IMG/VR virus record: IMGVR_UViG_3300047557_004483
Location: 1 to 64,000 of that record
Source of the DNA: a virus
Taxonomy: Duplodnaviria > Heunggongvirae > Uroviricota > Caudoviricetes
DNA: 64,000 nucleotides
Direction: 5' to 3' (one strand)
Shown: piece after piece, positions 1 through 64,000 of the stretch
Position numbering within the stretch: position 1 is the stretch's first letter
How the letters are laid out: every line of letters begins with the position of its first letter
The notes under the pieces: generated by a model
Databases searched by the model: none
Seen by the model: the letters and a program-made list of their open reading frames with translations, nothing else
Told to the model about the DNA's origin: nothing
Position numbers and translations under genes: made by a program

Positions 1-120
1 TTTAAGATGGGTTCAACGAAGGGGGATATTATATAAGGAACAAGAACCGACGAAGTCGGTCGGGGACCGTCGGTCAAAAAGGGGGTAGGGGGATTGTCGT
101 CGGTTTCCGGCTGCAGAGAA

Positions 121-426
121 TTAACAAGCCCTTTTGCGTTCGAAATATTCTTCGGTAAGGTCAACATAAAATAGGTCCTTCAATTCTTCAAAAACAGCCA
201 AATAGTCAAAACCATCAATCAAATAATATGACTCATGAATGTCATCCATTAAAGTAAGATAAAATTCGTTTTCGTATTGTTCAAAAGAATTTGTCGTACA
301 AGGGTCAACATTTTTTAATGTTTCTTTAAATGATTTTTTAATCATATCATACCTCCTCAATATCCATAACCTACTAGGAGAGTATGTAATTCTTTTATAT
401 TGTTCTTCCGTTATGATATATTTCAT
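121..426 (-). CDS. hypothetical protein with family-A N-terminal leader MKYIITEEQYKRI
   Basis: ORF 121..480 trimmed to the internal ATG (424-426). The first 18 codons of the long ORF are just the translated terminator hairpin of the upstream gene. N-terminus matches 7710, 8167, 15956, 16347 and 17389. Confidence 0.5.
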   Translation of the reverse strand: MKYIITEEQYKRITYSPSRLWILRRYDMIKKSFKETLKNVDPCTTNSFEQYENEFYLTLMDDIHESYYLIDGFDYLAVFEELKDLFYVDLTEEYFERKRAC

Positions 427-439
427 ATAAGATAAATAG

Positions 440-476
440 AACCACAAATAAAAAACCCCTCCGATAAAGAAGGGGT
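440..476 (-). terminator. Rho-independent terminator (CCCCT..AGGGG hairpin + T-run on minus strand) after gene 498..1088
   Basis: Inverted repeat cccctcc/gaagggg followed on the minus strand by TTTTTTATTTG. Confidence 0.5.
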
Positions 477-497
477 TCATAATTCACTATATCGAAA

Positions 498-1088
498 TTA
501 TTTAACAACTGTAAAATTACCCAATTCCATATTTCCCGATAATTTACCCGGAGAATAAGAATATAATTCAACCTGTGTGCCATTTTTCAATGACTGACCC
601 TGATATGTACCAGGTCCTGTAATTGTTCCCAAAATAAACTTCGGTTCAGATTTAACAATCTGAATTGTATAAACCTGACCATCCTTATCCCTTTTTGCTT
701 TAACAACTTGACCTGAAGAAAAATTAGATGATTGATGACTCTGACCTTCAGATTGTTCTTGTATTGTTGTAAGAATTTCATCCCCATCACCACATTCATA
801 ATTATACTTTTTCTTTGTCACAGGGTCCATCGCTCTACCATTAGAATAATATTGCATCTTTCCATCAGTTTTAAATTTCTGACCATTAGGACTAAGACCA
901 TCTTTCATTTTTTTCACACAAGGATATTTCGACCATACATCAGCTTGCTCAACCAATGGTTTTGCATCACCTGACTTTGTACTAACCAATTTTGAAAACT
1001 TCGATGTATCAATTCTAATTTTCTCTGTATGTTGTTCACGGATAGAATTCTTTTCTTTCTCCGTTAAATCATTCAATAAATGTTTCAT
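498..1088 (-). CDS. hypothetical protein; paralog of 1172..1525 (shared KFPC..SP(N/K)GQKFK..Y.NGR core)
   Basis: ATG at 1086-1088. Core motif KYPCVKKMKDGLSPNGQKFK..YYSNGR matches KFPCLSDFKEMVSPKGQKFK..FYPNGR in the neighbour. Confidence 0.55.
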   Translation of the reverse strand: MKHLLNDLTEKEKNSIREQHTEKIRIDTSKFSKLVSTKSGDAKPLVEQADVWSKYPCVKKMKDGLSPNGQKFKTDGKMQYYSNGRAMDPVTKKKYNYECGDGDEILTTIQEQSEGQSHQSSNFSSGQVVKAKRDKDGQVYTIQIVKSEPKFILGTITGPGTYQGQSLKNGTQVELYSYSPGKLSGNMELGNFTVVK

Positions 1089-1107
1089 AATTTTTGTTTA
1101 TAATAAA

Positions 1108-1148
1108 TACCCCATAAAAAATAAAACCCCCTAACATTGTAGGGGGGA
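1108..1148 (-). terminator. Rho-independent terminator CCCCCTA-acattg-TAGGGGG + TTTTATTTTTTAT (minus strand)
   Basis: Perfect 7-bp inverted repeat at 1127-1147, followed on the minus strand by a T-rich run. Confidence 0.6.
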
Positions 1149-1171
1149 TATTATTTAATTTATAATGAACT

Positions 1172-1525
1172 TTAAACGTCAGGTGCGTTAGGAAACTTCG
1201 GGTCATCTGATATAACAATATTCTGATTATCATAACATTTAAAATATGCCATAGTTTTATCGTGCTTATGTAAAACCCTTCCGTTAGGATAGAAATGATA
1301 ATCTCTCCAAAAATCTGTTCCCATTTTAAATTTCTGACCTTTCGGACTAACCATTTCTTTAAAATCACTCAAACAAGGGAATTTAGCAAATTCATCTTGT
1401 TTTTGACTCATACTCTTTGTAGGAAGATTCATCTTATCAACCATTTTAATCATATCTTGTTCGTTCAAAACCCTACTTACTATTCGAGATAAATCACGTT
1501 CTGTTAATCTTACTTTCTTTTTCAT
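1172..1525 (-). CDS. small hypothetical protein, family-B leader MKKKVRLTERDLSRIVSRVLNEQ
   Basis: ATG at 1523-1525. N-terminal 23 aa are near-identical to 1564..2001, 2059..2460 and 35361..35669. Confidence 0.6.
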   Translation of the reverse strand: MKKKVRLTERDLSRIVSRVLNEQDMIKMVDKMNLPTKSMSQKQDEFAKFPCLSDFKEMVSPKGQKFKMGTDFWRDYHFYPNGRVLHKHDKTMAYFKCYDNQNIVISDDPKFPNAPDV

Positions 1526-1563
1526 AGTATTTTTATAATAAATATATTTTTGGAACGTTTTGG

Positions 1564-2001
1564 TTACCTAAGTTCTCCACCTCTGAGAACCCTTGCATTT
1601 ATTCCAAACTTTTTATTTCCTGAAGTAAACAGAAGTGAATCCCCCGTCCAATTTTGACGTTCCATTCCCTGTTTTAATGAAACCACCTTACCTGGTACTT
1701 GTTTCTGACTTTTCAATATATCATTCAAAGACTCCATCCCCAAAGACACATTCCCGAAGTGGTCTGTTTGGTCCATCGGTGTTACGTTCCTCACAACATA
1801 TTTGTTCGGTCCAAAACTTACAACAATTCTATTGTTAATTTTACTTAACACACATGAACCACCAGAGTTTTTAACCAACCCCGTAAGTTCATCGATATTA
1901 ATTTCTTTCAATTCATCCAATAACCCCATCCCCTGTTCATTGATTACTTTATTAACCAAACGAACCAACTCAGTCTCTGTCAATCTTACAACCTTTTTCA
2001 T
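1564..2001 (-). CDS. small hypothetical protein, family-B leader MKKVVRLTETELVRLVNKVINEQ
   Basis: ATG at 1999-2001. The leader is shared with neighbouring genes; the C-terminal parts are unrelated. Confidence 0.6.
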   Translation of the reverse strand: MKKVVRLTETELVRLVNKVINEQGMGLLDELKEINIDELTGLVKNSGGSCVLSKINNRIVVSFGPNKYVVRNVTPMDQTDHFGNVSLGMESLNDILKSQKQVPGKVVSLKQGMERQNWTGDSLLFTSGNKKFGINARVLRGGELR

Positions 2002-2007
2002 ATTTTT

Positions 2008-2048
2008 AATTTTACATGAAAACCCCCACTTAAAATTGGAAGGGGGGC
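2008..2048 (-). terminator. hairpin CCCCC-n14-GGGGG(G) between genes, probable terminator
   Basis: ccccc at 2023-2027 pairs with ggggg at 2042-2047; a TTTTC run follows on the minus strand. Confidence 0.4.
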
Positions 2049-2058
2049 AAACTTCAAT

Positions 2059-2460
2059 TTATTTCATCTTTCCCTTTATACAAGAATATAAATCCCCAAG
2101 TTGAGATGAAGTTTGTTTTAACGAACTAATACATGGACCACTTTGAAAGTTTGATGTCCCACCACACTCTTTTGGAAATTGAAACTTTGTTTGTTGAATA
2201 CATGCAGAAATCACAGGAACACTATCCTTATTCTTGAAAAGAAAATATGCAACCTTACCCATCATTACAGGAGGGAGGTTTCCCAATACCATTTCAATAG
2301 GAAATAATACCATCTTCTTGAGAACCTGTTTCGCATTTGGTAAATCAAAATTTATTGAAGATAATTTATCCATAAATGATGATTGTTTCTCCTGTTCAAT
2401 TAAAACCCTTTTAACCAACTTCGATAAATCCGACTCAGTTAATCTTACAACCTTTTTCAT
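2059..2460 (-). CDS. small Cys-containing hypothetical protein, family-B leader MKKVVRLTESDLSKLVKRVLIEQ
   Basis: ATG at 2458-2460. Conserved leader; 6 Cys in the C-terminal half. Confidence 0.6.
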   Translation of the reverse strand: MKKVVRLTESDLSKLVKRVLIEQEKQSSFMDKLSSINFDLPNAKQVLKKMVLFPIEMVLGNLPPVMMGKVAYFLFKNKDSVPVISACIQQTKFQFPKECGGTSNFQSGPCISSLKQTSSQLGDLYSCIKGKMK

Positions 2461-2488
2461 ATATTCCTACTTTATCATAAATACAAAA

Positions 2489-2521
2489 TTTTCCCAAAAA
2501 TTTTTTTTTGACTATAGGGGG
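2489..2521 (-). promoter_or_regulatory. conserved upstream element copy 1: (minus strand) CCCCT-ATAGTC-AAAAAAAAATTTTTGGGAAAA, about 50 nt upstream of the ATG of 2059..2460
   Basis: Near-identical copies at 2868-2899 and 3201-3245, each upstream of a minus-strand small gene. Confidence 0.45.
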
Positions 2522-2544
2522 TAAATTATAAAAGGGGGGTCATG

Positions 2545-2832
2545 TTATCTACCATCATATTGCCACATTACAGCATTACAGTGTGAATGAACAGCACCTT
2601 CCGTCATATTAGTTACATGATTATGTTGAAGATGAATCGGATAATCAAAAAACTTGGATGGGAAAAGACTCTCGTCGATTTGTTTGAAAATATGTGGAGA
2701 TAAATTATCCAATCTTTCGCCACAATAATAACACAACCCTTTTTGTTCTGATATATACTGTTCCCTAACTTCCCTCTTCTCTAATTGATTTAGTTTTGTA
2801 TAATCAGTGGGTAAATTATATTTTTTTTCCAT
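2545..2832 (-). CDS. HNH endonuclease
   Basis: CYYCGERL..HLQHNH..HSHCN is a CxxC..H-N-H..CN zinc-finger/HNH motif. The ORF-track start at 2877 is TTG; the first ATG (MEKKYNL) is at 2830-2832. Confidence 0.6.
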   Translation of the reverse strand: MEKKYNLPTDYTKLNQLEKREVREQYISEQKGLCYYCGERLDNLSPHIFKQIDESLFPSKFFDYPIHLQHNHVTNMTEGAVHSHCNAVMWQYDGR

Positions 2833-2867
2833 TTGGTTAGTATAATGAACAAACCGAAATGGGTCAA

Positions 2868-2899
2868 TTTTTCCCAAAAATTTTTTTTGATTAAAGGGG
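2868..2899 (-). promoter_or_regulatory. conserved upstream element copy 2 (CCCCTTTAATC-AAAAAAAATTTTTGGGAAAA on minus strand) upstream of the HNH gene
   Basis: Direct sequence identity with copies 1 and 3; GGGTTTATAAACCC palindrome adjacent. Confidence 0.45.
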
Positions 2900-2900
2900 T

Positions 2901-3173
2901 TTATAAACCCAATTTAGATTTAACGTAAGCCAACAACTCCCTTTCATATTTCAGATATGATTTCCAATATGACTCGTCATCCCCAAACTCATCAATGTCG
3001 TTGAAGTTTTTACTTTTAATTAACTGTCTGATACCATCATATAATGCCGTGTCCAAACTCTCCCCGTCATCAATCATTTCCTTAACGTCAAGAACAATTT
3101 GTTCAAGGTCTTCCATAGAAAACCTCCTTTTCAAAAAATTTGTTAGTTGTGATTCTTTAACAATATAATCCAT
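2901..3173 (-). CDS. hypothetical acidic small protein
   Basis: ATG at 3171-3173; preceded by conserved upstream element copy 3. Confidence 0.5.
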   Translation of the reverse strand: MDYIVKESQLTNFLKRRFSMEDLEQIVLDVKEMIDDGESLDTALYDGIRQLIKSKNFNDIDEFGDDESYWKSYLKYERELLAYVKSKLGL

Positions 3174-3200
3174 AGTTTATAAATACCCAAAATGGTCCCA

Positions 3201-3245
3201 TTTTTCCCAAAAATTTTTTTCGTTTAACAGAGGGGATTATACCCC
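3201..3245 (-). promoter_or_regulatory. conserved upstream element copy 3 (GGGGGTATAATCCCC hairpin + AAAAAAATTTTTGGGAAAA on minus strand)
   Basis: Sequence identity with copies at 2489 and 2868. Confidence 0.45.
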
Positions 3246-3405
3246 CTATTCTGACATTCTGACGTATGGGGAGGGGGGATACCTAGGAGGAGGGGGGTGG
3301 CACCCCCATGCCAGAGGGGGGTATAATGGGGGGGAGTTATCCACAATTTATACCCCTCCCCCTGTTAGTTACTAACAGACATAATGACGGGGGGGGATAA
3401 GTAAG

Positions 3406-3834
3406 TTAAGTTGTGGGGATAAGTTTTTTTGGTATTAAGAAACCTGACACTCCTATTGAGGTGGGGAGTTTAAGGTCAGATGGAATAGATTGGGAGTAGT
3501 GTACTCCTCTGATGGTCTCTTCGATTTCTTTTTGGAGTGGGAGATAGTCTTCCTCTGTATCGAAGAAGAATTTAAATGACATACCATATACATAACCTGG
3601 CATGAATATCTCACTGAGGTATTTTAGGTGGGACCATATCTTTGCTTCGGGGTATTCTTCCATGAACATATTCGGGTCGATAATAATATATACAAAATGG
3701 ACCGAGTTATAGTCTTCGAAGTTCTCGGTGGGGACCACATCAATAATGAAGGGGAACTCTTTCTTTAGTAATCTTTTGGTTACCTTATATTCATAGTTGT
3801 CCAAGAATTCTTCCCTTGTTAGTTTACCGAACAT
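3406..3834 (-). CDS. hypothetical protein
   Basis: Clean ORF; no recognisable motif. Confidence 0.5.
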   Translation of the reverse strand: MFGKLTREEFLDNYEYKVTKRLLKKEFPFIIDVVPTENFEDYNSVHFVYIIIDPNMFMEEYPEAKIWSHLKYLSEIFMPGYVYGMSFKFFFDTEEDYLPLQKEIEETIRGVHYSQSIPSDLKLPTSIGVSGFLIPKKLIPTT

Positions 3835-4102
3835 AAATTATTTTTTGTTATATCATAAATACATTGTATCTTTGCTTTGTCTGAATATAAGTAGGACGGG
3901 CTGGAGCGAACCTCTTGGAGCTGAATCAGGGGCAGGTTGCTTAATAATATTATTAAGGTCAAGTTTTCTGCTCGAAAAACTTGACCTTAATATGTGGATA
4001 ACTTTATTTGGCAATATGGGAAATATTTCGTATCTTTGTAGGTTATTCCCCCCTATAAAAAAAAGTTTTTGCCATGTCAGAAAATAGTCGTATCTTTGTG
4101 GT

Positions 4103-4513
4103 ATGACAAACAACAATAAGACATATCTAAAGACATCGACCATTACAGAGATGACCCTCCCGCAATTAAGGAAGGTGACAGACCTTACTCTTATGTATTG
4201 TACCAATAAGTTCGGGACCCATAAGTATAAGCCTGTGCCTAAGGTCAGCATCATAAACAACCCCGACTATAAGTTCTATGGCATGTTCGAGTGTTCGAAG
4301 AATACCATTGTATTGAACAGGGCATATTGTGATACCGTGAAGTTGTATACCCAAACCCTACTTCATGAGTATACTCACTACCTTCAGAACATGACCAAGT
4401 ATACCCAAATATTCAAGAAGGTTGGATATGATACTCACCCCTATGAAGTGGAGGCAAGAAACAATGAGCAGTTATATTCAGAAGCTTTCAAACAAATAAA
4501 ACCATTGATATGA
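4103..4513 (+). CDS. putative zinc metallopeptidase (HExxH: LLHEYTHYLQ) small protein
   Basis: HEYTH motif with a downstream Glu (HPYEVEA). Two TATCTTTG -7-like promoter elements lie immediately upstream (4027-4042, 4088-4102). Confidence 0.5.
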   Translation: MTNNNKTYLKTSTITEMTLPQLRKVTDLTLMYCTNKFGTHKYKPVPKVSIINNPDYKFYGMFECSKNTIVLNRAYCDTVKLYTQTLLHEYTHYLQNMTKYTQIFKKVGYDTHPYEVEARNNEQLYSEAFKQIKPLI

Positions 4514-4658
4514 GATTCATACTATCCGCACTTGTCGTAGGGTTCCTATTCCTTTGGGGGTTACAAAACATCCCCGACTTTATTGGATATATAATTGTGG
4601 GGACCGTAGTAATTCTATTAGTAAGAGAAATAAATAAAAAGTAATATGAGAAAGTTTC

Positions 4659-4973
4659 TTAAAGCAGTTTTCCTTGGGTATCTCCTGATGTGGGTATGGT
4701 CCCTGTTTCAGAATAGGAACCGATAAGTTGTTGACACCAAGCAACTAAGTCCTTGGGGGTTGCACTCTCCCCACCATAAACGTATAGTCCCTCGACTTTA
4801 GCTTCCACACATGCCCATCCACTCTGTCGGATGGGTTTTGTGTTCCACCCCTTCTTTGCTTTCTCGAAATATAATACCCCCACTTCTATTCCCTCTACCT
4901 GTAATACTACTCTCACTCGGTCCTCAGTAAGTGACTCTATCGTTGGGGTTACAATGTCTTTCCATGTCTTCAT
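4659..4973 (-). CDS. hypothetical protein
   Basis: ORF only. Confidence 0.45.
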   Translation of the reverse strand: MKTWKDIVTPTIESLTEDRVRVVLQVEGIEVGVLYFEKAKKGWNTKPIRQSGWACVEAKVEGLYVYGGESATPKDLVAWCQQLIGSYSETGTIPTSGDTQGKLL

Positions 4974-5697
4974 GTCATAATGGTATTACGGAACATATAA
5001 AAATAAATAATTATCCACACTGACATTGTGTCTGACGCTATTAAAAAAGGGGATGTGGATAACTTTTTATACGGAAAAATTTGGAATTGTCAGAATGTCA
5101 GGGGATGCGTTGAGATGGGGATAATCCCCTCGACACATTTTCCCCCACTTTCTCCCACCACTGATTCCCACTTTTTACCACCGATATTGTGTTATAGATA
5201 GTGTCAGGACCACTTTTTCCCCTCTGCAGATATCAGGAGGACCATATTTTTACTATATCTATTTCCCAGATAAAAAAGGATAATATAGTGTAGTAGCGGG
5301 GGAGTGAACGAAGTGAACCTAAGATAGTATAAAATACCCCTTCAACGACCGAAGGGATAGGTTTTAGATGACCCCTCGTATGGACCAAACGAGTCCCCTT
5401 CATAGTGGACAACTCATATGGTGGGAATATGTGGGAAGAGTATAATTTTGTCATTAGAACCACAAAGTGGTACCTTACACAAAAAATTACTCTTAAAGAA
5501 CTATATGGTTTACTCCTTATGATTATATCTGATTACATATAATTTAAACCGAAGGTATGTTTTTATATGTAATTGCATATAATCATCTAAACAAACCATT
5601 ATACCACCATCTCATTATGTCCTGTCATTAAATGGGGGACGAACTATATGGTGGGGGAGTTGTAAAGGATTACTCGACAACTTATATATTTATTATC

Positions 5698-6243
5698 ATG
5701 GAAGAATCATTAAAGAAATTAATTAGAAAAGTTATACTACCGAAATATTATTGGATTAAGGATTTTGATGTTCAGGTAAGGAAAAAAGATGATACAGGTG
5801 ATTCATATCGTGTTCTTTATTTTGTTGATAAAGATGTACATTATGAACGTAGTGTAATTGATAATATACAAAATGATACTAAAGAATTATATGATGTTCT
5901 CGGACTTCACAAATTTGATTTCTATGAAGGTGTTATGTTTTTTAGTTATCAATCACATAAAATGCAACAATCATTAGAAAAATTAATTGGAGAAGTTATA
6001 CTACCGAAATACCCTTGGATAAAGGATTTTGATGTTTTTGGAGAAGACGATTTCGGAGAGTATATATATAGTATTCACTATTACGTTGATTTTGATGAAT
6101 ATGAGAAAAAGGATAGAAATGAAATTACTCATATAAAATCTGAAAGTAAAAATTTATTTAATTCTCTTGAACCGAAAGAAAATGATTTTTTTAGAGATAT
6201 AGAATTTCTTAATGCTCGAGAATACAATTTGAACCCTAAATAA
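5698..6243 (+). CDS. hypothetical protein with two copies of an about 90-aa repeat (KLI(R/G)xVILPKY(Y/P)WIKDFDV..)
   Basis: Internal duplication. A third copy of the domain forms the next gene. Start moved to the ATG at 5698 (MEESLKK). Confidence 0.55.
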   Translation: MEESLKKLIRKVILPKYYWIKDFDVQVRKKDDTGDSYRVLYFVDKDVHYERSVIDNIQNDTKELYDVLGLHKFDFYEGVMFFSYQSHKMQQSLEKLIGEVILPKYPWIKDFDVFGEDDFGEYIYSIHYYVDFDEYEKKDRNEITHIKSESKNLFNSLEPKENDFFRDIEFLNAREYNLNPK

Positions 6244-6265
6244 CACATACGATTATAGACTGAGT

Positions 6266-6565
6266 ATGATGAAAGTTTTGTTAGATAAGTTGATAAGGAA
6301 ATTGATAATTGGTAAGTATCCTTTTATAGAGGACTTTGAAATAAAGGCAGATACTTTTAGACCCGTTATGGGTAAGTTAAAAAAGATTGGTGTTGAAAAA
6401 TATGTGGTCATTTATTATGTTACCCCTGACGAAGATGGAGATATTACTATAACAGAAGATTTTAAAGAAGTGGCTGAATTAACTGAGACTTGTTTTAATG
6501 CACTCGGACCTGAGCACTATCAGCGATTTGATGATGTGGAGTTTCATAGTACTGAAACTATATAA
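6266..6565 (+). CDS. hypothetical protein, single copy of the KLIRKLIIGKYPFIEDFEI repeat domain
   Basis: Paralogous to the two halves of 5698..6243. Both genes are followed by the same 15-nt post-stop element ACATACGATTATAGA. Confidence 0.55.
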   Translation: MMKVLLDKLIRKLIIGKYPFIEDFEIKADTFRPVMGKLKKIGVEKYVVIYYVTPDEDGDITITEDFKEVAELTETCFNALGPEHYQRFDDVEFHSTETI

Positions 6566-6572
6566 TACATAC

Positions 6573-6659
6573 GATTATAGAGTAAGGTGGTGAACGCAAG
6601 GACTTCCGAACGAAGTGAGGAATGTATTGTCCTGTAGTGAACTAACTTACTCTATAATC
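6573..6659. repeat. 14-bp perfect inverted repeat (GATTATAGAGTAAG / CTTACTCTATAATC) with a 59-nt GC-richer spacer; bidirectional terminator or small structured RNA between convergent genes
   Basis: Arms at 6573-6586 and 6646-6659. The spacer contains GAACGAAGTGA, shared with 5304-5318. Confidence 0.5.
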
Positions 6660-6678
6660 TCACATTTATAGATTGATA

Positions 6679-7089
6679 CTAACCTACTATCTTAATATTG
6701 ATACCCATATAACCGCAAAGACCTTTGATATGCTCTATCTTTTTTTCTGTAGAAGAATATGTAGAGACAAACCCTCCGTTATTAATTTGGAATTTTGATG
6801 AGTTATCATTATGTGACTCGGGAAATTCATTTTCTGTTTTTCGTAAAAAACAATTTAAGAATGGTTTCATTTCATCATAGGATAGAATCTTAGAAACATC
6901 CATTAAGAACTGTGTATAGTTTCTCGTGAAAATATCACTGTCGTATGTTTTTCCTAACGCTTGAAAATGTAGAATTGTTTTGGGAGACTTTTTTTGTTTT
7001 GTGGTAGTTTTTTGATTAACAAAATTAATTACCATGTTGATGAATTCATCTTGGTTATCCCTGATTGTTTTTTCTAATAGATTTGTCAT
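6679..7089 (-). CDS. hypothetical protein
   Basis: ORF only. Confidence 0.5.
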   Translation of the reverse strand: MTNLLEKTIRDNQDEFINMVINFVNQKTTTKQKKSPKTILHFQALGKTYDSDIFTRNYTQFLMDVSKILSYDEMKPFLNCFLRKTENEFPESHNDNSSKFQINNGGFVSTYSSTEKKIEHIKGLCGYMGINIKIVG

Positions 7090-7206
7090 TATAATTATGT
7101 TTCTACAAAAATAAAGATTATTAAAATATAAATCAATATCTAGCTAGTAAAATTTTTTTGTGGTATCGGAATTTATCGTAAATTTGTATTTCTAAATGAA
7201 ACTACC

Positions 7207-7713
7207 ATGGATTTAACAAACTACACAATCGAAGAACTTAAAGAATTAAAGAATACAATTTCTAATATGATTCATACACATGAAGATGGTTATTTGTATA
7301 TCTGCAAAGTACGTTCTTACGGACGTAATTGGGTAGAAAGTGATATTAAAAACAAACATACTCTTCAGGACCTTCTTTACAAATACGATGGTGAAGATGG
7401 TATTGTGGATGTTTATTCTACTAACCCCGACCTCGGTGAGATACATAACTATGGTGAATTGAACTATATCGTCTCTGAAGAAGACTATGAAAAGTGGAAC
7501 AGATATGAAGTTCTAAAACAAGTGATATCACAGATTGAAAAACAACTTGAGGATTGGGATAATCGTGATAATATACCATTCGGAGAAAGACCTAAGTTTT
7601 CGCCTATATACACTCGTGAAGACTTGTTGGAATATAAAAAGAAACTTGAGGAGTACGATATGTCTTTTATTCCTCCGAAACCTTTTGTTTCTTCCAATAT
7701 TTATAATACATGA
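7207..7713 (+). CDS. hypothetical protein
   Basis: ORF preceded by TAAATTTG (a TAnnTTTG -7-like element). Confidence 0.55.
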   Translation: MDLTNYTIEELKELKNTISNMIHTHEDGYLYICKVRSYGRNWVESDIKNKHTLQDLLYKYDGEDGIVDVYSTNPDLGEIHNYGELNYIVSEEDYEKWNRYEVLKQVISQIEKQLEDWDNRDNIPFGERPKFSPIYTREDLLEYKKKLEEYDMSFIPPKPFVSSNIYNT

Positions 7714-8162
7714 AATATATCATAACTGAACGACAATTAAATTTGATTAACGAAAACCCCATACAAGGTATACTATCTAAGATAATTAAAAGTAAACCTG
7801 TAACCTCAAATGTTGTCAAAGCAGTTTCTAGTAATGTTGTAAAGGTACCTCTCAAAAGTTTGATGAGACCGAATGGAGTAATAGGCACACAAGGTTTTAC
7901 CTCAGAATCGCTTCTCGATTTAATTAATCATATTTCAAAAGTCCAAAATATTAAATTACCAAAATATAACTCACTGAAAGAGTTAATTTCCCTTCTGTCA
8001 AAAAATCCGAAGGATAAAGAGAAAATAATTCAATATGTTTCTAAGGACCCTATCGTTTTACTCAAATTACCTGATAATACTTTCAAAATAAAAGACGGTA
8101 ACCACAGAGCTAATCTATTGAACCTTTTGGGTGTTGAGCAGGTCCCCTCCATTATAAAATAA
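7710..8162 (+). CDS. ParB-like nuclease-domain protein with family-A leader MKYIITERQLNLINENP
   Basis: C-terminal IKDGNHRANLLNLLGVEQVP matches the ParB/Srx DGxHR motif. Overlaps the previous gene by 4 nt (ATGA). Confidence 0.55.
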   Translation: MKYIITERQLNLINENPIQGILSKIIKSKPVTSNVVKAVSSNVVKVPLKSLMRPNGVIGTQGFTSESLLDLINHISKVQNIKLPKYNSLKELISLLSKNPKDKEKIIQYVSKDPIVLLKLPDNTFKIKDGNHRANLLNLLGVEQVPSIIK

Positions 8163-8166
8163 CAAA

Positions 8167-8559
8167 ATGAAATACATTATAAGTGAGAGACAATTTAATT
8201 TGATTAACGAAGAGTTGGATTTAAGTTCTCCATTTCTTAGAAGAAGAATTAATTCAATCGAGAAAATCATTCAAGACGAAATTTCGCAAATACATAAGGA
8301 TGGAGGTAGTGAATTCACTAACATAATCGAATTCATGAACATTGTCATTAATATCGTGGTGGATAGACTTTTTATGGAGACAGGTGGACAAGAGGGATTG
8401 GACGAAGAAGAATTGAAGGAATTCATCGAGGAGAATTATGGTGATTACATAATTTCTATGTTTCCACATGATTTGGAAGATGAGGATGATGAGTCCGAAG
8501 ATGATGAAGATTATGAGTTTGAAGATGATGAGTTCGAAGATGATGAAGATGACCTATAG
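8167..8559 (+). CDS. hypothetical protein with family-A leader MKYIISERQFNLINEE and poly-acidic C-terminal tail
   Basis: N-terminus near-identical to 7710. C-terminus DEDDESEDDEDYEFEDDEFEDDEDDL. Confidence 0.55.
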   Translation: MKYIISERQFNLINEELDLSSPFLRRRINSIEKIIQDEISQIHKDGGSEFTNIIEFMNIVINIVVDRLFMETGGQEGLDEEELKEFIEENYGDYIISMFPHDLEDEDDESEDDEDYEFEDDEFEDDEDDL

Positions 8560-8565
8560 TAATCT

Positions 8566-9180
8566 TTATACCCATTTTTCACCCTCCCAATATTCTGCCC
8601 CATTTACTTCCAATTTGTAAGGAAAAAAATCTTCATAGGACTCGTAGATATATAAGAAGTTCTTTCCCTGTGATTTACCATACCCACTTAATAAAAGAAT
8701 CGCATCTTTTCCTATTGAAAATTTGGGCATATCTTGGGTAATAGCACTTTCTAAACCTAACAATGATTTTTCAAATTCTCTGAACCTAGTATAAGCAACA
8801 ACCCTATCTTGGTATTTGACTTCCATAACCTTGAGGTCATCAAAGGTAGAATTATTTGTATATGAACTTAACATGTCAAGTTGCTTTGACTGAATATAGT
8901 TCGTGAAGAAATAATCAACATCTTCCTTAACGTCTTTATATAGAAAGATTTGTATTTGTAATTGAGATAATATTTTTTTTCTTTTATATGATAAATTAAC
9001 TTTATCATTATTTATTCTACAACTTTTTGCCTGATACCAATAAAGTGGCGGCTGAATATTTGGTAAAAAACCAAGTTCTAAAAGTTCACATTCTTTTTCT
9101 CCCTCAGGAATGGCGAACGCCTCACAGAAAACCCTACCGTCCTTTATATGACCCTTGGAGTGGTCAAATATTATCTTCAT
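8566..9180 (-). CDS. hypothetical protein
   Basis: ORF only. Confidence 0.5.
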   Translation of the reverse strand: MKIIFDHSKGHIKDGRVFCEAFAIPEGEKECELLELGFLPNIQPPLYWYQAKSCRINNDKVNLSYKRKKILSQLQIQIFLYKDVKEDVDYFFTNYIQSKQLDMLSSYTNNSTFDDLKVMEVKYQDRVVAYTRFREFEKSLLGLESAITQDMPKFSIGKDAILLLSGYGKSQGKNFLYIYESYEDFFPYKLEVNGAEYWEGEKWV

Positions 9181-9877
9181 TATTGAATTTTTTATCTAAT
9201 CTGTCATACTCCTCTGAGCGTTCTCTATTGGATTCACCAGACTCTAAGTCAGTATGGTCGTAGTTGAAAACATCCGTATCAGGAGTTACCCACCTACTAT
9301 TCCTTTCTGCAGTCCACAGAGTTGTGTTATATTTCCTATTTATGACAATGTCCTGTTTCACGGTAAATGATGGGTCATGCATTATCAAACGATTGTTTGG
9401 TTGTATCGCAAAATTACCATTATCCATTTGGATGAAGTGTCCACACTTATGTTGAGATGGAAACTCACTTAATCCAAAATCAGTATCACTCATGTCATCA
9501 GAGCTGCCCCAATCTAAGGTAAATAAATAACGTCCTGAATATTGAACTCTTCTTCTCGACGTAAACTTACAAGTTTTGTTTTTCAAAATAGGAAATGCTG
9601 TAACTCCAACATGGTAGGTAAAGGAATCCCACAATACAAGTTCATCCAATTCTTGTTGTGGAGCATCTTCTTTCCAACAAAAAGCGTGGATAGGCATCCT
9701 CCACCAAATTCCACCATCTTCCATCATGAAATGGAACAAAGGTGCTTGAGCAGGTATTGATGACATTCCGAAAATATAACAAGGGAATTTTTTGTCAAAA
9801 GAGTCTTCTTGGTTTCTAAGGAAGTTTCCTCTGATGTATGCCTCTACAATTGGAATTGGAGTGTTTAAATATGACAT
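9164..9877 (-). CDS. hypothetical protein
   Basis: ORF only; 17-nt overlap with the downstream gene. Confidence 0.5.
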   Translation of the reverse strand: MSYLNTPIPIVEAYIRGNFLRNQEDSFDKKFPCYIFGMSSIPAQAPLFHFMMEDGGIWWRMPIHAFCWKEDAPQQELDELVLWDSFTYHVGVTAFPILKNKTCKFTSRRRVQYSGRYLFTLDWGSSDDMSDTDFGLSEFPSQHKCGHFIQMDNGNFAIQPNNRLIMHDPSFTVKQDIVINRKYNTTLWTAERNSRWVTPDTDVFNYDHTDLESGESNRERSEEYDRLDKKFNNEDNI

Positions 9878-9930
9878 GATATACTTTTGTGTAAAAATAC
9901 ATCATTTCGAGCAAATAGTAAAAAGATTAT

Positions 9931-10644
9931 TTATTTTACTACTCTGATTTTGAACTCTTCGAAAAATTCAGGATAACTTTCGATATAACCTTGTAATGTT
10001 TCGTCATCGTATTCAATATCTTCGGCATTCCAATACCAATAAAGGTTTTTGTCAGATTTGAAGCCATAATAGGTATGGTTGTCATATTGCTGTTTACAAA
10101 TATGGTCAGCATATTGGTGTTGACCTACAATTATGAATCCCGAGGTAATATCTTTAATTATATTGGATTCTCCGTAAGGTATATATCTATTATTTATCCA
10201 ATTTAACCTTTCGATTAATTTTTGATAAAACATATTTGCAGAACCCCATCTAACCGATGCAAAGAAAATTACACAGTCTGATTCAAAAAGTTCTTTACTT
10301 ATTTGCCAAAGTTCGTCGTCAGGATTATTTATAGATGCCCAACACCTATGGTAACCACTAGGATTTTTTTCTTTGTCTTCCAATAAAGCTTCTTTAATTC
10401 CACAGACATTTCCCTCCATTCTCGAAACATTACCTTCACAAGGATAAATTTTCAGTTTGGTCACATCTATTAGGGTAGAGTTATCTACATTTTTATTTAT
10501 TACTCTCGCTAAAATAGTTGATTTGGGTGTTTGAGTTTTAATTACTTCCGCACCTCTATTTGAACACGTAAGTAACAAAACTTTTTTATATTTTTGTAGT
10601 TGTTCGATTGTTTTTTTAAGTTTCGAATGATTACCCTCTTTCAT
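9931..10644 (-). CDS. hypothetical protein (possible flavodoxin-like fold: VLLLTCSNRG..)
   Basis: Weak resemblance to FMN-reductase-type N-termini. Confidence 0.45.
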   Translation of the reverse strand: MKEGNHSKLKKTIEQLQKYKKVLLLTCSNRGAEVIKTQTPKSTILARVINKNVDNSTLIDVTKLKIYPCEGNVSRMEGNVCGIKEALLEDKEKNPSGYHRCWASINNPDDELWQISKELFESDCVIFFASVRWGSANMFYQKLIERLNWINNRYIPYGESNIIKDITSGFIIVGQHQYADHICKQQYDNHTYYGFKSDKNLYWYWNAEDIEYDDETLQGYIESYPEFFEEFKIRVVK

Positions 10645-10662
10645 AATAAATAAATATAAACA

Positions 10663-11865
10663 TCACACAAATACTGACGGTATATCCGCCCATGATGTCG
10701 TGAACTTCTGAGACATAAACTCTTGTCTCATTTCCCACTTTTTCTCCGTGTTTGCTGGTGGTTGAACAAGTTGTATGGATGATGAAAATAGCGTACCTTG
10801 TTCTATAGACTCTGGCATTAGCTCATTAAAGATTATCCCACACTTTTTGTATTTCTTCTTATCAGAATATAGTTTCCTTAAATGTGGATATACTTGTGAC
10901 CATATCTCTTCCACATCTCTTGTTTGTCTTTGAAATGTTATTTGTTTGCTTGAATAGTGTTTCTCCCCCTTGTGTACATTTCCACATATGAATATGGTTG
11001 CTCTATTTGGTGATATCTCATTATCTATTAGTTTCTTTATACCACTCTTTATGTACGAATACATCGCTTCAGCTATTTGGTCAAACGAATCTATATCTTG
11101 TCCGAATGACCTTGTGGATGCAACATTTCTTTTTAACTTCGGGACCTTCTGAACAGGATGGCAATATTCCCCTAATAGTTCCATCTTTGTCTTTAACCCA
11201 TTCACATTCATTAACTTTCTTACAATTGCATCTGCCATCATAACAAACTGTCCCACACTATCTACTCCGAGCGAGTTTAACTTCTTTGTCCACTTTCTTC
11301 CTATTCCCCATACTTCATCTATTGGAATTGTGTAAAGTGAATTCCTAAAATTATGTAAAGACCAATATGAACATATTCCATTATATGTCGGTTGTTTCTT
11401 TGCAATATATGACGTTAGTTTTGCCAATGTTTTATTCGGACCTACACCTATTGACACAGGTATTCCCGTTAGTCTCTTAACTTCGTTTCTAATCAAATGT
11501 AACCTGTCTTCTAACTCATCATCAGGTATGTTTGAGAAGTCTACAAAACATTCATCTATGGAATATACTTCTACCTCGTTTGCATATTTCTTTATGGTTG
11601 TCATCACCCTGTCTGACATATCACCATATAAGTTGTAATTTGAACTGTATACACAGAACCTGTGCTCGTCCATGAAGTCTTTCCTCTGAAAGAATGGTTC
11701 TCCCATCTTTATCCCTAAATCTTTGGCTTCTTGTGAACGGGCAATAACACATCCGTCATTGTTGGATAATACAACGGTAGGTCTCCCTATGGATATTGGA
11801 TTGAATACTCTCTCACAACTTACATAGAAATTGTTGCAATCTACAATTCCGATTTTCTTGTTCAT
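10663..11865 (-). CDS. umuC: Y-family translesion DNA polymerase (UmuC/DinB-like)
   Basis: N-terminus IGIVDCNNFYVSCERVFNP..VVLSNNDGCV..AKDLGIKMG is the canonical Y-family palm; it lies downstream of a umuD-like gene, as in the umuDC operon. Confidence 0.85.
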   Translation of the reverse strand: MNKKIGIVDCNNFYVSCERVFNPISIGRPTVVLSNNDGCVIARSQEAKDLGIKMGEPFFQRKDFMDEHRFCVYSSNYNLYGDMSDRVMTTIKKYANEVEVYSIDECFVDFSNIPDDELEDRLHLIRNEVKRLTGIPVSIGVGPNKTLAKLTSYIAKKQPTYNGICSYWSLHNFRNSLYTIPIDEVWGIGRKWTKKLNSLGVDSVGQFVMMADAIVRKLMNVNGLKTKMELLGEYCHPVQKVPKLKRNVASTRSFGQDIDSFDQIAEAMYSYIKSGIKKLIDNEISPNRATIFICGNVHKGEKHYSSKQITFQRQTRDVEEIWSQVYPHLRKLYSDKKKYKKCGIIFNELMPESIEQGTLFSSSIQLVQPPANTEKKWEMRQEFMSQKFTTSWADIPSVFV

Positions 11866-12182
11866 TATAACTTATTTAATATCCATGAAACTCTTCCCCA
11901 CAGATTTTGTTGTCCTTCGTATCTTCTAATCTTGAAACAAACCTTATCTGTCAACACAACAAGGTCTCCCTCCACAGGGTCAATAGATTTGTCTATGACA
12001 AGAATATTCCCTTTCTTTACACCGAGGGAATCGGGACCCATATACCTAAAATAAAATGTGGTATGAACGTTTTCGATAATCAGTTCATTAAGGTCTAACC
12101 TCTTGTCTACATACGACTCCGCAGGTGAAGCAAATCCTGTTGTCCTTGACTTGATTTGAAGTTCCTTCTCTGTAGTATACAT
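11865..12182 (-). CDS. umuD: UmuD-like S24 peptidase (short, UmuD'-like N-terminus)
   Basis: GFASPAESYVDKRLDLNELI matches UmuD GFPSPAADYVEQRIDLNQLL; Ser (MGPDSL) and Lys (FKIRR) candidates are present. Only about 14 aa precede the GF, with T-G rather than C/A-G at the cleavage position. Confidence 0.75.
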   Translation of the reverse strand: MYTTEKELQIKSRTTGFASPAESYVDKRLDLNELIIENVHTTFYFRYMGPDSLGVKKGNILVIDKSIDPVEGDLVVLTDKVCFKIRRYEGQQNLWGRVSWILNKL

Positions 12183-12264
12183 GATACAAATATAATAAAA
12201 AATTGTGACGATAAAAAGATATTGAACTGTTAGACAACCAAAACTTTTTTGTTATATTTCCTAA

Positions 12265-13041
12265 ATGAAGACAATTAGACAATCACTGACTGAAATAGTT
12301 AACTTTGATTTTGTTAATGCATCACAAAAAGAAATTGAAAATATACTTCCGACCTTTGGAATGAACAATGAATACATTAGTGAAATACCTCCCATGTTCT
12401 CGAAATATATGGGATGGGGCATTAAATTTTGGCAATACCCAAACCAACTTAGTAAATTACTTTGTCATTTGAAAGGAAAGAAAATTAATTCATACTTAGA
12501 AATTGGTGTAAGGTATGGTGGTACATTTGTTTTAATAAACGAATTACTTAAAAGATATAATAACTACGTGGAATCTCATTGTGTCGATGTTATTCCTGCT
12601 TCTGAAATATTACACACCTATCAACATGAATTTGCAAGAGATAGGTTTTATTATCACCAAACCCCATCACACAGTTCTACTTTCTTTGATACACTTACTG
12701 GTGTTGACCAAATATCTGTCGCCATTACTACAAAAAAAATTGATTTAGTATTCATCGACGGATGCCACACCTATCCTTGTGTTAAACAAGATTATGTAAC
12801 CGCACTTATCTTAGGTGCAAAATACATTATCTTTCACGACATAAGTAACACTAACTCGGAAAGTACTAGATTGATTTGGAGTGAAGTCAAAAAAAATCAC
12901 AAGAAGACCTATGAATTTATTGACCAATATGAAGGTATGGACGCTAATTACTTAGGTATTGGACTTGTAGAAGTTTCACCTGAGGATGCAGTATTTCCGA
13001 TGTTCGAATCAAATTATCCAGGTGTCGAGTTGTCGTTGTAA
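12265..13041 (+). CDS. class I SAM-dependent O-methyltransferase, TylF/CmcI-like
   Basis: LEIGVRYGGT (motif I-like) and DLVFIDGCHTY (the D..H metal/acceptor motif of the macrocin-O-MT/CmcI family). Confidence 0.5.
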   Translation: MKTIRQSLTEIVNFDFVNASQKEIENILPTFGMNNEYISEIPPMFSKYMGWGIKFWQYPNQLSKLLCHLKGKKINSYLEIGVRYGGTFVLINELLKRYNNYVESHCVDVIPASEILHTYQHEFARDRFYYHQTPSHSSTFFDTLTGVDQISVAITTKKIDLVFIDGCHTYPCVKQDYVTALILGAKYIIFHDISNTNSESTRLIWSEVKKNHKKTYEFIDQYEGMDANYLGIGLVEVSPEDAVFPMFESNYPGVELSL

Positions 13042-14279
13042 TATTCTTCTATTTCCTCTGAGAAATTATCTTCGATGTATTTGGTTATATATGGGGCAAG
13101 TTTCTCCCTCATTTTCATTATTTCTTCATAGTTTTCCTCTCCTGAAGAAAGAGAAATTTCTCTAACAACATTGAAAATAATTCTTTCCATGTATTCGTCA
13201 TAACTATTAAATGACCATGGTGCCAACCATTCATAGGTATTTCTTATAAAATTAGGTAACATCTCAAACAATCTTCTTTTGAGATAAACAGGAATTACCG
13301 ATTCTGTAACTAAATCATTGTTTGTACCACAGTGAGGACAGATTGGTAAAGACTTTTTTCCTTTATGAATTGTTTGTGTAAACTTCTTTTTGCAGTTAAC
13401 ACACTTGACCCACTCCTCTCCTGATTTTTTTTCTTCCTTGATATTAATTTTGATTTTAACTTTGGTAACCTTTGGAGTTATACCTAAAAGTCTACAAACA
13501 GACAATCTTGTGTTTCCCGCAACTAAGTATGGTGGATGGTTGTCTGCGTATGCAACTATAGGTGTTTCAACTATTCCTCCATTTTTGAGCGGTTCCATCG
13601 AATGTTTAATTATCCTTTCCTCACTCCTACCCCATTGCCCATGTATAATATCGAACAAATCTTTATATGTTTCTATTGTCCAACTATCCGTATTTTCCAT
13701 CTTCGACCATTCTTCATCAGTTAATGATTTCACATCAGCCCTTTCATAAGCACTATGAATATCATCAATAAGTTTGTCTAATTGTTTATTTGAAAAATGC
13801 TCAAAGTTTACTTGAAGAACGTCGTCTTGTAACCAATTAAGAAAATGATTCATAAATTCGTTTTCTTCCGTTTGGAACTCAGGTTTGACCCATTCGATTT
13901 TTTTTTCTTCTGAATTTTCATTAAGATTATCTACGTTTTTTCTATTCAAAATTTTAATAGACCTCAAAATCTGTTCATATTTTTCTCGACTGAGACTGAA
14001 TTGACCCTCATTTGTCCAATATTGTATTGCTTCAGGTTTTGGATGTTTGATTGCATCGTAAACCCATTCTTGACCTTGTTCAGGATTTTTCAAGTTCCAT
14101 AATGTAACTATATTCGAATCCCCTTCCCAATTTGATGGAACTAATTCACCATTTACATGTGGTTCGGTGACCCACAAAACACCTTTGTTAACCAAATCAG
14201 AAAAATCAAATATTTCTCTTTCGGATTCACTTAAACCCATCATCTCTTTAATTCTTAATATGTTTTCTTGTAAGTTCAT
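13014..14279 (-). CDS. hypothetical protein with family-C leader MNLQENILRIKEMMGLSES; ParB-like (AGNTRLSVCRLLG) region and C-terminal CxxC..CxxC zinc ribbon
   Basis: Start set at the conserved ATG (14277-14279); the ORF-track upstream extension reads through the neighbour. Confidence 0.6.
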   Translation of the reverse strand: MNLQENILRIKEMMGLSESEREIFDFSDLVNKGVLWVTEPHVNGELVPSNWEGDSNIVTLWNLKNPEQGQEWVYDAIKHPKPEAIQYWTNEGQFSLSREKYEQILRSIKILNRKNVDNLNENSEEKKIEWVKPEFQTEENEFMNHFLNWLQDDVLQVNFEHFSNKQLDKLIDDIHSAYERADVKSLTDEEWSKMENTDSWTIETYKDLFDIIHGQWGRSEERIIKHSMEPLKNGGIVETPIVAYADNHPPYLVAGNTRLSVCRLLGITPKVTKVKIKINIKEEKKSGEEWVKCVNCKKKFTQTIHKGKKSLPICPHCGTNNDLVTESVIPVYLKRRLFEMLPNFIRNTYEWLAPWSFNSYDEYMERIIFNVVREISLSSGEENYEEIMKMREKLAPYITKYIEDNFSEEIEEYYNDNSTPG

Positions 14280-14280
14280 A

Positions 14281-15426
14281 TTATTTTTCACTTCGATAAA
14301 TAACTTTGAATCTTTGTTTTTCCTCAATAGGTAATTCCAACTTTTCGAACTTTTCATTTTCTACTTGGAATCTTTCTTCATCTTTGTATTTCCACTGACC
14401 ATAAAAAGAATAAACTTTACCAGTTGTGGTATCAACTACAGTATCTCCACCTCTCGGTTCTAACCCTTCATATTTTTTGATTTTATCTTCTATAGACATT
14501 TCAGGGTTTTCCTCTAAACTATCAAACCAATTCGTAAAATCTTCACCCAACTTTTCTTTTAATTCAGGTGATATTCGTACAGATTTTTTATCGGTAAATT
14601 TATTCGATACAAAATCATTAAATATTTTTTTAACATCTTCGTTAATGTTTTCATCTATAACCAACACATGTTGTTGTAACAATAAAGACATCAAATTATA
14701 ATCAGGGTTTGATAATAAATCTTGATATATCATTTTAATTTCCGCCGAACTCCCCATACCACTTGTAATGTATCCAAGTTTCCTAATCATCGCCAAATAA
14801 ATTAAAGTTCCTAATTTTTTTCCTCTTAATTTTTCGGGTACTCCTTTATAAAAATGAATCCTATTTTGCGAAGGTTCCAAGTTCACGTAAGTTGTTCTAT
14901 CTTTAACATCTAATTCTTTAGCACATTCGTAAGGAAATTTAATTCTATAAACCTTACCACCTTCCTGAGTAACACCATAAGCTCTTTCTAAAGATTTTTC
15001 ATCTTTAGCTACCAGTGGACCAATAATTTCGAAATTGGAGGGGTCACAATTCACAACTTCAGATTTTGGTTTTTGTTTTCCCCTCAAACCATAATAATCC
15101 GAAAATATTGAATACAGCAATGAGTTGAATTTTTTTGAACCATGGGATATCATATAGTTCAGGTATTTGTTGTCTAAATTTTGTAAATCTTTAGATAAAA
15201 CAGGTTTCTTTACAAATGGGTCTTTATCAATTACAACTGAGTTTTTGAATTTAACAAAATCACCATCAGATGATTGTAGTTTATCTTGTAATAAATTTGA
15301 AATCTCCTTCTTGTATTTAGGAAAATTTTTTATATTCATCATAACATAAGAATCTGATGGTACATCTAAGGTTTCATTGATACCCATCATTTCCTTAATC
15401 CTTTGTATGTTTTCTTGTAGGTTCAT
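14281..15426 (-). CDS. hypothetical protein with family-C leader MNLQENIQRIKEMMGINET
   Basis: Start at the conserved ATG (15424-15426). Confidence 0.6.
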   Translation of the reverse strand: MNLQENIQRIKEMMGINETLDVPSDSYVMMNIKNFPKYKKEISNLLQDKLQSSDGDFVKFKNSVVIDKDPFVKKPVLSKDLQNLDNKYLNYMISHGSKKFNSLLYSIFSDYYGLRGKQKPKSEVVNCDPSNFEIIGPLVAKDEKSLERAYGVTQEGGKVYRIKFPYECAKELDVKDRTTYVNLEPSQNRIHFYKGVPEKLRGKKLGTLIYLAMIRKLGYITSGMGSSAEIKMIYQDLLSNPDYNLMSLLLQQHVLVIDENINEDVKKIFNDFVSNKFTDKKSVRISPELKEKLGEDFTNWFDSLEENPEMSIEDKIKKYEGLEPRGGDTVVDTTTGKVYSFYGQWKYKDEERFQVENEKFEKLELPIEEKQRFKVIYRSEK

Positions 15427-15427
15427 A

Positions 15428-15904
15428 TTACTTTTTCTTTTTAACACAATTGGGGTATCTTTTACCGAACATTGTTTTCATTCCTTTCTGAGTATATCCT
15501 TTCCAACATCTCTCAGTAATTTCTGATTCGTTCTGTTCTTCTTTCATATCTGAATCTGACATATATTCGGAACAAGTTGTTTGGTAAATATCAATCAAAT
15601 ACTGACCAAAGAAAATTCTTGACATACTTCTCAAATAATCCATAACATCACTAATGTAGTCCTGCTCGAATATGTTTTCGTCCACATCATCCAATAATTT
15701 ATCAACTGCATAATCAATTACAGCGTCTGCATATTCATATCCATCCTCAAAATCATCACACAGAGTTGGATATTCTACTTCTGCTCTGAATATATATTCT
15801 TTCAGTGTCTCACGATTAGCTCTCCTTTTAATTGAGTTTGGAATAGTGGACTCAGTTATACCCATCATCTCTTTAATCCTATGTATGTTTTCTTGTAAGT
15901 TCAT
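15428..15904 (-). CDS. hypothetical acidic protein with family-C leader MNLQENIHRIKEMMGITEST
   Basis: Start at the conserved ATG (15902-15904). A divergent TATCTTTG-type promoter region lies upstream. Confidence 0.6.
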   Translation of the reverse strand: MNLQENIHRIKEMMGITESTIPNSIKRRANRETLKEYIFRAEVEYPTLCDDFEDGYEYADAVIDYAVDKLLDDVDENIFEQDYISDVMDYLRSMSRIFFGQYLIDIYQTTCSEYMSDSDMKEEQNESEITERCWKGYTQKGMKTMFGKRYPNCVKKKK

Positions 15905-15955
15905 ATTATGTCTATAAAGATAAATATCTTTGTATTTATTACTAAACAAAGCTAA

Positions 15956-16342
15956 ATGCGATATATTATAAGTCCATCTCAATTTCATTCCTTGGTTTAC
16001 AGATACCTTACGGAAATTTTCTCAAAAGAAGATTTCAGGAATTACAAAAACCCTCATGTTGAAGATGGTAGCGTATGGAGAGTTGAAATTCATACTGACG
16101 ACGGGGAACGTTCAATGAGTTATTTTTGGTATGGTCCTGGTGAAGACGACGATGGAAATCTACATAATGGTATGGGTAGTCTTTACATTGACTCCAATTT
16201 GGTCGACAACCTAAGAATAAATCTTAACGTAAGAGAAAGTAAAATAATTGATATTCTTGCAGATTGGGTTAGTGAAAAATTGAATGTTGAAATAGATGAA
16301 GTAGGTATTACTCGTGAACCTGGTAATCGTTCAGTTTATTAA
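15956..16342 (+). CDS. hypothetical protein with family-A-like leader MRYIISPSQFHSLVYRYL
   Basis: ATG at 15956. AAATATCTTTGTATTTATT promoter-like element at 15923-15940. Confidence 0.55.
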   Translation: MRYIISPSQFHSLVYRYLTEIFSKEDFRNYKNPHVEDGSVWRVEIHTDDGERSMSYFWYGPGEDDDGNLHNGMGSLYIDSNLVDNLRINLNVRESKIIDILADWVSEKLNVEIDEVGITREPGNRSVY

Positions 16343-16346
16343 TTTC

Positions 16347-16685
16347 CTATTTCTCCAATCTTTGAGTTGAGTTTCCCGAAAGGTCTTTGAATTGAACACC
16401 AAAAAACGTTTGACTTGCCCTTTTAACTCCAAAGTTTTCTACAACCCACTCTCTGATTATTTTTTTCAAGTCTCTGATGTCATCAAAGAAAAATGTGTTA
16501 GTGATATGGTCAATAATACTTTTGTCGATTACGACTCTGTTAGGATAAATTGTCATCATCACTTGACCGTCTACGTATATATTTCTACCATCGCCTTCGA
16601 ACTTCATTTTGTAACCCGTAAAGTTATCCGCCAAAATATTATAAATCAATGAATCAGATTGACCTTCGGTGATGATAATTTTCAT
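16347..16685 (-). CDS. hypothetical protein with family-A-like leader MKIIITEGQSDSLIYNIL
   Basis: ATG at 16683-16685. Confidence 0.55.
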   Translation of the reverse strand: MKIIITEGQSDSLIYNILADNFTGYKMKFEGDGRNIYVDGQVMMTIYPNRVVIDKSIIDHITNTFFFDDIRDLKKIIREWVVENFGVKRASQTFFGVQFKDLSGNSTQRLEK

Positions 16686-16703
16686 ATCTTATAAATAGAT
16701 ATA

Positions 16704-16991
16704 TTAAGAAAAAGAATCATGTCCATTTTTAATAACTGCTTCCAAAATACCTATGGATTCTTTATCTTTTTTACTTTTATTTGGTTTCGATTTGAGTTCT
16801 CTCAGGGTTCTTTGTAAATCGTTCTCAGGTTTTTTTGTAGGTTTTGGTTTTACTTGAGTGACCTTGTTCGGTTTGACCTGTTTAAGTTTTTGATATGAAA
16901 ATTCGTCCTCGAATAATATCTTGTAAACTTTAGCAGTGATTATTGGGTCTTTGAGAAGGAGTTTGAGTGTAAGGTATTGTAATAGTTTCAT
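16704..16991 (-). CDS. hypothetical basic protein
   Basis: ORF only. Confidence 0.4.
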   Translation of the reverse strand: MKLLQYLTLKLLLKDPIITAKVYKILFEDEFSYQKLKQVKPNKVTQVKPKPTKKPENDLQRTLRELKSKPNKSKKDKESIGILEAVIKNGHDSFS

Positions 16992-17020
16992 ACCACAAAT
17001 ATACTAAATTAAATTCTAAA

Positions 17021-17368
17021 TTACTTATCGAAATAAAGTTGGTAAAGTGTAGTTTTCTCCCTCTTCAATGGGATTTTTTCGATTTTAACTTTTTTTGGTA
17101 ATTTACTTATTAGAGAAATCCAAGCTCTTTCCGCCTCTTCACTACGAAACACTGAATTTATTTTTATTGATGGTATCTCAGAAAGTAATTTCAAAATTGC
17201 TCTTTGATACAACCCCTTTCCTCTAAAACTTGGTATTATGTTTGCATCAATGATAGTAAATTCATTACCCCTGACATCTTTTTCTAATGTCATATACCCA
17301 ACTTCTTCCTCATCTTGAATTAGAGAAACATTCAAACCAAAATCATCTCTAATAATTTCTATATCCAT
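17021..17368 (-). CDS. putative GNAT-family acetyltransferase (small)
   Basis: IIPSFRGKGLYQRAIL resembles GNAT motif A (R/Q-x-x-G-x-G/A). Confidence 0.4.
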   Translation of the reverse strand: MDIEIIRDDFGLNVSLIQDEEEVGYMTLEKDVRGNEFTIIDANIIPSFRGKGLYQRAILKLLSEIPSIKINSVFRSEEAERAWISLISKLPKKVKIEKIPLKREKTTLYQLYFDK

Positions 17369-17388
17369 ATTGATAAATATTTAATAGT

Positions 17389-17658
17389 ATGTATTACATT
17401 ATAACAGAGGAACAGGTAAAAAGATTAGTCAAAGGTTGGAAAGTCAGTGAAGGACAGTTAACAAAAACTTTCAATTTCAAAACTTATAAAGATGTTTTGA
17501 AATTTGTTAATAAGGTAGGTTCAATTGCTGAAAAACAAAACCATCATCCTGAAATGTTAGTTAAATATAATTCAGTAAAAGTTTCACTGTTTGACCACGG
17601 AGCCAATAAAGTTTCGGACAAATGCCACAAGTTAGCCGACCTAATCAATAAGACCTAA
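17389..17658 (+). CDS. phhB: pterin-4a-carbinolamine dehydratase (PCD/DCoH)
   Basis: F.FK.Y..V..FVNKVG..AEKQNHHPEM..YN.V.V.L.DH fits the PCD signature (AEK-DHHPEW-YN) by eye. Confidence 0.75.
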   Translation: MYYIITEEQVKRLVKGWKVSEGQLTKTFNFKTYKDVLKFVNKVGSIAEKQNHHPEMLVKYNSVKVSLFDHGANKVSDKCHKLADLINKT

Positions 17659-17846
17659 GTCTTTTCTTTCGGTATCAACCTAAAGGTACATGCACGTTTA
17701 CCGTTGATGGTCGGCATACCATATTCATCAATTCCTATTGTTTTAACTGTCGTCTTCTTGTTTTTGAATCTCCCTGTATAAATTACATCACCAACATTCA
17801 AAGGCACAAATATACCCGATATTCTATTTTTATTATCTTCTTTCAT
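17655..17846 (-). CDS. small hypothetical protein
   Basis: ORF only. Confidence 0.3.
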   Translation of the reverse strand: MKEDNKNRISGIFVPLNVGDVIYTGRFKNKKTTVKTIGIDEYGMPTINGKRACTFRLIPKEKT

Positions 17847-17897
17847 TTAATTAATGATTTTTATTTACTCACTGAATTAAAAATTTAATATTAATAT

Positions 17898-18074
17898 ATG
17901 ATTAAAAAAATATTGTTTTTCCTGTTGATAGTATCCTTATTTTCTTCATGTTTCATAATGAAGAAAAGGGATTATTATACAAATTACAAAAAGAATGGTA
18001 GAAATCTAACCAAAGGGAGAAGTTCTTGTAATATGTTCCCATACCCAATCAAGGAAATGAGAAAATCTCGTTAA
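17898..18074 (+). CDS. small lipoprotein (58 aa) not in the ORF track
   Basis: MIKKILFFLLIVSLFSSC carries a type II signal peptide with lipobox LFSSC; ATG at 17898, TAA at 18072. Confidence 0.45.
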   Translation: MIKKILFFLLIVSLFSSCFIMKKRDYYTNYKKNGRNLTKGRSSCNMFPYPIKEMRKSR

Positions 18075-18101
18075 TTGAAAAAGAAAACGAATACTGTTTT
18101 G

Positions 18102-18293
18102 TTAATAGAAAGTTTTTTTCTTTTTCTTCCTGTTAACCATTAACTCTATGGTATATCCTATGAAATAAGAGACAATTAGAGCAAATCCCCAAAATATTTT
18201 GTCCCTCCAATCCATTTTAATCCAACTAACTAAAAAGTATGCTCCGACAATTATCAGTATCCCAACGATAAGTCTTCCTATATGATGTAACAT
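18102..18293 (-). CDS. small two-TM membrane protein (holin-like topology)
   Basis: Two hydrophobic helices plus a poly-Lys C-terminus. Confidence 0.4.
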   Translation of the reverse strand: MLHHIGRLIVGILIIVGAYFLVSWIKMDWRDKIFWGFALIVSYFIGYTIELMVNRKKKKKTFY

Positions 18294-18330
18294 CGGATTT
18301 TAGTTTTTTTATGAATATAAAGATACAAAT

Positions 18331-18618
18331 TTAGATTATGATAATCAATTTGTCATCGTGTAAAACTATTTGACCATCTTTGGTCTCCAATTCACAAATT
18401 GTATTTTCATCAATGAGTTTCGAAAGTAAAAATTCAGTGATAGGATAATAATCTATAAACCCAACTTCTAAGTTATTACCAACTTTATTTGTGTATTTTA
18501 CGTATCCTACTTGGTTAGGTAAGTTTTCCCCTTTGTTAGGTTTGAAGAAGATATACGAACCCTCCTGAACCAAATATCCTTTAATCTTCCCCGTAGATAG
18601 TTTTTTTGTATTTTTCAT
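18331..18618 (-). CDS. hypothetical protein
   Basis: ORF only. Confidence 0.45.
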   Translation of the reverse strand: MKNTKKLSTGKIKGYLVQEGSYIFFKPNKGENLPNQVGYVKYTNKVGNNLEVGFIDYYPITEFLLSKLIDENTICELETKDGQIVLHDDKLIIII

Positions 18619-18985
18619 TTTCTTTCTCGAACTTTTTGAACATTATACCACTCAAAATATTAGCTAAATTTTCGTCAGGACCACCTATATTTTGTTTCTT
18701 TTCCTTCTCAGTTAGACCTAATTTTTGGTGTTGGTATTCATGAACCCACTCATGAGTAATTGTTCTAAGTATGTCAACTAAAAGTCTGTCTTTTGCCAAA
18801 ACAATAATCCCCATAGGCCTCATTCTCAGACCTGTTGTCATATTAAATTGTCTGTTGTCTGTAAATTGAATATTGACCCCTTGTGATAATGGTAATTGTT
18901 TTTGAAGGAAAACAATAAACTCTTTTATCACTTCCGTTTCCTCGGAGTTGAAAAAGTTTCTTATATTTTTGAGTGGTAATTTCAC
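18581..18985 (-). CDS. putative metallopeptidase-like protein (HEWVHEYQH)
   Basis: HExxH motif. Confidence 0.4.
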   Translation of the reverse strand: MKLPLKNIRNFFNSEETEVIKEFIVFLQKQLPLSQGVNIQFTDNRQFNMTTGLRMRPMGIIVLAKDRLLVDILRTITHEWVHEYQHQKLGLTEKEKKQNIGGPDENLANILSGIMFKKFEKENEKYKKTIYGED

Positions 18986-19025
18986 AAATATAAATACAAA
19001 TATTTGTGGTTTAATTTCAACTAAC

Positions 19026-20114
19026 CTATTTTATCTTATCCACTAATTTTAATGCAGAAGCAATAATTTGGTGCATATCGTAGTAAATATAATTTGCCAA
19101 TCTACCTCCAAAGAAAATGTTTTTTTCTTTTTTTGATAACTCGGAATATTTCTCATAGAGTGAGCTGTTTACTGAGTCTCTTATTGGATAGTATGGTTCA
19201 TTATATCCTGTGTAGTTTTCTGGGTATTCATAACTCACAATTGTACCTTTTTGTTGTTGGAAATCAAACCATTTGTGTTCTACTATTCTTGTGTAAGGGA
19301 TGTCTTTGTCGGTATAGTTCATAACAGGCACACCTTGAAAGTTATCGTCCTCCAAATGTTTTTCTTCCCATCTTAAACTTCTGTATTCTAACTTTCCGAA
19401 TCTGTAGTCGTAAAATCTATCAATTTCTCCTGTGAATATTACTTTACTACATAGTGAATTATATTTCTCCCTACTTTCGAAATAATCGACCCCTAATTCA
19501 ACATCAATCCCATGCAACATTTTTTCAAATATTTGGGTGTAACCACCTATTGGCATTCCAACGTATTTGTCATCGAAATAACTACTGTTCCATGTAAATC
19601 TTACAGGTAATCTTTTTATAATATATGAAGGTAACTCATCACAAGACTTGTTCCATTGTTTTTCCGTATATCCCTGTATTAATATTCTATATATGTCTTC
19701 CCCAACTAATGATTTTGCTTGTTGTTCTAAATTGACAATTTCCCCTTTGTATTTTTGATTTTCAATAACATTTCTCGCATCAATTTCGTTATTAACCCCC
19801 CATATTTGATTGAAGGTCCACAAATTGAACGGTAAGGAATATATTTTGTCTTTATAGTTAGCTAAAACATTATGTGTATATTGTTTGAATTCCGCGAATT
19901 GATTTACATAGTCCCATAGGTATTTTTCATTGGTATGAAAAATATGAGCCCCATGTTTGTGAACATGAATTCCATTGATGTTTTCAGTATAACAATTACC
20001 TCCAATAACATTCCTCTTATCAATCACTAAACATTTATATCCTAATTTAGTCAATTCATATGCACAAGTTGTGCCGAAAATTCCCGAACCCACAATAAGG
20101 AAATCATACATCAT
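19026..20114 (-). CDS. glf: UDP-galactopyranose mutase
   Basis: MYDFLIVGSGIFG..HKHGAHIFHTN..YLWDYVN with full-length collinearity to Glf (FAD Rossmann fold + YTEKQW + EYRSL + RIVEHK + FGGRLANYIYYDMHQ). Confidence 0.9.
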   Translation of the reverse strand: MMYDFLIVGSGIFGTTCAYELTKLGYKCLVIDKRNVIGGNCYTENINGIHVHKHGAHIFHTNEKYLWDYVNQFAEFKQYTHNVLANYKDKIYSLPFNLWTFNQIWGVNNEIDARNVIENQKYKGEIVNLEQQAKSLVGEDIYRILIQGYTEKQWNKSCDELPSYIIKRLPVRFTWNSSYFDDKYVGMPIGGYTQIFEKMLHGIDVELGVDYFESREKYNSLCSKVIFTGEIDRFYDYRFGKLEYRSLRWEEKHLEDDNFQGVPVMNYTDKDIPYTRIVEHKWFDFQQQKGTIVSYEYPENYTGYNEPYYPIRDSVNSSLYEKYSELSKKEKNIFFGGRLANYIYYDMHQIIASALKLVDKIK

Positions 20115-21277
20115 GAAAAACTAAAAGAAAAACTGTTTAAATTTATAGTCGGTCTTGATAATTTATTTGTATATGTTTCTTTTAAGGTATTTAACAAGGT
20201 ACCAGTATTGTGATAAATTCTATCGTCAATCAAAAAACAAAGATTCGGGTATGGGTTCGGTCTATCAACAGAAGCCATAAATTCTACTAAGTTTAACGCT
20301 TCTTGATATCTACCTTGAGCGTCCAAAATTTCTACTTTGTGGAACAGGTGTTCATTTCTATTAGGACAAAAATCTTCAGCAAAATCAAAATATTTGAATG
20401 TTTTGTCTTTTTCACCCATGAATTCATATGCTTGTGCCATCAAGATTAGTGCAAAATACGCCATTTCATTATTTGATGTTGCAATTGGGTTTTCAGGTGT
20501 CCATCCGTGAACTAACTCCAAATACCTTTCGAAATACCATATACCCCTCCTCGCATACTCGTCCGAGTGTTGCTTACCAAAAGCTAATTCATCAGGTCTA
20601 CCATAACAGTCAGTATAACTTTTTGCAATATACCATAAATGATATAAATCATGTTTAACTTTATCACCAACAATGTTATCAATTTCCAATTCTAAAGCAT
20701 CTCTCAGAAACTTTCTTGGAACGTGCCAAGTTTGCCCATCTTGAGAAACCCTGTGTCTAAATGATTGAGGTAAAGTTACTCTTTGGAAGTTTTCACCAAT
20801 ATTGGGTAAATGAATAGTTTCATGTCTTTTATCTAATTGGAAAAACCAAGGTAATTTAGCGTTCCACATCCATGTTCTCATGTATCTTGTACCTCCATTC
20901 ACAGCATTAACATTCCAACTCTCTACTTTGGTATCATCTAATATACTCCAATCAAAATCGTTATCAATCTCTAAAGTTTCGTCCGCATCCATTCTCAAAA
21001 TCCAGTCACAACCATGGTCAGTTTGTAATGCAACTTGTAAAGTATGATTCCTATTCCAGCCAGGAAAGTTCCATTCAATAAAATAAGTAAACCCTTTGAT
21101 TCCTTTTTGTTTAAAAAAGGTGTCAATTATTTCTCTCGTGTTGTCTCCTTTACCATTACATTGTATTACATAATAATCGATATATGGTGCCACAGACTCC
21201 AACATTCTTGTTATTGTCGGGGCTTCATCACCGACCATCGCATTCAAACAAATTTTAGTTTTTTTATTCATATACAT
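20111..21277 (-). CDS. putative GT-A fold glycosyltransferase (DxD: RMDADE)
   Basis: N-terminal ICLNAMVGDEAP..YVIQCNG resembles a GT2 N-terminus. Overlaps glf by ATGA. Confidence 0.45.
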   Translation of the reverse strand: MYMNKKTKICLNAMVGDEAPTITRMLESVAPYIDYYVIQCNGKGDNTREIIDTFFKQKGIKGFTYFIEWNFPGWNRNHTLQVALQTDHGCDWILRMDADETLEIDNDFDWSILDDTKVESWNVNAVNGGTRYMRTWMWNAKLPWFFQLDKRHETIHLPNIGENFQRVTLPQSFRHRVSQDGQTWHVPRKFLRDALELEIDNIVGDKVKHDLYHLWYIAKSYTDCYGRPDELAFGKQHSDEYARRGIWYFERYLELVHGWTPENPIATSNNEMAYFALILMAQAYEFMGEKDKTFKYFDFAEDFCPNRNEHLFHKVEILDAQGRYQEALNLVEFMASVDRPNPYPNLCFLIDDRIYHNTGTLLNTLKETYTNKLSRPTINLNSFSFSFS

Positions 21278-22511
21278 AATTCATTTTTTGTTCTTCATCA
21301 TAAAACTTTCTTATGGAAACACTATTTTGAAATTTTTGAGAGTGTCCTTCTTCTTCTATCCAATTCCAATCAAAAAATCCTAAGTAATTAATTCTTTCAT
21401 GAATTGCTAAATCATAGTAATCTCTTATTAATCTTGCTCTTCGATTGATATCCTGAGCGTTGTTGTCTGTTGTAGTGTCTCTACTACTATATTGAAAATA
21501 TAAAACTTTTTTCACATGTATCATCCTTGTATTCAAAAAAGTCCTGATGAGTATTTCCAAATCATCTGCTACAGGTGTATTTTTATTGTGTCCTCCGATT
21601 TCATGATACAGATTTCTTTCCCACATTCTTACGTGGTTGGGCATACTAATGTTGAATCTTATAGACAAAGGGTTGATATCAGGATATCTGTGTGCTAATA
21701 TTTCATTTCCATCAACAGTTTCCCATTCATGTCCAGCATAACCAAAATCGAAAAAGTTATCATGTCTTGCATACCAATTACCTGTCCAATCGTGGTCATA
21801 ATATTTAAACTCACCTGTTTCATAGAACTCACAACAATCTGAATATAAAAATCCCGCGTCAGGAAATCGTAGAATAGCATCGTCTGCAACCGCCAAACAA
21901 TTTGTGGTAAGACAATCGTCATGGTCAAGTTCTATTAACCAATCACCATCACACAACATTGCCGCTCTATGTTTTGCCAAACCAACATTCCCACCCGTTA
22001 TTGGATTTAGTTTGTATATTTTAACACGGTAATCTAACGACTCTATGTCTTTTAGAATTTTGAAGGTTTCTTCGTTTGGTGAGTCATCAACAACAACCCA
22101 TTGCCAATTCTTAAGTGTTTGATTTTTTAAACTTTCATACGTTCTATAAATTCTTTCACCCGTATTATACGTGGGGGTAAAAATTGAGAACCTTGGTCTT
22201 ATAACCTCACAGGATTTAAACACGGTTTGACAAACAATATCATTAGCCAAAACACTATCAGGTAATTGTTGTTGATAGTATCTATAAATCCTAAGTAATC
22301 TGTAATTGTTTATTGGAATATCCTGACCAAACGAGATAATTAAGTCAGGTTTATACTTTGTGAAATCAAGTTCCATGTTACCATCATAAGTAAGTGAATA
22401 AACTTCAACACTTTCATGTAACCCTTCCTCCCAATATACATCAGAAGTCAATGTGTGGTGACCAATTCGGTCCCAACCATATACAATAGCCGTAGGTTTT
22501 TTTGTTTTCAT
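21264..22511 (-). CDS. family 2 glycosyltransferase
   Basis: FSIFTPTYNTGERI..VVVDDSPNEET is the classic GT2 N-terminal signature. Confidence 0.75.
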   Translation of the reverse strand: MKTKKPTAIVYGWDRIGHHTLTSDVYWEEGLHESVEVYSLTYDGNMELDFTKYKPDLIISFGQDIPINNYRLLRIYRYYQQQLPDSVLANDIVCQTVFKSCEVIRPRFSIFTPTYNTGERIYRTYESLKNQTLKNWQWVVVDDSPNEETFKILKDIESLDYRVKIYKLNPITGGNVGLAKHRAAMLCDGDWLIELDHDDCLTTNCLAVADDAILRFPDAGFLYSDCCEFYETGEFKYYDHDWTGNWYARHDNFFDFGYAGHEWETVDGNEILAHRYPDINPLSIRFNISMPNHVRMWERNLYHEIGGHNKNTPVADDLEILIRTFLNTRMIHVKKVLYFQYSSRDTTTDNNAQDINRRARLIRDYYDLAIHERINYLGFFDWNWIEEEGHSQKFQNSVSIRKFYDEEQKMNYVYE

Positions 22512-22548
22512 GGATTAAATTTAAAGAAAAAAAAGATACCTGTAAAGT

Positions 22549-22881
22549 CTAATCACCATCATCATTCCAAGATGTTAATATGAATTCTAAATTTATGTAA
22601 TTGATTTGATTATACTTGTTTTTTGTTACGGATGCCTTCATTCCTCCTGTTGCGGTGAAGAATGACTCCCAAGGTCTCAAAGTTTTACTTTCGAGCGCCC
22701 CTTTAATCGCATTATCAATCAAATATCTAGCATTACTTTTCAAATCGTCAACATTTGGAACTCCCCGACCAGGAACACCAGCCCATGTCCAATTCAAAAA
22801 TCTCATAGTTTTTTCTGTTTTTTCCCAATTGAAATGCTCCATGACGGTTTCAATCATGTCCTCGAGTTTCTTTCGTTTCAT
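22549..22881 (-). CDS. hypothetical protein
   Basis: ORF only. Confidence 0.45.
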   Translation of the reverse strand: MKRKKLEDMIETVMEHFNWEKTEKTMRFLNWTWAGVPGRGVPNVDDLKSNARYLIDNAIKGALESKTLRPWESFFTATGGMKASVTKNKYNQINYINLEFILTSWNDDGD

Positions 22882-22922
22882 ATTTTTTTGTTTAAAGGAA
22901 AACTCCCCGAAGGGAGTTCTAA

Positions 22923-23663
22923 TTAACTTACCGCATCTAACGCCATGGACATATCACCATCCCACTTAATGATTTTGGACTTCGGAACCCAAAACTCCAT
23001 CTCTCCAATCTCTTCTACTCTTTTCAAATATTCCTCTCTAAATCTGTTCGCTTGGGACTTGTCTGTGATATACTCAACTCCCATGTGACCAGCACAAATC
23101 TTACCCATACGAGTCAACATTGAGAACTCATCAGTCAAAGTTTTAGCACAACACATACAAACGTCCCCTCTTTTAACTGTCATCTTTCCTGAGAACTTAA
23201 CCGCCTTCGGAGAAATTGCCAATATCTTAGTGATATCAAGAAGGATTGGATTGAACTTCAAACCATACTTCTCTTTCAATCCCTGACCCACAGTTCTTCC
23301 CACTTTGATGGTTTCACCTGGTGTCGGCCACTTGACATGGATAGTTTCGTTTTTGTCTTTCTCTTTCTGAATTGTTTTGGTTGCTGCTTCAACCTGCTTG
23401 TTAGTGAGTGTCCCGTAAGTAATCAACTTTTTCTTGATGTCAGCTACAAACGCACTTGGACCATTGTAATCAGCAATAATTTTGAGTTCTTCAGGTAACT
23501 CCTGAACGTTCACTTTAACTTCTGAATTCAAACACTTCTCAACCGCGGCTTCTTGTGCGGGAGTCAAACCTCCGTAACGTGAAATTGTTTCTTTCATTTT
23601 CATAACAAAACTGTTTGAACCTTGATAGTTTCTTACTTTGCTAACGGTGTTAATTGTTGTCAT
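22923..23663 (-). CDS. hypothetical protein
   Basis: Clean ORF; the conserved promoter GTCGTATCTTTGTATTCACAAA lies immediately upstream. Confidence 0.55.
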   Translation of the reverse strand: MTTINTVSKVRNYQGSNSFVMKMKETISRYGGLTPAQEAAVEKCLNSEVKVNVQELPEELKIIADYNGPSAFVADIKKKLITYGTLTNKQVEAATKTIQKEKDKNETIHVKWPTPGETIKVGRTVGQGLKEKYGLKFNPILLDITKILAISPKAVKFSGKMTVKRGDVCMCCAKTLTDEFSMLTRMGKICAGHMGVEYITDKSQANRFREEYLKRVEEIGEMEFWVPKSKIIKWDGDMSMALDAVS

Positions 23664-23674
23664 ATAGTGGTGAT

Positions 23675-23696
23675 TTGTGAATACAAAGATACGACC
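23675..23696 (-). promoter_or_regulatory. phage promoter class, copy a: (coding strand) GTCGTATCTTTGTATTCACAAA with Bacteroidetes -7 element TATCTTTG
   Basis: Identical 22-mer at 24325-24346; related copies at 4088-4102, 15923-15940 and 56375-56394. Confidence 0.55.
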
Positions 23697-23713
23697 TTTT
23701 TCTCATTCCGCCA

Positions 23714-23748
23714 AATAAAAAATCCCTCAATTTGAGGGACCTTTTTTC
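23714..23748. terminator. bidirectional terminator hairpin TCCCTCAA-T-TTGAGGGA flanked by A-run and T-run
   Basis: Palindrome with AAATAAAAAA on the 5' side and CCTTTTTTCC on the 3' side. Confidence 0.55.
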
Positions 23749-23841
23749 CTAAATTTTCCAGCAAAATTGTCAAAAACTATGATACAAACAAGAATCAGTG
23801 GTACACTGAAAAGATACAACAAAATCGAAATCTTGAAGATA

Positions 23842-24315
23842 TTAATTATTTCTAAAAGCATAATCAGCCCAAGTTTTAGCGTTTACAAGTTCCCACAATT
23901 TCATGTCACACATATCAGGGAAAGAAGTTCTCATATCACCTACGGTCAAAACTTTCAGGAAACCCAAATCTATACTATACCATTTACCCCCTTTGGTTGT
24001 TAGAACATTAAACCAAAGAACCTTACCGTTATCGTAGGTGTGTTTAACTTGAATATTTACGAGACCGTTTTTGGACCAAGGAGAAATAACGTCCTTGGGA
24101 GTTCCTGTTATATCAGTAATATTGACAAATCCCGCTTTACATTTAGCCGCCACACGGAACTCATACTGTTTATTGTCATCCTTGAGATGGTTAGAAACCA
24201 TAACTGAGGTTCTCTTACCTTTGATTGTGGTATCGAAAGAACCGTAAAAAACATCTCCTGACATTACTGGGTCTGTACTAACTTTAACTGCGGGGGTGGT
24301 AGTGATTGTGTTCAT
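23842..24315 (-). CDS. hypothetical protein
   Basis: Clean ORF with conserved promoter copy b upstream. Confidence 0.55.
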   Translation of the reverse strand: MNTITTTPAVKVSTDPVMSGDVFYGSFDTTIKGKRTSVMVSNHLKDDNKQYEFRVAAKCKAGFVNITDITGTPKDVISPWSKNGLVNIQVKHTYDNGKVLWFNVLTTKGGKWYSIDLGFLKVLTVGDMRTSFPDMCDMKLWELVNAKTWADYAFRNN

Positions 24316-24324
24316 ATGTTGTTT

Positions 24325-24346
24325 TTTGTGAATACAAAGATACGAC
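24325..24346 (-). promoter_or_regulatory. phage promoter class, copy b: GTCGTATCTTTGTATTCACAAA
   Basis: 22/22 identity with copy a. Confidence 0.55.
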
Positions 24347-24453
24347 TTTCTATATTGTCAGCCAAAACTTTTTTTTGTATTGATTTTCAGTTAGTTATGT
24401 TTTCTACTGAGGGGAAAACTGTAGATTTTTAGTCAATTGTTGTATTTATTGGA

Positions 24454-25368
24454 ATGAGTAATAGGTTAAAAAAACTTGCAAGTATTATTAGTGATGAATT
24501 CAGTGATAATTTAACAAAAATCTACGGTTCAGTTTTGACTTTTCAGTCAGAAAATCCTGATTATTTTGTACCAACTTTTACCGCCAATGATACAATTAAA
24601 TTGGTATATTATATCTATTCTCTCAAAAAAACTGATGGTTTTGACTTTGCTGAAAAAATTATCCCTGAGTTACATCTTGCACAATTTTTTGATTATAATA
24701 AAGTAAGTGTACATCAGGAAAATTGTGATAATTGTGATGGTGATGGAAATGAGACATGTCAATATTGTGATGGAAATGGGCAGATAAGTTGTGACAGTTG
24801 TGAGGGCGAAGGTGAAGTAGATTGTAATATGTGCGATGGAGAGGGTAGAACAGAATGTAGTGAATGCGATGGTGAAGGTGATATCGATGGAGAAACATGT
24901 GATAATTGTAGTGGGAACGGTGAAGTTGAGTGTGATACTTGTGGAGGTGGTGGTAAAAAAACTTGTAATAGTTGTGGTGGTGATGGGTATGAAAGTTGTG
25001 ATGAATGTAGTGGCAACGGGTCAATAAATTGTGATTACTGCGATAATGATGGTCAAATAGATACTGAAGATTTCGATTATATAATACATGAATATCTGAT
25101 ATTTGACGATGACCTTATAGATGGTCTTTACAGGGATTGGCAAAATAACACACCCTTAGGTCATACCCTCGAGTTCAAGGGAAGACCAACAGTTCTCTTA
25201 ATCAATAGTAGATGGGAATATGGTCAATTCGACCCATCAGTTAAAGAGTATGAAAAATATTGTTTCAACATATCCCCATTCAATTCAACAAGACTATTCT
25301 ACAAAAGAAAAGGTGTATCAGTTGAAGGAATTAGTGCAAATGACGAACCAGATACTTTATTGATTTAA
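24454..25368 (+). CDS. protein with about 9 tandem CxxCxGxG zinc-finger repeats (DnaJ Cys-rich-domain-like); paralog of 26044..26889
   Basis: CDNCDGDGNETCQYCDGNGQISCDSCEGEGEVDCNMCDGEGRTECSECDGEG.. Shared N-terminal (VYYIYSLKKTDGFDFAEKIIPELHLAQFFDY) and C-terminal domains with the paralog. Confidence 0.65.
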   Translation: MSNRLKKLASIISDEFSDNLTKIYGSVLTFQSENPDYFVPTFTANDTIKLVYYIYSLKKTDGFDFAEKIIPELHLAQFFDYNKVSVHQENCDNCDGDGNETCQYCDGNGQISCDSCEGEGEVDCNMCDGEGRTECSECDGEGDIDGETCDNCSGNGEVECDTCGGGGKKTCNSCGGDGYESCDECSGNGSINCDYCDNDGQIDTEDFDYIIHEYLIFDDDLIDGLYRDWQNNTPLGHTLEFKGRPTVLLINSRWEYGQFDPSVKEYEKYCFNISPFNSTRLFYKRKGVSVEGISANDEPDTLLI

Positions 25369-25632
25369 ATTATCAATCCAATCCTGTAAAGGTTGATGGT
25401 CACCATTGTAAAGTTCCCTTCTCAAATCATGTTGAATATGTTGTTCTTCTGTTGGAGTTTGTCCGTTTGTCAGAAGTTCTGTGTGTCTTTGACCTTGAAT
25501 AAATTGTATGATATTTTGATAACATCGAGCAGAATAAACGAAGTTCTCACACTCAAAAACAACATATTTTGTAAACTCTTCAGGTGAAATCAGAGTTCTT
25601 ATAAAAGTAAATCCAGTAGTTTCGTAACTCAT
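25357..25632 (-). CDS. hypothetical protein
   Basis: ORF only. Confidence 0.4.
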   Translation of the reverse strand: MSYETTGFTFIRTLISPEEFTKYVVFECENFVYSARCYQNIIQFIQGQRHTELLTNGQTPTEEQHIQHDLRRELYNGDHQPLQDWIDNLNQ

Positions 25633-25637
25633 AGTTT

Positions 25638-25979
25638 TTATTTATAATTACACACGTTTGATTGAAAACAACCCTGTCCCGCACCTTCAACATAACCGAC
25701 TCTTGTATCAATATGAGTATAGGTTTTGTAAGGTGACACTTTACCACAGACAACACATTTATCATATCCGTTTTCTACATAAGAATCTTTTTTTGGTAAA
25801 TGTATTCCCTTGACCAATCCGTCTTCATCAGCAATAATCATAAACTTTTCGTCATCATATTCACGGATAGATTCCTCTTCTTTTTCTTCCCAATACATTT
25901 TTCTTACTTTTTCACCCAATTCTGCATCGTTAGGTGTATTCAAAATTTCGTTTTCAGACAAATTAATAGTTATTGACAT
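25638..25979 (-). CDS. hypothetical protein with CxxC..C pair
   Basis: ORF only. Confidence 0.45.
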   Translation of the reverse strand: MSITINLSENEILNTPNDAELGEKVRKMYWEEKEEESIREYDDEKFMIIADEDGLVKGIHLPKKDSYVENGYDKCVVCGKVSPYKTYTHIDTRVGYVEGAGQGCFQSNVCNYK

Positions 25980-26043
25980 ATAATTTAGTTTTTTGAAAAC
26001 ATAATCAAACTAATTCAATTTTCCAAAGCTATTTATAGTTTGA

Positions 26044-26889
26044 ATGAAAAATACAATCAAGAAAATTTGTTTAACATTGTTAGAGGATTGTCCTGAATCC
26101 CTCAATGGAATTTATTTGGAAGTGAAAAAACAACTTAAATCACAACCTAATTATTTCTCGAGATTTTCTACTGCTGAAAAGTTTGAAATCGTTTACGGTA
26201 TTTTTTCTCTCAAACAAACAGGACGTTTTGATTTGGCTGAACAAATTTTACCAAATATCAAGTTAGTTTCAATCTTCAATTTTTTATCAGATGATTTTGC
26301 AGAAATCGATTGTCCAAAGTGTGAAGGAGGTGAAAACCGATGCAAGGAATGTAACATGTTCGGTGTAGTCAAATGTGATGATTGTGATGGTGAGGGTAGC
26401 CAATTTTGTTACAAATGCTATGGGACAGGTGAATACGGAAATGCCGATTGTGATAATTGCAGAGGAACTGGTCAAATTAGATGTAAGGTGTGTAATGGAG
26501 ATTCAATGTTAACTTGTCCTGAATGTGGTGGTGACAAAGTTTTAACCTGTAACGAATGTGGTGGACAAGGAATGTTAGAATCTGAACAAGTGAACTTTAA
26601 CCTATACGATTATATAATTTACGATAAAAATATATTACGATATCTGTTCGATAGAGCCGAGTTGTTCAAACCTATCGGAGAAAATTCGAGCTTTTCTGAT
26701 TCAATATCTTCGAATGAGAATATACTTCATTTAGGGTTAAGGTTTGATACCTTTGAACCAAAATCATTTGTTCAAGAAAAAGATTATTGTTATTTCATAG
26801 GTTCTATTAACGACGAAGAAAAAATAAATTGGAATATTTCTCCATCACCAATAGTCTCGACATTACCTCACAAGTATGTAAAAAAATAA
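26044..26889 (+). CDS. CxxCxGxG-repeat protein, paralog of 24454..25368
   Basis: CPKCEGGENRCKECNMFGVVKCDDCDGEGSQFCYKCYGTGEYGNADCDNCRGTGQIRCKVCNGDSMLTCPECGGDKVLTCNECGGQG. Confidence 0.65.
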   Translation: MKNTIKKICLTLLEDCPESLNGIYLEVKKQLKSQPNYFSRFSTAEKFEIVYGIFSLKQTGRFDLAEQILPNIKLVSIFNFLSDDFAEIDCPKCEGGENRCKECNMFGVVKCDDCDGEGSQFCYKCYGTGEYGNADCDNCRGTGQIRCKVCNGDSMLTCPECGGDKVLTCNECGGQGMLESEQVNFNLYDYIIYDKNILRYLFDRAELFKPIGENSSFSDSISSNENILHLGLRFDTFEPKSFVQEKDYCYFIGSINDEEKINWNISPSPIVSTLPHKYVKK

Positions 26890-26892
26890 AAA

Positions 26893-26916
26893 GAGAGACC
26901 GTAGTCTCTCTTTATT
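26893..26916 (+). terminator. Rho-independent terminator GAGAGACC-gta-GTCTCTC + TTTATT
   Basis: Perfect 7-bp stem immediately after the stop of 26044..26889. Confidence 0.55.
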
Positions 26917-26955
26917 GGGACTGCCCGATAAGGGACAATCGCTCCACCACCAAGT

Positions 26956-27234
26956 TTAACTTGGAAAAATCAACTCGTTTATGATTCTTTCTGTCTCTTG
27001 AGCAGATACCCAAGCCATCACATCATCTTTTAGGTCAGGAAAATATTTCTTGGTTACAAATTCTTTTGTCTGTTTGTCTATGAGAGCAATTTCAAAATCA
27101 TTCTCGAAATCACCATATAAACCTGGTCTACCACCTACAATAGAAATCATAAATGAGTCTGACTCGATTATTGTTTGTTTTGCATCATCGGGTCTTGTCG
27201 TTGCGAGAGATACTACGTCTTGAATCGTTATCAT
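26956..27234 (-). CDS. hypothetical protein
   Basis: ORF only. Confidence 0.4.
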   Translation of the reverse strand: MITIQDVVSLATTRPDDAKQTIIESDSFMISIVGGRPGLYGDFENDFEIALIDKQTKEFVTKKYFPDLKDDVMAWVSAQETERIINELIFPS

Positions 27235-27240
27235 ATGTTA

Positions 27241-27525
27241 TTATTTTGAGACTGGTGACTCTATTTTAGATTTATTGATAAGTTGGTCAGTCAATGTTAA
27301 ATAGTGTGTTTTAGTGGTTATTACGGACTCCACAAGGGTCTTGTAGGGAACGTGAATCAAGAAGTCTACCCCATTGAAAAAAGTAAGGTCTTCTTTCATG
27401 GTCAAACAACCTTGAATCATCTTCAAAAAAAGTTTGAACTGAGATGGATTGACAAAATCTTCATCAACCAAAGTGCCGTAGGTTTCATTGATAACCCTGA
27501 TGTTGTAGTGACTCATTGTATTCAT
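27241..27525 (-). CDS. hypothetical protein
   Basis: ORF only. Confidence 0.4.
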   Translation of the reverse strand: MNTMSHYNIRVINETYGTLVDEDFVNPSQFKLFLKMIQGCLTMKEDLTFFNGVDFLIHVPYKTLVESVITTKTHYLTLTDQLINKSKIESPVSK

Positions 27526-27561
27526 ATTACAAAGATATGGAAAAAAACATTACCAAAAAAA

Positions 27562-28107
27562 TTATTCTTGAGTGTTTTGTATAATTGGGGTGAAATTTTT
27601 ACCCGAATCACTCATTATTCTGAAAGTTTGTATTTCTCCCAAATCGGGGAAACTTACCTGTTCTACAGTAATTCCCCACTTCTCCACCTGTTCGTTAATC
27701 TCAGGTGTTACCACACTACTCAAATCATACAAATCAGCCCATTTACAACCTTCAACTATATCACGAATAATTCCCTGTGTTGTATCAACCAAGACATCAT
27801 TAGCATGCATTACTCCTAACAAAAACTTTCTAACGTCGTGAATATGGTATCGAACAATACTTGTGAGAACGACACTTTTCTCATCTTCAGAAGTCACAGT
27901 TTGGGGTGATAAGTTTACAGTCTGAGTTATTACAGGAGTTGTGATTATTTGGTCAAAGAAAGGAATTTTCCAATTCAAACCCGGTTCCACAACCTTTATG
28001 AATTTACCTACTCTGAGATGAACACCCATTTCCCATTGGTCAACAATTTTGAAGGGTAAAAAATCTCCAATAAAAGTTACGATTAAATCGATGAGTTTGT
28101 CAAACAT
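27562..28107 (-). CDS. SPFH/band-7 (stomatin/prohibitin/HflK-C-like) domain protein
   Basis: VDQWEMGVHLRVGKF..PGLNWKIPFFDQI.. fits the SPFH N-terminal signature. Confidence 0.65.
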   Translation of the reverse strand: MFDKLIDLIVTFIGDFLPFKIVDQWEMGVHLRVGKFIKVVEPGLNWKIPFFDQIITTPVITQTVNLSPQTVTSEDEKSVVLTSIVRYHIHDVRKFLLGVMHANDVLVDTTQGIIRDIVEGCKWADLYDLSSVVTPEINEQVEKWGITVEQVSFPDLGEIQTFRIMSDSGKNFTPIIQNTQE

Positions 28108-28171
28108 TTTATGTAATTTTGAAACACAAAGTTACTTAAAATAATCCAAATCACAAATATTTATAAAAACC

Positions 28172-28444
28172 ATGGAAAAAGATTTTGAAGTTTTGAAAAA
28201 AATTCTTAAAGAAATGAATTTCGCTGAAGGATTCATTGATATGTTACTGAGTTTTGTAAAAAAACAAATGTTATCATATAATTTTGATAAATTGACACCA
28301 AACTTCCTTTACACTATTTTGATGTACGAAATTGGTAGGAATAATGCAAGAGACGTTTCTGAATATTTTGAAGATTATTTGAAAAAGGGAACTTACAAAA
28401 CTAAACTGCAAGACTTATTGGATAAGTCTCCGTGGATGAGATAA
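28172..28444 (+). CDS. hypothetical protein
   Basis: ORF followed by a strong terminator. Confidence 0.45.
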   Translation: MEKDFEVLKKILKEMNFAEGFIDMLLSFVKKQMLSYNFDKLTPNFLYTILMYEIGRNNARDVSEYFEDYLKKGTYKTKLQDLLDKSPWMR

Positions 28445-28450
28445 TAAAAA

Positions 28451-28473
28451 CCCTCCGTTTGGAGGGTTTTTTA
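28451..28473. terminator. bidirectional Rho-independent terminator CCCTCC-gttt-GGAGGG + TTTTTTATTT
   Basis: Perfect 6-bp stem with an A-run upstream and a T-run downstream; sits between convergent genes. Confidence 0.65.
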
Positions 28474-28474
28474 T

Positions 28475-29662
28475 TTATTGTTGTTGTCTATTTCTCATCC
28501 TCTCAACCTTACGTTGTTGTTGAGGTGTTAAGTTAGTTTGTGGTACTTGAAATGTTGGTGCTTGTGTCGATAAATTCTGTGGTATTTGATTAGATATTTG
28601 TGTGTTTCTGTCAGGTCTATCTAATTTCACTGGTTGTTCCAACTCTCTTTTAGTAGGTATTGGTTCTTCCTGAGATGGATTTTGTTGTCCTTTACTTGCT
28701 AAATAAGCTTTTTTAATCTCTTCATCTTGCCATGCTCTACTTGTATTTGGTCCAAATTTACCGAAGCCTTTTTGAACATTACCACCAAGTGTTTGATATT
28801 TAGAATGCCATCCAGGTTTATTTGTATCCAACCAAGTTTGGAAATCCTGAACTCCTTTTACATCCACTAATTCAGAAGGAATTTCATAACTTGTTGATGA
28901 GCTTGAACTTGTTCCATAACCAGTTACTGGTGTGTCTTGCGGTGGTTGTTCTGGTTGTCCTTCAGATTGAACTCCATTATCTTTAGCAAATTGCCAAAGA
29001 ACCGCACCTGTTATACCTATACCAGCAGCAAACGCTAAGGTTTTTTTCCACCCTTTTGTTTTTAGTGAAGTCAACAAATTATCTTTATATTTTGTTAGAT
29101 TCTCTTTAGCCTTTGTCAAACCTTCTTTGGTTTTTTGAATCAATGATTTTTTGCCTTGTTGTATTGGTGGTGGTGCAATACTATCATATTTTTTCATAAT
29201 TCTTTTGATACCATCATCAGAATATCCATTTTGTTTTAATAAAACTTTTCTATCTGCCGCTGAAGCATTTTGGAATTGTACAGCCTTTGTTCCTTTTGAA
29301 TTTGCTAGTTGTTTTGCATAACCCTCGGCCGCTGCATCAGCAAGTCCAACCAATTCATCTGTTTGTTTCGCATTTTTTAAGAGACCTTGCTGTAATTCTT
29401 GCATGACGTTTGCTGATGCCTTACCCTGTTTAGCTAATGCTAATACTTTTTCAGCACCACCAGCATTTTTCAAAGAAGGTATTATATTGTCTAATTGTGC
29501 TGAAATTGTCTTAATAAAATCATCACTATATCCTTGAATTAGTTTAGCAAAAAAACCTGATTCGACTAATAAGTCAAGATTTTCAGTAAGAGTTAGCTCT
29601 GTTTTATAATTTGAAAGAATTCTCATTCTTTCCAATTCTTCTTTCAATAAATTCTCTGTCAT
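28475..29662 (-). CDS. hypothetical Lys/Gln-rich protein with one TM segment; candidate virion internal protein
   Basis: TM segment TLAFAAGIGITGAVLWQFA. Low-complexity Ser/Gln/Pro C-terminal half. Confidence 0.5.
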   Translation of the reverse strand: MTENLLKEELERMRILSNYKTELTLTENLDLLVESGFFAKLIQGYSDDFIKTISAQLDNIIPSLKNAGGAEKVLALAKQGKASANVMQELQQGLLKNAKQTDELVGLADAAAEGYAKQLANSKGTKAVQFQNASAADRKVLLKQNGYSDDGIKRIMKKYDSIAPPPIQQGKKSLIQKTKEGLTKAKENLTKYKDNLLTSLKTKGWKKTLAFAAGIGITGAVLWQFAKDNGVQSEGQPEQPPQDTPVTGYGTSSSSSTSYEIPSELVDVKGVQDFQTWLDTNKPGWHSKYQTLGGNVQKGFGKFGPNTSRAWQDEEIKKAYLASKGQQNPSQEEPIPTKRELEQPVKLDRPDRNTQISNQIPQNLSTQAPTFQVPQTNLTPQQQRKVERMRNRQQQ

Positions 29663-29681
29663 TTTTATTTTTTTTTATTTT

Positions 29682-30914
29682 TTATAAAGATTGATTGAAA
29701 TCTATACCTGTATCATCGAATGATACAGAAGAATAATCTTGAGGGGTAGAAGTCTTACCGCCACCACCACCACTAGATAACCCATAAGCAAGCCCTGTTG
29801 ATAACCCAACACCTACCGCGCCTTGTGATATTTTAGCAGCGTTCGGTGCGGAGGCACCAAGTTTTTGAGCTGTTTTCGTAACTATTTTACCAGGAGCATT
29901 AACCACTGCAGCACCTCCCTTTATAGCACCTTGACCTAAATAAGCCAAAGTGTCAACTATTTTTTTAATAAATCCTGAAACTTTAGTAATAAGTCCACTA
30001 ACCCATTTATGTATTGTTGGTGATTTTGTTGCCAACCATTGTGAAGCTTGACTTAATAAACCCGGTACCTTGTCTAAAGAACTTTTTATTTTATCTACTA
30101 TTTTAATCATAGCTGGAGATTTTTGAATTCCAGCTCTCATTGTTTGTAAATTTTTTCCGAACCCCCTTACGAAAGCACCAACCACACCCTTTGCTGTTTT
30201 AGCCGCAACGCCAGCGAAAACCAGCCCTATCATATCGACTCCAGTGAACAACAACTTTGTATACAAATTCTGTCCTTCAGGATAATCTCCACTTACCAAT
30301 TCATAGATATCCAATGCAACAACGATTGCCCATACAACAAATTGAGCAGCTTTTCCAATTCCCGATGCAACTAAAATAGCATCTAAAACCATACCTACAG
30401 GATGATAGAGAGCATCTCTCAATTTTCTTGCCAAATATAAAGTGCCTTTTTTAACAATATCCAAAGCTTGCATCCACTCACTTTGACTGAATTTTGAATA
30501 AGCATCTTTTGCTCCTTGTATTGTTTTTTGAATGACCTGCTTAGTACCTTGAACCGCCTCTTTCCCTTTTTGATATGCCCAATCCATGAAACCTTCTTCA
30601 TTCAATAAAATAAATTGAGACTTGAGAAACTGTAGTTGTGTTTTACTTTCTAATAATACTATTGAATTGATATCTTTTTTAATCTGAATTAAGTTTTCAT
30701 TCAGAGTTTTCGGAACATCGTTGAAGAATACTTTGAAGTTATCAAAACTTTCCCAAATGTTTCCAAGATGTTTTTTATTTTTCAAATCATACATCTCATC
30801 AAGGAAAATTGCATAGTTTTCATTCAAAGATACCAAAGCAGTTATCGCAATCTTTTCTCTTTCGATATTATATTGTGAAAGTATTTCTCTTTTTTCACTT
30901 TCTGAGATAATCAT
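29682..30914 (-). CDS. hypothetical membrane-associated Lys/Gly-rich protein; candidate virion internal protein
   Basis: Hydrophobic helices (AILVASGIGKAAQFVVWAIVVAL) and a Gly-rich C-terminus. Confidence 0.5.
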   Translation of the reverse strand: MIISESEKREILSQYNIEREKIAITALVSLNENYAIFLDEMYDLKNKKHLGNIWESFDNFKVFFNDVPKTLNENLIQIKKDINSIVLLESKTQLQFLKSQFILLNEEGFMDWAYQKGKEAVQGTKQVIQKTIQGAKDAYSKFSQSEWMQALDIVKKGTLYLARKLRDALYHPVGMVLDAILVASGIGKAAQFVVWAIVVALDIYELVSGDYPEGQNLYTKLLFTGVDMIGLVFAGVAAKTAKGVVGAFVRGFGKNLQTMRAGIQKSPAMIKIVDKIKSSLDKVPGLLSQASQWLATKSPTIHKWVSGLITKVSGFIKKIVDTLAYLGQGAIKGGAAVVNAPGKIVTKTAQKLGASAPNAAKISQGAVGVGLSTGLAYGLSSGGGGGKTSTPQDYSSVSFDDTGIDFNQSL

Positions 30915-30977
30915 CTTTTTTTACTATAAATACCCATAAGAACAAAAAAGTTTTTTTCTCATCCTATTTATTTATAC

Positions 30978-31307
30978 ATGAAAAACTTAAAAAAGTATTT
31001 GGATGAGATTTCAGGTAAAGAAATTCATAGTGTGTCAGTGTTCATAAGACTTCCATACGATTCAAGAAAAACTAAATTATCATTTAGTTTAAAAATAGAA
31101 AGTGCAAAGCTAACTGAGGTTTTGACTATTAAATTCAATATTTTTAATAGAAAAGTGAACGATGAGTCAGATGACCCAACGTTCGAATACTTATTCAGTA
31201 AAAATTCATTTCAAGAAGAATTTCAACGAGATACTTATGAAAACTATAACTTAGTAATCTTTGGTGTCGAGTTAGAAGATTTGGAATTGGTTTACGTGTT
31301 CAAATGA
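30978..31307 (+). CDS. hypothetical protein
   Basis: ORF only. Confidence 0.4.
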   Translation: MKNLKKYLDEISGKEIHSVSVFIRLPYDSRKTKLSFSLKIESAKLTEVLTIKFNIFNRKVNDESDDPTFEYLFSKNSFQEEFQRDTYENYNLVIFGVELEDLELVYVFK

Positions 31308-31313
31308 TTTTTA

Positions 31314-32168
31314 TTAAATTATTTCTATCTGAACCGAGTCAATTCGTTTTATACTTAACTCAAAATATTCTTTAGAAATTTCACTACCGATAAATTTTCT
31401 TCCTGTAAGTATTGAAGCTTTAGCAGTAGTTCCACTTCCCATAAATGGGTCATAAATAAGTTCTTCAGGGTTCGACCAACTAAGAATATGGTCTTTCACT
31501 AGTTGTATTGGAAATATTGCAGGATGTTGATATGCTATTTCGTCTTCTTGTCCGTTTTTCGATGTCTTATATGTCCAAACATTATATCTTTGTCCGTACT
31601 CATCAATTATTTTCTTTTTCCTTTCAATCATACTTCCGTCAACCTGCCTTGATGTATTTTTTCCCCAACTACCGACTTGTCCTCCGTAGACGTTTTTCCT
31701 GTCTTTTATTGAATTAAAAGTTTTTGGTTTACCCTTAGAAAACACAAACATATATTCAAAAATCTGATGATACCTGTTTGAAGATGGATTTGAAAAATTA
31801 TTCTTCATGTAAATCATAGTATCATGGATATTGAATCCAATTTCTTTGAAGAAAAGAGCCTGTCTGAATGAAGTGCCAGTTTCACTCCCTTTTTCCGTTC
31901 CATCTCCAACGACCCATACAACAACCCCGCCTTGTTTAGTGGTTCGATAAAGTTCCTTTGCAATATTTTCGAAATCAAATGAATAACCATTGAATTCGGT
32001 TTTTATACCTGAAATATGATTATTGTAAGTTCTTAAATCATCATATGGTGGTGAAGTTATTGTTACGTCAATAGTATTATCAGCAATTTTACCTAAGGTT
32101 GTAAGACAATTTTCTTGATATATTTTATTAAATTGAATCATAAATTTCGTAAAATTTTTTTGCTGCAA
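31314..32168 (-). CDS. DNA methyltransferase, beta-class N4-cytosine/N6-adenine (SPPY)
   Basis: ITSPPYDDLRTY (motif IV) is N-terminal and DPFMGSGTTAKAS (motif I, FxGxG) is C-terminal; this is the beta-class motif order. Confidence 0.8.
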   Translation of the reverse strand: MQQKNFTKFMIQFNKIYQENCLTTLGKIADNTIDVTITSPPYDDLRTYNNHISGIKTEFNGYSFDFENIAKELYRTTKQGGVVVWVVGDGTEKGSETGTSFRQALFFKEIGFNIHDTMIYMKNNFSNPSSNRYHQIFEYMFVFSKGKPKTFNSIKDRKNVYGGQVGSWGKNTSRQVDGSMIERKKKIIDEYGQRYNVWTYKTSKNGQEDEIAYQHPAIFPIQLVKDHILSWSNPEELIYDPFMGSGTTAKASILTGRKFIGSEISKEYFELSIKRIDSVQIEII

Positions 32169-32577
32169 TTGATTTATTTACTCCTATTGGGAGATGGTTT
32201 AGGTCATCTTTAGAAACCTCTATTAAATCAACACTACCGCTATGTAAACATCTTAAATCTAATAATAAGTAACTATCCAACGAATTCAACTTTTGTTCAA
32301 ACCCTTCATTTGTTACACTTCTTCCGTAGCCAACTTCCTTAGAAGAGGCAAAACTTACCTGAGTTGTAATTGAACGAACCTCAACTCTTTTTCCATCTTT
32401 ATCCTTCACATCAAATGGTGAATTTTCATTTTGTCTTTCTCCCTCGTGCCAAAATTCACCTACTCTACCCATAATTCTTCCATCATCACAAAATTTACGA
32501 GCTTCATATTCATTCTTGAATCCGAACCCTTTAGCAATTGCTTTAAAATCAAGTTTTCTACTACCAATTTGTTTCAT
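32128..32577 (-). CDS. hypothetical protein immediately upstream of, and overlapping, the methyltransferase
   Basis: 41-nt overlap with the MTase gene; no recognisable motif. Confidence 0.45.
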   Translation of the reverse strand: MKQIGSRKLDFKAIAKGFGFKNEYEARKFCDDGRIMGRVGEFWHEGERQNENSPFDVKDKDGKRVEVRSITTQVSFASSKEVGYGRSVTNEGFEQKLNSLDSYLLLDLRCLHSGSVDLIEVSKDDLNHLPIGVNKSIAAKKFYEIYDSI

Positions 32578-32649
32578 TAGAAAATGATAATAAAATTTTT
32601 GACTACAACCAAATAAAAAACCCCATTTGTAGAAACAAAAGGGGTCAAT

Positions 32650-33600
32650 TAGTTAAAAAAACTTTGAGAATACAAGTTCTATTTGAGAATCTTTAGAAGG
32701 ATTATGGTTTCCCTCCGTTTCCACTTCCTTTTGAGAAGTAATCCTCAGTGACGATTAATTAGGTTAATCAAACCTTGAGTTGTCAGATACTCTCTTGATA
32801 CTTGCTACTCCTCGATGATGCCTCACCAATACTTCCTTGCGAGAATAGAGAACTTTTTCAAAAATCGTGTCGGGTTTGGGACCCTTCACGGCCGTGAACT
32901 TCTCACGACTATGTAGTCACCTTTCACTGACAACTGACGGACACTTTTCCGTTTGTAATTATTATTGTTAATAACATTTAACAAATGAATTGGTTTGTGG
33001 ATTTGGAAAGTAGCGGTCCGTCAACCTGCTTCCCCATCTTTTGAACGAGGAAATACTGAACTACTCTCTGAGACATCCCTGCCTCCATACTTCAAGTTTA
33101 CTTCATAACTCATGCCTTGGTAGGCTAAGGTTAAGGAGAACAACAGCACCACCTGTACGAACTCATACCTTTCGGTTTTAAGTCAACTCTGATATTGAAT
33201 CACGCAATTGTATAGTTGGATGACCATACTTCTTGCAGGAGTTCTACGGGTTATTCTTATCGGTGTTCCCACCTCAACCAAACGACCCACATCGCTTGGT
33301 CATCATTCCATTTCGCCTACAGTGTCACCCTCAGCTACTCAGGGACAATGATATCCCGCTTGTCTACTCAAGCTCAACAGAGGACACCCCTATCGAGCCG
33401 CAACCTACTTCAACCGAGGTAGGTCACTTTATACTGCTTTCACAGTTTATTTTATGGACTATAGACCGCCCAATATCTTGAATCAAAGAACTATCAAGTT
33501 TGAAGGAAAAAGGTATTTTTACGACCTGAAACCTTTCAGGAACCTTTACAACCCGTTTCCTTCAATTGTTCTACAAAACTAAGAAGGGTTTTTGATACTT
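32650..33600 (-). ncRNA. ORF-free, GC-elevated region adjacent to the tRNA; candidate structured non-coding RNA(s)
   Basis: About 1 kb with no ORF above 82 aa and visibly higher GC than the flanks. Contains palindromes TTCACGGCCGTGAA and CCTGAAAGGTTTCAGG. Confidence 0.3.
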
Positions 33601-33626
33601 CCAAATTTTATTAGAACTTTTTTTTG

Positions 33627-33698
33627 TTGCGTGAGTAAGAATCGAACTTACGACCTAAAGGTTATGAGCCTTCCGAGCTACCGCTGCTCTATCACGCG
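33627..33698 (-). tRNA. tRNA with CAT anticodon (Met/fMet, or Ile2 if lysidinylated)
   Basis: Manual fold: acceptor stem 2-7/66-71, D-stem GAGC/GCTC, anticodon stem GAAGG/CCTTT, loop CTCATAA, T-arm GTAAG-TTCGATT-CTTAC. A C1·A72 mismatch and an A11:U24 pair are initiator-like. No CCA is encoded. Confidence 0.8.
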
Positions 33699-34005
33699 AT
33701 GTTAAGTTAAATTCTACCCATTCCCCGTCGTCACCATCCAAGTCATGCTCTGGTTGTACATGGGTAGAATCAATATATTAAAGAACTTTATTCGATTAAA
33801 AAGTCCCACAAATCTACGATACTTTTCTCAAACTACCAAATTCGTGGGACTAAGGGGGGAGAGATGTTTGACCATCTCATTTGTTTCACAAAGTTAAGAA
33901 GAATTTCTCAATTCGTCAAATTTTTTCTTGTGAAACTTTTTTTGTGGGGTGTTCACCTTTTTACAGGTGTGGATATATAAATATCACATTAATTTGTAAA
34001 GTCAA

Positions 34006-34428
34006 TTATTTTCCCAAAATAATTTGAAGTAATTTGTATAAATGTGTTCCTGTCGAAAGTTCGTCCATTTGTTCTGCAGTAAAATATTTACATTCAGAAT
34101 GTTCTTCACCATCCGAAGCATTTTCCAAATCAGGATTTATTTCTTGGTCGGTGTTCAGAACGTATGTGTACATTCTCCCCTTAACTTTTTTACCGTCTCT
34201 AGTATGTCTTGGTAGAATACCTGTGAAAGTTAATTCTTTATCAGAAATATCCAAATTAGTTTCCTCAAAGAATTCTCGCTTAGCACCTTCAAGAGTATCT
34301 TCCTCTTTTTCTAATTTGCCTGCTGGTATAGACCACATACCAGGGTATGAGCCTTTACTATTTCTCTTACATAGTAAACATTTCTCCTTATGTTTTACTA
34401 TTATTCCTACATATGTTTGTTGTTCCAT
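34006..34428 (-). CDS. NUDIX hydrolase
   Basis: Nudix box GKLEKEEDTLEGAKREFFEETNL (Gx5Ex7REUxEExGU). Confidence 0.8.
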   Translation of the reverse strand: MEQQTYVGIIVKHKEKCLLCKRNSKGSYPGMWSIPAGKLEKEEDTLEGAKREFFEETNLDISDKELTFTGILPRHTRDGKKVKGRMYTYVLNTDQEINPDLENASDGEEHSECKYFTAEQMDELSTGTHLYKLLQIILGK

Positions 34429-34443
34429 CGTATTTATATATAT

Positions 34444-34791
34444 ATGAAAGTAAAAATAAATGAAAATATCTTCAAGGTCAAAACTTTAATTGATGAAAAT
34501 TCACAAACCCTTGGAATGCAGAATAAAAGTTTTGATAATACTTTCGATGGGTTGCTTTTTCTGATGGGTGGAAAAGAACAATGTTTTTGGATGAAAGACT
34601 GTATTATACCCTTGGATATAATAATGATTAAAAATAACGTTATAGTTAATATTCACCACGACTGTCCTCCATGTAAAGGTGATGACTGTCCTTCTTACTG
34701 TGGTAAAGGTAATATTGTTTTAGAACTTGAGGGTGGTACTTGTGAAGAGGTAGGTATTGAACCAGGTGATTCAATAGAATATATTTTCTAG
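34444..34791 (+). CDS. DUF192-family protein
   Basis: LGMQNKSF..DGLLFLMGG..FWMKDCIIPLDIIMI..IVLELEGG fits the DUF192/COG1430 signature. Start moved to the ATG at 34444. Confidence 0.55.
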   Translation: MKVKINENIFKVKTLIDENSQTLGMQNKSFDNTFDGLLFLMGGKEQCFWMKDCIIPLDIIMIKNNVIVNIHHDCPPCKGDDCPSYCGKGNIVLELEGGTCEEVGIEPGDSIEYIF

Positions 34792-35345
34792 TTTGACTTC
34801 CAAACTTTTTCTTCTACACCAATAACAAATCCAACGTATCTTGAAAGAACAAATAGATAGTCACTTAATCTATTCAGGTAAATTAAAATTTCGTTAGGAA
34901 CTGATTCCAAAACACAAAGTCTTTCTGCTCTTCTACAGACAGTTCTACATACGTGAGCAGTAGAAACATATATGTGACCACCAGGTAGTATAAAGTTTTT
35001 CAATTCAGGAAGAACATTATCCATTTTGTCAATCCAATTTTCTAAAGATTTCACATCTTCTGAATCAACTGATGATAATTCGAAACCTAACTTAGCATTT
35101 GGGTCTTTAGAAACTACAGAACCTATTTTGAATAGGTTATTTTGAATGATATTCAATTGCAGTTGTTGTTCCATAAATTTAGACTTATCTGAAAATAAAT
35201 GGTCAGAGAGTAACCCAATAAATGAGTTCAATTCGTCTATGGTTCCGTATGCTTCTATTCTTAAATTGTTTTTTGGGACTTTTGTTCCACCTAATAAAGA
35301 AGTATACCCTTTGTCTCCTGTCTTTGTGTATACTTTTTTACTCAT
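34788..35345 (-). CDS. PduO-type ATP:cob(I)alamin adenosyltransferase
   Basis: MSKKVYTKTGDKGYTSLLGGTKVPKNNLRIEAYGTIDELNS is the hallmark PduO-type N-terminus. Confidence 0.85.
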   Translation of the reverse strand: MSKKVYTKTGDKGYTSLLGGTKVPKNNLRIEAYGTIDELNSFIGLLSDHLFSDKSKFMEQQLQLNIIQNNLFKIGSVVSKDPNAKLGFELSSVDSEDVKSLENWIDKMDNVLPELKNFILPGGHIYVSTAHVCRTVCRRAERLCVLESVPNEILIYLNRLSDYLFVLSRYVGFVIGVEEKVWKSN

Positions 35346-35360
35346 ATGGTTATTTGAACA

Positions 35361-35669
35361 CTACAGACTTAACACAATTTCTTTACCTTTTCCGATTAAC
35401 TTACCGTTTTTGTTTATTATCATGAATTTTTCTTTGTCTTTCAAATGGTCGGCAGTTACAGGACCTATTTTTTTTGTTTTACCAGGAAACATTTCAGATT
35501 CCAAATATATATATTTTTTTCCGTTTTCTACTTTTACAAAAGCTTGAGAAGAACCTCCATCACGAATTGGAAGTTTCAATAAAGGTGGTCTCTGTTCTTC
35601 TATTACTTTATTTATAATGCGGGCCAAGTCTTCCTCGTTCAATCTGATTACTTTTGGATTGTTTTTCAT
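35361..35669 (-). CDS. small hypothetical protein, family-B leader MKNNPKVIRLNEEDLARIINKVIEEQ
   Basis: Leader shared with the 1172-2460 array, 33 kb away. Confidence 0.55.
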   Translation of the reverse strand: MKNNPKVIRLNEEDLARIINKVIEEQRPPLLKLPIRDGGSSQAFVKVENGKKYIYLESEMFPGKTKKIGPVTADHLKDKEKFMIINKNGKLIGKGKEIVLSL

Positions 35670-35672
35670 GAA

Positions 35673-36044
35673 TTAGTGCTTAAGAGTTAACAAGTATTTC
35701 AATTTATTTGTCATACCTAAAATTTCATCCCTAAGGTTGAGTAGGTCAGTATCATATCTAGAATCTAGATGGTCACTTAAACCCACCAAAAATTCAGTTA
35801 TGCCATCTAAAAAATTTTGAATAGTCAACTTGGAGATGTCTTGAAACATGATTGAAAATTCAGAATCAAATTGATATCTACCGTACTTACCCATGGTTAT
35901 TTCTGCAAATTCGTCTAAAAAATCACCCAATTGTTCGTAAGTCTCACCATATGCACGATGTTTAGCATCACCATATGTTTGCCAATGTAAAAATCTGAAT
36001 TGATTTTGGATTTGTACTAATTTTAAAATAATTTCTTCCTTCAT
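35673..36044 (-). CDS. hypothetical protein
   Basis: ORF only. Confidence 0.45.
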   Translation of the reverse strand: MKEEIILKLVQIQNQFRFLHWQTYGDAKHRAYGETYEQLGDFLDEFAEITMGKYGRYQFDSEFSIMFQDISKLTIQNFLDGITEFLVGLSDHLDSRYDTDLLNLRDEILGMTNKLKYLLTLKH

Positions 36045-36056
36045 ACTTTATAAATA

Positions 36057-37190
36057 TTAAACCGCACCTAAAGCTGCACCTTTTACTCTACCTAAAACTA
36101 AAGATTGAACCATTTGTTGAATTACATCTCCTTTTGGACTTTGTGTATCCGTAGATTGTGATTGTCCTTGAGTTTCAGGTGTAGTTTCATCTACGCCATG
36201 CTCGTCTGCGAAATTCTGCTGAGACTGAGGAGTTTTTTGATAGTTTGCTAACATCTTTTCAAATTCCGTATCTCCAACTTTATTTTTAAATTCTTCAGGA
36301 CCTACAAAATTAGCAACACCAACGTAATCTAAAAACCCTAACCACCATTTACTTTTTCTCATCAAAGCTCTTACAGACTTATTCCTTCCCATAAGTTGAG
36401 GCATCCCTCCCCATATATTTTTCCACGAAAGTATTTTATTAGGAGTTCGATATGATTTGAAAAAATTTGTTTCGTCCGCAATTTGCTTCAATGCTTTCAG
36501 TTTACTCAACTGTTCTGTCTTAGATAATGTAGGTAATTTTGCCGCTAAATTTTGACCATAAATTCTCAACGGTTTTCCTGCTTTAGCTCCCTTCTCGAAA
36601 AGTTCTATCCATTGTAAAATAGTATTTTTAACACCTTTGAACAATCCTCCAGGACTTCTAAGAATCATTTCTTTCAATTTACCAGATAACTTTCCGAAAC
36701 CTTGTACAAATTTTGCAACAGTACCATCAGTTTTACTTATTCTAGCAAGTTCAGCTGAAGCTCTGGCTGTATCACCAGCCTTTGCCAACCCCATCACATT
36801 TTTCAAACCTTTCACAGATGGACCTCCAACTCTCAACGAAGCCATTACAGGTTTTGCTACAGCGTCACCAATATATGGGACTGCAGAAATAAGTGATAAA
36901 AATCCGAATAATTGGTCTCCCTGTAATATATATGAAACACCGTTTACAAAATCCACAACACCTGTTGGGTCAAAGATTCCTATCACATCACCGAGAGTAT
37001 TCAACCAATGAGCTTCGTTTATATATTTTACTTTTTCAGGATACCAATTTTTGAAAGTTTCAACTACAAATTCTTTTTGTTCTTTTGTGAAATTTTCCCA
37101 ATTTTCGAGAGCAAGATTATATTTTTGTTGAAATTCAATCTCATTTGTTATGTGTTCAAGTTGTTCTTTTTTAAGGATATAGTCAGGCAT
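36057..37190 (-). CDS. hypothetical Lys/Gly-rich protein with hydrophobic segment; same compositional family as 28475 and 29682
   Basis: FGFLSLISAVPYIGDAV hydrophobic segment; GFGK and AALGAV low-complexity stretches. Confidence 0.5.
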   Translation of the reverse strand: MPDYILKKEQLEHITNEIEFQQKYNLALENWENFTKEQKEFVVETFKNWYPEKVKYINEAHWLNTLGDVIGIFDPTGVVDFVNGVSYILQGDQLFGFLSLISAVPYIGDAVAKPVMASLRVGGPSVKGLKNVMGLAKAGDTARASAELARISKTDGTVAKFVQGFGKLSGKLKEMILRSPGGLFKGVKNTILQWIELFEKGAKAGKPLRIYGQNLAAKLPTLSKTEQLSKLKALKQIADETNFFKSYRTPNKILSWKNIWGGMPQLMGRNKSVRALMRKSKWWLGFLDYVGVANFVGPEEFKNKVGDTEFEKMLANYQKTPQSQQNFADEHGVDETTPETQGQSQSTDTQSPKGDVIQQMVQSLVLGRVKGAALGAV

Positions 37191-37232
37191 TGAAATACTT
37201 TTAAAATAAATATCAACAAATAAAAAAAGGGT

Positions 37233-38096
37233 CTATTGACCCTCTTTTAAATCCAATTCCAATTGTTTCTTCTTATCTATGAAACCCTGAACTCTTTTCT
37301 TAGCTATTTCACAATAGTTTTCACTCAGTTCAATCCCTACCCATCTTCTGTCTAAGATTTCCGCAGCAACCAAACTAGTTCCACTACCAGCAAACGGGTC
37401 AAGTATCAAATCATTTTTATATGAGAGTATTTTGATTGCTTTCGTTGGAATATCCATTGAGAATGTTGCCTTGGTAAGTGACTTTGTATCTGCGAAGTAA
37501 TCCCACTGACCGAAGACCAACTCCATAAATTCTTTCTTACTTTCGTCCGTATAGACCATTTTTTTCTTTGAGGTGCCATCCTCATTCTCAATTAAGGTTT
37601 CTTCTCCTTTCCATTGTGGTTCACCTTTAACCTTCTTAATATGATTGTTTTTGTAAGCTAAAATTATACACTCTTTGGGATTATAAATGTAAGGAGATGA
37701 TGGCGACATCCACGACCCCCATGCCGTAGTCTTGCTTCTATGTGGAGAATTTTCTTCTAAATCCACAATTCCGAAGAATTTGAAACCAATACTTTGCATG
37801 ATTGACCATAGTTCTGCCGCCATAAAGATTCGACCCCCTTTCGATTGTCTGTTAATCTCATAGGGTATATTGAGAGCTATTCTCCCATCGTTTTTTAATA
37901 CTTTATAGGCTTCTGTTAACCAACTCTTTGAAAACTTTTTATATTCTTCAAAATCAATATCATCATCATGTGTGTCGTAATCAATTCCAACTCCATAGGG
38001 TGGTGAGGTAACAATTAAATCAATAGAATTCTCAGGAATGTCTTTCATAACTTCAATACAATCCCCATTCAGTATTTTACCAACGTATTTTTCCAT
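37233..38096 (-). CDS. DNA methyltransferase, beta-class N4C/N6A (SPPY)
   Basis: IVTSPPYGVGIDYD N-terminal and LDPFAGSGTSLVAA C-terminal. The ORF-track start is TTG; the ATG (MEKYVGK) is at 38094-38096. Confidence 0.8.
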   Translation of the reverse strand: MEKYVGKILNGDCIEVMKDIPENSIDLIVTSPPYGVGIDYDTHDDDIDFEEYKKFSKSWLTEAYKVLKNDGRIALNIPYEINRQSKGGRIFMAAELWSIMQSIGFKFFGIVDLEENSPHRSKTTAWGSWMSPSSPYIYNPKECIILAYKNNHIKKVKGEPQWKGEETLIENEDGTSKKKMVYTDESKKEFMELVFGQWDYFADTKSLTKATFSMDIPTKAIKILSYKNDLILDPFAGSGTSLVAAEILDRRWVGIELSENYCEIAKKRVQGFIDKKKQLELDLKEGQ

Positions 38097-38121
38097 AAAC
38101 AAAATATAAAAAATTTTTTGA

Positions 38122-38523
38122 CTATAACAAACCTTCGTTTCGAAGTTCTTGTCTGATTTTTGTTGCTGATATCTCTTTGATGTCGTCAGGTGGAATGTGT
38201 TCTATGATATCATATCCAACACCCCTTCCAAAATTAATTGATTCGATATCAGGTATAATAATAACTTTTACCCTTTCATCACCTAAAAGTTGCCATAGGT
38301 CTCGTTTAATTTTTATTTCCACTTCTTGTGCGGTGAAAGGATTTTTTTCATCGGGTTTTATGTCCCTGACACAAATCAAAACATTTTTTCCTTCTTCGAT
38401 ACATTGATTTACTAACCATTTGTGACCATCATGAAAAGGTTGGAATCGTCCCACAATCATGGAGTATTGTTTACCTCCTGTGTTTTTGAGTTTCGGGTCA
38501 CCTTCTACGTGAATTTTTTTCAT
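38122..38523 (-). CDS. nadM: nicotinamide/nicotinate mononucleotide adenylyltransferase (NadM-type, HxGH)
   Basis: GRFQPFHDGH (HxGH motif) together with ISATKIRQ (the ISSTxIR motif) is the archaeal/phage NMNAT signature. Confidence 0.75.
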   Translation of the reverse strand: MKKIHVEGDPKLKNTGGKQYSMIVGRFQPFHDGHKWLVNQCIEEGKNVLICVRDIKPDEKNPFTAQEVEIKIKRDLWQLLGDERVKVIIIPDIESINFGRGVGYDIIEHIPPDDIKEISATKIRQELRNEGLL

Positions 38524-38529
38524 CACTTA

Positions 38530-38964
38530 TTACATTATTCGAGTTAATATATACGACACACATTCTTCAGGTGTGATATCATCCGTACATAAACTTAAAT
38601 AGTTCTCTGATGGTTCTTCATATTCTTTAACAAAGTAATTCTCCCTTCCTCTTATTTGTGTTGTATGAACGTAAACCTCCAAAATATCTTTACCCATCTT
38701 ATCTTTGAACTTATCTCTTTGGTCTTTGTAAGGAGAAACCAATGAGACTACAGGATGAAACCCTTTTCTATGAAGAAACTCTGCAATATGTTGTGCCAGT
38801 TCAATATTCTTTCTCCTACCAACTTCACTATAGTCCTTGTTTTGGAAGATTTCTCTGAGGTCGTCTCCATCTATATTGATGAATGTACCCGTACTATCTG
38901 AAACAAGTTCATTAGCGATTGTAGATTTTCCACTACCTGGTTGTCCTGTTAACCAAATTATCAT
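38530..38964 (-). CDS. P-loop kinase, adenylylsulfate-kinase-like fold (possible nucleoside/ribosylnicotinamide kinase)
   Basis: IWLTGQPGSGKSTIA..IDGDDLR..VSLVSPYKDQR parallels the APS kinase motifs (Walker A, DGD-R, SPY-R). Confidence 0.6.
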   Translation of the reverse strand: MIIWLTGQPGSGKSTIANELVSDSTGTFINIDGDDLREIFQNKDYSEVGRRKNIELAQHIAEFLHRKGFHPVVSLVSPYKDQRDKFKDKMGKDILEVYVHTTQIRGRENYFVKEYEEPSENYLSLCTDDITPEECVSYILTRIM

Positions 38965-39143
38965 TCCTCGTCCTCCATACTTTCTATAGACATCTGTTTA
39001 ATGTAGGCTATTGCAATCCAAGCCATACATGATAATTGCCAAATAAATGGTTCACCTTCGTAAAAATCTATTAGGGAACTTATTCCTGCAGAAATGAATC
39101 CCAAAAACATGAATAATTTATCAAAAATTCTATAATTTTTCAT
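38961..39143 (-). CDS. small membrane protein
   Basis: Two hydrophobic stretches; weak. Confidence 0.3.
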   Translation of the reverse strand: MKNYRIFDKLFMFLGFISAGISSLIDFYEGEPFIWQLSCMAWIAIAYIKQMSIESMEDEE

Positions 39144-39609
39144 TTTTGAGATTTTGAATTTTTCTGTTTAGATAAAAAACCGCCTTTTCCAAATCCTCGA
39201 TTTCTTTAGATGGATTTTTCTTACCGGCTCTTGCAACATATTTTACCACATTGAACAGGTAAGCATCTTTGTCTAAATCCCATGCCTCGCATACTTTGAT
39301 AACTTCATAAGTATTTTTTTCTCCTCCGTAGTGATTAGGGTGATTTACTGATTCAGAGGATTTTGGTAATAATTGTCTAATATTTGTGACGACATAATTT
39401 TCAGTGATGTCATTCATGTGAACTTCGTATTCAACCTCCATTCCTTTTCCATCATTATTAAAAAAATCAAAATGTTGATTACAAATCTCTTGTTCTTCAC
39501 CATGAAGTTCTATTCCCTCAGACCATATTCCGTTGTATAAAACAGTGTAAACATACCACTTTGGTGGAGTGAGGAGTGTGTTGTTGAATTTTAATAATCC
39601 TTCGGGCAT
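39130..39609 (-). CDS. DUF3310 phage protein
   Basis: NHPNHYGGEK..IEVIKV..DAYLFNVVKYV.RAG is the DUF3310 signature common in phage genomes. Confidence 0.6.
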   Translation of the reverse strand: MPEGLLKFNNTLLTPPKWYVYTVLYNGIWSEGIELHGEEQEICNQHFDFFNNDGKGMEVEYEVHMNDITENYVVTNIRQLLPKSSESVNHPNHYGGEKNTYEVIKVCEAWDLDKDAYLFNVVKYVARAGKKNPSKEIEDLEKAVFYLNRKIQNLKNEKL

Positions 39610-39619
39610 ATTATTTTTT

Positions 39620-40276
39620 TTAAAATGTGTAATAAGGCATGTTTTTTTTCTTTATGATAGGACAATAATATTTTTTCCATTCAGGGTACCAATATATTAA
39701 ACCATCCGTTCTTTGTCTGTCCGTTGAATCTATAAAATCCAAATCAATCGGCTGAAACTCAACCTCTCCCCACTTAGTTATTATTTCAAAATCCTCGTCC
39801 GTCATATGGAGTCCTTTTTCATCATCTCTCGGATTATTGAAGTATGAAAAGATTCCATTCTCTTTGAGAATACTACGAACTTTCATCAAAAAGTCACCTC
39901 CGTCGTCTTCCCAAGTGTCAAAATATATTCCATCAAACATGGGTAGATATTTGAAATACCACTGCCAATCACCAAACAATATCTTTACTTTAGGTTTCAA
40001 GTGCCAACCATCATCGAACATTTTTTTATACACGTCTTTGTGTGGTTCTATAATCCAATGTTCAGTGATATTTTGTTCTTGGATGTAACTATCAATGATA
40101 CCCATCCCAAAACCAACGTTCAAAACTTTCCCACCATTTCTACAAACTAACTCTGCAGACTTTTTCATTATGGGTCTTTCCCACTCCATCATGACTGCGT
40201 TACCATATTCATCTAACAACCTACCATCAGATGAATATGTTAACTTTTGGTCTTTGTATGGTTTCACATCATTCAT
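39620..40276 (-). CDS. guanidinoacetate N-methyltransferase (GAMT/RMT2)-like SAM methyltransferase
   Basis: MMEWERPIM..GGKVLNVGFGMGII..EHWIIE..DGIYFDTW aligns with GAMT VMERWETPYM..GGRVLEVGFGMAIA..EHWIIE..DGILYDTY. Start uncertain (ORF-track 40399 is TTG; the first ATG, MNDVKPY, is at 40276). Confidence 0.65.
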   Translation of the reverse strand: MNDVKPYKDQKLTYSSDGRLLDEYGNAVMMEWERPIMKKSAELVCRNGGKVLNVGFGMGIIDSYIQEQNITEHWIIEPHKDVYKKMFDDGWHLKPKVKILFGDWQWYFKYLPMFDGIYFDTWEDDGGDFLMKVRSILKENGIFSYFNNPRDDEKGLHMTDEDFEIITKWGEVEFQPIDLDFIDSTDRQRTDGLIYWYPEWKKYYCPIIKKKNMPYYTF

Positions 40277-40457
40277 TTGGAATTTTACTGTGGTCGAAAA
40301 AGAAACTATCCAAACTTTTTTTGTAATACTCTTGAGAAGTCGTGTCTTCAACTGAAGGAGTAGGTAATTCTTTCTCTCCTTTGTTAGTAAGTCCAACAAT
40401 TGTTAAGCCAATTATAAGAGAAAATAACATTGCAAAAAAGAACTCTTTATTTTTCAT
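40269..40457 (-). CDS. small secreted protein (signal peptide)
   Basis: MKNKEFFFAMLFSLIIGLTIVGLT. Confidence 0.4.
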   Translation of the reverse strand: MKNKEFFFAMLFSLIIGLTIVGLTNKGEKELPTPSVEDTTSQEYYKKSLDSFFFDHSKIPNE

Positions 40458-40574
40458 TCTTACCCCATTTTTTCTCCATATATTCGATATACTTGTGACC
40501 CTTATTGCCGTTATACAACATCCAAACGAAATAATAGTCTACGAACCATTCAACTTTTCTAATAAAACTTTTCA

Positions 40575-40829
40575 TTAGTCTTTGTTTTTATGTTTTTCAG
40601 ACCTTTGCCCTTTTTTATAAGGTTTTTTCTCAACTTGCTCGTTTTCAACTTGGTCCTGACTTGGTTCCAACTTGGTTCCAACTTGGTTCCTTGTGGACTT
40701 TTTCCATTCTGTTTTTGGAATATACTTCCAAGAAAGTCCTACCATGTTAAATGCCGTTTTGTCATCAACACGTCTGATTTCACCTGACTTGAACTCTTTA
40801 CCATCCTTAATTGCCATGATTGTCTTCAT
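40575..40829 (-). CDS. hypothetical basic protein containing an 11-bp tandem DNA repeat
   Basis: ORF; contains about four copies of CAACTTGGTTC at 40646-40692. Confidence 0.4.
   Translation of the reverse strand: MKTIMAIKDGKEFKSGEIRRVDDKTAFNMVGLSWKYIPKTEWKKSTRNQVGTKLEPSQDQVENEQVEKKPYKKGQRSEKHKNKD
40646..40692. repeat. tandem repeat, 11-bp unit (C/T)(A/G)ACTTGGT(C/T)C x about 4
   Basis: Direct reading gives caacttggtcc, tgacttggttc, caacttggttc, caacttggttc. Confidence 0.7.
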
Positions 40830-41021
40830 ATATTCTATTTTTGATTTCTTCCGTAGTTATACCGCTTTTGAATAATTCAAAAACTTTGGAGCTGACATCG
40901 TCCATAAAAATAAGTGATTCGGATGAATAAAGCACAGAAAGTTCATCTGAATTCAGATAAGATTTGGTTACTTGTTCAGTAATAATTCGTCTGTGAAAGC
41001 CCATAAACAAAATTAATGAAT

Positions 41022-41798
41022 CTATTTGACAGAATCAATAACTTGGGTCTTTTTGAAATTAACAATTTGGAAAACGTAAGCCATAATTTTTCTTCTCATC
41101 ATTGGGATGAAGGCTTCTTGCATTGGATATTTCTGTGAACATTTAATTTCGAATACAGGAAATTTTTTGTGTTCTTCTGTCTCTTTCCATGTTGTATTGG
41201 AATAAAGAACATCATTCATGGTTTTGTCCTCTGTTGGTCCTTCGTATATTTTGGTTAGATATGTTTTGGAGATTTGCTGTTTTCCTGCGTTTTTGATTGT
41301 ATACTCCCAAACATGTAGAGTTTCGTCCTCTTTGGAATAATAAAATGAATATCCTTTTGTCGACTCAATATTTTCTTTGTTCTTTTTGATACTGAGGTTC
41401 ATACTATCGTGAACAACGTTCCATATTGATTTTCCAATATTAAAAACATCGAACACTTTAGTTGTTGAATACTTAATAGTCTTATCTATTTCTGCCTGTT
41501 CTTCTTCATTAAGTTTTGGTGGAACTTTTGGGTATAATTCTTTAAGTAATATTTCATCGTCAGGGTCTTCGAACTTTTTCTCAGTCAATAATAATGTATT
41601 TTCTTTCAGTAAAGATTGTAAATTAGCAAAGTGCAATGATAACTCAACAAAGTCTGGATAGATTTCAAATTTCTCGAATCTATTTTCACATTTCTGCAAA
41701 TAACCCAATAGTGTGTATTTGTTATATTCAAAATCTATGGGTTCCTTGAACATCCATTCAGGATTAAGTCTGAATGCCATTTTCTTTTTTCTTGCCAT
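41022..41798 (-). CDS. hypothetical protein
   Basis: ORF only. Confidence 0.5.
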   Translation of the reverse strand: MARKKKMAFRLNPEWMFKEPIDFEYNKYTLLGYLQKCENRFEKFEIYPDFVELSLHFANLQSLLKENTLLLTEKKFEDPDDEILLKELYPKVPPKLNEEEQAEIDKTIKYSTTKVFDVFNIGKSIWNVVHDSMNLSIKKNKENIESTKGYSFYYSKEDETLHVWEYTIKNAGKQQISKTYLTKIYEGPTEDKTMNDVLYSNTTWKETEEHKKFPVFEIKCSQKYPMQEAFIPMMRRKIMAYVFQIVNFKKTQVIDSVK

Positions 41799-41816
41799 AT
41801 TGAAATATAAAAAACT

Positions 41817-43568
41817 TTAATCAAGTCTGAATACATAAATCCATTTGTCATTGATGTTATATTCTTCGTAGTTCCCGTCATACGGACAAAGAACCCCCCA
41901 ACCATCCTCGTCAACCACCGCGTCTACAAACGATTGTCTGTCTATAAACTCTGTAATTTCCATTCCATGTTCCCTTATATAATACAATGGACTACTTCTC
42001 ACGTCTTCAATCATTTCTTCAACCTTCTCATCAATTAATTCTTGTGGAAAATCACCTTCAGGGTCTGATTCTATTTCCTCTATTTCCGATTCAAGTTCTT
42101 CAATATTAGATTCGAATTCTTCAATTTTCGAAGTAATTTCATCTTCTTCCTCATCATCTAAACGAGCCTCCAACGTTTGGATTACTGTTCTATAATATTG
42201 AATTTGTTTTTTCAGGTGAGATATTTGGTCATTCTGTCCATCTGATAACATTCTACTTTCATCATCAAAATACGCATCAGGACTATTGTTAATATCATCC
42301 TCCCAAAAATCTCTGAAGTGGTCTGCAACCATATCTGCGTCGACGTGGTCTTCAACAAATGAAGCTCTAAAACCTTCATAACCAACATCATCCACTAGTT
42401 GATTCACATAATCTACCACTGCATCTGCCATTTCTTGTTGTGTACCAGCTGCATACGTATGCCCGTCTGTAATCAACTCAAATTGCGATAACCCATAATA
42501 GTCATAGGTCAATGGAATAATCGAATATAAATCAATATATTCCGAATACCCTTCGAGTTCATCCTCCAATTCAGAAATACTATCTAATAAGTCAGTTCTA
42601 ACATCTTCACTCTGATTGTATTCGTTATTTAATCTTTCGATTTCTGATTTCAACGAAGCAATATATTCTCTATCTTCATTGGTTATTATGTTATGGTTGT
42701 TTGTATCATCTATAAACCTTAAAACTCCATTTGCCTTTAGACATTCTTCATCACAATTACCACTATTCAAATCCCATTCGTTATCCAACCTTCTTTCTTC
42801 AGCTTGTGCCTCTTTTGCCATTTGTTCTCTTCTCCTCCTCAACGCTTCAATTCTTTCTTTTTCCTTCTTTACCCTTTCCTTGTCAGCAAAAATAGCCAAT
42901 TGTTCAGAGAATTCAGAGTTCATGTAATCTAGAATCTCCTTGATAAGTTTACTAACAATTTCTTCACCAAATATTTCTTTAGGTTTATGAAGAACTTCAT
43001 CTTTAGCATCATAGAATATTTCTTCCCCATCAAATTTTTTCAATAAGGCTATTTTATACATTGGGTCATTTGCCGCCTTGGTTTTGTCTAAAATATAAAA
43101 AAGTTTGCCGTCATCGTTGTATTTTACAAACTGATTATTAGTCTCAGCTGCCGTACACCATTTGGTTCCCTTACCATAATAACAAGAAGCGGTAGGTGTC
43201 AATGGGTTTACGACAAAAAATCTATCATCTTCATAAACAACATTACCACCCTCCACTTGTTTGTATGACCTTCTTGGTCTTTCTACATAAGCTTTGATAG
43301 CAGTTGCTAATTCATCAATACTCTTATATTGTGAGATATCTGTTTTTGGTAGATTGGTTGAATATTTTTTGAACAAATCTATGTTTTGTTTGACTTTCAT
43401 TAAGTTTTGGTCAAAGTTCATAGTTTCTAACACCTGACCAACCCAATTCAGAAATTTTGGTTCAATCAAATCAACAATCCTTTGGACATTTTCTTGACCA
43501 AACTTTCTTGTGAATTGTTGTTTGAAATTATCTTCCCTACTTTCTTTTAAAATATCCAAAAATTTCAT
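41817..43568 (-). CDS. large hypothetical protein with N-terminal domain (..CYYGKGTKWCTAAE..) shared with 54954..56351, plus acidic coiled-coil C-terminal half
   Basis: VVYEDDRFFVV..ASCYYGKGTKWCTAAETNNQFVKY..GKLFYIL aligns with VIFRGDQWTVA..AACFYGG..TRWCTSAPGLSWFDRY..GPLYVVI. Confidence 0.55.
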   Translation of the reverse strand: MKFLDILKESREDNFKQQFTRKFGQENVQRIVDLIEPKFLNWVGQVLETMNFDQNLMKVKQNIDLFKKYSTNLPKTDISQYKSIDELATAIKAYVERPRRSYKQVEGGNVVYEDDRFFVVNPLTPTASCYYGKGTKWCTAAETNNQFVKYNDDGKLFYILDKTKAANDPMYKIALLKKFDGEEIFYDAKDEVLHKPKEIFGEEIVSKLIKEILDYMNSEFSEQLAIFADKERVKKEKERIEALRRRREQMAKEAQAEERRLDNEWDLNSGNCDEECLKANGVLRFIDDTNNHNIITNEDREYIASLKSEIERLNNEYNQSEDVRTDLLDSISELEDELEGYSEYIDLYSIIPLTYDYYGLSQFELITDGHTYAAGTQQEMADAVVDYVNQLVDDVGYEGFRASFVEDHVDADMVADHFRDFWEDDINNSPDAYFDDESRMLSDGQNDQISHLKKQIQYYRTVIQTLEARLDDEEEDEITSKIEEFESNIEELESEIEEIESDPEGDFPQELIDEKVEEMIEDVRSSPLYYIREHGMEITEFIDRQSFVDAVVDEDGWGVLCPYDGNYEEYNINDKWIYVFRLD

Positions 43569-43639
43569 CCTTTTTTATTTGATAAATATTAGGCACAATT
43601 TATATTTATTGGTATAATAAACATTTAAAAATAAATGCT

Positions 43640-43807
43640 ATGGGTTGCGGATGTAAAGGTAAACAACAACCAGCTCCAGCTCCTTCTACTCAAACTACCC
43701 AAACTACTTCGGGTCAAACTACTAAAACTGTCGTAAATGAGAGTGTTAAACAAGCTATCAAGAAGACAGTAGAAAAGTATTATTACGTTAACAAATCTTC
43801 ACAGTAG
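43640..43807 (+). CDS. small protein MGCGCKGKQQPAPAPSTQTTQTT.. (55 aa), not in the ORF track
   Basis: ATG at 43640, TAG at 43805, followed by a strong terminator. Confidence 0.4.
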   Translation: MGCGCKGKQQPAPAPSTQTTQTTSGQTTKTVVNESVKQAIKKTVEKYYYVNKSSQ

Positions 43808-43831
43808 AAAGGGGAGGAACAATTAGTTAGA

Positions 43832-43859
43832 AGGGGCGTTAAAAAACGTCCCTTTTTTT
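43832..43859 (+). terminator. Rho-independent terminator GGGGCGTT-aaaa-AACGTCCC + TTTTTTT
   Basis: Hairpin plus a 7-T run after the small ORF. Confidence 0.6.
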
Positions 43860-43872
43860 GTATTTATAACAT

Positions 43873-44907
43873 ATGTCAACTTGGAAAGATTATATTGAAG
43901 AATTCAACTCAGGAGATACAGACTTTTTAGGAAACTTTGGAGATGATATTGGTCTGTTCGTAGATTTAATAACTCAGAAAGGATTACTTAAATACTTGAA
44001 CGTTAATGCAAGTATGGAACCTGAAGTTGAGAATAAAGTTGTGTTGGCCTTTTATGAACATCACATGCCAAGTTATATAGAATTTTTACAAGAGAATTTG
44101 AGTGATGTAGAATTTGAAAATGGAGTGTTTTATTTTGTCGGTGACCCTTCAGATTTATCTACTCTTTTTGATGAAGGTAGAAATACCTTGCAGAAAAAAA
44201 CTGTAGAAAAAATTTTGAGTGGTGAAGGTTTAGACTTTGAATTTTTTGACTACACAACAGACAACGTTTATTCCGACGTTGTTGAAGAATTGAATATTGT
44301 AAATTTGCAATCCTTATATGAAGCCGTTCTTTACTTTTCCAAAGACGTTCAAATAGAACCAAGTACAGAACTTTTAGAATTGATTGCTGAAGAACAAGGT
44401 CACCCTGATTTTGTAATCATAGACAAAAACAATGTTGAAAGAATTGTCGATGACAGAGAAACTTTCGAATCACTTCTTAATGATGAATTATCTGATTTGA
44501 AGGGTAATCTCATAAACCTTCATCATTGGGCTTACAATTCAGCATATGAAGAAGAAGTTTACGAGGAAGTTTGGAATCAGCTTGATAAGTTTTTTGTCAC
44601 TGACCAAAAGAAATGGGTTTCAGTACCAATGTATACAGGACCTGCTGGTTCACAAAAGATTGCAAGTACTATAGAAAGAATGAAATTACCAATAAGAAAT
44701 TTACCCGAAATAATAAATGATTATCTAAGATGGAATGTGGAAGCTACATATCCAGAATCAGTTAGGTATTATGGTAACTACTCAGCAATATTGACATGGG
44801 TTCTCGACGAAAACCGTGATTATTCAAAGGTATATCCCCCTGATTTTCCTGATAGTTCTAAAGTTGATAAAAACATCAACGAAATGTTCAACGATTATAT
44901 ATACTAA
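43873..44907 (+). CDS. hypothetical protein
   Basis: Clean ORF converging on the fibre genes. Confidence 0.55.
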
Positions 44908-46991
44908 CCATTAAGTTTGTCTTCTATCTTTTTTAACTTATCCTCTACCTGAGTCAATAATCTATATTGTTCTTTAATTGCTTGAGTGCAAATTGCAACA
45001 ATCTCAGAGTATTTTACTTTATATCCATTTTTTTCGTCACCATATACAACCTGTGGTAAAACCTCTTGAAGTTCTTGTGCAATGAAACCTATATCATCAT
45101 CGTCTTTCTTGTGAATATGATATTTTTCTGGGTTCTTCCACTTAAATCTAACACCCCTCAATTTTTGGATTATACTAACAGCATCCTCTATTACTTTGAT
45201 ATTTTTCTTCATCCTTGAATCAGACGGTGGTCCGATTGCACCTGTTCTACCTGTCTGTCCAATATTACCTTGAGCACCTTGAGCTCCTTGTGGACCAGGT
45301 CCTCCACTTTGTCCTTGAGCTCCTTGGGCACCTGTTGCTCCTTGTGCACCTTGAGGACCCGCGGGATTACCCGCAAGGTTATTACCTTGGTCACCAAAAT
45401 TTCCTTGAGCACCCTGAGTACCTGGTGGGCCAGGAGTTGGTTGACCTTGAGCACCTTGAAATCCTTGACCACCAACAGGTCCTTGAGCACCTTGAGCACC
45501 GGGGGGACCTGTATTCCCTTGTGGTCCAGGTGCTCCTATAGGACCTGGTGCACCTGGCGGACTAAGTCCTGGTGCTCCTTGAGCCCCTTGAGCACCTTTC
45601 GAACCCTGACTTCCTGCGACTCCAGGAGTTCCTTGTGCACCTTGTGGTCCTTGTGGTCCGAGAGCTCCAGGATTACCTGTAGGTCCTTGAGCACCTTGTG
45701 CTCCTTGCCCTCCTTGAGCTCCTTGAGGTCCCTGAGCTCCTTGAGCTCCCTGAGCACCCTGAGCACCCTGAGGTCCTAAAGCACCTTGTGCACCTTGACC
45801 ACCCCGTGGGCCTTGAGGACCCGCAGTCAAAGATTGAGCTCCTTGAGCACCTTGACCTCCTTGAGCACCAACAGCTCCTTGTGCTCCCTGCGCTCCCTGA
45901 GCTCCCTGTCCTCCTTGAGCACCTTGAGCGCCTTGACCTCCTTGAGCACCTTGACCTCCTTGAGCACCTTGGCCTCCTTGAGCACCTTGACCTCCTTGAG
46001 GACCAACAGCTCCCTGCGCTCCTTGTATTCCTTGAGCACCTTGACCACCTTGAGCTCCTTGAGCACCTTGACCTCCTTGAGCACCTTGTATTCCTTGAGC
46101 ACCTTGACCTCCTTGAGCGCCTTGAGCACCTTGACCTCCTTGAGCACCTTGAGCACCTTGACCTCCCTGAGCACCTTGAGCACCCTGTCCTCCTTGAGCA
46201 CCCTGTCCTCCTTGAGCACCCTGTCCTCCCTGTGCTCCAATGTTTGCCCCTGGGGCACCTGTATTTCCTTGAGCACCTTGAGCTCCTTGAGCACCTTGAG
46301 CTCCTGTTGCTCCTTGAGCACCTTGAGCACCCTGTCCTCCTTGAGCACCCTGTCCTCCTTGGGCACCTTGTCCTCCTTGGGCACCAACGTTACCCACAGC
46401 ACCCTGAGCACCTTGACCTCCCTGAGCACCTTGAGCACCCTGTCCTCCTTGAGCACCCTGTCCTCCTTGAGCACCCTGTCCTCCTTGAGCACCCTGTCCT
46501 CCTTGAGCACCTTGAGCTCCTGTTGCTCCTTGAGCACCTTGTCCTCCTTGAGCACCTTGTCCTCCTTGAGCACCAACGTTACCCGCAACACCCTGAGCAC
46601 CTTGACCTCCCTGAGCACCTTGAGCACCTTGTGCACCTTGAGCACCTTGACCTCCCTGAGCACCTTGAGCACCTTGTGCTCCTTGGGGCCCTTGTGTACC
46701 TGAAGAACCTTTTGCACCTTGAGCTCCTTGGGGTCCTTGTGGTTGTCTGTTACCCTGCCATGCCGTCGTATTAATCAAAGTTCCAGCATCATTAATAAGA
46801 GTATTGGTTAATCGTAAATCTGCATTTGTAACTCTGAAATTAGGATAAGTATTATCCAAGGACAGATAAGTAGTAACCCCTCTTCTAAATTGTAAACTAG
46901 CTGAGGTTACAACCAAATCAGTTTGGGTCGTTGCAGAGTCATAAAAGGAAATCGTCCCCGTACCAGGCGTTATCTTAATATCTTCAGGCAA
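44904..46991 (-). CDS. collagen-like (GAQGGQ triplet) tail-fibre/host-attachment protein with C-terminal Peptidase_S74 intramolecular-chaperone domain
   Basis: About 450 aa of Gly-X-Y repeats. C-terminus [46 protein letters not shown] matches the endosialidase/tail-spike CIMCD Ser-Lys dyad region. Confidence 0.8.
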
Positions 46992-49161
46992 TCAATTTTG
47001 TTTTTAAATATTTTATTTTTTCATAAATAGAATTTATCCTTTTTTGTTGTTCTTGAATTGAACCGATACAAAGAGCAACAATTAAACCATATTCCAATCT
47101 TTTATATCCATCGTCCTCCGTCCACACAACTTGTGGTAATACCATTTCTACCTCCTGAGCAATATATCCAACAGAATCTTTTTCATAATAGTGTTCTTGA
47201 GCTGGGTTGAGATAGTTTTGAACTTTATCATTTTTTTCATCCCAAGTAAAGTAAACACTTTGAAGTTTCAAAATTGTATCAATACTGTTTTTCAAAGTCT
47301 GAACTTTTGACTTCAATCTTCTATCTGAAGTAGGTCCAGTTGGTCCTTGCGGTCCTTGAGAACCTTGAACCCCTTGAGCACCTTGAGCTCCCTGTGGTCC
47401 CTGTGGACCAGCACCTGCAGTTGCAGGTGCACCAACACTACCTTGAGCTCCTTGTGCACCTTGAGCCCCTTGCGGGGCACTTAACCCTTGGGTTCCTTGA
47501 GCACCTTGAGCACCCTGAGGTCCTCGAGGTCCAGTTGGAGAGGCACCCTGAGCACCTTGTGCACCCTGAACCGTACCTTGCGGTCCAGCAGCTCCCGAGT
47601 TACCTGTCACACCTTGAGCTCCTTGTGGACCTTGTGGACCTTGGGCACCTTGAACACCTTGAACACCTTGTGGTCCCTGAGCACCTTGCCCACCTTGGGC
47701 ACCTTGGGCACCTTGGGCACCTTGTGTAGTATTTGTAGTTCCTGGTGCGCCAGGATTACCGACCACAGCACTTGCACTTCCTTGGGCTCCTTGAGGTCCT
47801 TTCGCACCTTGCGCTCCTGTGTTAGCACCTGACGCACCTGTGTTACCTGTCCCTCCAGGGACACCTTGAGCTCCGGTCGCACCCACGGGTCCTTGAAGTC
47901 CTTGAGCTCCTTGGTTTCCTTGGAATCCTTGTGGTCCTTGTGGTCCAGGTGCTCCAGGCGTTGTGTTGGCAGCACCTTGAGCACCTTGTCCTCCTTGCGC
48001 CCCTTGAGCACCCTGAGCACCTGTATTTGCACCCTGAGCTCCTTGAGCACCTGTCGCTCCTTGCACCCCTTGAGCACCCTGAGCACCTGTATTTGCACCC
48101 TGAGCTCCTTGAGCACCTTGAGCTCCTTGTTGTCCAACTGCGCCGGTATTTAGACCCTGAGCTCCCTGAGCGCCTGTTGCTCCTTGTATCCCTAATGCAC
48201 CCTGAGCACCTGTATTTGCCCCTTGAGCACCTTGTGCACCTTGTCCTCCCTGAGCACCTTGTGCACCTTGTCCACCCTGAGCTCCTGTATTCGCACCTTG
48301 AGCACCTTGTGCACCTTGTGCACCTTGTGCACCTTGTACACCTTGTGCACCTGTATTTACACCTTGAGCTCCTTGAGCCCCTGTTGCTCCTTGAGCTCCT
48401 TGTCCACCCTGAGCACCTGTATTTGCCCCTTGAGCACCTTGTGCACCTTGTCCTCCCTGAGCGCCTTGTGCTCCCTGAGCACCTGTATTTGCTCCCTGAG
48501 CTCCCTGAGCACCTTGTCCTCCCTGAGTGCCTTGTGCTCCCTGAGCACCTGTATTTGCTCCCTGAGCACCTTGAGCTCCTTGAGCACCTTGAGCTCCTTG
48601 AGCACCTTGAGCTCCTGTGTTTGCTCCCTGAGCACCTTGAGCTCCCTGAGCACCTTGTCCTCCCTGAGCACCTTGAGCACCTGTATTTGCTCCCTGAGCA
48701 CCTTGTCCTCCCTGAGCACCTTGTCCTCCCTGAGCACCTTGAGCTCCTGTGTTTGCTCCCTGAGCACCTTGTGCTCCTTGCACACCAATACTTCCTTGAG
48801 CACCTTGGGCTCCCTGCACACCAATACTTCCTTGAGCACCTTGAGGTCCTTGTGACCCCTGAGCACCTTGAGCTCCTTGTCCTCCTTGGAACCCAATAAT
48901 ATTTGTTGTTGGTCCTACCCAAATGGCAGAACTATTAACAAATAAAGTATTTCCAACATACAATCCACCTGAATTTAGGCTAGCCCCTGATGATAATATA
49001 TTTTGTGGCCCTATTTGAAATCCCGTGGAAACTGTTGAAGATGAGAGTTGTAAAAACAAATTTTCAACATTCAACTGTAACTTGTTTGTACCATCATCGA
49101 ATATGATGAATGGTTTCAGAACTGAAGCATTACCTTGAGGATATATTATTATATTAGCCAT
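46984..49161 (-). CDS. collagen-like fibre protein with C-terminal S74 chaperone domain (paralog 2)
   Basis: GAQG(A/G)QG repeats with recurrent GANTGAQG interruptions. C-terminus [47 protein letters not shown]. Confidence 0.8.
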
Positions 49162-51286
49162 TTATTTTACTTTCTAATTCTTTTACTTCGATAAGAAGTT
49201 TTTCTATTTCTCTTTGATGCTCTTTTATCGCTTCAACCACAACCGCGTTCAATTTGGTGTATTCCACGTAATAATATCCAGACTTATTGACACCAACGGC
49301 CTCAGGGAAATATTTCTTAAGGTCTTGGGCTATCAATCCGATAGACTGTAGTTTACCTACCTGAGAAAGATAATCATATTTGTTAGGGTCTATTTTATCA
49401 TTCCATTCAAATTGAATTACTTTCAGTTTATTAATACTCTCTAACACATTTTCAAGGTTAGATACTTTCTTTTTCAATCTTTTATCTGAGAAACCTGGTG
49501 GACCTGGGAAACCAGGGTCCCCTTTAGCACCTTGAGCCCCTTGAGCACCCGTATTTCCTGTCGGTCCTCCACTTGCAGGACCTTGAGCTCCTTGTGCACC
49601 TTGAGCTCCGGTGTCCCCTTGAGCACCAAATTTTGCACCTGTAGCACCTTGAGCACCTTGTGCACCTTGAAACCCTGTTGGTCCTTGAGGTCCGAGAGTT
49701 CCTGGAGCACCTTGAGCCCCATTGGGTCCGAATGCACCTGGTCCTCCTTGAAAACCTATATTGCCTGGCGCACCTGGCCTTCCGACGAATCCTTGTGCTC
49801 CTTGTAGTCCTTGTATTCCTGTAGCACCTTGAGCCCCTTGAGCACCTTGACCTCCTTGGGCCCCTTGAGCACCTGTAGGACCATTAGGTCCAGGTGGACC
49901 TTGGACTCCTTGTGCTCCTGCAGCTCCCTGAGCACCTTGTGGACCTTGTTGTCCCTGAGCACCTTGCGGTCCCAAAGGGCCTTGAGCACCTTGTGGACCT
50001 GTGGGTCCTGCGGCTCCTTGGAAATTTTGAGGTCCTTTCGCACCTTGAGCACCTTGTGAACCTTGAGCACCTTGAATACCCGGAGGTCCAATAGGTCCTA
50101 TAGGTCCTTGAGCACCTTGAGCACCTTGAGCACCTTGAGCACCTTGTCCACCTTGAGCACCTTGTGGACCTTTGGAACCCTGAGCTCCCTGAGCTCCTTG
50201 TGCTCCCTGAGCTCCTTGTGCTCCTTGTGGACCTTTGGAACCCTGAGCTCCCTGAGCACCTTGTGGCCCTTGAGCTCCTTGTGGTCCTGATGGTCCTTTG
50301 GCCCCTTGAGCCCCTTGAGCTCCTTGACCTCCTTGAGCTCCTTGTGGACCCCGTGGACCTTGAGCACCCACAGAACCCTGTGCACCTGTACTTCCCACAG
50401 CACCTTGAGCTCCTTGAGGTCCCCGTGGACCTTGAGCACCTTGACCACCTTGAGCACCCTGCCCTCCTTGAGCTCCTTGTGGACCTCTTGGTCCTTGAGC
50501 ACCTTGTCCTCCTTGAGCTCCTTGCGGACCTTGAGCTCCTTGAGGTCCCCGTGGACCTTGAGCACCTTGAGCACCTTGGCCACCTTGAGCACCTTGAGCT
50601 CCTTGTGGACCTCTTGGTCCTTGAGCACCTTGTCCACCTTGAGCTCCTTGTCCACCTTGGGCTCCTTGAGGTCCGGCAAAACCTATATTCCCTTGAGCAC
50701 CTTGCCCACCTTGAGCACCTTGAGCACCTTGTGGCCCTTTCGAACCCTGTGCACCCTGAGCTCCCTGAGCACCCTGACCTCCTTGAGCACCTTGTGGCCC
50801 TTTCGAACCCTGTGCACCCTGAGCTCCCTGAGCACCCTGACCTCCTTGAGCACCTTGTGGCCCTTTCGAACCCTGTGCACCTTGAGCACCTTGTCCTCCC
50901 TGAGCACCTTGAGCGCCTTGTCCTCCCTGAGCACCTTGAGCACCGATATTTCCTATAAATCCCACATTTCCTGGCGCACCTTGAGCCCCTTGTCCTCCCG
51001 CAATATTTGTGGTTGGTCCGACCCAATTCAAAGTATTATTTAATATCTGTATTCCACCAACACTCATGAAATTTCTAATATTCAAAGTGTATCCTGAAAT
51101 ATTAGTGTTCGAAGGATTAACTGATAATATATTACTTTGAGTTGCAGAACTAAAAGTCACTACAGCACCCGATAAAACTTTCAATGAAATGGGTACATCA
51201 CCGACATTATTTATAAAGTCGATAAAAGGAATTCTGTCAGGTTGTTGAACCAACCGACTCGGAACTATTTTAATGTTTAGACCCAT
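49154..51286 (-). CDS. collagen-like fibre protein with C-terminal S74 chaperone domain (paralog 3)
   Basis: [19 protein letters not shown] triplets. C-terminus [48 protein letters not shown]. Confidence 0.8.
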
Positions 51287-51408
51287 CTGATAATACTATA
51301 CGATAAATACCTTACAATAAAACTTTATATAGTAATTAAACTATCATTCATATTGTTACAAAAAATAGTTATACTTCCACTCACAATAAATAAATAAAAT
51401 ACTCATTT

Positions 51409-52071
51409 ATGAACTTATCAGGTAAGACAAACCTAAACCTTTATGTAAACTTTTTATTAGAAAGTTTACCATCGAATGTTGAAAGTTTTTTTGAAGTGTG
51501 TGATTGTAACAATTTTGTGGTGGTCAAAGGTGAAACCTCTCATACTGAAGTACTGAACTTAATAGACTTGAATAAAAAATTCGAAGAAAAATATCCTGAA
51601 ACTAAATTGAAAGGAACCATAGATTTGATAAAATATAATGTAGTATTTGAACCGAAAAAAACCTATGAATTTATTTTTTATAACACACCGAATCTGAAGT
51701 TAAGTGCCGATAGTAATAATTCTTTATTTACATTATCTGAATTTCCATGGGGTTCGTCTTGGAATCAAGGGAAACTATTATATTTTTATTTCAAATTTAT
51801 AACTTATAAAATACCGTCAACCTATGTGTTCGATTGGCTAAAATATAAAGTAGAGGTTAGTTCGGATAATCAAATTGATTTCACGATAGAAGATAACTTT
51901 GTTAATAATCACAACGATGTTTTGAAATCTGCAATCTTGGATTGTTTCGATTTCAATTTGTATGATTTTGAAACTCACGCAAGAAAAATGGATTTAGAAA
52001 ATTTAATTCTAAACCCATTCAATAAAGAAGATATTTCAGATATCTCTGTAAAAGATTTTATAATCGTTTAA
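51409..52071 (+). CDS. hypothetical protein
   Basis: ORF only. Confidence 0.5.
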   Translation: MNLSGKTNLNLYVNFLLESLPSNVESFFEVCDCNNFVVVKGETSHTEVLNLIDLNKKFEEKYPETKLKGTIDLIKYNVVFEPKKTYEFIFYNTPNLKLSADSNNSLFTLSEFPWGSSWNQGKLLYFYFKFITYKIPSTYVFDWLKYKVEVSSDNQIDFTIEDNFVNNHNDVLKSAILDCFDFNLYDFETHARKMDLENLILNPFNKEDISDISVKDFIIV

Positions 52072-52364
52072 CCTAACAATTTTTTTCGATGTCCTTGAAT
52101 GATTTTCATGGCTTCTTTAAGTTCATTATAATCCCTCTCAGGTGCATATAGGAAACTTTCATATTTGTCTCCTTCACTTTCAATCAGAAGCAGAGCCGGA
52201 ATGTATTCATTTTCCGTAATTTCAACGTAAGTTTCGTATTCCTCATCGTACTCTTCAATGTCTCTATCGTGGAATTCTACATTTTCTTCCTGTAACATTT
52301 TTTTAAAATCATCACAGAAAGGACATCCTTTCATTGTATAAACAACTACCGTTAGTTCTTTCAT
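52068..52364 (-). CDS. glutaredoxin-like protein (CPFC)
   Basis: VVVYTMKGCPFCDDFKKML is a glutaredoxin/NrdH-type active site. Confidence 0.6.
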   Translation of the reverse strand: MKELTVVVYTMKGCPFCDDFKKMLQEENVEFHDRDIEEYDEEYETYVEITENEYIPALLLIESEGDKYESFLYAPERDYNELKEAMKIIQGHRKKLLG

Positions 52365-52365
52365 T

Positions 52366-52683
52366 TTAATTCAATAAACTAATTAATTCCGGTGCAGACA
52401 TTACACCAGTCTTAGAATGGTATTCTTTACCATTCTTATAAAATTTTACTGTCGGTACACTTCTTATACCTAATTCATTCATTGCAAATTCTCTATCTTG
52501 GTCGATATCGAACTTATAGAAAGCGTAGTCAGAATTTTTACTTTCAGTAAGCATGGTTGAAGCTTTCTCCATATTATTCAACATTACTTTACAAGGTCCA
52601 CACCAAGTGGCGTATAAATCCAAAACAAAGTTTTCATTTGAGTTCATTTTTTCTTTGAGTTGTTCTGATGTTAATTGTGTCAT
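52366..52683 (-). CDS. trxA: thioredoxin
   Basis: LDLYATWCGPCKVM (the WCGPC active site); 105 aa. Confidence 0.8.
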   Translation of the reverse strand: MTQLTSEQLKEKMNSNENFVLDLYATWCGPCKVMLNNMEKASTMLTESKNSDYAFYKFDIDQDREFAMNELGIRSVPTVKFYKNGKEYHSKTGVMSAPELISLLN

Positions 52684-52684
52684 A

Positions 52685-53005
52685 TTATTTATTTATAAAT
52701 TTTAAGAAAATTATTATTTCGTTGATTTGGTTTGGTAAATGATAAATAGTTAATTCATATTTGGAAATACCTTCATTAGTTAAATGTTTTTTCACATAGA
52801 CATAAAAGCCAATACTACTTGAAAATAATTTACATTTATAATCTATTTTATTTTGAACAAACTCAGATTCGCAGTAAACTAACTTCAGGTTAGGATTTTT
52901 ATTCAATTTATCGACCTGAAAAGTTTCGAGTAAAAGTTGATTATCTAAGACTGAGAATATTAAATCTTCAGTCTCTATTTTTTTTATAAATTCTATTTTA
53001 TTCAT
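52685..53005 (-). CDS. hypothetical protein
   Basis: ORF only. Confidence 0.4.
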   Translation of the reverse strand: MNKIEFIKKIETEDLIFSVLDNQLLLETFQVDKLNKNPNLKLVYCESEFVQNKIDYKCKLFSSSIGFYVYVKKHLTNEGISKYELTIYHLPNQINEIIIFLKFINK

Positions 53006-54614
53006 AATACGATGTTATATCTACCGAACTCCACTTAAGGTAACCCTCTTCATCCCAATAAGTATCAGAACAAAGTTTCTTACCATTCTGAAATTTTTTT
53101 TCTATTTTGACAGGTTCAAAATTATCCTTACCTAAGGATTTAGCGAATCTTAACAACAATTTCTGAATAGCTGGTTCCCATAGTTGAGATAAAGATTGAT
53201 TGTATTTCCCCAATGCCTGTTTAACCCTGAAGTATGGTACATCCGTACCGAACTTAGTAAGATAAAATTCAATTGTAGCCCTATCATTTGAATTTTTATC
53301 ATCCCTTCTAAGTGAAACAATGTATGAGCTCGGATTACCTATGTATGTTTTTACACAATTACTTTGAACCGTACTTTCACTTACATATTCATCAGTATCC
53401 TTGATAAGGATTGGATAAAATAAATCATCTTCAGTAACTATTGGCATTTCGATTAAATCGGTGAAGTTTTTTGGGTAAATTCTAACATAAAAACCTTTTT
53501 TATGATATTCTACTTTTGAGGCCAATTTCGAATGTTCCTCGTTAAACTCGTGGATATTAGTTGCTTTCCAACTTATATCATTCTCACCTATCAACTTCAA
53601 CTCTTTTATCATCCTAAGGTGGTCCATGAATGTAGAAACACCGAACATGGATATTTTAAGAACATATTCCCTCAAAAAGTTGAACGCTCTCCTTTTTTCA
53701 GATTGTGTTAAAAAATCAATATTTGTAATCCTTGTTTCGAACATATCTGAATAATAAAGTTTACTATTCAAACAATATAGTAATAACTCATAATCTTGAT
53801 TGACCCAATCTTGCCCAAACAATCCCGATACTAGTTTTAGGATTCTCAAATTGACGTTTTCACAATTATGGAGCGCTTTTTTTATTACCCTTCCGAATAA
53901 TTGATTTTTTTCCATGAAAGCATCAATAAACTTCCCTTTGAATTTCCTTATTTCTTTTAATTTTAGTAAGTTATCTTTTTCTCTTATGAAATACCAAATG
54001 TTATCAGGATATTTTATTCCTTTCTTGTTTGCATAATATTTCAATAATTGAACATTAATGTTGAAATTAGGTGTGTCAACATAATCAATATTTAGTTCCT
54101 TAAAGAAAACATATACTATTTGTTGGTACAATTCTTGATTTTTTGACATAGTCTCAGGATTCGAATTACTTTTGAGACATGAGTAAATTGACAAAAAATC
54201 ATCATTAGAAAAATTATTTTTACTGAATGTTTTTTTAACTTTTCTTTTTTTGTGGTAGTTTACAAGTCTTCCTGTATATAAATCACCAGTCTTCTTGGAC
54301 ATAGTTATAAACTGACAGAGTGTTGATTTACGAAAGTAATTGGTGAAAGACCTTCTATATCTGCTTCCACTGAAAAGTTTAAGGGAGACCTTATTTTCAT
54401 CTGAAGTAATAACTACAAGTTGGTAGTTGTGATGTAACTCACTTAGTGGATTTCCGTAGTTATCAACGAAATCTTTCTCAGTGATTTTAGTTCCAATGAT
54501 TTTGGAAACAAGTCTATTTTTTTTTCGGAATGGTAGTTCAGAACCTAAGTTGGAGTGGTCTTGATAAATTATTGTAGAATAGTTGTCGTTTTTGAATTTG
54601 AAAAGTTCTTTCAT
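52998..54614 (-). CDS. large hypothetical protein
   Basis: 538-aa ORF with no recognised motif. Confidence 0.5.
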   Translation of the reverse strand: MKELFKFKNDNYSTIIYQDHSNLGSELPFRKKNRLVSKIIGTKITEKDFVDNYGNPLSELHHNYQLVVITSDENKVSLKLFSGSRYRRSFTNYFRKSTLCQFITMSKKTGDLYTGRLVNYHKKRKVKKTFSKNNFSNDDFLSIYSCLKSNSNPETMSKNQELYQQIVYVFFKELNIDYVDTPNFNINVQLLKYYANKKGIKYPDNIWYFIREKDNLLKLKEIRKFKGKFIDAFMEKNQLFGRVIKKALHNCENVNLRILKLVSGLFGQDWVNQDYELLLYCLNSKLYYSDMFETRITNIDFLTQSEKRRAFNFLREYVLKISMFGVSTFMDHLRMIKELKLIGENDISWKATNIHEFNEEHSKLASKVEYHKKGFYVRIYPKNFTDLIEMPIVTEDDLFYPILIKDTDEYVSESTVQSNCVKTYIGNPSSYIVSLRRDDKNSNDRATIEFYLTKFGTDVPYFRVKQALGKYNQSLSQLWEPAIQKLLLRFAKSLGKDNFEPVKIEKKFQNGKKLCSDTYWDEEGYLKWSSVDITSYYE

Positions 54615-54657
54615 TTTACAAATATAACAACTTTTCGGGAATCGATAAAGTTTTTAA

Positions 54658-54942
54658 TTAATTCAAACAGAATTCCCCATACTTAGTTCTGTATATAGGT
54701 CCACTGATATGTGTAATTTCAAATGGTTTTTCATTTGTATTGATTTCAATGCAAATATCAATCATTTGTTTTTGTGTGATTGTAACTTCCTCTCCCTTTT
54801 CACAATTTTGCAAAGCTTTCTCACGAATTTTTGTGAAAAAGATTTCTTTCTTGTCTTGTGGGATTAGACTTTGTAAGTCTTTAGGATTTTCGTTGAAAAA
54901 TTTAATCACCCCATTCATGTAAATTTCAACATCCAAATTCAT
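54658..54942 (-). CDS. hypothetical protein
   Basis: ORF only. Confidence 0.4.
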   Translation of the reverse strand: MNLDVEIYMNGVIKFFNENPKDLQSLIPQDKKEIFFTKIREKALQNCEKGEEVTITQKQMIDICIEINTNEKPFEITHISGPIYRTKYGEFCLN

Positions 54943-54953
54943 ATTATAAGTTT

Positions 54954-56351
54954 TTATAAGTCATCATCTTCTAACGCAAAGTCCCACATACCCTCTTTCT
55001 TCCAATTGCTTCCTTGTGGTGTTCTTGCCTTTTCTTTAATCTTTTGTGGAACCTCCACGTTATTTGAACCCATCAAGTTCAACATAAGGATTTTCGGCAT
55101 ATCTGCAATACACTCAGGTACTGTTCTCAACTCAGGACAATTCAAGATTGTAATAAAGTTGAGTTTTCTCAATTGACAAATAGAATCAGGTATACTACTA
55201 ACACAATTATTTAAAATTATTGTCTTCAAGTTTTGGAAACGAGAAATACTTTCAGGTATTTTTATGTTTACATTTAAGTTTTTGTCGTTGTTGGTCATTG
55301 AAAATGATTTTATGCTGTTAGGAATAGAATCAATTAGTTCGTCCAACCCGTAAAGAGCAATAAATTTACCAACAGGACCTGTTGTGAAACTATCCACTAC
55401 AAACTTTTCACCACCAACGGTCAAACCTTTGGCAAACTCATGTTTGAAAATATCTTTAAGCTCTGACATAGAACCGTTCAACAATTGAACCAAATCAACA
55501 CTTCTATCATGAACGTCCATGAATTGATTAGAAGGGAAATGGAACTGATATCTTTCAGCAGGTAGATTTGATTTTATACCTCTCTGTCCTTCCCAATTAT
55601 TTGGGATTACAACATATAATGGACCGTCTTTAATATATCTGTCGAACCAACTCAGACCAGGGGCAGATGTACACCATCTTGTTTCACCCTTCGATGGTTC
55701 TAAGTAATTACCTCCGTAGAAACAAGCTGCATCTTTACCCAACGCACCGGTATCGGAAACTCTTGCTACTGTCCATTGGTCTCCCCTGAATATTACATCA
55801 CCACCAGGGTGTTCATATGTTTCTTGAGCCTTCTTTTTTTCTTCTGCGGATGCTTTAACTTTTTCTAATGAGAAATCCTTCACTTTATCATAAAGTTGTG
55901 ATGGCTTCATTTTATTCAAGTCTCTCTCACCTTCAATTCTACCCTTGAACCTCTTAAACTTCATTAAATCATTAGTTAATTTGAAGAGGTCTTCAAAGTA
56001 AACTTCTCTTTGTCTGAGTAATGCAGACTTGTATTGTTCACTTTGTGGGTCTAGTGAAAGATACTCCTCAGGTATTTCAGGCTTCAAATAATGTCTTATA
56101 ATCCATTCAGAGTATCCACCTGGTTTAATCTGCATCAATTCCTTTTCGTCAGCCGTCGCAGGGTCAACATTATTCATCTTTGTATCTGGGTCTGCTTGTA
56201 TTAGTTGCAGAAACATATCTTTACTCAAAAGCGGTTTCACTTTTTTTCCTTCTTTATCTAATTTCGGTTTTGTGTATTTGTCAAGAAGTGCATCCATTTT
56301 AGCACCTTCTACAATTAGACTTTTCAATATGGTAGTAAACCTTGTTGCCAT
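54954..56351 (-). CDS. hypothetical protein with central domain shared with 41817..43568 (..TRWCTSAPG..) and C-terminal leucine-rich repeats
   Basis: LRR-like LxxLxLxxNxxxxIP units in IKSFSMTNNDKNLNVNIKIPESISRFQNLKTIILNNCVSSIPDSICQLRKLNFITILNCPELRTVPECI. Promoter-like element e lies upstream. Confidence 0.55.
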   Translation of the reverse strand: MATRFTTILKSLIVEGAKMDALLDKYTKPKLDKEGKKVKPLLSKDMFLQLIQADPDTKMNNVDPATADEKELMQIKPGGYSEWIIRHYLKPEIPEEYLSLDPQSEQYKSALLRQREVYFEDLFKLTNDLMKFKRFKGRIEGERDLNKMKPSQLYDKVKDFSLEKVKASAEEKKKAQETYEHPGGDVIFRGDQWTVARVSDTGALGKDAACFYGGNYLEPSKGETRWCTSAPGLSWFDRYIKDGPLYVVIPNNWEGQRGIKSNLPAERYQFHFPSNQFMDVHDRSVDLVQLLNGSMSELKDIFKHEFAKGLTVGGEKFVVDSFTTGPVGKFIALYGLDELIDSIPNSIKSFSMTNNDKNLNVNIKIPESISRFQNLKTIILNNCVSSIPDSICQLRKLNFITILNCPELRTVPECIADMPKILMLNLMGSNNVEVPQKIKEKARTPQGSNWKKEGMWDFALEDDDL

Positions 56352-56392
56352 TATTTTTGTTTAATATAAATACTTTGTGAATACAAAAATAA

Positions 56393-57232
56393 CTAATAAT
56401 TCAATATCAACAGCTCTTCACCCAAATTTTGTTTTACCCCTTTTTTCGCTGAAGCTGCTTTTGCAAAACTTTTTTTCTCCCACCTATACCTATCTTCAGG
56501 AAACCACTCGTGTAGCTGGGGAAAATCATAATAAGAAAGACTGAATTTGGAATGTACTTGATTTAGTACATTTGCCAACCTTTCGTGGTCATTTCTATCA
56601 AAATCGTGATTAGAATAATAATTCTCAGTTTTCCAATAAGGTGGGTCAAGGTATATGTATGTGTTTTTACTATCGAATTCACCAATAACTTCTTGAAAAT
56701 CCATATTCCTTACCTCAGTTATTTTTAAAAAATGTTCCACCCAATCAGGCTTAGATAATTTGTCCCTGAATGAGAGATATTTTGACCTGTACTTACCTTT
56801 CAAATCGATAAATGATGAAGTTTCTGGTTTACTGCCACTAAAGACCTGAGTTACAACGTAAACGTATTTTGCTGCGATGATATAGTCAGGATAATTAATC
56901 GTAAGACCTGAATGAAAAATTTCAAATTGGAAGTCTTCAAACCTTGATTTGTATACTGGGTCTGTACTATACTCTCCAAGTCTCTGTACAGGTATCATAT
57001 CGAGAGCCCTTTGAAGTTCTGAAGGGTTCTGTACACATTTGAAAAGATTGTAATTTAAAGGATTGAAATCGTTGTATACAACTTGTTTTAGATTTGGGAA
57101 CTTGGAAAGGTCCATATTAAAAAAACACCAAAACATTCCTCCGAATGTTTCCAAGTAAACTTCCATATCTTGTGGATAAAGGTCCACAATCCATTTACCT
57201 ATTTTTGATTTACCACCGATATAACTTAACAT
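56393..57232 (-). CDS. dam: Dam-like N6-adenine DNA methyltransferase (D12 class)
   Basis: MLSYIGGKSKIGKWI (the Dam N-terminal YxGxK SAM motif) and YIYLDPPYWKT (DPPY). Confidence 0.8.
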   Translation of the reverse strand: MLSYIGGKSKIGKWIVDLYPQDMEVYLETFGGMFWCFFNMDLSKFPNLKQVVYNDFNPLNYNLFKCVQNPSELQRALDMIPVQRLGEYSTDPVYKSRFEDFQFEIFHSGLTINYPDYIIAAKYVYVVTQVFSGSKPETSSFIDLKGKYRSKYLSFRDKLSKPDWVEHFLKITEVRNMDFQEVIGEFDSKNTYIYLDPPYWKTENYYSNHDFDRNDHERLANVLNQVHSKFSLSYYDFPQLHEWFPEDRYRWEKKSFAKAASAKKGVKQNLGEELLILNY

Positions 57233-57267
57233 GTAGTAATGATAAATAAAAAAATTGAAAAGGCAAA

Positions 57268-57498
57268 TTACTTATAACAATTTTTGTATGGTCTACAAGA
57301 AGCTTTTTGTGTAAATCCCATTTTATTACATGGAGTTGATTCACAATAGGATTTACTATATTTCCTTGGTTTTTTAAATTTGTTTGAGTTTTTTTCCTCA
57401 AGATATTGATGAATAATCCTTCTTATAATCTGCTCGTTAATCATACTTATAAATATGTCAGAAAAAAAATGTAGTTCCTGCAAAAAACCACTTATCAA
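57268..57498 (-). CDS. small basic Cys-containing protein
   Basis: ORF only; weak. Confidence 0.3.
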   Translation of the reverse strand: MISGFLQELHFFSDIFISMINEQIIRRIIHQYLEEKNSNKFKKPRKYSKSYCESTPCNKMGFTQKASCRPYKNCYK

Positions 57499-57591
57499 CG
57501 TAGAGTATAAAATAGTAATATTATCAACCTATATAATAGGAACTTCCATATACGGAACGATTGAGTTACTAAAAAAACTTATTTCGTTATT

Positions 57592-58509
57592 CTAATCTCT
57601 TTCGAATCTAACGTTAAGTTTTACATACATATCTCCACCATTGTATCCTTTACCCTTTAATCTCAAGGGTTTAGAACTATCAAATAGTTTCGGAGCATTA
57701 ACATTCAATTCCCCTTGTGGGTGAGGTATGGTATAAGTTTGTTTCTTCAAATCTTCATAATTCAAATATAAATTATATACAAGGTCATTATTCATTTTTT
57801 CATACATCTCATCTCTCGTCATAACAATTTGAATTACCAAGTCGCCGAACACACCGTTTGCATAATCACCATGATTCTCCAATTTCAAAAATTGTCCATC
57901 GTCAACACCATGAGGTAATTTTATCTTAACTTCATTTGCTTCTGATTTAACCCCCCTACCGTCACAGTAATAACACTTGTCAACTAAAGTGAAACCTTTA
58001 CCACCACACCCATCACACACTGTCCTAACTTGTTGAACAAGAAAACCAGTACCGAATGTTCTAATGTGCCCCCCACTACCTCCACATGATGTACAAGTTT
58101 TCTGTTCTCCACCACCACCCTTACAACTATTACATGGATTATTCTTAAAGTATGTCAAGGTCTTTTCAGAACCTAAAAATGAATCTATTGGTGTAACGTT
58201 TAGTTTTATAATTTTATCTGGTGCATTTTTTCTCCTCTGTTGGTTGAATGGGTTATTCATGTTAAACATACTATTGAATATGTCGTTAAAGTTACCTCCA
58301 TTAAAAGGGTTTTTTCTTTTGGCATCATATTCCGCTCTCTTGGTTGGATTGCCAACAAAGTCGTATGCTTCAGCAATTTCTTTAAACTTCTCCCCCCCTT
58401 GAGGATTTACATCAGGATGGAACTTCTTAGATAAATTTCTATATTGTTTTTTTATCTCATCTTCTGTCGCATTCTCTTCAACTCCTAAAATTTTATAGTA
58501 ATCTTTCAT
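57592..58509 (-). CDS. dnaJ: DnaJ (J-domain + CxxCxGxG zinc-finger) co-chaperone
   Basis: DYYKILGVEENATEDEIKKQYRNLSKKFHPDVN (J domain with HPD) plus CNSCKGGG..CTSCGGSG..CDGCGGKG..CYYCDGRG. Confidence 0.85.
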   Translation of the reverse strand: MKDYYKILGVEENATEDEIKKQYRNLSKKFHPDVNPQGGEKFKEIAEAYDFVGNPTKRAEYDAKRKNPFNGGNFNDIFNSMFNMNNPFNQQRRKNAPDKIIKLNVTPIDSFLGSEKTLTYFKNNPCNSCKGGGGEQKTCTSCGGSGGHIRTFGTGFLVQQVRTVCDGCGGKGFTLVDKCYYCDGRGVKSEANEVKIKLPHGVDDGQFLKLENHGDYANGVFGDLVIQIVMTRDEMYEKMNNDLVYNLYLNYEDLKKQTYTIPHPQGELNVNAPKLFDSSKPLRLKGKGYNGGDMYVKLNVRFERD

Positions 58510-58510
58510 T

Positions 58511-59164
58511 ATGGAAAACTATTTGATTGTTTTATTCAAAAATAAAGTTAGGTATAAAATACTAAAAAAATATATTACCTTCAAGAAGGCAAAAAACTAT
58601 TTTGAAAGTTTGAAAAAAGAAAGTCAAGAAGTTATTTTCGACAAATTGATTGTAGATGGACACGAAACAAACTTTGAAATTGGATTAGTCGAAAAAAGTT
58701 CTGTTCAGTTAATACCAGTCTACATTACAGACGAAATGGGTAGAAATGTGAGGGTTAAATTGGAAAACGAAGGAATGACATTAATTGAAATTTCAGGGTT
58801 CAAAATAGAAGAAGAAATTTATGATTTACAACAAAATAGAAAAATTAAAACTAAGGAATTAATAAAAATATATCTAAGAGATGGAGGGGTTAAGATGATT
58901 TCATCTCTAAACAATAAGGTTATAATACAGAATGATGATGAGATTTACTTATTTTCAACAAAAAACTCATTAGAGTCTGAAAGGTTTTTAGATTGTCTTT
59001 CGAATCACTTTTACAACATAAAAAGAAGAGATTGTCTTTTTATTAAGGATGTTTCAACACCACAAAAGAAGTATTTATATTCTTTCTTGGAATCTAAAGG
59101 TTTCGATAAAAAATTATTGTATAGAAAATTTACAACTTATCCTCGACAGGTTGGTCCAAAATAA
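58511..59164 (+). CDS. hypothetical protein
   Basis: ORF only. Confidence 0.5.
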   Translation: MENYLIVLFKNKVRYKILKKYITFKKAKNYFESLKKESQEVIFDKLIVDGHETNFEIGLVEKSSVQLIPVYITDEMGRNVRVKLENEGMTLIEISGFKIEEEIYDLQQNRKIKTKELIKIYLRDGGVKMISSLNNKVIIQNDDEIYLFSTKNSLESERFLDCLSNHFYNIKRRDCLFIKDVSTPQKKYLYSFLESKGFDKKLLYRKFTTYPRQVGPK

Positions 59165-59480
59165 AGACAAAATCGGTCCCTGAAATCTCTATAGTAAATT
59201 GTTTGTGATGTCTATCTATTTCTCGAAAATGATTTATTACCTGTGAATATTCGTCTTTTGGTAATTCAAATATTATTGTGGTCTTCCCTTTGAATAGGGT
59301 TTGTACAGAATCAGTTATCAATGCTAACTTTTCTAATGTCCCCAAATCACCATCTTTATTTTCTGCCATAATGTGAGTTTTTTCGGTTCAGGAAAAAAAT
59401 CTTTTTTGGAATATTTTTTTATTTCCGTAATAAATTTCTCCTTATCTTTTTCTATTTGGATTTGGTCTTTCCTGCTTTCT

Positions 59481-59912
59481 TTATTCAGCCAATCCAATAA
59501 TTTCTGACTCCTGTCCATCTTCTTCTTCGTTTAGTTCAGTTACATCGGTTTCAAAATCGAAATATAATTTTTTTAATTTATCTAAATCGGTTTTCTCAAA
59601 TGTCTGTTTGAGTTTTTCTATAGTTTCTTTAAAGAGTCTATCTTTAATTTCTCGGTCTTTGTTTAATTTAATTGCTTTACCTATTTTAGATAAAACTTCA
59701 TTTATTTCCTTTTCATTTATTTGACACACAAAAGAAAACCCCTTTAAATTGTCATCACCAGTTTCAAAAGGTACCAACTTCCCTTCCTCTAAATAACTTT
59801 TAGGTAAACCCCATTTAGTGGGAAATTTCATGTCAAAACTTAAAAAACTTTCTAGTTTTCTAATCGAATGAATATAATCCAAATACTCTACAAAAACTTT
59901 ATGAAAATCCAT
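59481..59912 (-). CDS. hypothetical protein
   Basis: ORF only. Confidence 0.45.
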   Translation of the reverse strand: MDFHKVFVEYLDYIHSIRKLESFLSFDMKFPTKWGLPKSYLEEGKLVPFETGDDNLKGFSFVCQINEKEINEVLSKIGKAIKLNKDREIKDRLFKETIEKLKQTFEKTDLDKLKKLYFDFETDVTELNEEEDGQESEIIGLAE

Positions 59913-60100
59913 TATTTGAAACTTAAATAGGTAATTAAATAACTTATGATTAATCCGGTAAAAATTAGTTCCCTGTTACTCAGGACCAATGGTTTCGGTT
60001 CTTTTTGTAACAGGGTACCTAAAAATTTGAATAAAATTCTACTAATAACTAAAATACTGAACACGAATGTATAATAAAACACTGCGTCAACATTAAGCAT
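59912..60100 (-). CDS. small two-TM membrane protein
   Basis: Hydrophobic 62-aa ORF. Confidence 0.4.
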   Translation of the reverse strand: MLNVDAVFYYTFVFSILVISRILFKFLGTLLQKEPKPLVLSNRELIFTGLIISYLITYLSFK

Positions 60101-60275
60101 TTTCTTCTGATTTTTTGTGTTCTAAAATCTCACCTCTGAATTTCTGAAGTAAAGCTTTCAGTTCTTGAGCAGATTTTCTTGCTCTGGTTCCCGCACTTTT
60201 ATTCCCGTTAAAAAATTTTGACGCATCAACAGAAAGTTGTTCTGTAAGAGCCTTAATTTGTTCTAAAGTTTCCAT
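60093..60275 (-). CDS. histone H1/Hc1-like small DNA-binding protein (Bacteroidetes type)
   Basis: LEQIKALTEQLSVDASKFFNGNKSAGTRARKSAQELKALLQKFR resembles the about 60-aa histone-H1-like proteins of Bacteroidetes (GNKAAGTRARK core). Confidence 0.55.
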   Translation of the reverse strand: METLEQIKALTEQLSVDASKFFNGNKSAGTRARKSAQELKALLQKFRGEILEHKKSEENA

Positions 60276-60349
60276 ATTAATGTAATTTGTTTTTTTTATT
60301 ATTGGCTAATAATAACAAGAATTTTCAATAAAATAAAGATATCAAAAGA

Positions 60350-60817
60350 CTATTCCGTATTTTTTTCGAACATATTATAAAGTTCAGTTAATATATCCAA
60401 ATCACTTTTGGTGAATGGTTTATCTAAATTAAAAACATCTTCTATAAATTCAGGTATCGCCACTTTTAAATTTTTTTGAGTTGAGTCATAGAATGAATCC
60501 AAAAAAAAGGATTTGAAGTAATCCTTATGTTGTCCTTCGTGTTTTATGATAATATTTTCTTTTTTGAAATCTTCTAAAACCTTATTCCAACACCATTCGA
60601 AGTGAGCAATTTTATCTTCTTCTTTTAAACTTATTCTTGTTTCTAACTCATCATCACCCAAATAGGTGTCAATAATAGTTTGATATAATGATTTTACTAA
60701 ATCACCATATAGTTCAATTTTCTCATAGTTTAAATTATGAATATTGAACCAAATCAACACTTCTTCTTTCGATATTGGGTTTGACATCCACCTAAAAAAA
60801 TTCTCCATAGAACTCAT
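60350..60817 (-). CDS. hypothetical protein
   Basis: ORF only. Confidence 0.5.
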   Translation of the reverse strand: MSSMENFFRWMSNPISKEEVLIWFNIHNLNYEKIELYGDLVKSLYQTIIDTYLGDDELETRISLKEEDKIAHFEWCWNKVLEDFKKENIIIKHEGQHKDYFKSFFLDSFYDSTQKNLKVAIPEFIEDVFNLDKPFTKSDLDILTELYNMFEKNTE

Positions 60818-60855
60818 CTATGGAGAATATAATTTAATAATTGATAATGTGAATT

Positions 60856-62091
60856 TTATTGAGTTTTGGAATTATATTTGATGATATTCATCATCTTTGA
60901 AATTTCCTCGTTAACCATCTTTTCTTTTTTGTTCTCCGTTGATTCCAACTTTGCAAACATTTTATCTAATGATTTCTCTCCCTTATCCTCACCGGCAGTA
61001 TCTACAGGTTGTTTAACTCTTTTGTATGACCTGTCTTTTTCTTTTTGATAAAGATTCGCCTTTCTTTTGTTGTTAGCCTTTTCACCTACTTCAGTTTTTA
61101 CGGCATTTGCCCACTCAGGATTATTTCCTGTTCTAGATGAACCTATTAAATTATCTTCCAACCATTTATCATTTGGCTTTATTTCATCATAATGAGTGTT
61201 TTCTAAACCTGGATATGCGAAGTTTTCGATATATTCTTCAACAGCGTCAGAAGGCTTATAAGCTTTTTTCGTCATTTTTTCATCTAACTCTCCATTACCT
61301 TCTGGGAAATGTTTAGGGTCCATGGTAAAATCTTCTTTGGACCCATCTTTCAAATATTCTTTGAGTTTTTTTGTGACATCTTTAACTTGTTGTGATGTTT
61401 CTTGTCCAGTTTTTTTGTTCGCCTTTTCAACTTCTCTTAGACCGATAGGTATTTTCATCTGAATATTACTTTTTGTTTTTTGTTCAGATATGATTTTTTC
61501 AATCATGTCAATCAATTCATCTTCAGTAAGTTGTAAAGTTTGTGTGTTCTCTTTTAACCCTTTCAAGGTTAATGCTAAATTAACTTGTTTCAAAAGTTTT
61601 GAATCGGAAGCAGATAGTTTTTTATCTCCTTCACCCTTTTTCATCAATTCTTTTTTCAAAGATTTGAGTTTAGCCTCAGGTATTTTTTCGTCTTCAGGAA
61701 CATTTAATTTTTTGTGTAATGCACCTTTTTTCATATCTGTTTTCTGAATCCACTTTTTTTCTTCTTTATTTTCTTTTTTCTTAACAGATTCTTTGACATC
61801 ATATTTCTTTCCATCAACTTCAAATGAATCTTTACCCTCTTCCTTGGCTTTAGCCAAAGCGCCAGAAAATGCATTACCTTCTTCAGTTTCTTGTTCCTCG
61901 ACATCTTCCTCTTCTTTCATATCACCTAACTTTTTGAAATCCGCCTTTGTTAATTTACCTTTTGGTTTTGCAACATCTAATTTGTGTTGGTCTCCGTGAA
62001 GTTTCTCATTCATTTCATCAGACTTTTTTTCTATTTCTTCCAATAAAATTTTAGAAACCATTCTATCTATTTTTTCTTGAAAATCTTTCAT
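60856..62091 (-). CDS. hypothetical Lys/Glu-rich protein
   Basis: Highly charged, low complexity. Confidence 0.5.
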   Translation of the reverse strand: MKDFQEKIDRMVSKILLEEIEKKSDEMNEKLHGDQHKLDVAKPKGKLTKADFKKLGDMKEEEDVEEQETEEGNAFSGALAKAKEEGKDSFEVDGKKYDVKESVKKKENKEEKKWIQKTDMKKGALHKKLNVPEDEKIPEAKLKSLKKELMKKGEGDKKLSASDSKLLKQVNLALTLKGLKENTQTLQLTEDELIDMIEKIISEQKTKSNIQMKIPIGLREVEKANKKTGQETSQQVKDVTKKLKEYLKDGSKEDFTMDPKHFPEGNGELDEKMTKKAYKPSDAVEEYIENFAYPGLENTHYDEIKPNDKWLEDNLIGSSRTGNNPEWANAVKTEVGEKANNKRKANLYQKEKDRSYKRVKQPVDTAGEDKGEKSLDKMFAKLESTENKKEKMVNEEISKMMNIIKYNSKTQ

Positions 62092-62112
62092 TTTTTTTTA
62101 TTTATAAATATC

Positions 62113-63096
62113 TTATTTCGTTTGTTTATTCAATTTCTCTATTTCATATTGTAATATTGCCTTGATAGTCGTTTCACTTAGGTTGAGTTTTTTTGATACA
62201 TTCGAAATTGCATCATGGACGTTTTCGTTTTGATAAATGTTCAAAGCATTGATGTCTCCTTTATTACAATAAGGAAACTTTGTGCATTTTTTCTTTACAG
62301 AAACGAAAGCTCCACCTGGTATCTGTGTTTTCGATTTACCTCTCCAATCTTTTTTACCTGTAGATTTCGCCCAAGCGGCAGGACTTTCATACGAACCTAC
62401 AGAACCAGATGTAGTTGCTTCTTTAGCCTCAATCTTTTCAACTTTACTATCGACAGGTTTTGGATTTTCACTTTTACTTTTTTTCCAAAATTCGTCATTA
62501 CCTCCAAATACAGGAGCCGAGTATGCCCCTACTGAACCTGACCCTGTTGCTTCTTTTGATTCAGTCTTTTTATTTGTTTTAAATCCACATGATTTCATAA
62601 ATTTGTCATGGTCAAAATCTACTTTTTCTCTTTTCAATTTTTCCAACATGTTTTTTGCAATTGATTTTCTATTTGTAAGATTTTTGACCTGTTTAACTAT
62701 TTCGATTATTCCATTAACCATATCTTTTTCATTTTGAGTCGAGTTAACTTCTTCAGTTTCTTTCGTCTCTATTTTAGATAATTTATCGTAATATTTTGGG
62801 TCTTCAAATATATGGTCCATTGCAATCTCTCTTGCCTTTTTTTTATTATCAGTATGTTCTAATTCAACCTTAATACCAATTTGTAATTGTTTTTTTAATT
62901 CTGAGATATCTTTCATTTTGTGTTTACGAGCTAAATCCTGTAAACTTTTTTTATCTGCCAGTCCCCCTTGTAGAATTTCATTTTCTTTCATACTGTTTTT
63001 CAAATTACTTAAAGTCGCAACTACTTCAGGACTTAGTTCCACTCCTGCAGATGATTTATCAATTGAATTTCTAAAAATGTCTTTAGATGATTTCAT
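62113..63096 (-). CDS. hypothetical protein with internal duplicated motif KEAT(G/T)SGSVG(A/S)Y(S/E)(A/S)P
   Basis: Two repeats about 35 aa apart. Confidence 0.5.
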   Translation of the reverse strand: MKSSKDIFRNSIDKSSAGVELSPEVVATLSNLKNSMKENEILQGGLADKKSLQDLARKHKMKDISELKKQLQIGIKVELEHTDNKKKAREIAMDHIFEDPKYYDKLSKIETKETEEVNSTQNEKDMVNGIIEIVKQVKNLTNRKSIAKNMLEKLKREKVDFDHDKFMKSCGFKTNKKTESKEATGSGSVGAYSAPVFGGNDEFWKKSKSENPKPVDSKVEKIEAKEATTSGSVGSYESPAAWAKSTGKKDWRGKSKTQIPGGAFVSVKKKCTKFPYCNKGDINALNIYQNENVHDAISNVSKKLNLSETTIKAILQYEIEKLNKQTK

Positions 63097-63098
63097 AA

Positions 63099-63344
63099 TT
63101 ATGCGTTTTTAAGTCTTGGTTCCCAATAGCTTCTATTCATCCACATGAATTGATAGAATTCTCGGAACATTTTCAGTGTTATCTCCTTTACCTCACCCTC
63201 TAATTTGCCACGTTTAATTTCTTTTTGTATCTTTTCCATCAACTTATCTTCGAACTGTCTGATTGTATTATTTTCCATAAAGTTTCTTATTTCTTTACGA
63301 ACCACAGTTTGAATTTCTCTCATTTCAGATGCAGTCAGTGCCAT
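63099..63344 (-). CDS. hypothetical protein
   Basis: ORF only. Confidence 0.45.
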   Translation of the reverse strand: MALTASEMREIQTVVRKEIRNFMENNTIRQFEDKLMEKIQKEIKRGKLEGEVKEITLKMFREFYQFMWMNRSYWEPRLKNA

Positions 63345-63763
63345 TATTTAATAATTAATAAAACAGCCAAAATTGCGGTTAAAGAACTACCAACTATTTT
63401 GGTAAGTTTATTTTTGAATTTTTCTTTTTTCAATTCTTTACTCACTTCAGATATTTTATCATCCATGATTTTAATTTTACTATCTTTTTCTAACAGAATT
63501 TTGTCATAGATTAAAAATTTATCTTCTTGTTTGACTATAATACTGTCTTTCAGAGAAACGAGTTTTTCAGTATGTTTCAGTTGTTCCTCGGTCAATTTGA
63601 GCTGAGCCTTAGCTGAATCACCACTAATCAAATCTTTGATGATTAGTTTGACTACAGGTATTGGAAAACTTTTAGTTGGTATACTGTCTACCGTACCTGC
63701 TTGAGAAAAAGCTGTCGAGCTCATCATTAGTGAACTTATCAACACTATTAATTTTGTTTTCAT
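63344..63763 (-). CDS. secreted/membrane-anchored coiled-coil protein (N-terminal signal peptide, C-terminal TM)
   Basis: MKTKLIVLISSLMMSSTAFSQAG signal peptide; C-terminal LTAILAVLLIIK. Confidence 0.5.
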   Translation of the reverse strand: MKTKLIVLISSLMMSSTAFSQAGTVDSIPTKSFPIPVVKLIIKDLISGDSAKAQLKLTEEQLKHTEKLVSLKDSIIVKQEDKFLIYDKILLEKDSKIKIMDDKISEVSKELKKEKFKNKLTKIVGSSLTAILAVLLIIK

Positions 63764-63941
63764 AATACTCTTTAATGATTACTTTTTGATTTTTAACTGA
63801 ACCTATTGTAGACTCAACTTCGAAAACTTCCCCTTTCAATTCAGAAATGTTCTCATCTACTTGTTTTTGTTGTTCCCTTAAGAGAACAATCTTATTATCT
63901 ATAGAATCAATTTTATTTTTGAAAGTGTTAATTCCGTCCAA
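63672..63941 (-). CDS. hypothetical coiled-coil protein (start/overlap uncertain)
   Basis: 92-nt overlap with the downstream gene. Confidence 0.3.
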   Translation of the reverse strand: MDGINTFKNKIDSIDNKIVLLREQQKQVDENISELKGEVFEVESTIGSVKNQKVIIKEYYENKINSVDKFTNDELDSFFSSRYGRQYTN

Positions 63942-64000
63942 TTTCGGAGAAAATATAGCACTGAACCAATAAAATATTACACCTACAATTATAATAAGTG

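Follow-up and report, generated by a model that had tools for sequence, protein, structure and literature searches.

The window, a stretch of 64,000 nucleotides of tailed-phage DNA, carries phage-type genes, among them three encoding collagen-like tail fibres, one encoding a DNA polymerase, and one encoding a DNA methylase. Further genes code for a Nudix hydrolase, a DUF192 protein, and a cobalamin adenosyltransferase. A gene-free stretch is located between a 149-aa ORF with its edge at position 32577 and the Nudix gene with its edge at 34006. A previous reading of the sequence alone had described this stretch as free of ORFs, elevated in GC content, and positioned directly 3' of a tRNA on the minus strand, and this description was found to be correct. 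The longest ORF in any frame within 32580-33626 comprises 82 aa (33233-33481, plus strand). The core (32661-33480) has a GC content of 0.424, with 0.451 in its 5' half, as compared to about 0.32 in the flanks and 0.346 in the whole window; core-like GC richness is reached in just 7.9% of all 820-nt segments, and nearly all segments that are equally GC-rich fall within collagen-like tail-fibre genes. The tRNA was identified as tRNA-Met(CAT) by both ARAGORN and Rfam. The features of the locus are compiled in Table 1.

Table 1. Features of the RNA island, from its most upstream to its most downstream element as read on the minus strand.
Feature	Position	Strand	Basis or remark
Promoter-like site a, TTTG-N20-TAACTTTG, Bacteroidota -33/-7 type, most upstream of the RNA island	33889..33920	-	sequence match only
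Promoter-like site b, TTTG-N20-TAGATTTG, upstream of boxA-like motif, small hairpin, and tRNA	33809..33840	-	pattern match
boxA-like motif GTTCTTTAATA, perfect match to GYTCTTTAANA	33776..33786	-	after site b; consensus derived from E. coli
Small hairpin element between boxA-like motif and tRNA	33710..33771	-	-25.6 kcal/mol, z -2.45
tRNA-Met(CAT)	33626..33698	-	ARAGORN; Rfam tRNA 63.5 bits, 1:72 pair flagged as non-canonical
Promoter-like site c, TTTG-N20-TAGTTTTG, putative GOLLD promoter, predicted start near 33570	33574..33605	-	pattern match
Leader hairpin with two symmetric GUAAA-containing internal loops, tip CCTGAAAGGTTTCAGG	33500..33565	-	inverted repeat I1; fold
boxA-like motif GTTCTTTGA in the GOLLD leader, ~10 nt before the core	33483..33491	-	invariant in alignment A3
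GOLLD 5' domain, env-38 type	33069..33480	-	aligns with env-38 residues 1 to ~420; outside the Rfam model
GOLLD 3' domain including A-rich variable linker (~32950-33005)	32661..33068	-	Rfam RF02032, 316.5 bits
Terminator-like hairpin CCCCUUUUGU-UUCU-ACAAAUGGGG, then UUUUUUAUUU	32611..32644	-	-17.3 kcal/mol, z -2.77

The gene-free stretch encodes a GOLLD RNA

Scanning all 64,000 nucleotides with Rfam at gathering thresholds yielded two matches, namely the tRNA and GOLLD (RF02032). The GOLLD match extends from 33068 to 32661 on the minus strand and covers positions 1-416 of the 416 model positions with an E-value of 9e-90, its bit score (Table 1) being well above the gathering score of 150; RF02032 models the conserved 3' half of GOLLD only. 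A permissive Rfam scan (E up to 1) of 32560-34030 returned nothing besides GOLLD and the tRNA, and ARAGORN detected no tmRNA in the window.

The window RNA of about 810 nt could be aligned end to end with the GOLLD RNA env-38 at 64% identity (minus strand, 33471 to ~32661). The env-38 sequence was taken from Supplementary Table 4 of PMC12286853 and comprised 816 nt as recovered, as compared to 833 nt as published. Between the two domains lies an A-rich, poorly conserved linker (columns ~570-660 of alignment A2). In one hairpin of the 5' domain, the window RNA has about 17 nt less than env-38 (CCGAAAGG vs AAAATGGGGAAACCCCTTT); the shorter form also occurs in roughly half of the homologues, and its GAAA loop is kept in the window RNA.

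As the size of a GOLLD RNA we considered ~700-850 nt, with a less conserved 5' domain joined via a variable linker. The window RNA shows this two-domain size together with the 3'-domain match, covariation in both domains, and a setting in a phage genome next to a tRNA. Hence, the stretch is a GOLLD RNA gene on the minus strand, extending from ~33480 to 32661, and an ordinary member of a family that was described in 2009 and whose structure was solved in 2025. The sequence-only reading had suspected a large structured phage ncRNA on this strand and had suggested an Rfam scan as well as a covariation analysis of homologues; the full-length Rfam match and the covariation reported below both bear this out.

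Relatives and conserved structure

Megablast comparison of 20 kb with deposited phage genomes revealed no close relative. A blastn search of the same genomes with the locus identified two huge-phage assemblies that carry GOLLD, LR745206 (Rfam 287 bits, with a tRNA-Met immediately upstream) and LR756502 (Rfam 275 bits), besides scattered matches to the tRNA-Met. Searching IMG/VR with an 18-nt motif of the 5' domain returned more than 119 contigs, more than 100 of which were matched end to end by a full-length RNA profile. These >100 homologues are of similar length and contain no ORF; the closest one, L083, is 94% identical across the RNA.

The structure was analyzed in an alignment of the window RNA with 41 homologues that are mutually <90% identical (42 sequences in total). 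RNAalifold predicted 187 pairs, 140 of which showed compensatory double changes. The 5' domain, which is not covered by the Rfam model, was additionally examined by itself. Its 114 pairs in 20 helices were 97.1% paired, as compared to 78.3% after column shuffling (0 of 500 shuffles reached the observed value) and 38-45% when the partners were slid by 1-3 columns. Changes on both sides were found at 81 pairs, as compared to 34-43 in the slid controls.

The three palindromes previously reported for the stretch do exist, but their coordinates were offset by 1-6 nt. TTCACGGCCGTGAA is located at 32885-32898 rather than at 32879-32892, CCTGAAAGGTTTCAGG, which is the minus-strand reading, at 33525-33540 rather than at 33521-33536, and the hairpin CCCCATTTGT..ACAAAAGGGG, which contains one U-U mismatch, at 32621-32644 rather than at 32620-32645. 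Within the GOLLD consensus structure (Rfam alignment) TTCACGGCCGTGAA does not form a hairpin; it spans the junction of two adjacent helices and comprises the 3' strand of the first helix together with the 5' strand of the second. CCTGAAAGGTTTCAGG is not a perfect palindrome but a 6-bp stem with a 4-nt loop, which forms the tip of the leader hairpin outside the GOLLD core. The third element, CCCCATTTGT..ACAAAAGGGG, is the terminator-like hairpin downstream of the core.

An initiator-like tRNA-Met is linked to GOLLD

Bacterial initiator tRNA(fMet) is characterized by a C1xA72 mismatch, a purine11:pyrimidine24 pair, and three G:C pairs at 29-31:39-41. The window tRNA and nearly all GOLLD-linked tRNAs of the relatives carry C1xA72, the discriminator A73, and A11:U24. 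The anticodon stem of the window tRNA reads AU/GC/GC, that is A29:U41 followed by two G:C pairs, and thus contains two of the three canonical G:C pairs. By these hallmarks, the window tRNA-Met appears to be initiator-like.

Among 105 related loci with enough upstream sequence, 60 carry a same-strand tRNA-Met(CAT) no more than 400 nt upstream of GOLLD, and 40 carry no tRNA within this distance. The spacer between tRNA and GOLLD comprises about 150 nt and is conserved among relatives; it contains an A8 run and no terminator. Furthermore, the Nudix and DUF192 genes are syntenic with tRNA-Met and GOLLD in more than 30 viral contigs, with amino-acid identities of 46-77%. The window therefore belongs to a broad clade of uncultured phages which keeps this module.

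Hairpins flanking the GOLLD core and the tRNA

The 66-nt leader hairpin upstream of the core has a folding energy of -25.9 kcal/mol (z -2.94). In 13 sequences, namely the window and 12 relatives, 99.6% of the cells were paired, as compared to 58-71% in slid controls; only four pairs were changed on both sides. The small hairpin element between the upstream boxA-like motif and the tRNA is kept in 13 viral relatives; its core hardly varies, and its outer stem changes from GAUUCUA/UAGAAUU to GAUUACA/UGUAAUC in relatives. A comparison of this element with Rfam at E up to 1 gave no match.

The hairpin downstream of the core was missed by a simple terminator scan because of its internal U-U mismatch, and was found by folding. 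The blastn alignments to L083, L020, L082, L119, and L090 continue through it. We infer that transcription of GOLLD ends at this hairpin and U-run (32644-32611). The sequence-only reading had also considered a long structured 5' leader; the stretch is not a leader of the downstream gene, since the terminator-like element lies between it and the ORF at 32577.

Promoter-like sites of the Bacteroidota type

The sigma-A promoter of Bacteroidota consists of a -33 element TTTG and a -7 element TAnnTTTG, as known from Bacteroides promoter studies. The pattern TTTG-N17-21-TANNTTTG was found 14 times in the window as compared to 4.15 expected matches, and none of 100 shuffles reached 14. Five of the matches are located just upstream of ORFs on the same strand (4068-4098, 7157-7186, 23684-23715, 24335-24366, and 28127-28157). 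Three others cluster on the minus strand of the RNA island (sites a to c, Table 1).

The region of site b is conserved, with L083 being 84% identical over 292 nt (alignment A4). At site c, the -33 TTTG and the -7 TAnnTTTG are invariant across 13 aligned leaders in which other positions vary. The GOLLD gene thus seems to possess its own Bacteroidota-type promoter (33605-33574) with a start near 33570. The predicted host of this GOLLD-carrying tailed phage is most likely a member of the Bacteroidota.

A boxA-like motif in the GOLLD leader

BoxA-bound Nus factors shield long untranslated transcripts such as rRNA and CRISPR arrays from Rho, including in Bacteroidetes (PMC7665894). The boxA consensus GYTCTTTAANA was derived from E. 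coli (PMC5725501). Since the supplements of PMC7665894 contain no clear boxA sequence of Bacteroidota, we derived the leader motif directly from 107 genomes. The set comprised the leaders of 107 Bacteroidota 16S rRNA genes, with DNA further upstream at the same loci (both strands) serving as background. The box motif occurred 1.33 times per kb in these leaders and 0.068 times per kb in the background, corresponding to a 19-fold enrichment. GTTCTTTG, TTCTTTGA, and TCTTTGAA belong to the 8-mers which are common to most Bacteroidota 16S leaders, and TACCTTTG, a promoter element, is among the most shared ones.

In the window, GTTCTTTGA is located 83 nt downstream of the -7 element of site c. Among 91 unique regions upstream of GOLLD homologues, 84 contain the motif G[CT]TCTTT[AGT]A, and five of the other seven contain one-base variants. 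Its distance from the GOLLD core shows preferred values of ~20, 54, or 85 nt, and 54 of the 84 regions carry a promoter-like site ahead of the box. The motif in GOLLD leaders is identical to that in the 16S leaders of Bacteroidota, the probable host group, where it is a putative boxA by resemblance. A preference for AAAA before and A after the motif is common to rRNA and GOLLD leaders and absent from background occurrences.

A composite of promoter and box separated by up to 110 nt was detected 127 times on the GOLLD strand and three times on the opposite strand of 114 viral loci (1.01 Mb). In the window, this composite is confined to the RNA island; none of the 11 promoter-like sites outside is followed by a box. 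The 9-mer GTTCTTTRA is not enriched in the window (five matches vs 3.8 expected), and its weight derives solely from its conservation, its position, and its identity to the rRNA-leader motif. The A-rich flanks of the box could partly reflect the composition of intergenic DNA.

Taken from the predicted start, GOLLD would be preceded by a leader of about 90 nt which contains a conserved hairpin and a putative boxA of the rRNA-operon type, GUUCUUUGA (33491-33483). This leader looks as if it had been copied from host rRNA operons. The island as a whole appears to resemble an rRNA operon, with tandem promoters, boxA, a tRNA, and then a large structured RNA. A literature search covering work other than the original description of 2009 returned no publication linking GOLLD with boxA, NusB, antitermination, or Rho.

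Discussion

The best overall explanation for the locus is a GOLLD RNA gene of a tailed phage together with the putative expression scheme outlined below, and we hold this explanation with high confidence. According to this scheme, GOLLD would be transcribed from its own host-type promoter with a start near 33570. Promoters ahead of the tRNA would also read through into GOLLD, which is possible because no terminator is present between the tRNA and the GOLLD promoter. The boxA would recruit host NusB/NusE and other Nus factors and thereby modify the transcription complex; these factors may then protect the long untranslated RNA against termination by Rho and help GOLLD to fold during its synthesis. 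Transcription would stop at the hairpin and U-run at 32644-32611. As deduced from the structures of homologues, the RNA would fold into two domains and self-assemble without protein into a closed dihedral nanocage, which in env-38 consists of 14 copies.

From these observations we developed a more far-reaching proposal, which is tentative and has a little less than an even chance of being correct: the GOLLD gene may mimic a host rRNA operon throughout a large clade of phages of Bacteroidota. It would combine tandem host-type promoters, an rRNA-type boxA leader, which is sometimes placed behind a hairpin with GUAAA loops, and an initiator-like tRNA, and would borrow the Nus antitermination complex to transcribe and fold a nanocage RNA.

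An objection to the best explanation concerns the identity of the box. GTTCTTTRA may not be a boxA recognized by Nus factors; it may instead direct RNA processing, be bound by a phage protein, or contribute to the GOLLD structure. We regard this as unlikely, albeit as the most probable of the alternatives. The quantised distances of the motif from the core would fit a processing signal as well, and the lack of enrichment of the 9-mer in the window also agrees with a role other than boxA. However, the same sequence with the same flanks marks the 16S leaders of Bacteroidota, one copy in the window equals GYTCTTTAANA exactly, and, among promoters, only those of non-coding units are followed by the motif. 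Since the cage-forming env-38 construct starts downstream of the motif position, folding does not require the motif. A pairing of GUUCUUUGA with a 3' UCAAAG (CUUUGA/UCAAAG), similar to the leader-trailer pairing of rRNA, can be drawn in the window; this pairing was rejected since homologues do not conserve the 3' partner.

A second objection concerns the promoter. GOLLD could lack a promoter of its own and constitute the 3' part of a tRNA-Met-GOLLD precursor from which it is freed by processing of the RNase P/RNase Z type, and TTTG...TAnnTTTG in the spacer would then be functionless. The shared strand, the gap of only ~150 nt lacking a terminator, the linkage of tRNA and GOLLD in the majority of the 105 loci, and the two promoter-like sites upstream of the tRNA are all in line with such a precursor. 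We nevertheless judge its chances to be low: the -33 and -7 elements of the spacer are invariant in 13 otherwise variable leaders, a promoter-like site precedes the box in most box-containing GOLLD leaders, and 40 of the loci carry no tRNA nearby upstream, so that GOLLD must often be transcribed on its own. Transcription from an own promoter and processing from a tRNA precursor are compatible with each other.

Two further explanations have almost no probability left. A decayed or frameshifted protein gene, with palindromes that arose by chance or are regulatory, would account for the absence of a long ORF and for nothing else; it is excluded because substitutions among the 42 homologues keep base pairs and not codons, and it is at odds with the full-length Rfam match and with >100 ORF-free homologues of similar length. 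The tmRNA, 6S RNA, RNase P RNA, or group I intron remnant named in the sequence-only reading would agree with the size and the GC content only; none of them was found by the permissive Rfam scan of 32560-34030 or, as regards tmRNA, by ARAGORN, and the tmRNA of the relative L069 is a separate gene beside its GOLLD.

GOLLD RNAs are encoded by phages and prophages, often near tRNA islands, and their function is unknown (PMC12286853); a 2026 review still calls it speculative. Proposals published for the cage include the encapsulation of tRNAs, ribosomes, or other molecules (PMC12286853). In the literature cited in PMC12286853, a prophage GOLLD is described as a stable RNA whose expression rises during lytic growth of the phage. 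That GOLLD is linked to an initiator-like tRNA and has an rRNA-like leader gives a pointer, conjectural as it is, towards translation. Because of the tRNA linkage observed here together with published reports of increased expression at lysis and of a ribosome pull-down, we conjecture that manipulation of translation or of tRNA supply by the phage during lytic growth is the most likely area in which the cage acts.

The assignment removes a false "unknown" from the gene map, since the stretch is a textbook GOLLD whose genomic surroundings match those of the nanocage RNA solved in 2025. For a family whose function is still speculative, well-delimited examples with their context are useful, and here the context includes a Nudix hydrolase, a DUF192 protein, and an initiator-like tRNA-Met which stay syntenic in dozens of relatives. 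The rRNA-operon-like promoter and boxA leader common to about 100 related phage loci may be a new element and provide a testable hypothesis. If real, promoter and boxA-like leader would explain how an abundant untranslated RNA of 800 nt is produced without termination by Rho. Mimicry of an rRNA operon, if true, would give GOLLD its first described cis-regulatory logic, and boxA mutants or inhibition of Rho would offer a handle for switching GOLLD off and thus for finding its function.

Comparison with known systems

The boxA leaders of rRNA operons and CRISPR arrays resemble the window locus in that a long untranslated transcript is headed by a promoter followed by a hairpin and then GYTCTTT(A/G)A, and in that the unit includes a tRNA. 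They differ in that the transcript of the window is a phage nanocage RNA, and the likeness exists at the level of sequence. ROOL is likewise a large RNA of phages and prophages located near tRNA islands which forms an RNA-only nanocage of unknown function (PMC12286853); its sequence and fold are unrelated, and Rfam gave no ROOL match in 32560-34030.

The closest known counterpart is env-38, an RNA of 833 nt from a marine metagenome which was described as located "downstream of Met-tRNA" (Kretsch et al., Nature 2025, PMC12286853). It consists of a 5' region (1-420) and a 3' region (421-833), each of which forms a domain of its own, and cryo-EM revealed an RNA-only nanocage in the form of a D7 14-mer (PDB 9MEE; PMC12286853). 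The window RNA shares with env-38 the two-domain organization over ~0.8 kb with end-to-end similarity, the position downstream of a tRNA-Met, and the A-rich linker. It differs by a divergence of ~36%; furthermore, the published env-38 construct does not include the leader described above. Homologues of GOLLD form 10-, 12-, or 14-mers depending on the helices they carry (2026 review). Because of this variation and of the shorter hairpin in the 5' domain, the copy number of an assembly of the window RNA cannot be predicted.

GOLLD of Streptococcus agalactiae (12-mer, PDB 9L0R) and those of Lactobacillales and Mycobacterium belong to the same Rfam family and share the conserved 3' domain as well as the context of phages and tRNA arrays. 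They lack several helices of the env-38 type (P9, P11a-c, and P21b) and differ in copy number (2026 review), whereas the window RNA has the env-38 architecture. Additionally, the GAAA-capped hairpin and the GCAA/GGCA loops of the 3' domain are found at aligned positions in env-38 and the window RNA.

A small conserved element upstream of tRNA-Met

The minus strand carries, just upstream of the tRNA-Met gene, a conserved element of ~62 nt, which is preceded by its own promoter-like site and a boxA-like motif (coordinates of all features are listed in the table). It follows the pattern GAUUCUACCC...GUACAACCAG.GCAUGAC.UGGAU.GGUGAC...GGGG...GGGUAGAAUU. Comparison of 13 viral relatives revealed a nearly invariant core and covariation in the outer stem. 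An Rfam scan of the element with E-values up to 1 gave no match; it may represent an undescribed small phage RNA.

Furthermore, longer spacers of 250-400 nt between tRNA-Met and GOLLD, the giant phage non-coding RNA, were found in related viral contigs (L012, L013, L037, L042, L069, L079, L084, L093, L104 and others). These spacers contain extra small conserved modules, for example GGUUGAAGCC...AAUAAAACCGAUUGAGUGAC...AAAGCCGGA and ...UAUAGGUGAUGAAAGAUACUCGG..., each with its own TTTG...TAnnTTTG promoter-like site ahead of it. Scanning six loci against Rfam identified GOLLD, tRNAs and one tmRNA, and no other family. The conserved modules suggest arrays of small phage RNAs. In L069, a tmRNA gene (Rfam 97.8 bits) was detected together with an array of ~20 tRNAs surrounding GOLLD (L069:5439-5812, L069:1376-3916); this contig is an example of the tRNA-island setting known from the literature.

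Features of the tRNA-Met/GOLLD region and of other regions of the window
Feature	Position	Strand	Remarks
Conserved ~62-nt element	33710-33771	minus	also at L083:3868-4002 and 12 other loci (alignment A4)
Leader hairpin	33500-33565	minus	between predicted GOLLD promoter and boxA-like motif
tRNA-Met(CAT)	33626-33698	minus	compared with the tRNAs that precede GOLLD at 60 related loci
Nudix hydrolase gene	34006-34428	minus	
DUF192 gene	34390-34791	plus	
PduO-type cobalamin adenosyltransferase gene	34788-35345	minus	Pfam PF01923, E 1e-55
Second ORF-poor gap, ~650 nt	4974-5631		between divergent genes
Three consecutive tail-fibre genes, ~700 aa	44904-51286	minus	collagen-like repeats

The GOLLD leader hairpin and the linked tRNA

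The hairpin in the GOLLD leader contains a pair of symmetric internal loops with the sequences U(U/A)GUAAAGGUU and UCGUAAA(A/G)NUU, and 12 relatives retain it. Other GOLLD leaders, those of L036 and L108, carry simpler forms (GGGG-UUGUAAAGAUU-CCCC). The position of the hairpin ahead of the boxA-like motif resembles that of boxB in rRNA leaders, and the hairpin could be a protein-binding site.

Examination of the GOLLD-linked tRNA(CAT) genes in the window and the 60 related loci revealed the initiator hallmarks C1xA72, A73 and A11:U24 in almost all of them; a few have U1:A72 instead of C1xA72. Their anticodon stems mostly contain two G:C pairs, not three. The linkage of an initiator-like phage tRNA to GOLLD may be relevant to the function of this RNA.

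Neighbouring genes and other regions

Synteny between the tRNA-Met/GOLLD module and the two neighbouring genes, Nudix and DUF192, is maintained in over 30 viral contigs of relatives, with amino-acid identities of 46-64% (Nudix) and 64-77% (DUF192). Their ORFs lie on opposite strands and overlap by ~39 nt. The Nudix enzyme, adjoining the gene of an abundant RNA, could act on RNA 5' ends. Additionally, the PduO-type gene is an auxiliary metabolic gene near the RNA island.

The second ORF-poor gap gave no match to Rfam at gathering thresholds. It contains several AAAGTGG-type repeats, e.g., GGGGAAAAAGTGGTCC and GGTAAAAAGTGGGAATCAGTGGTGGGAGAAAGTGGGGG, and a single GTTCTTTAA on the minus strand; the gap resembles an origin or control region with iterons.

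The tail-fibre genes have a GC content of ~0.58 as compared to 0.35 for the genome, and they give rise to numerous overlapping ORFs, spurious ones, in every reading frame.
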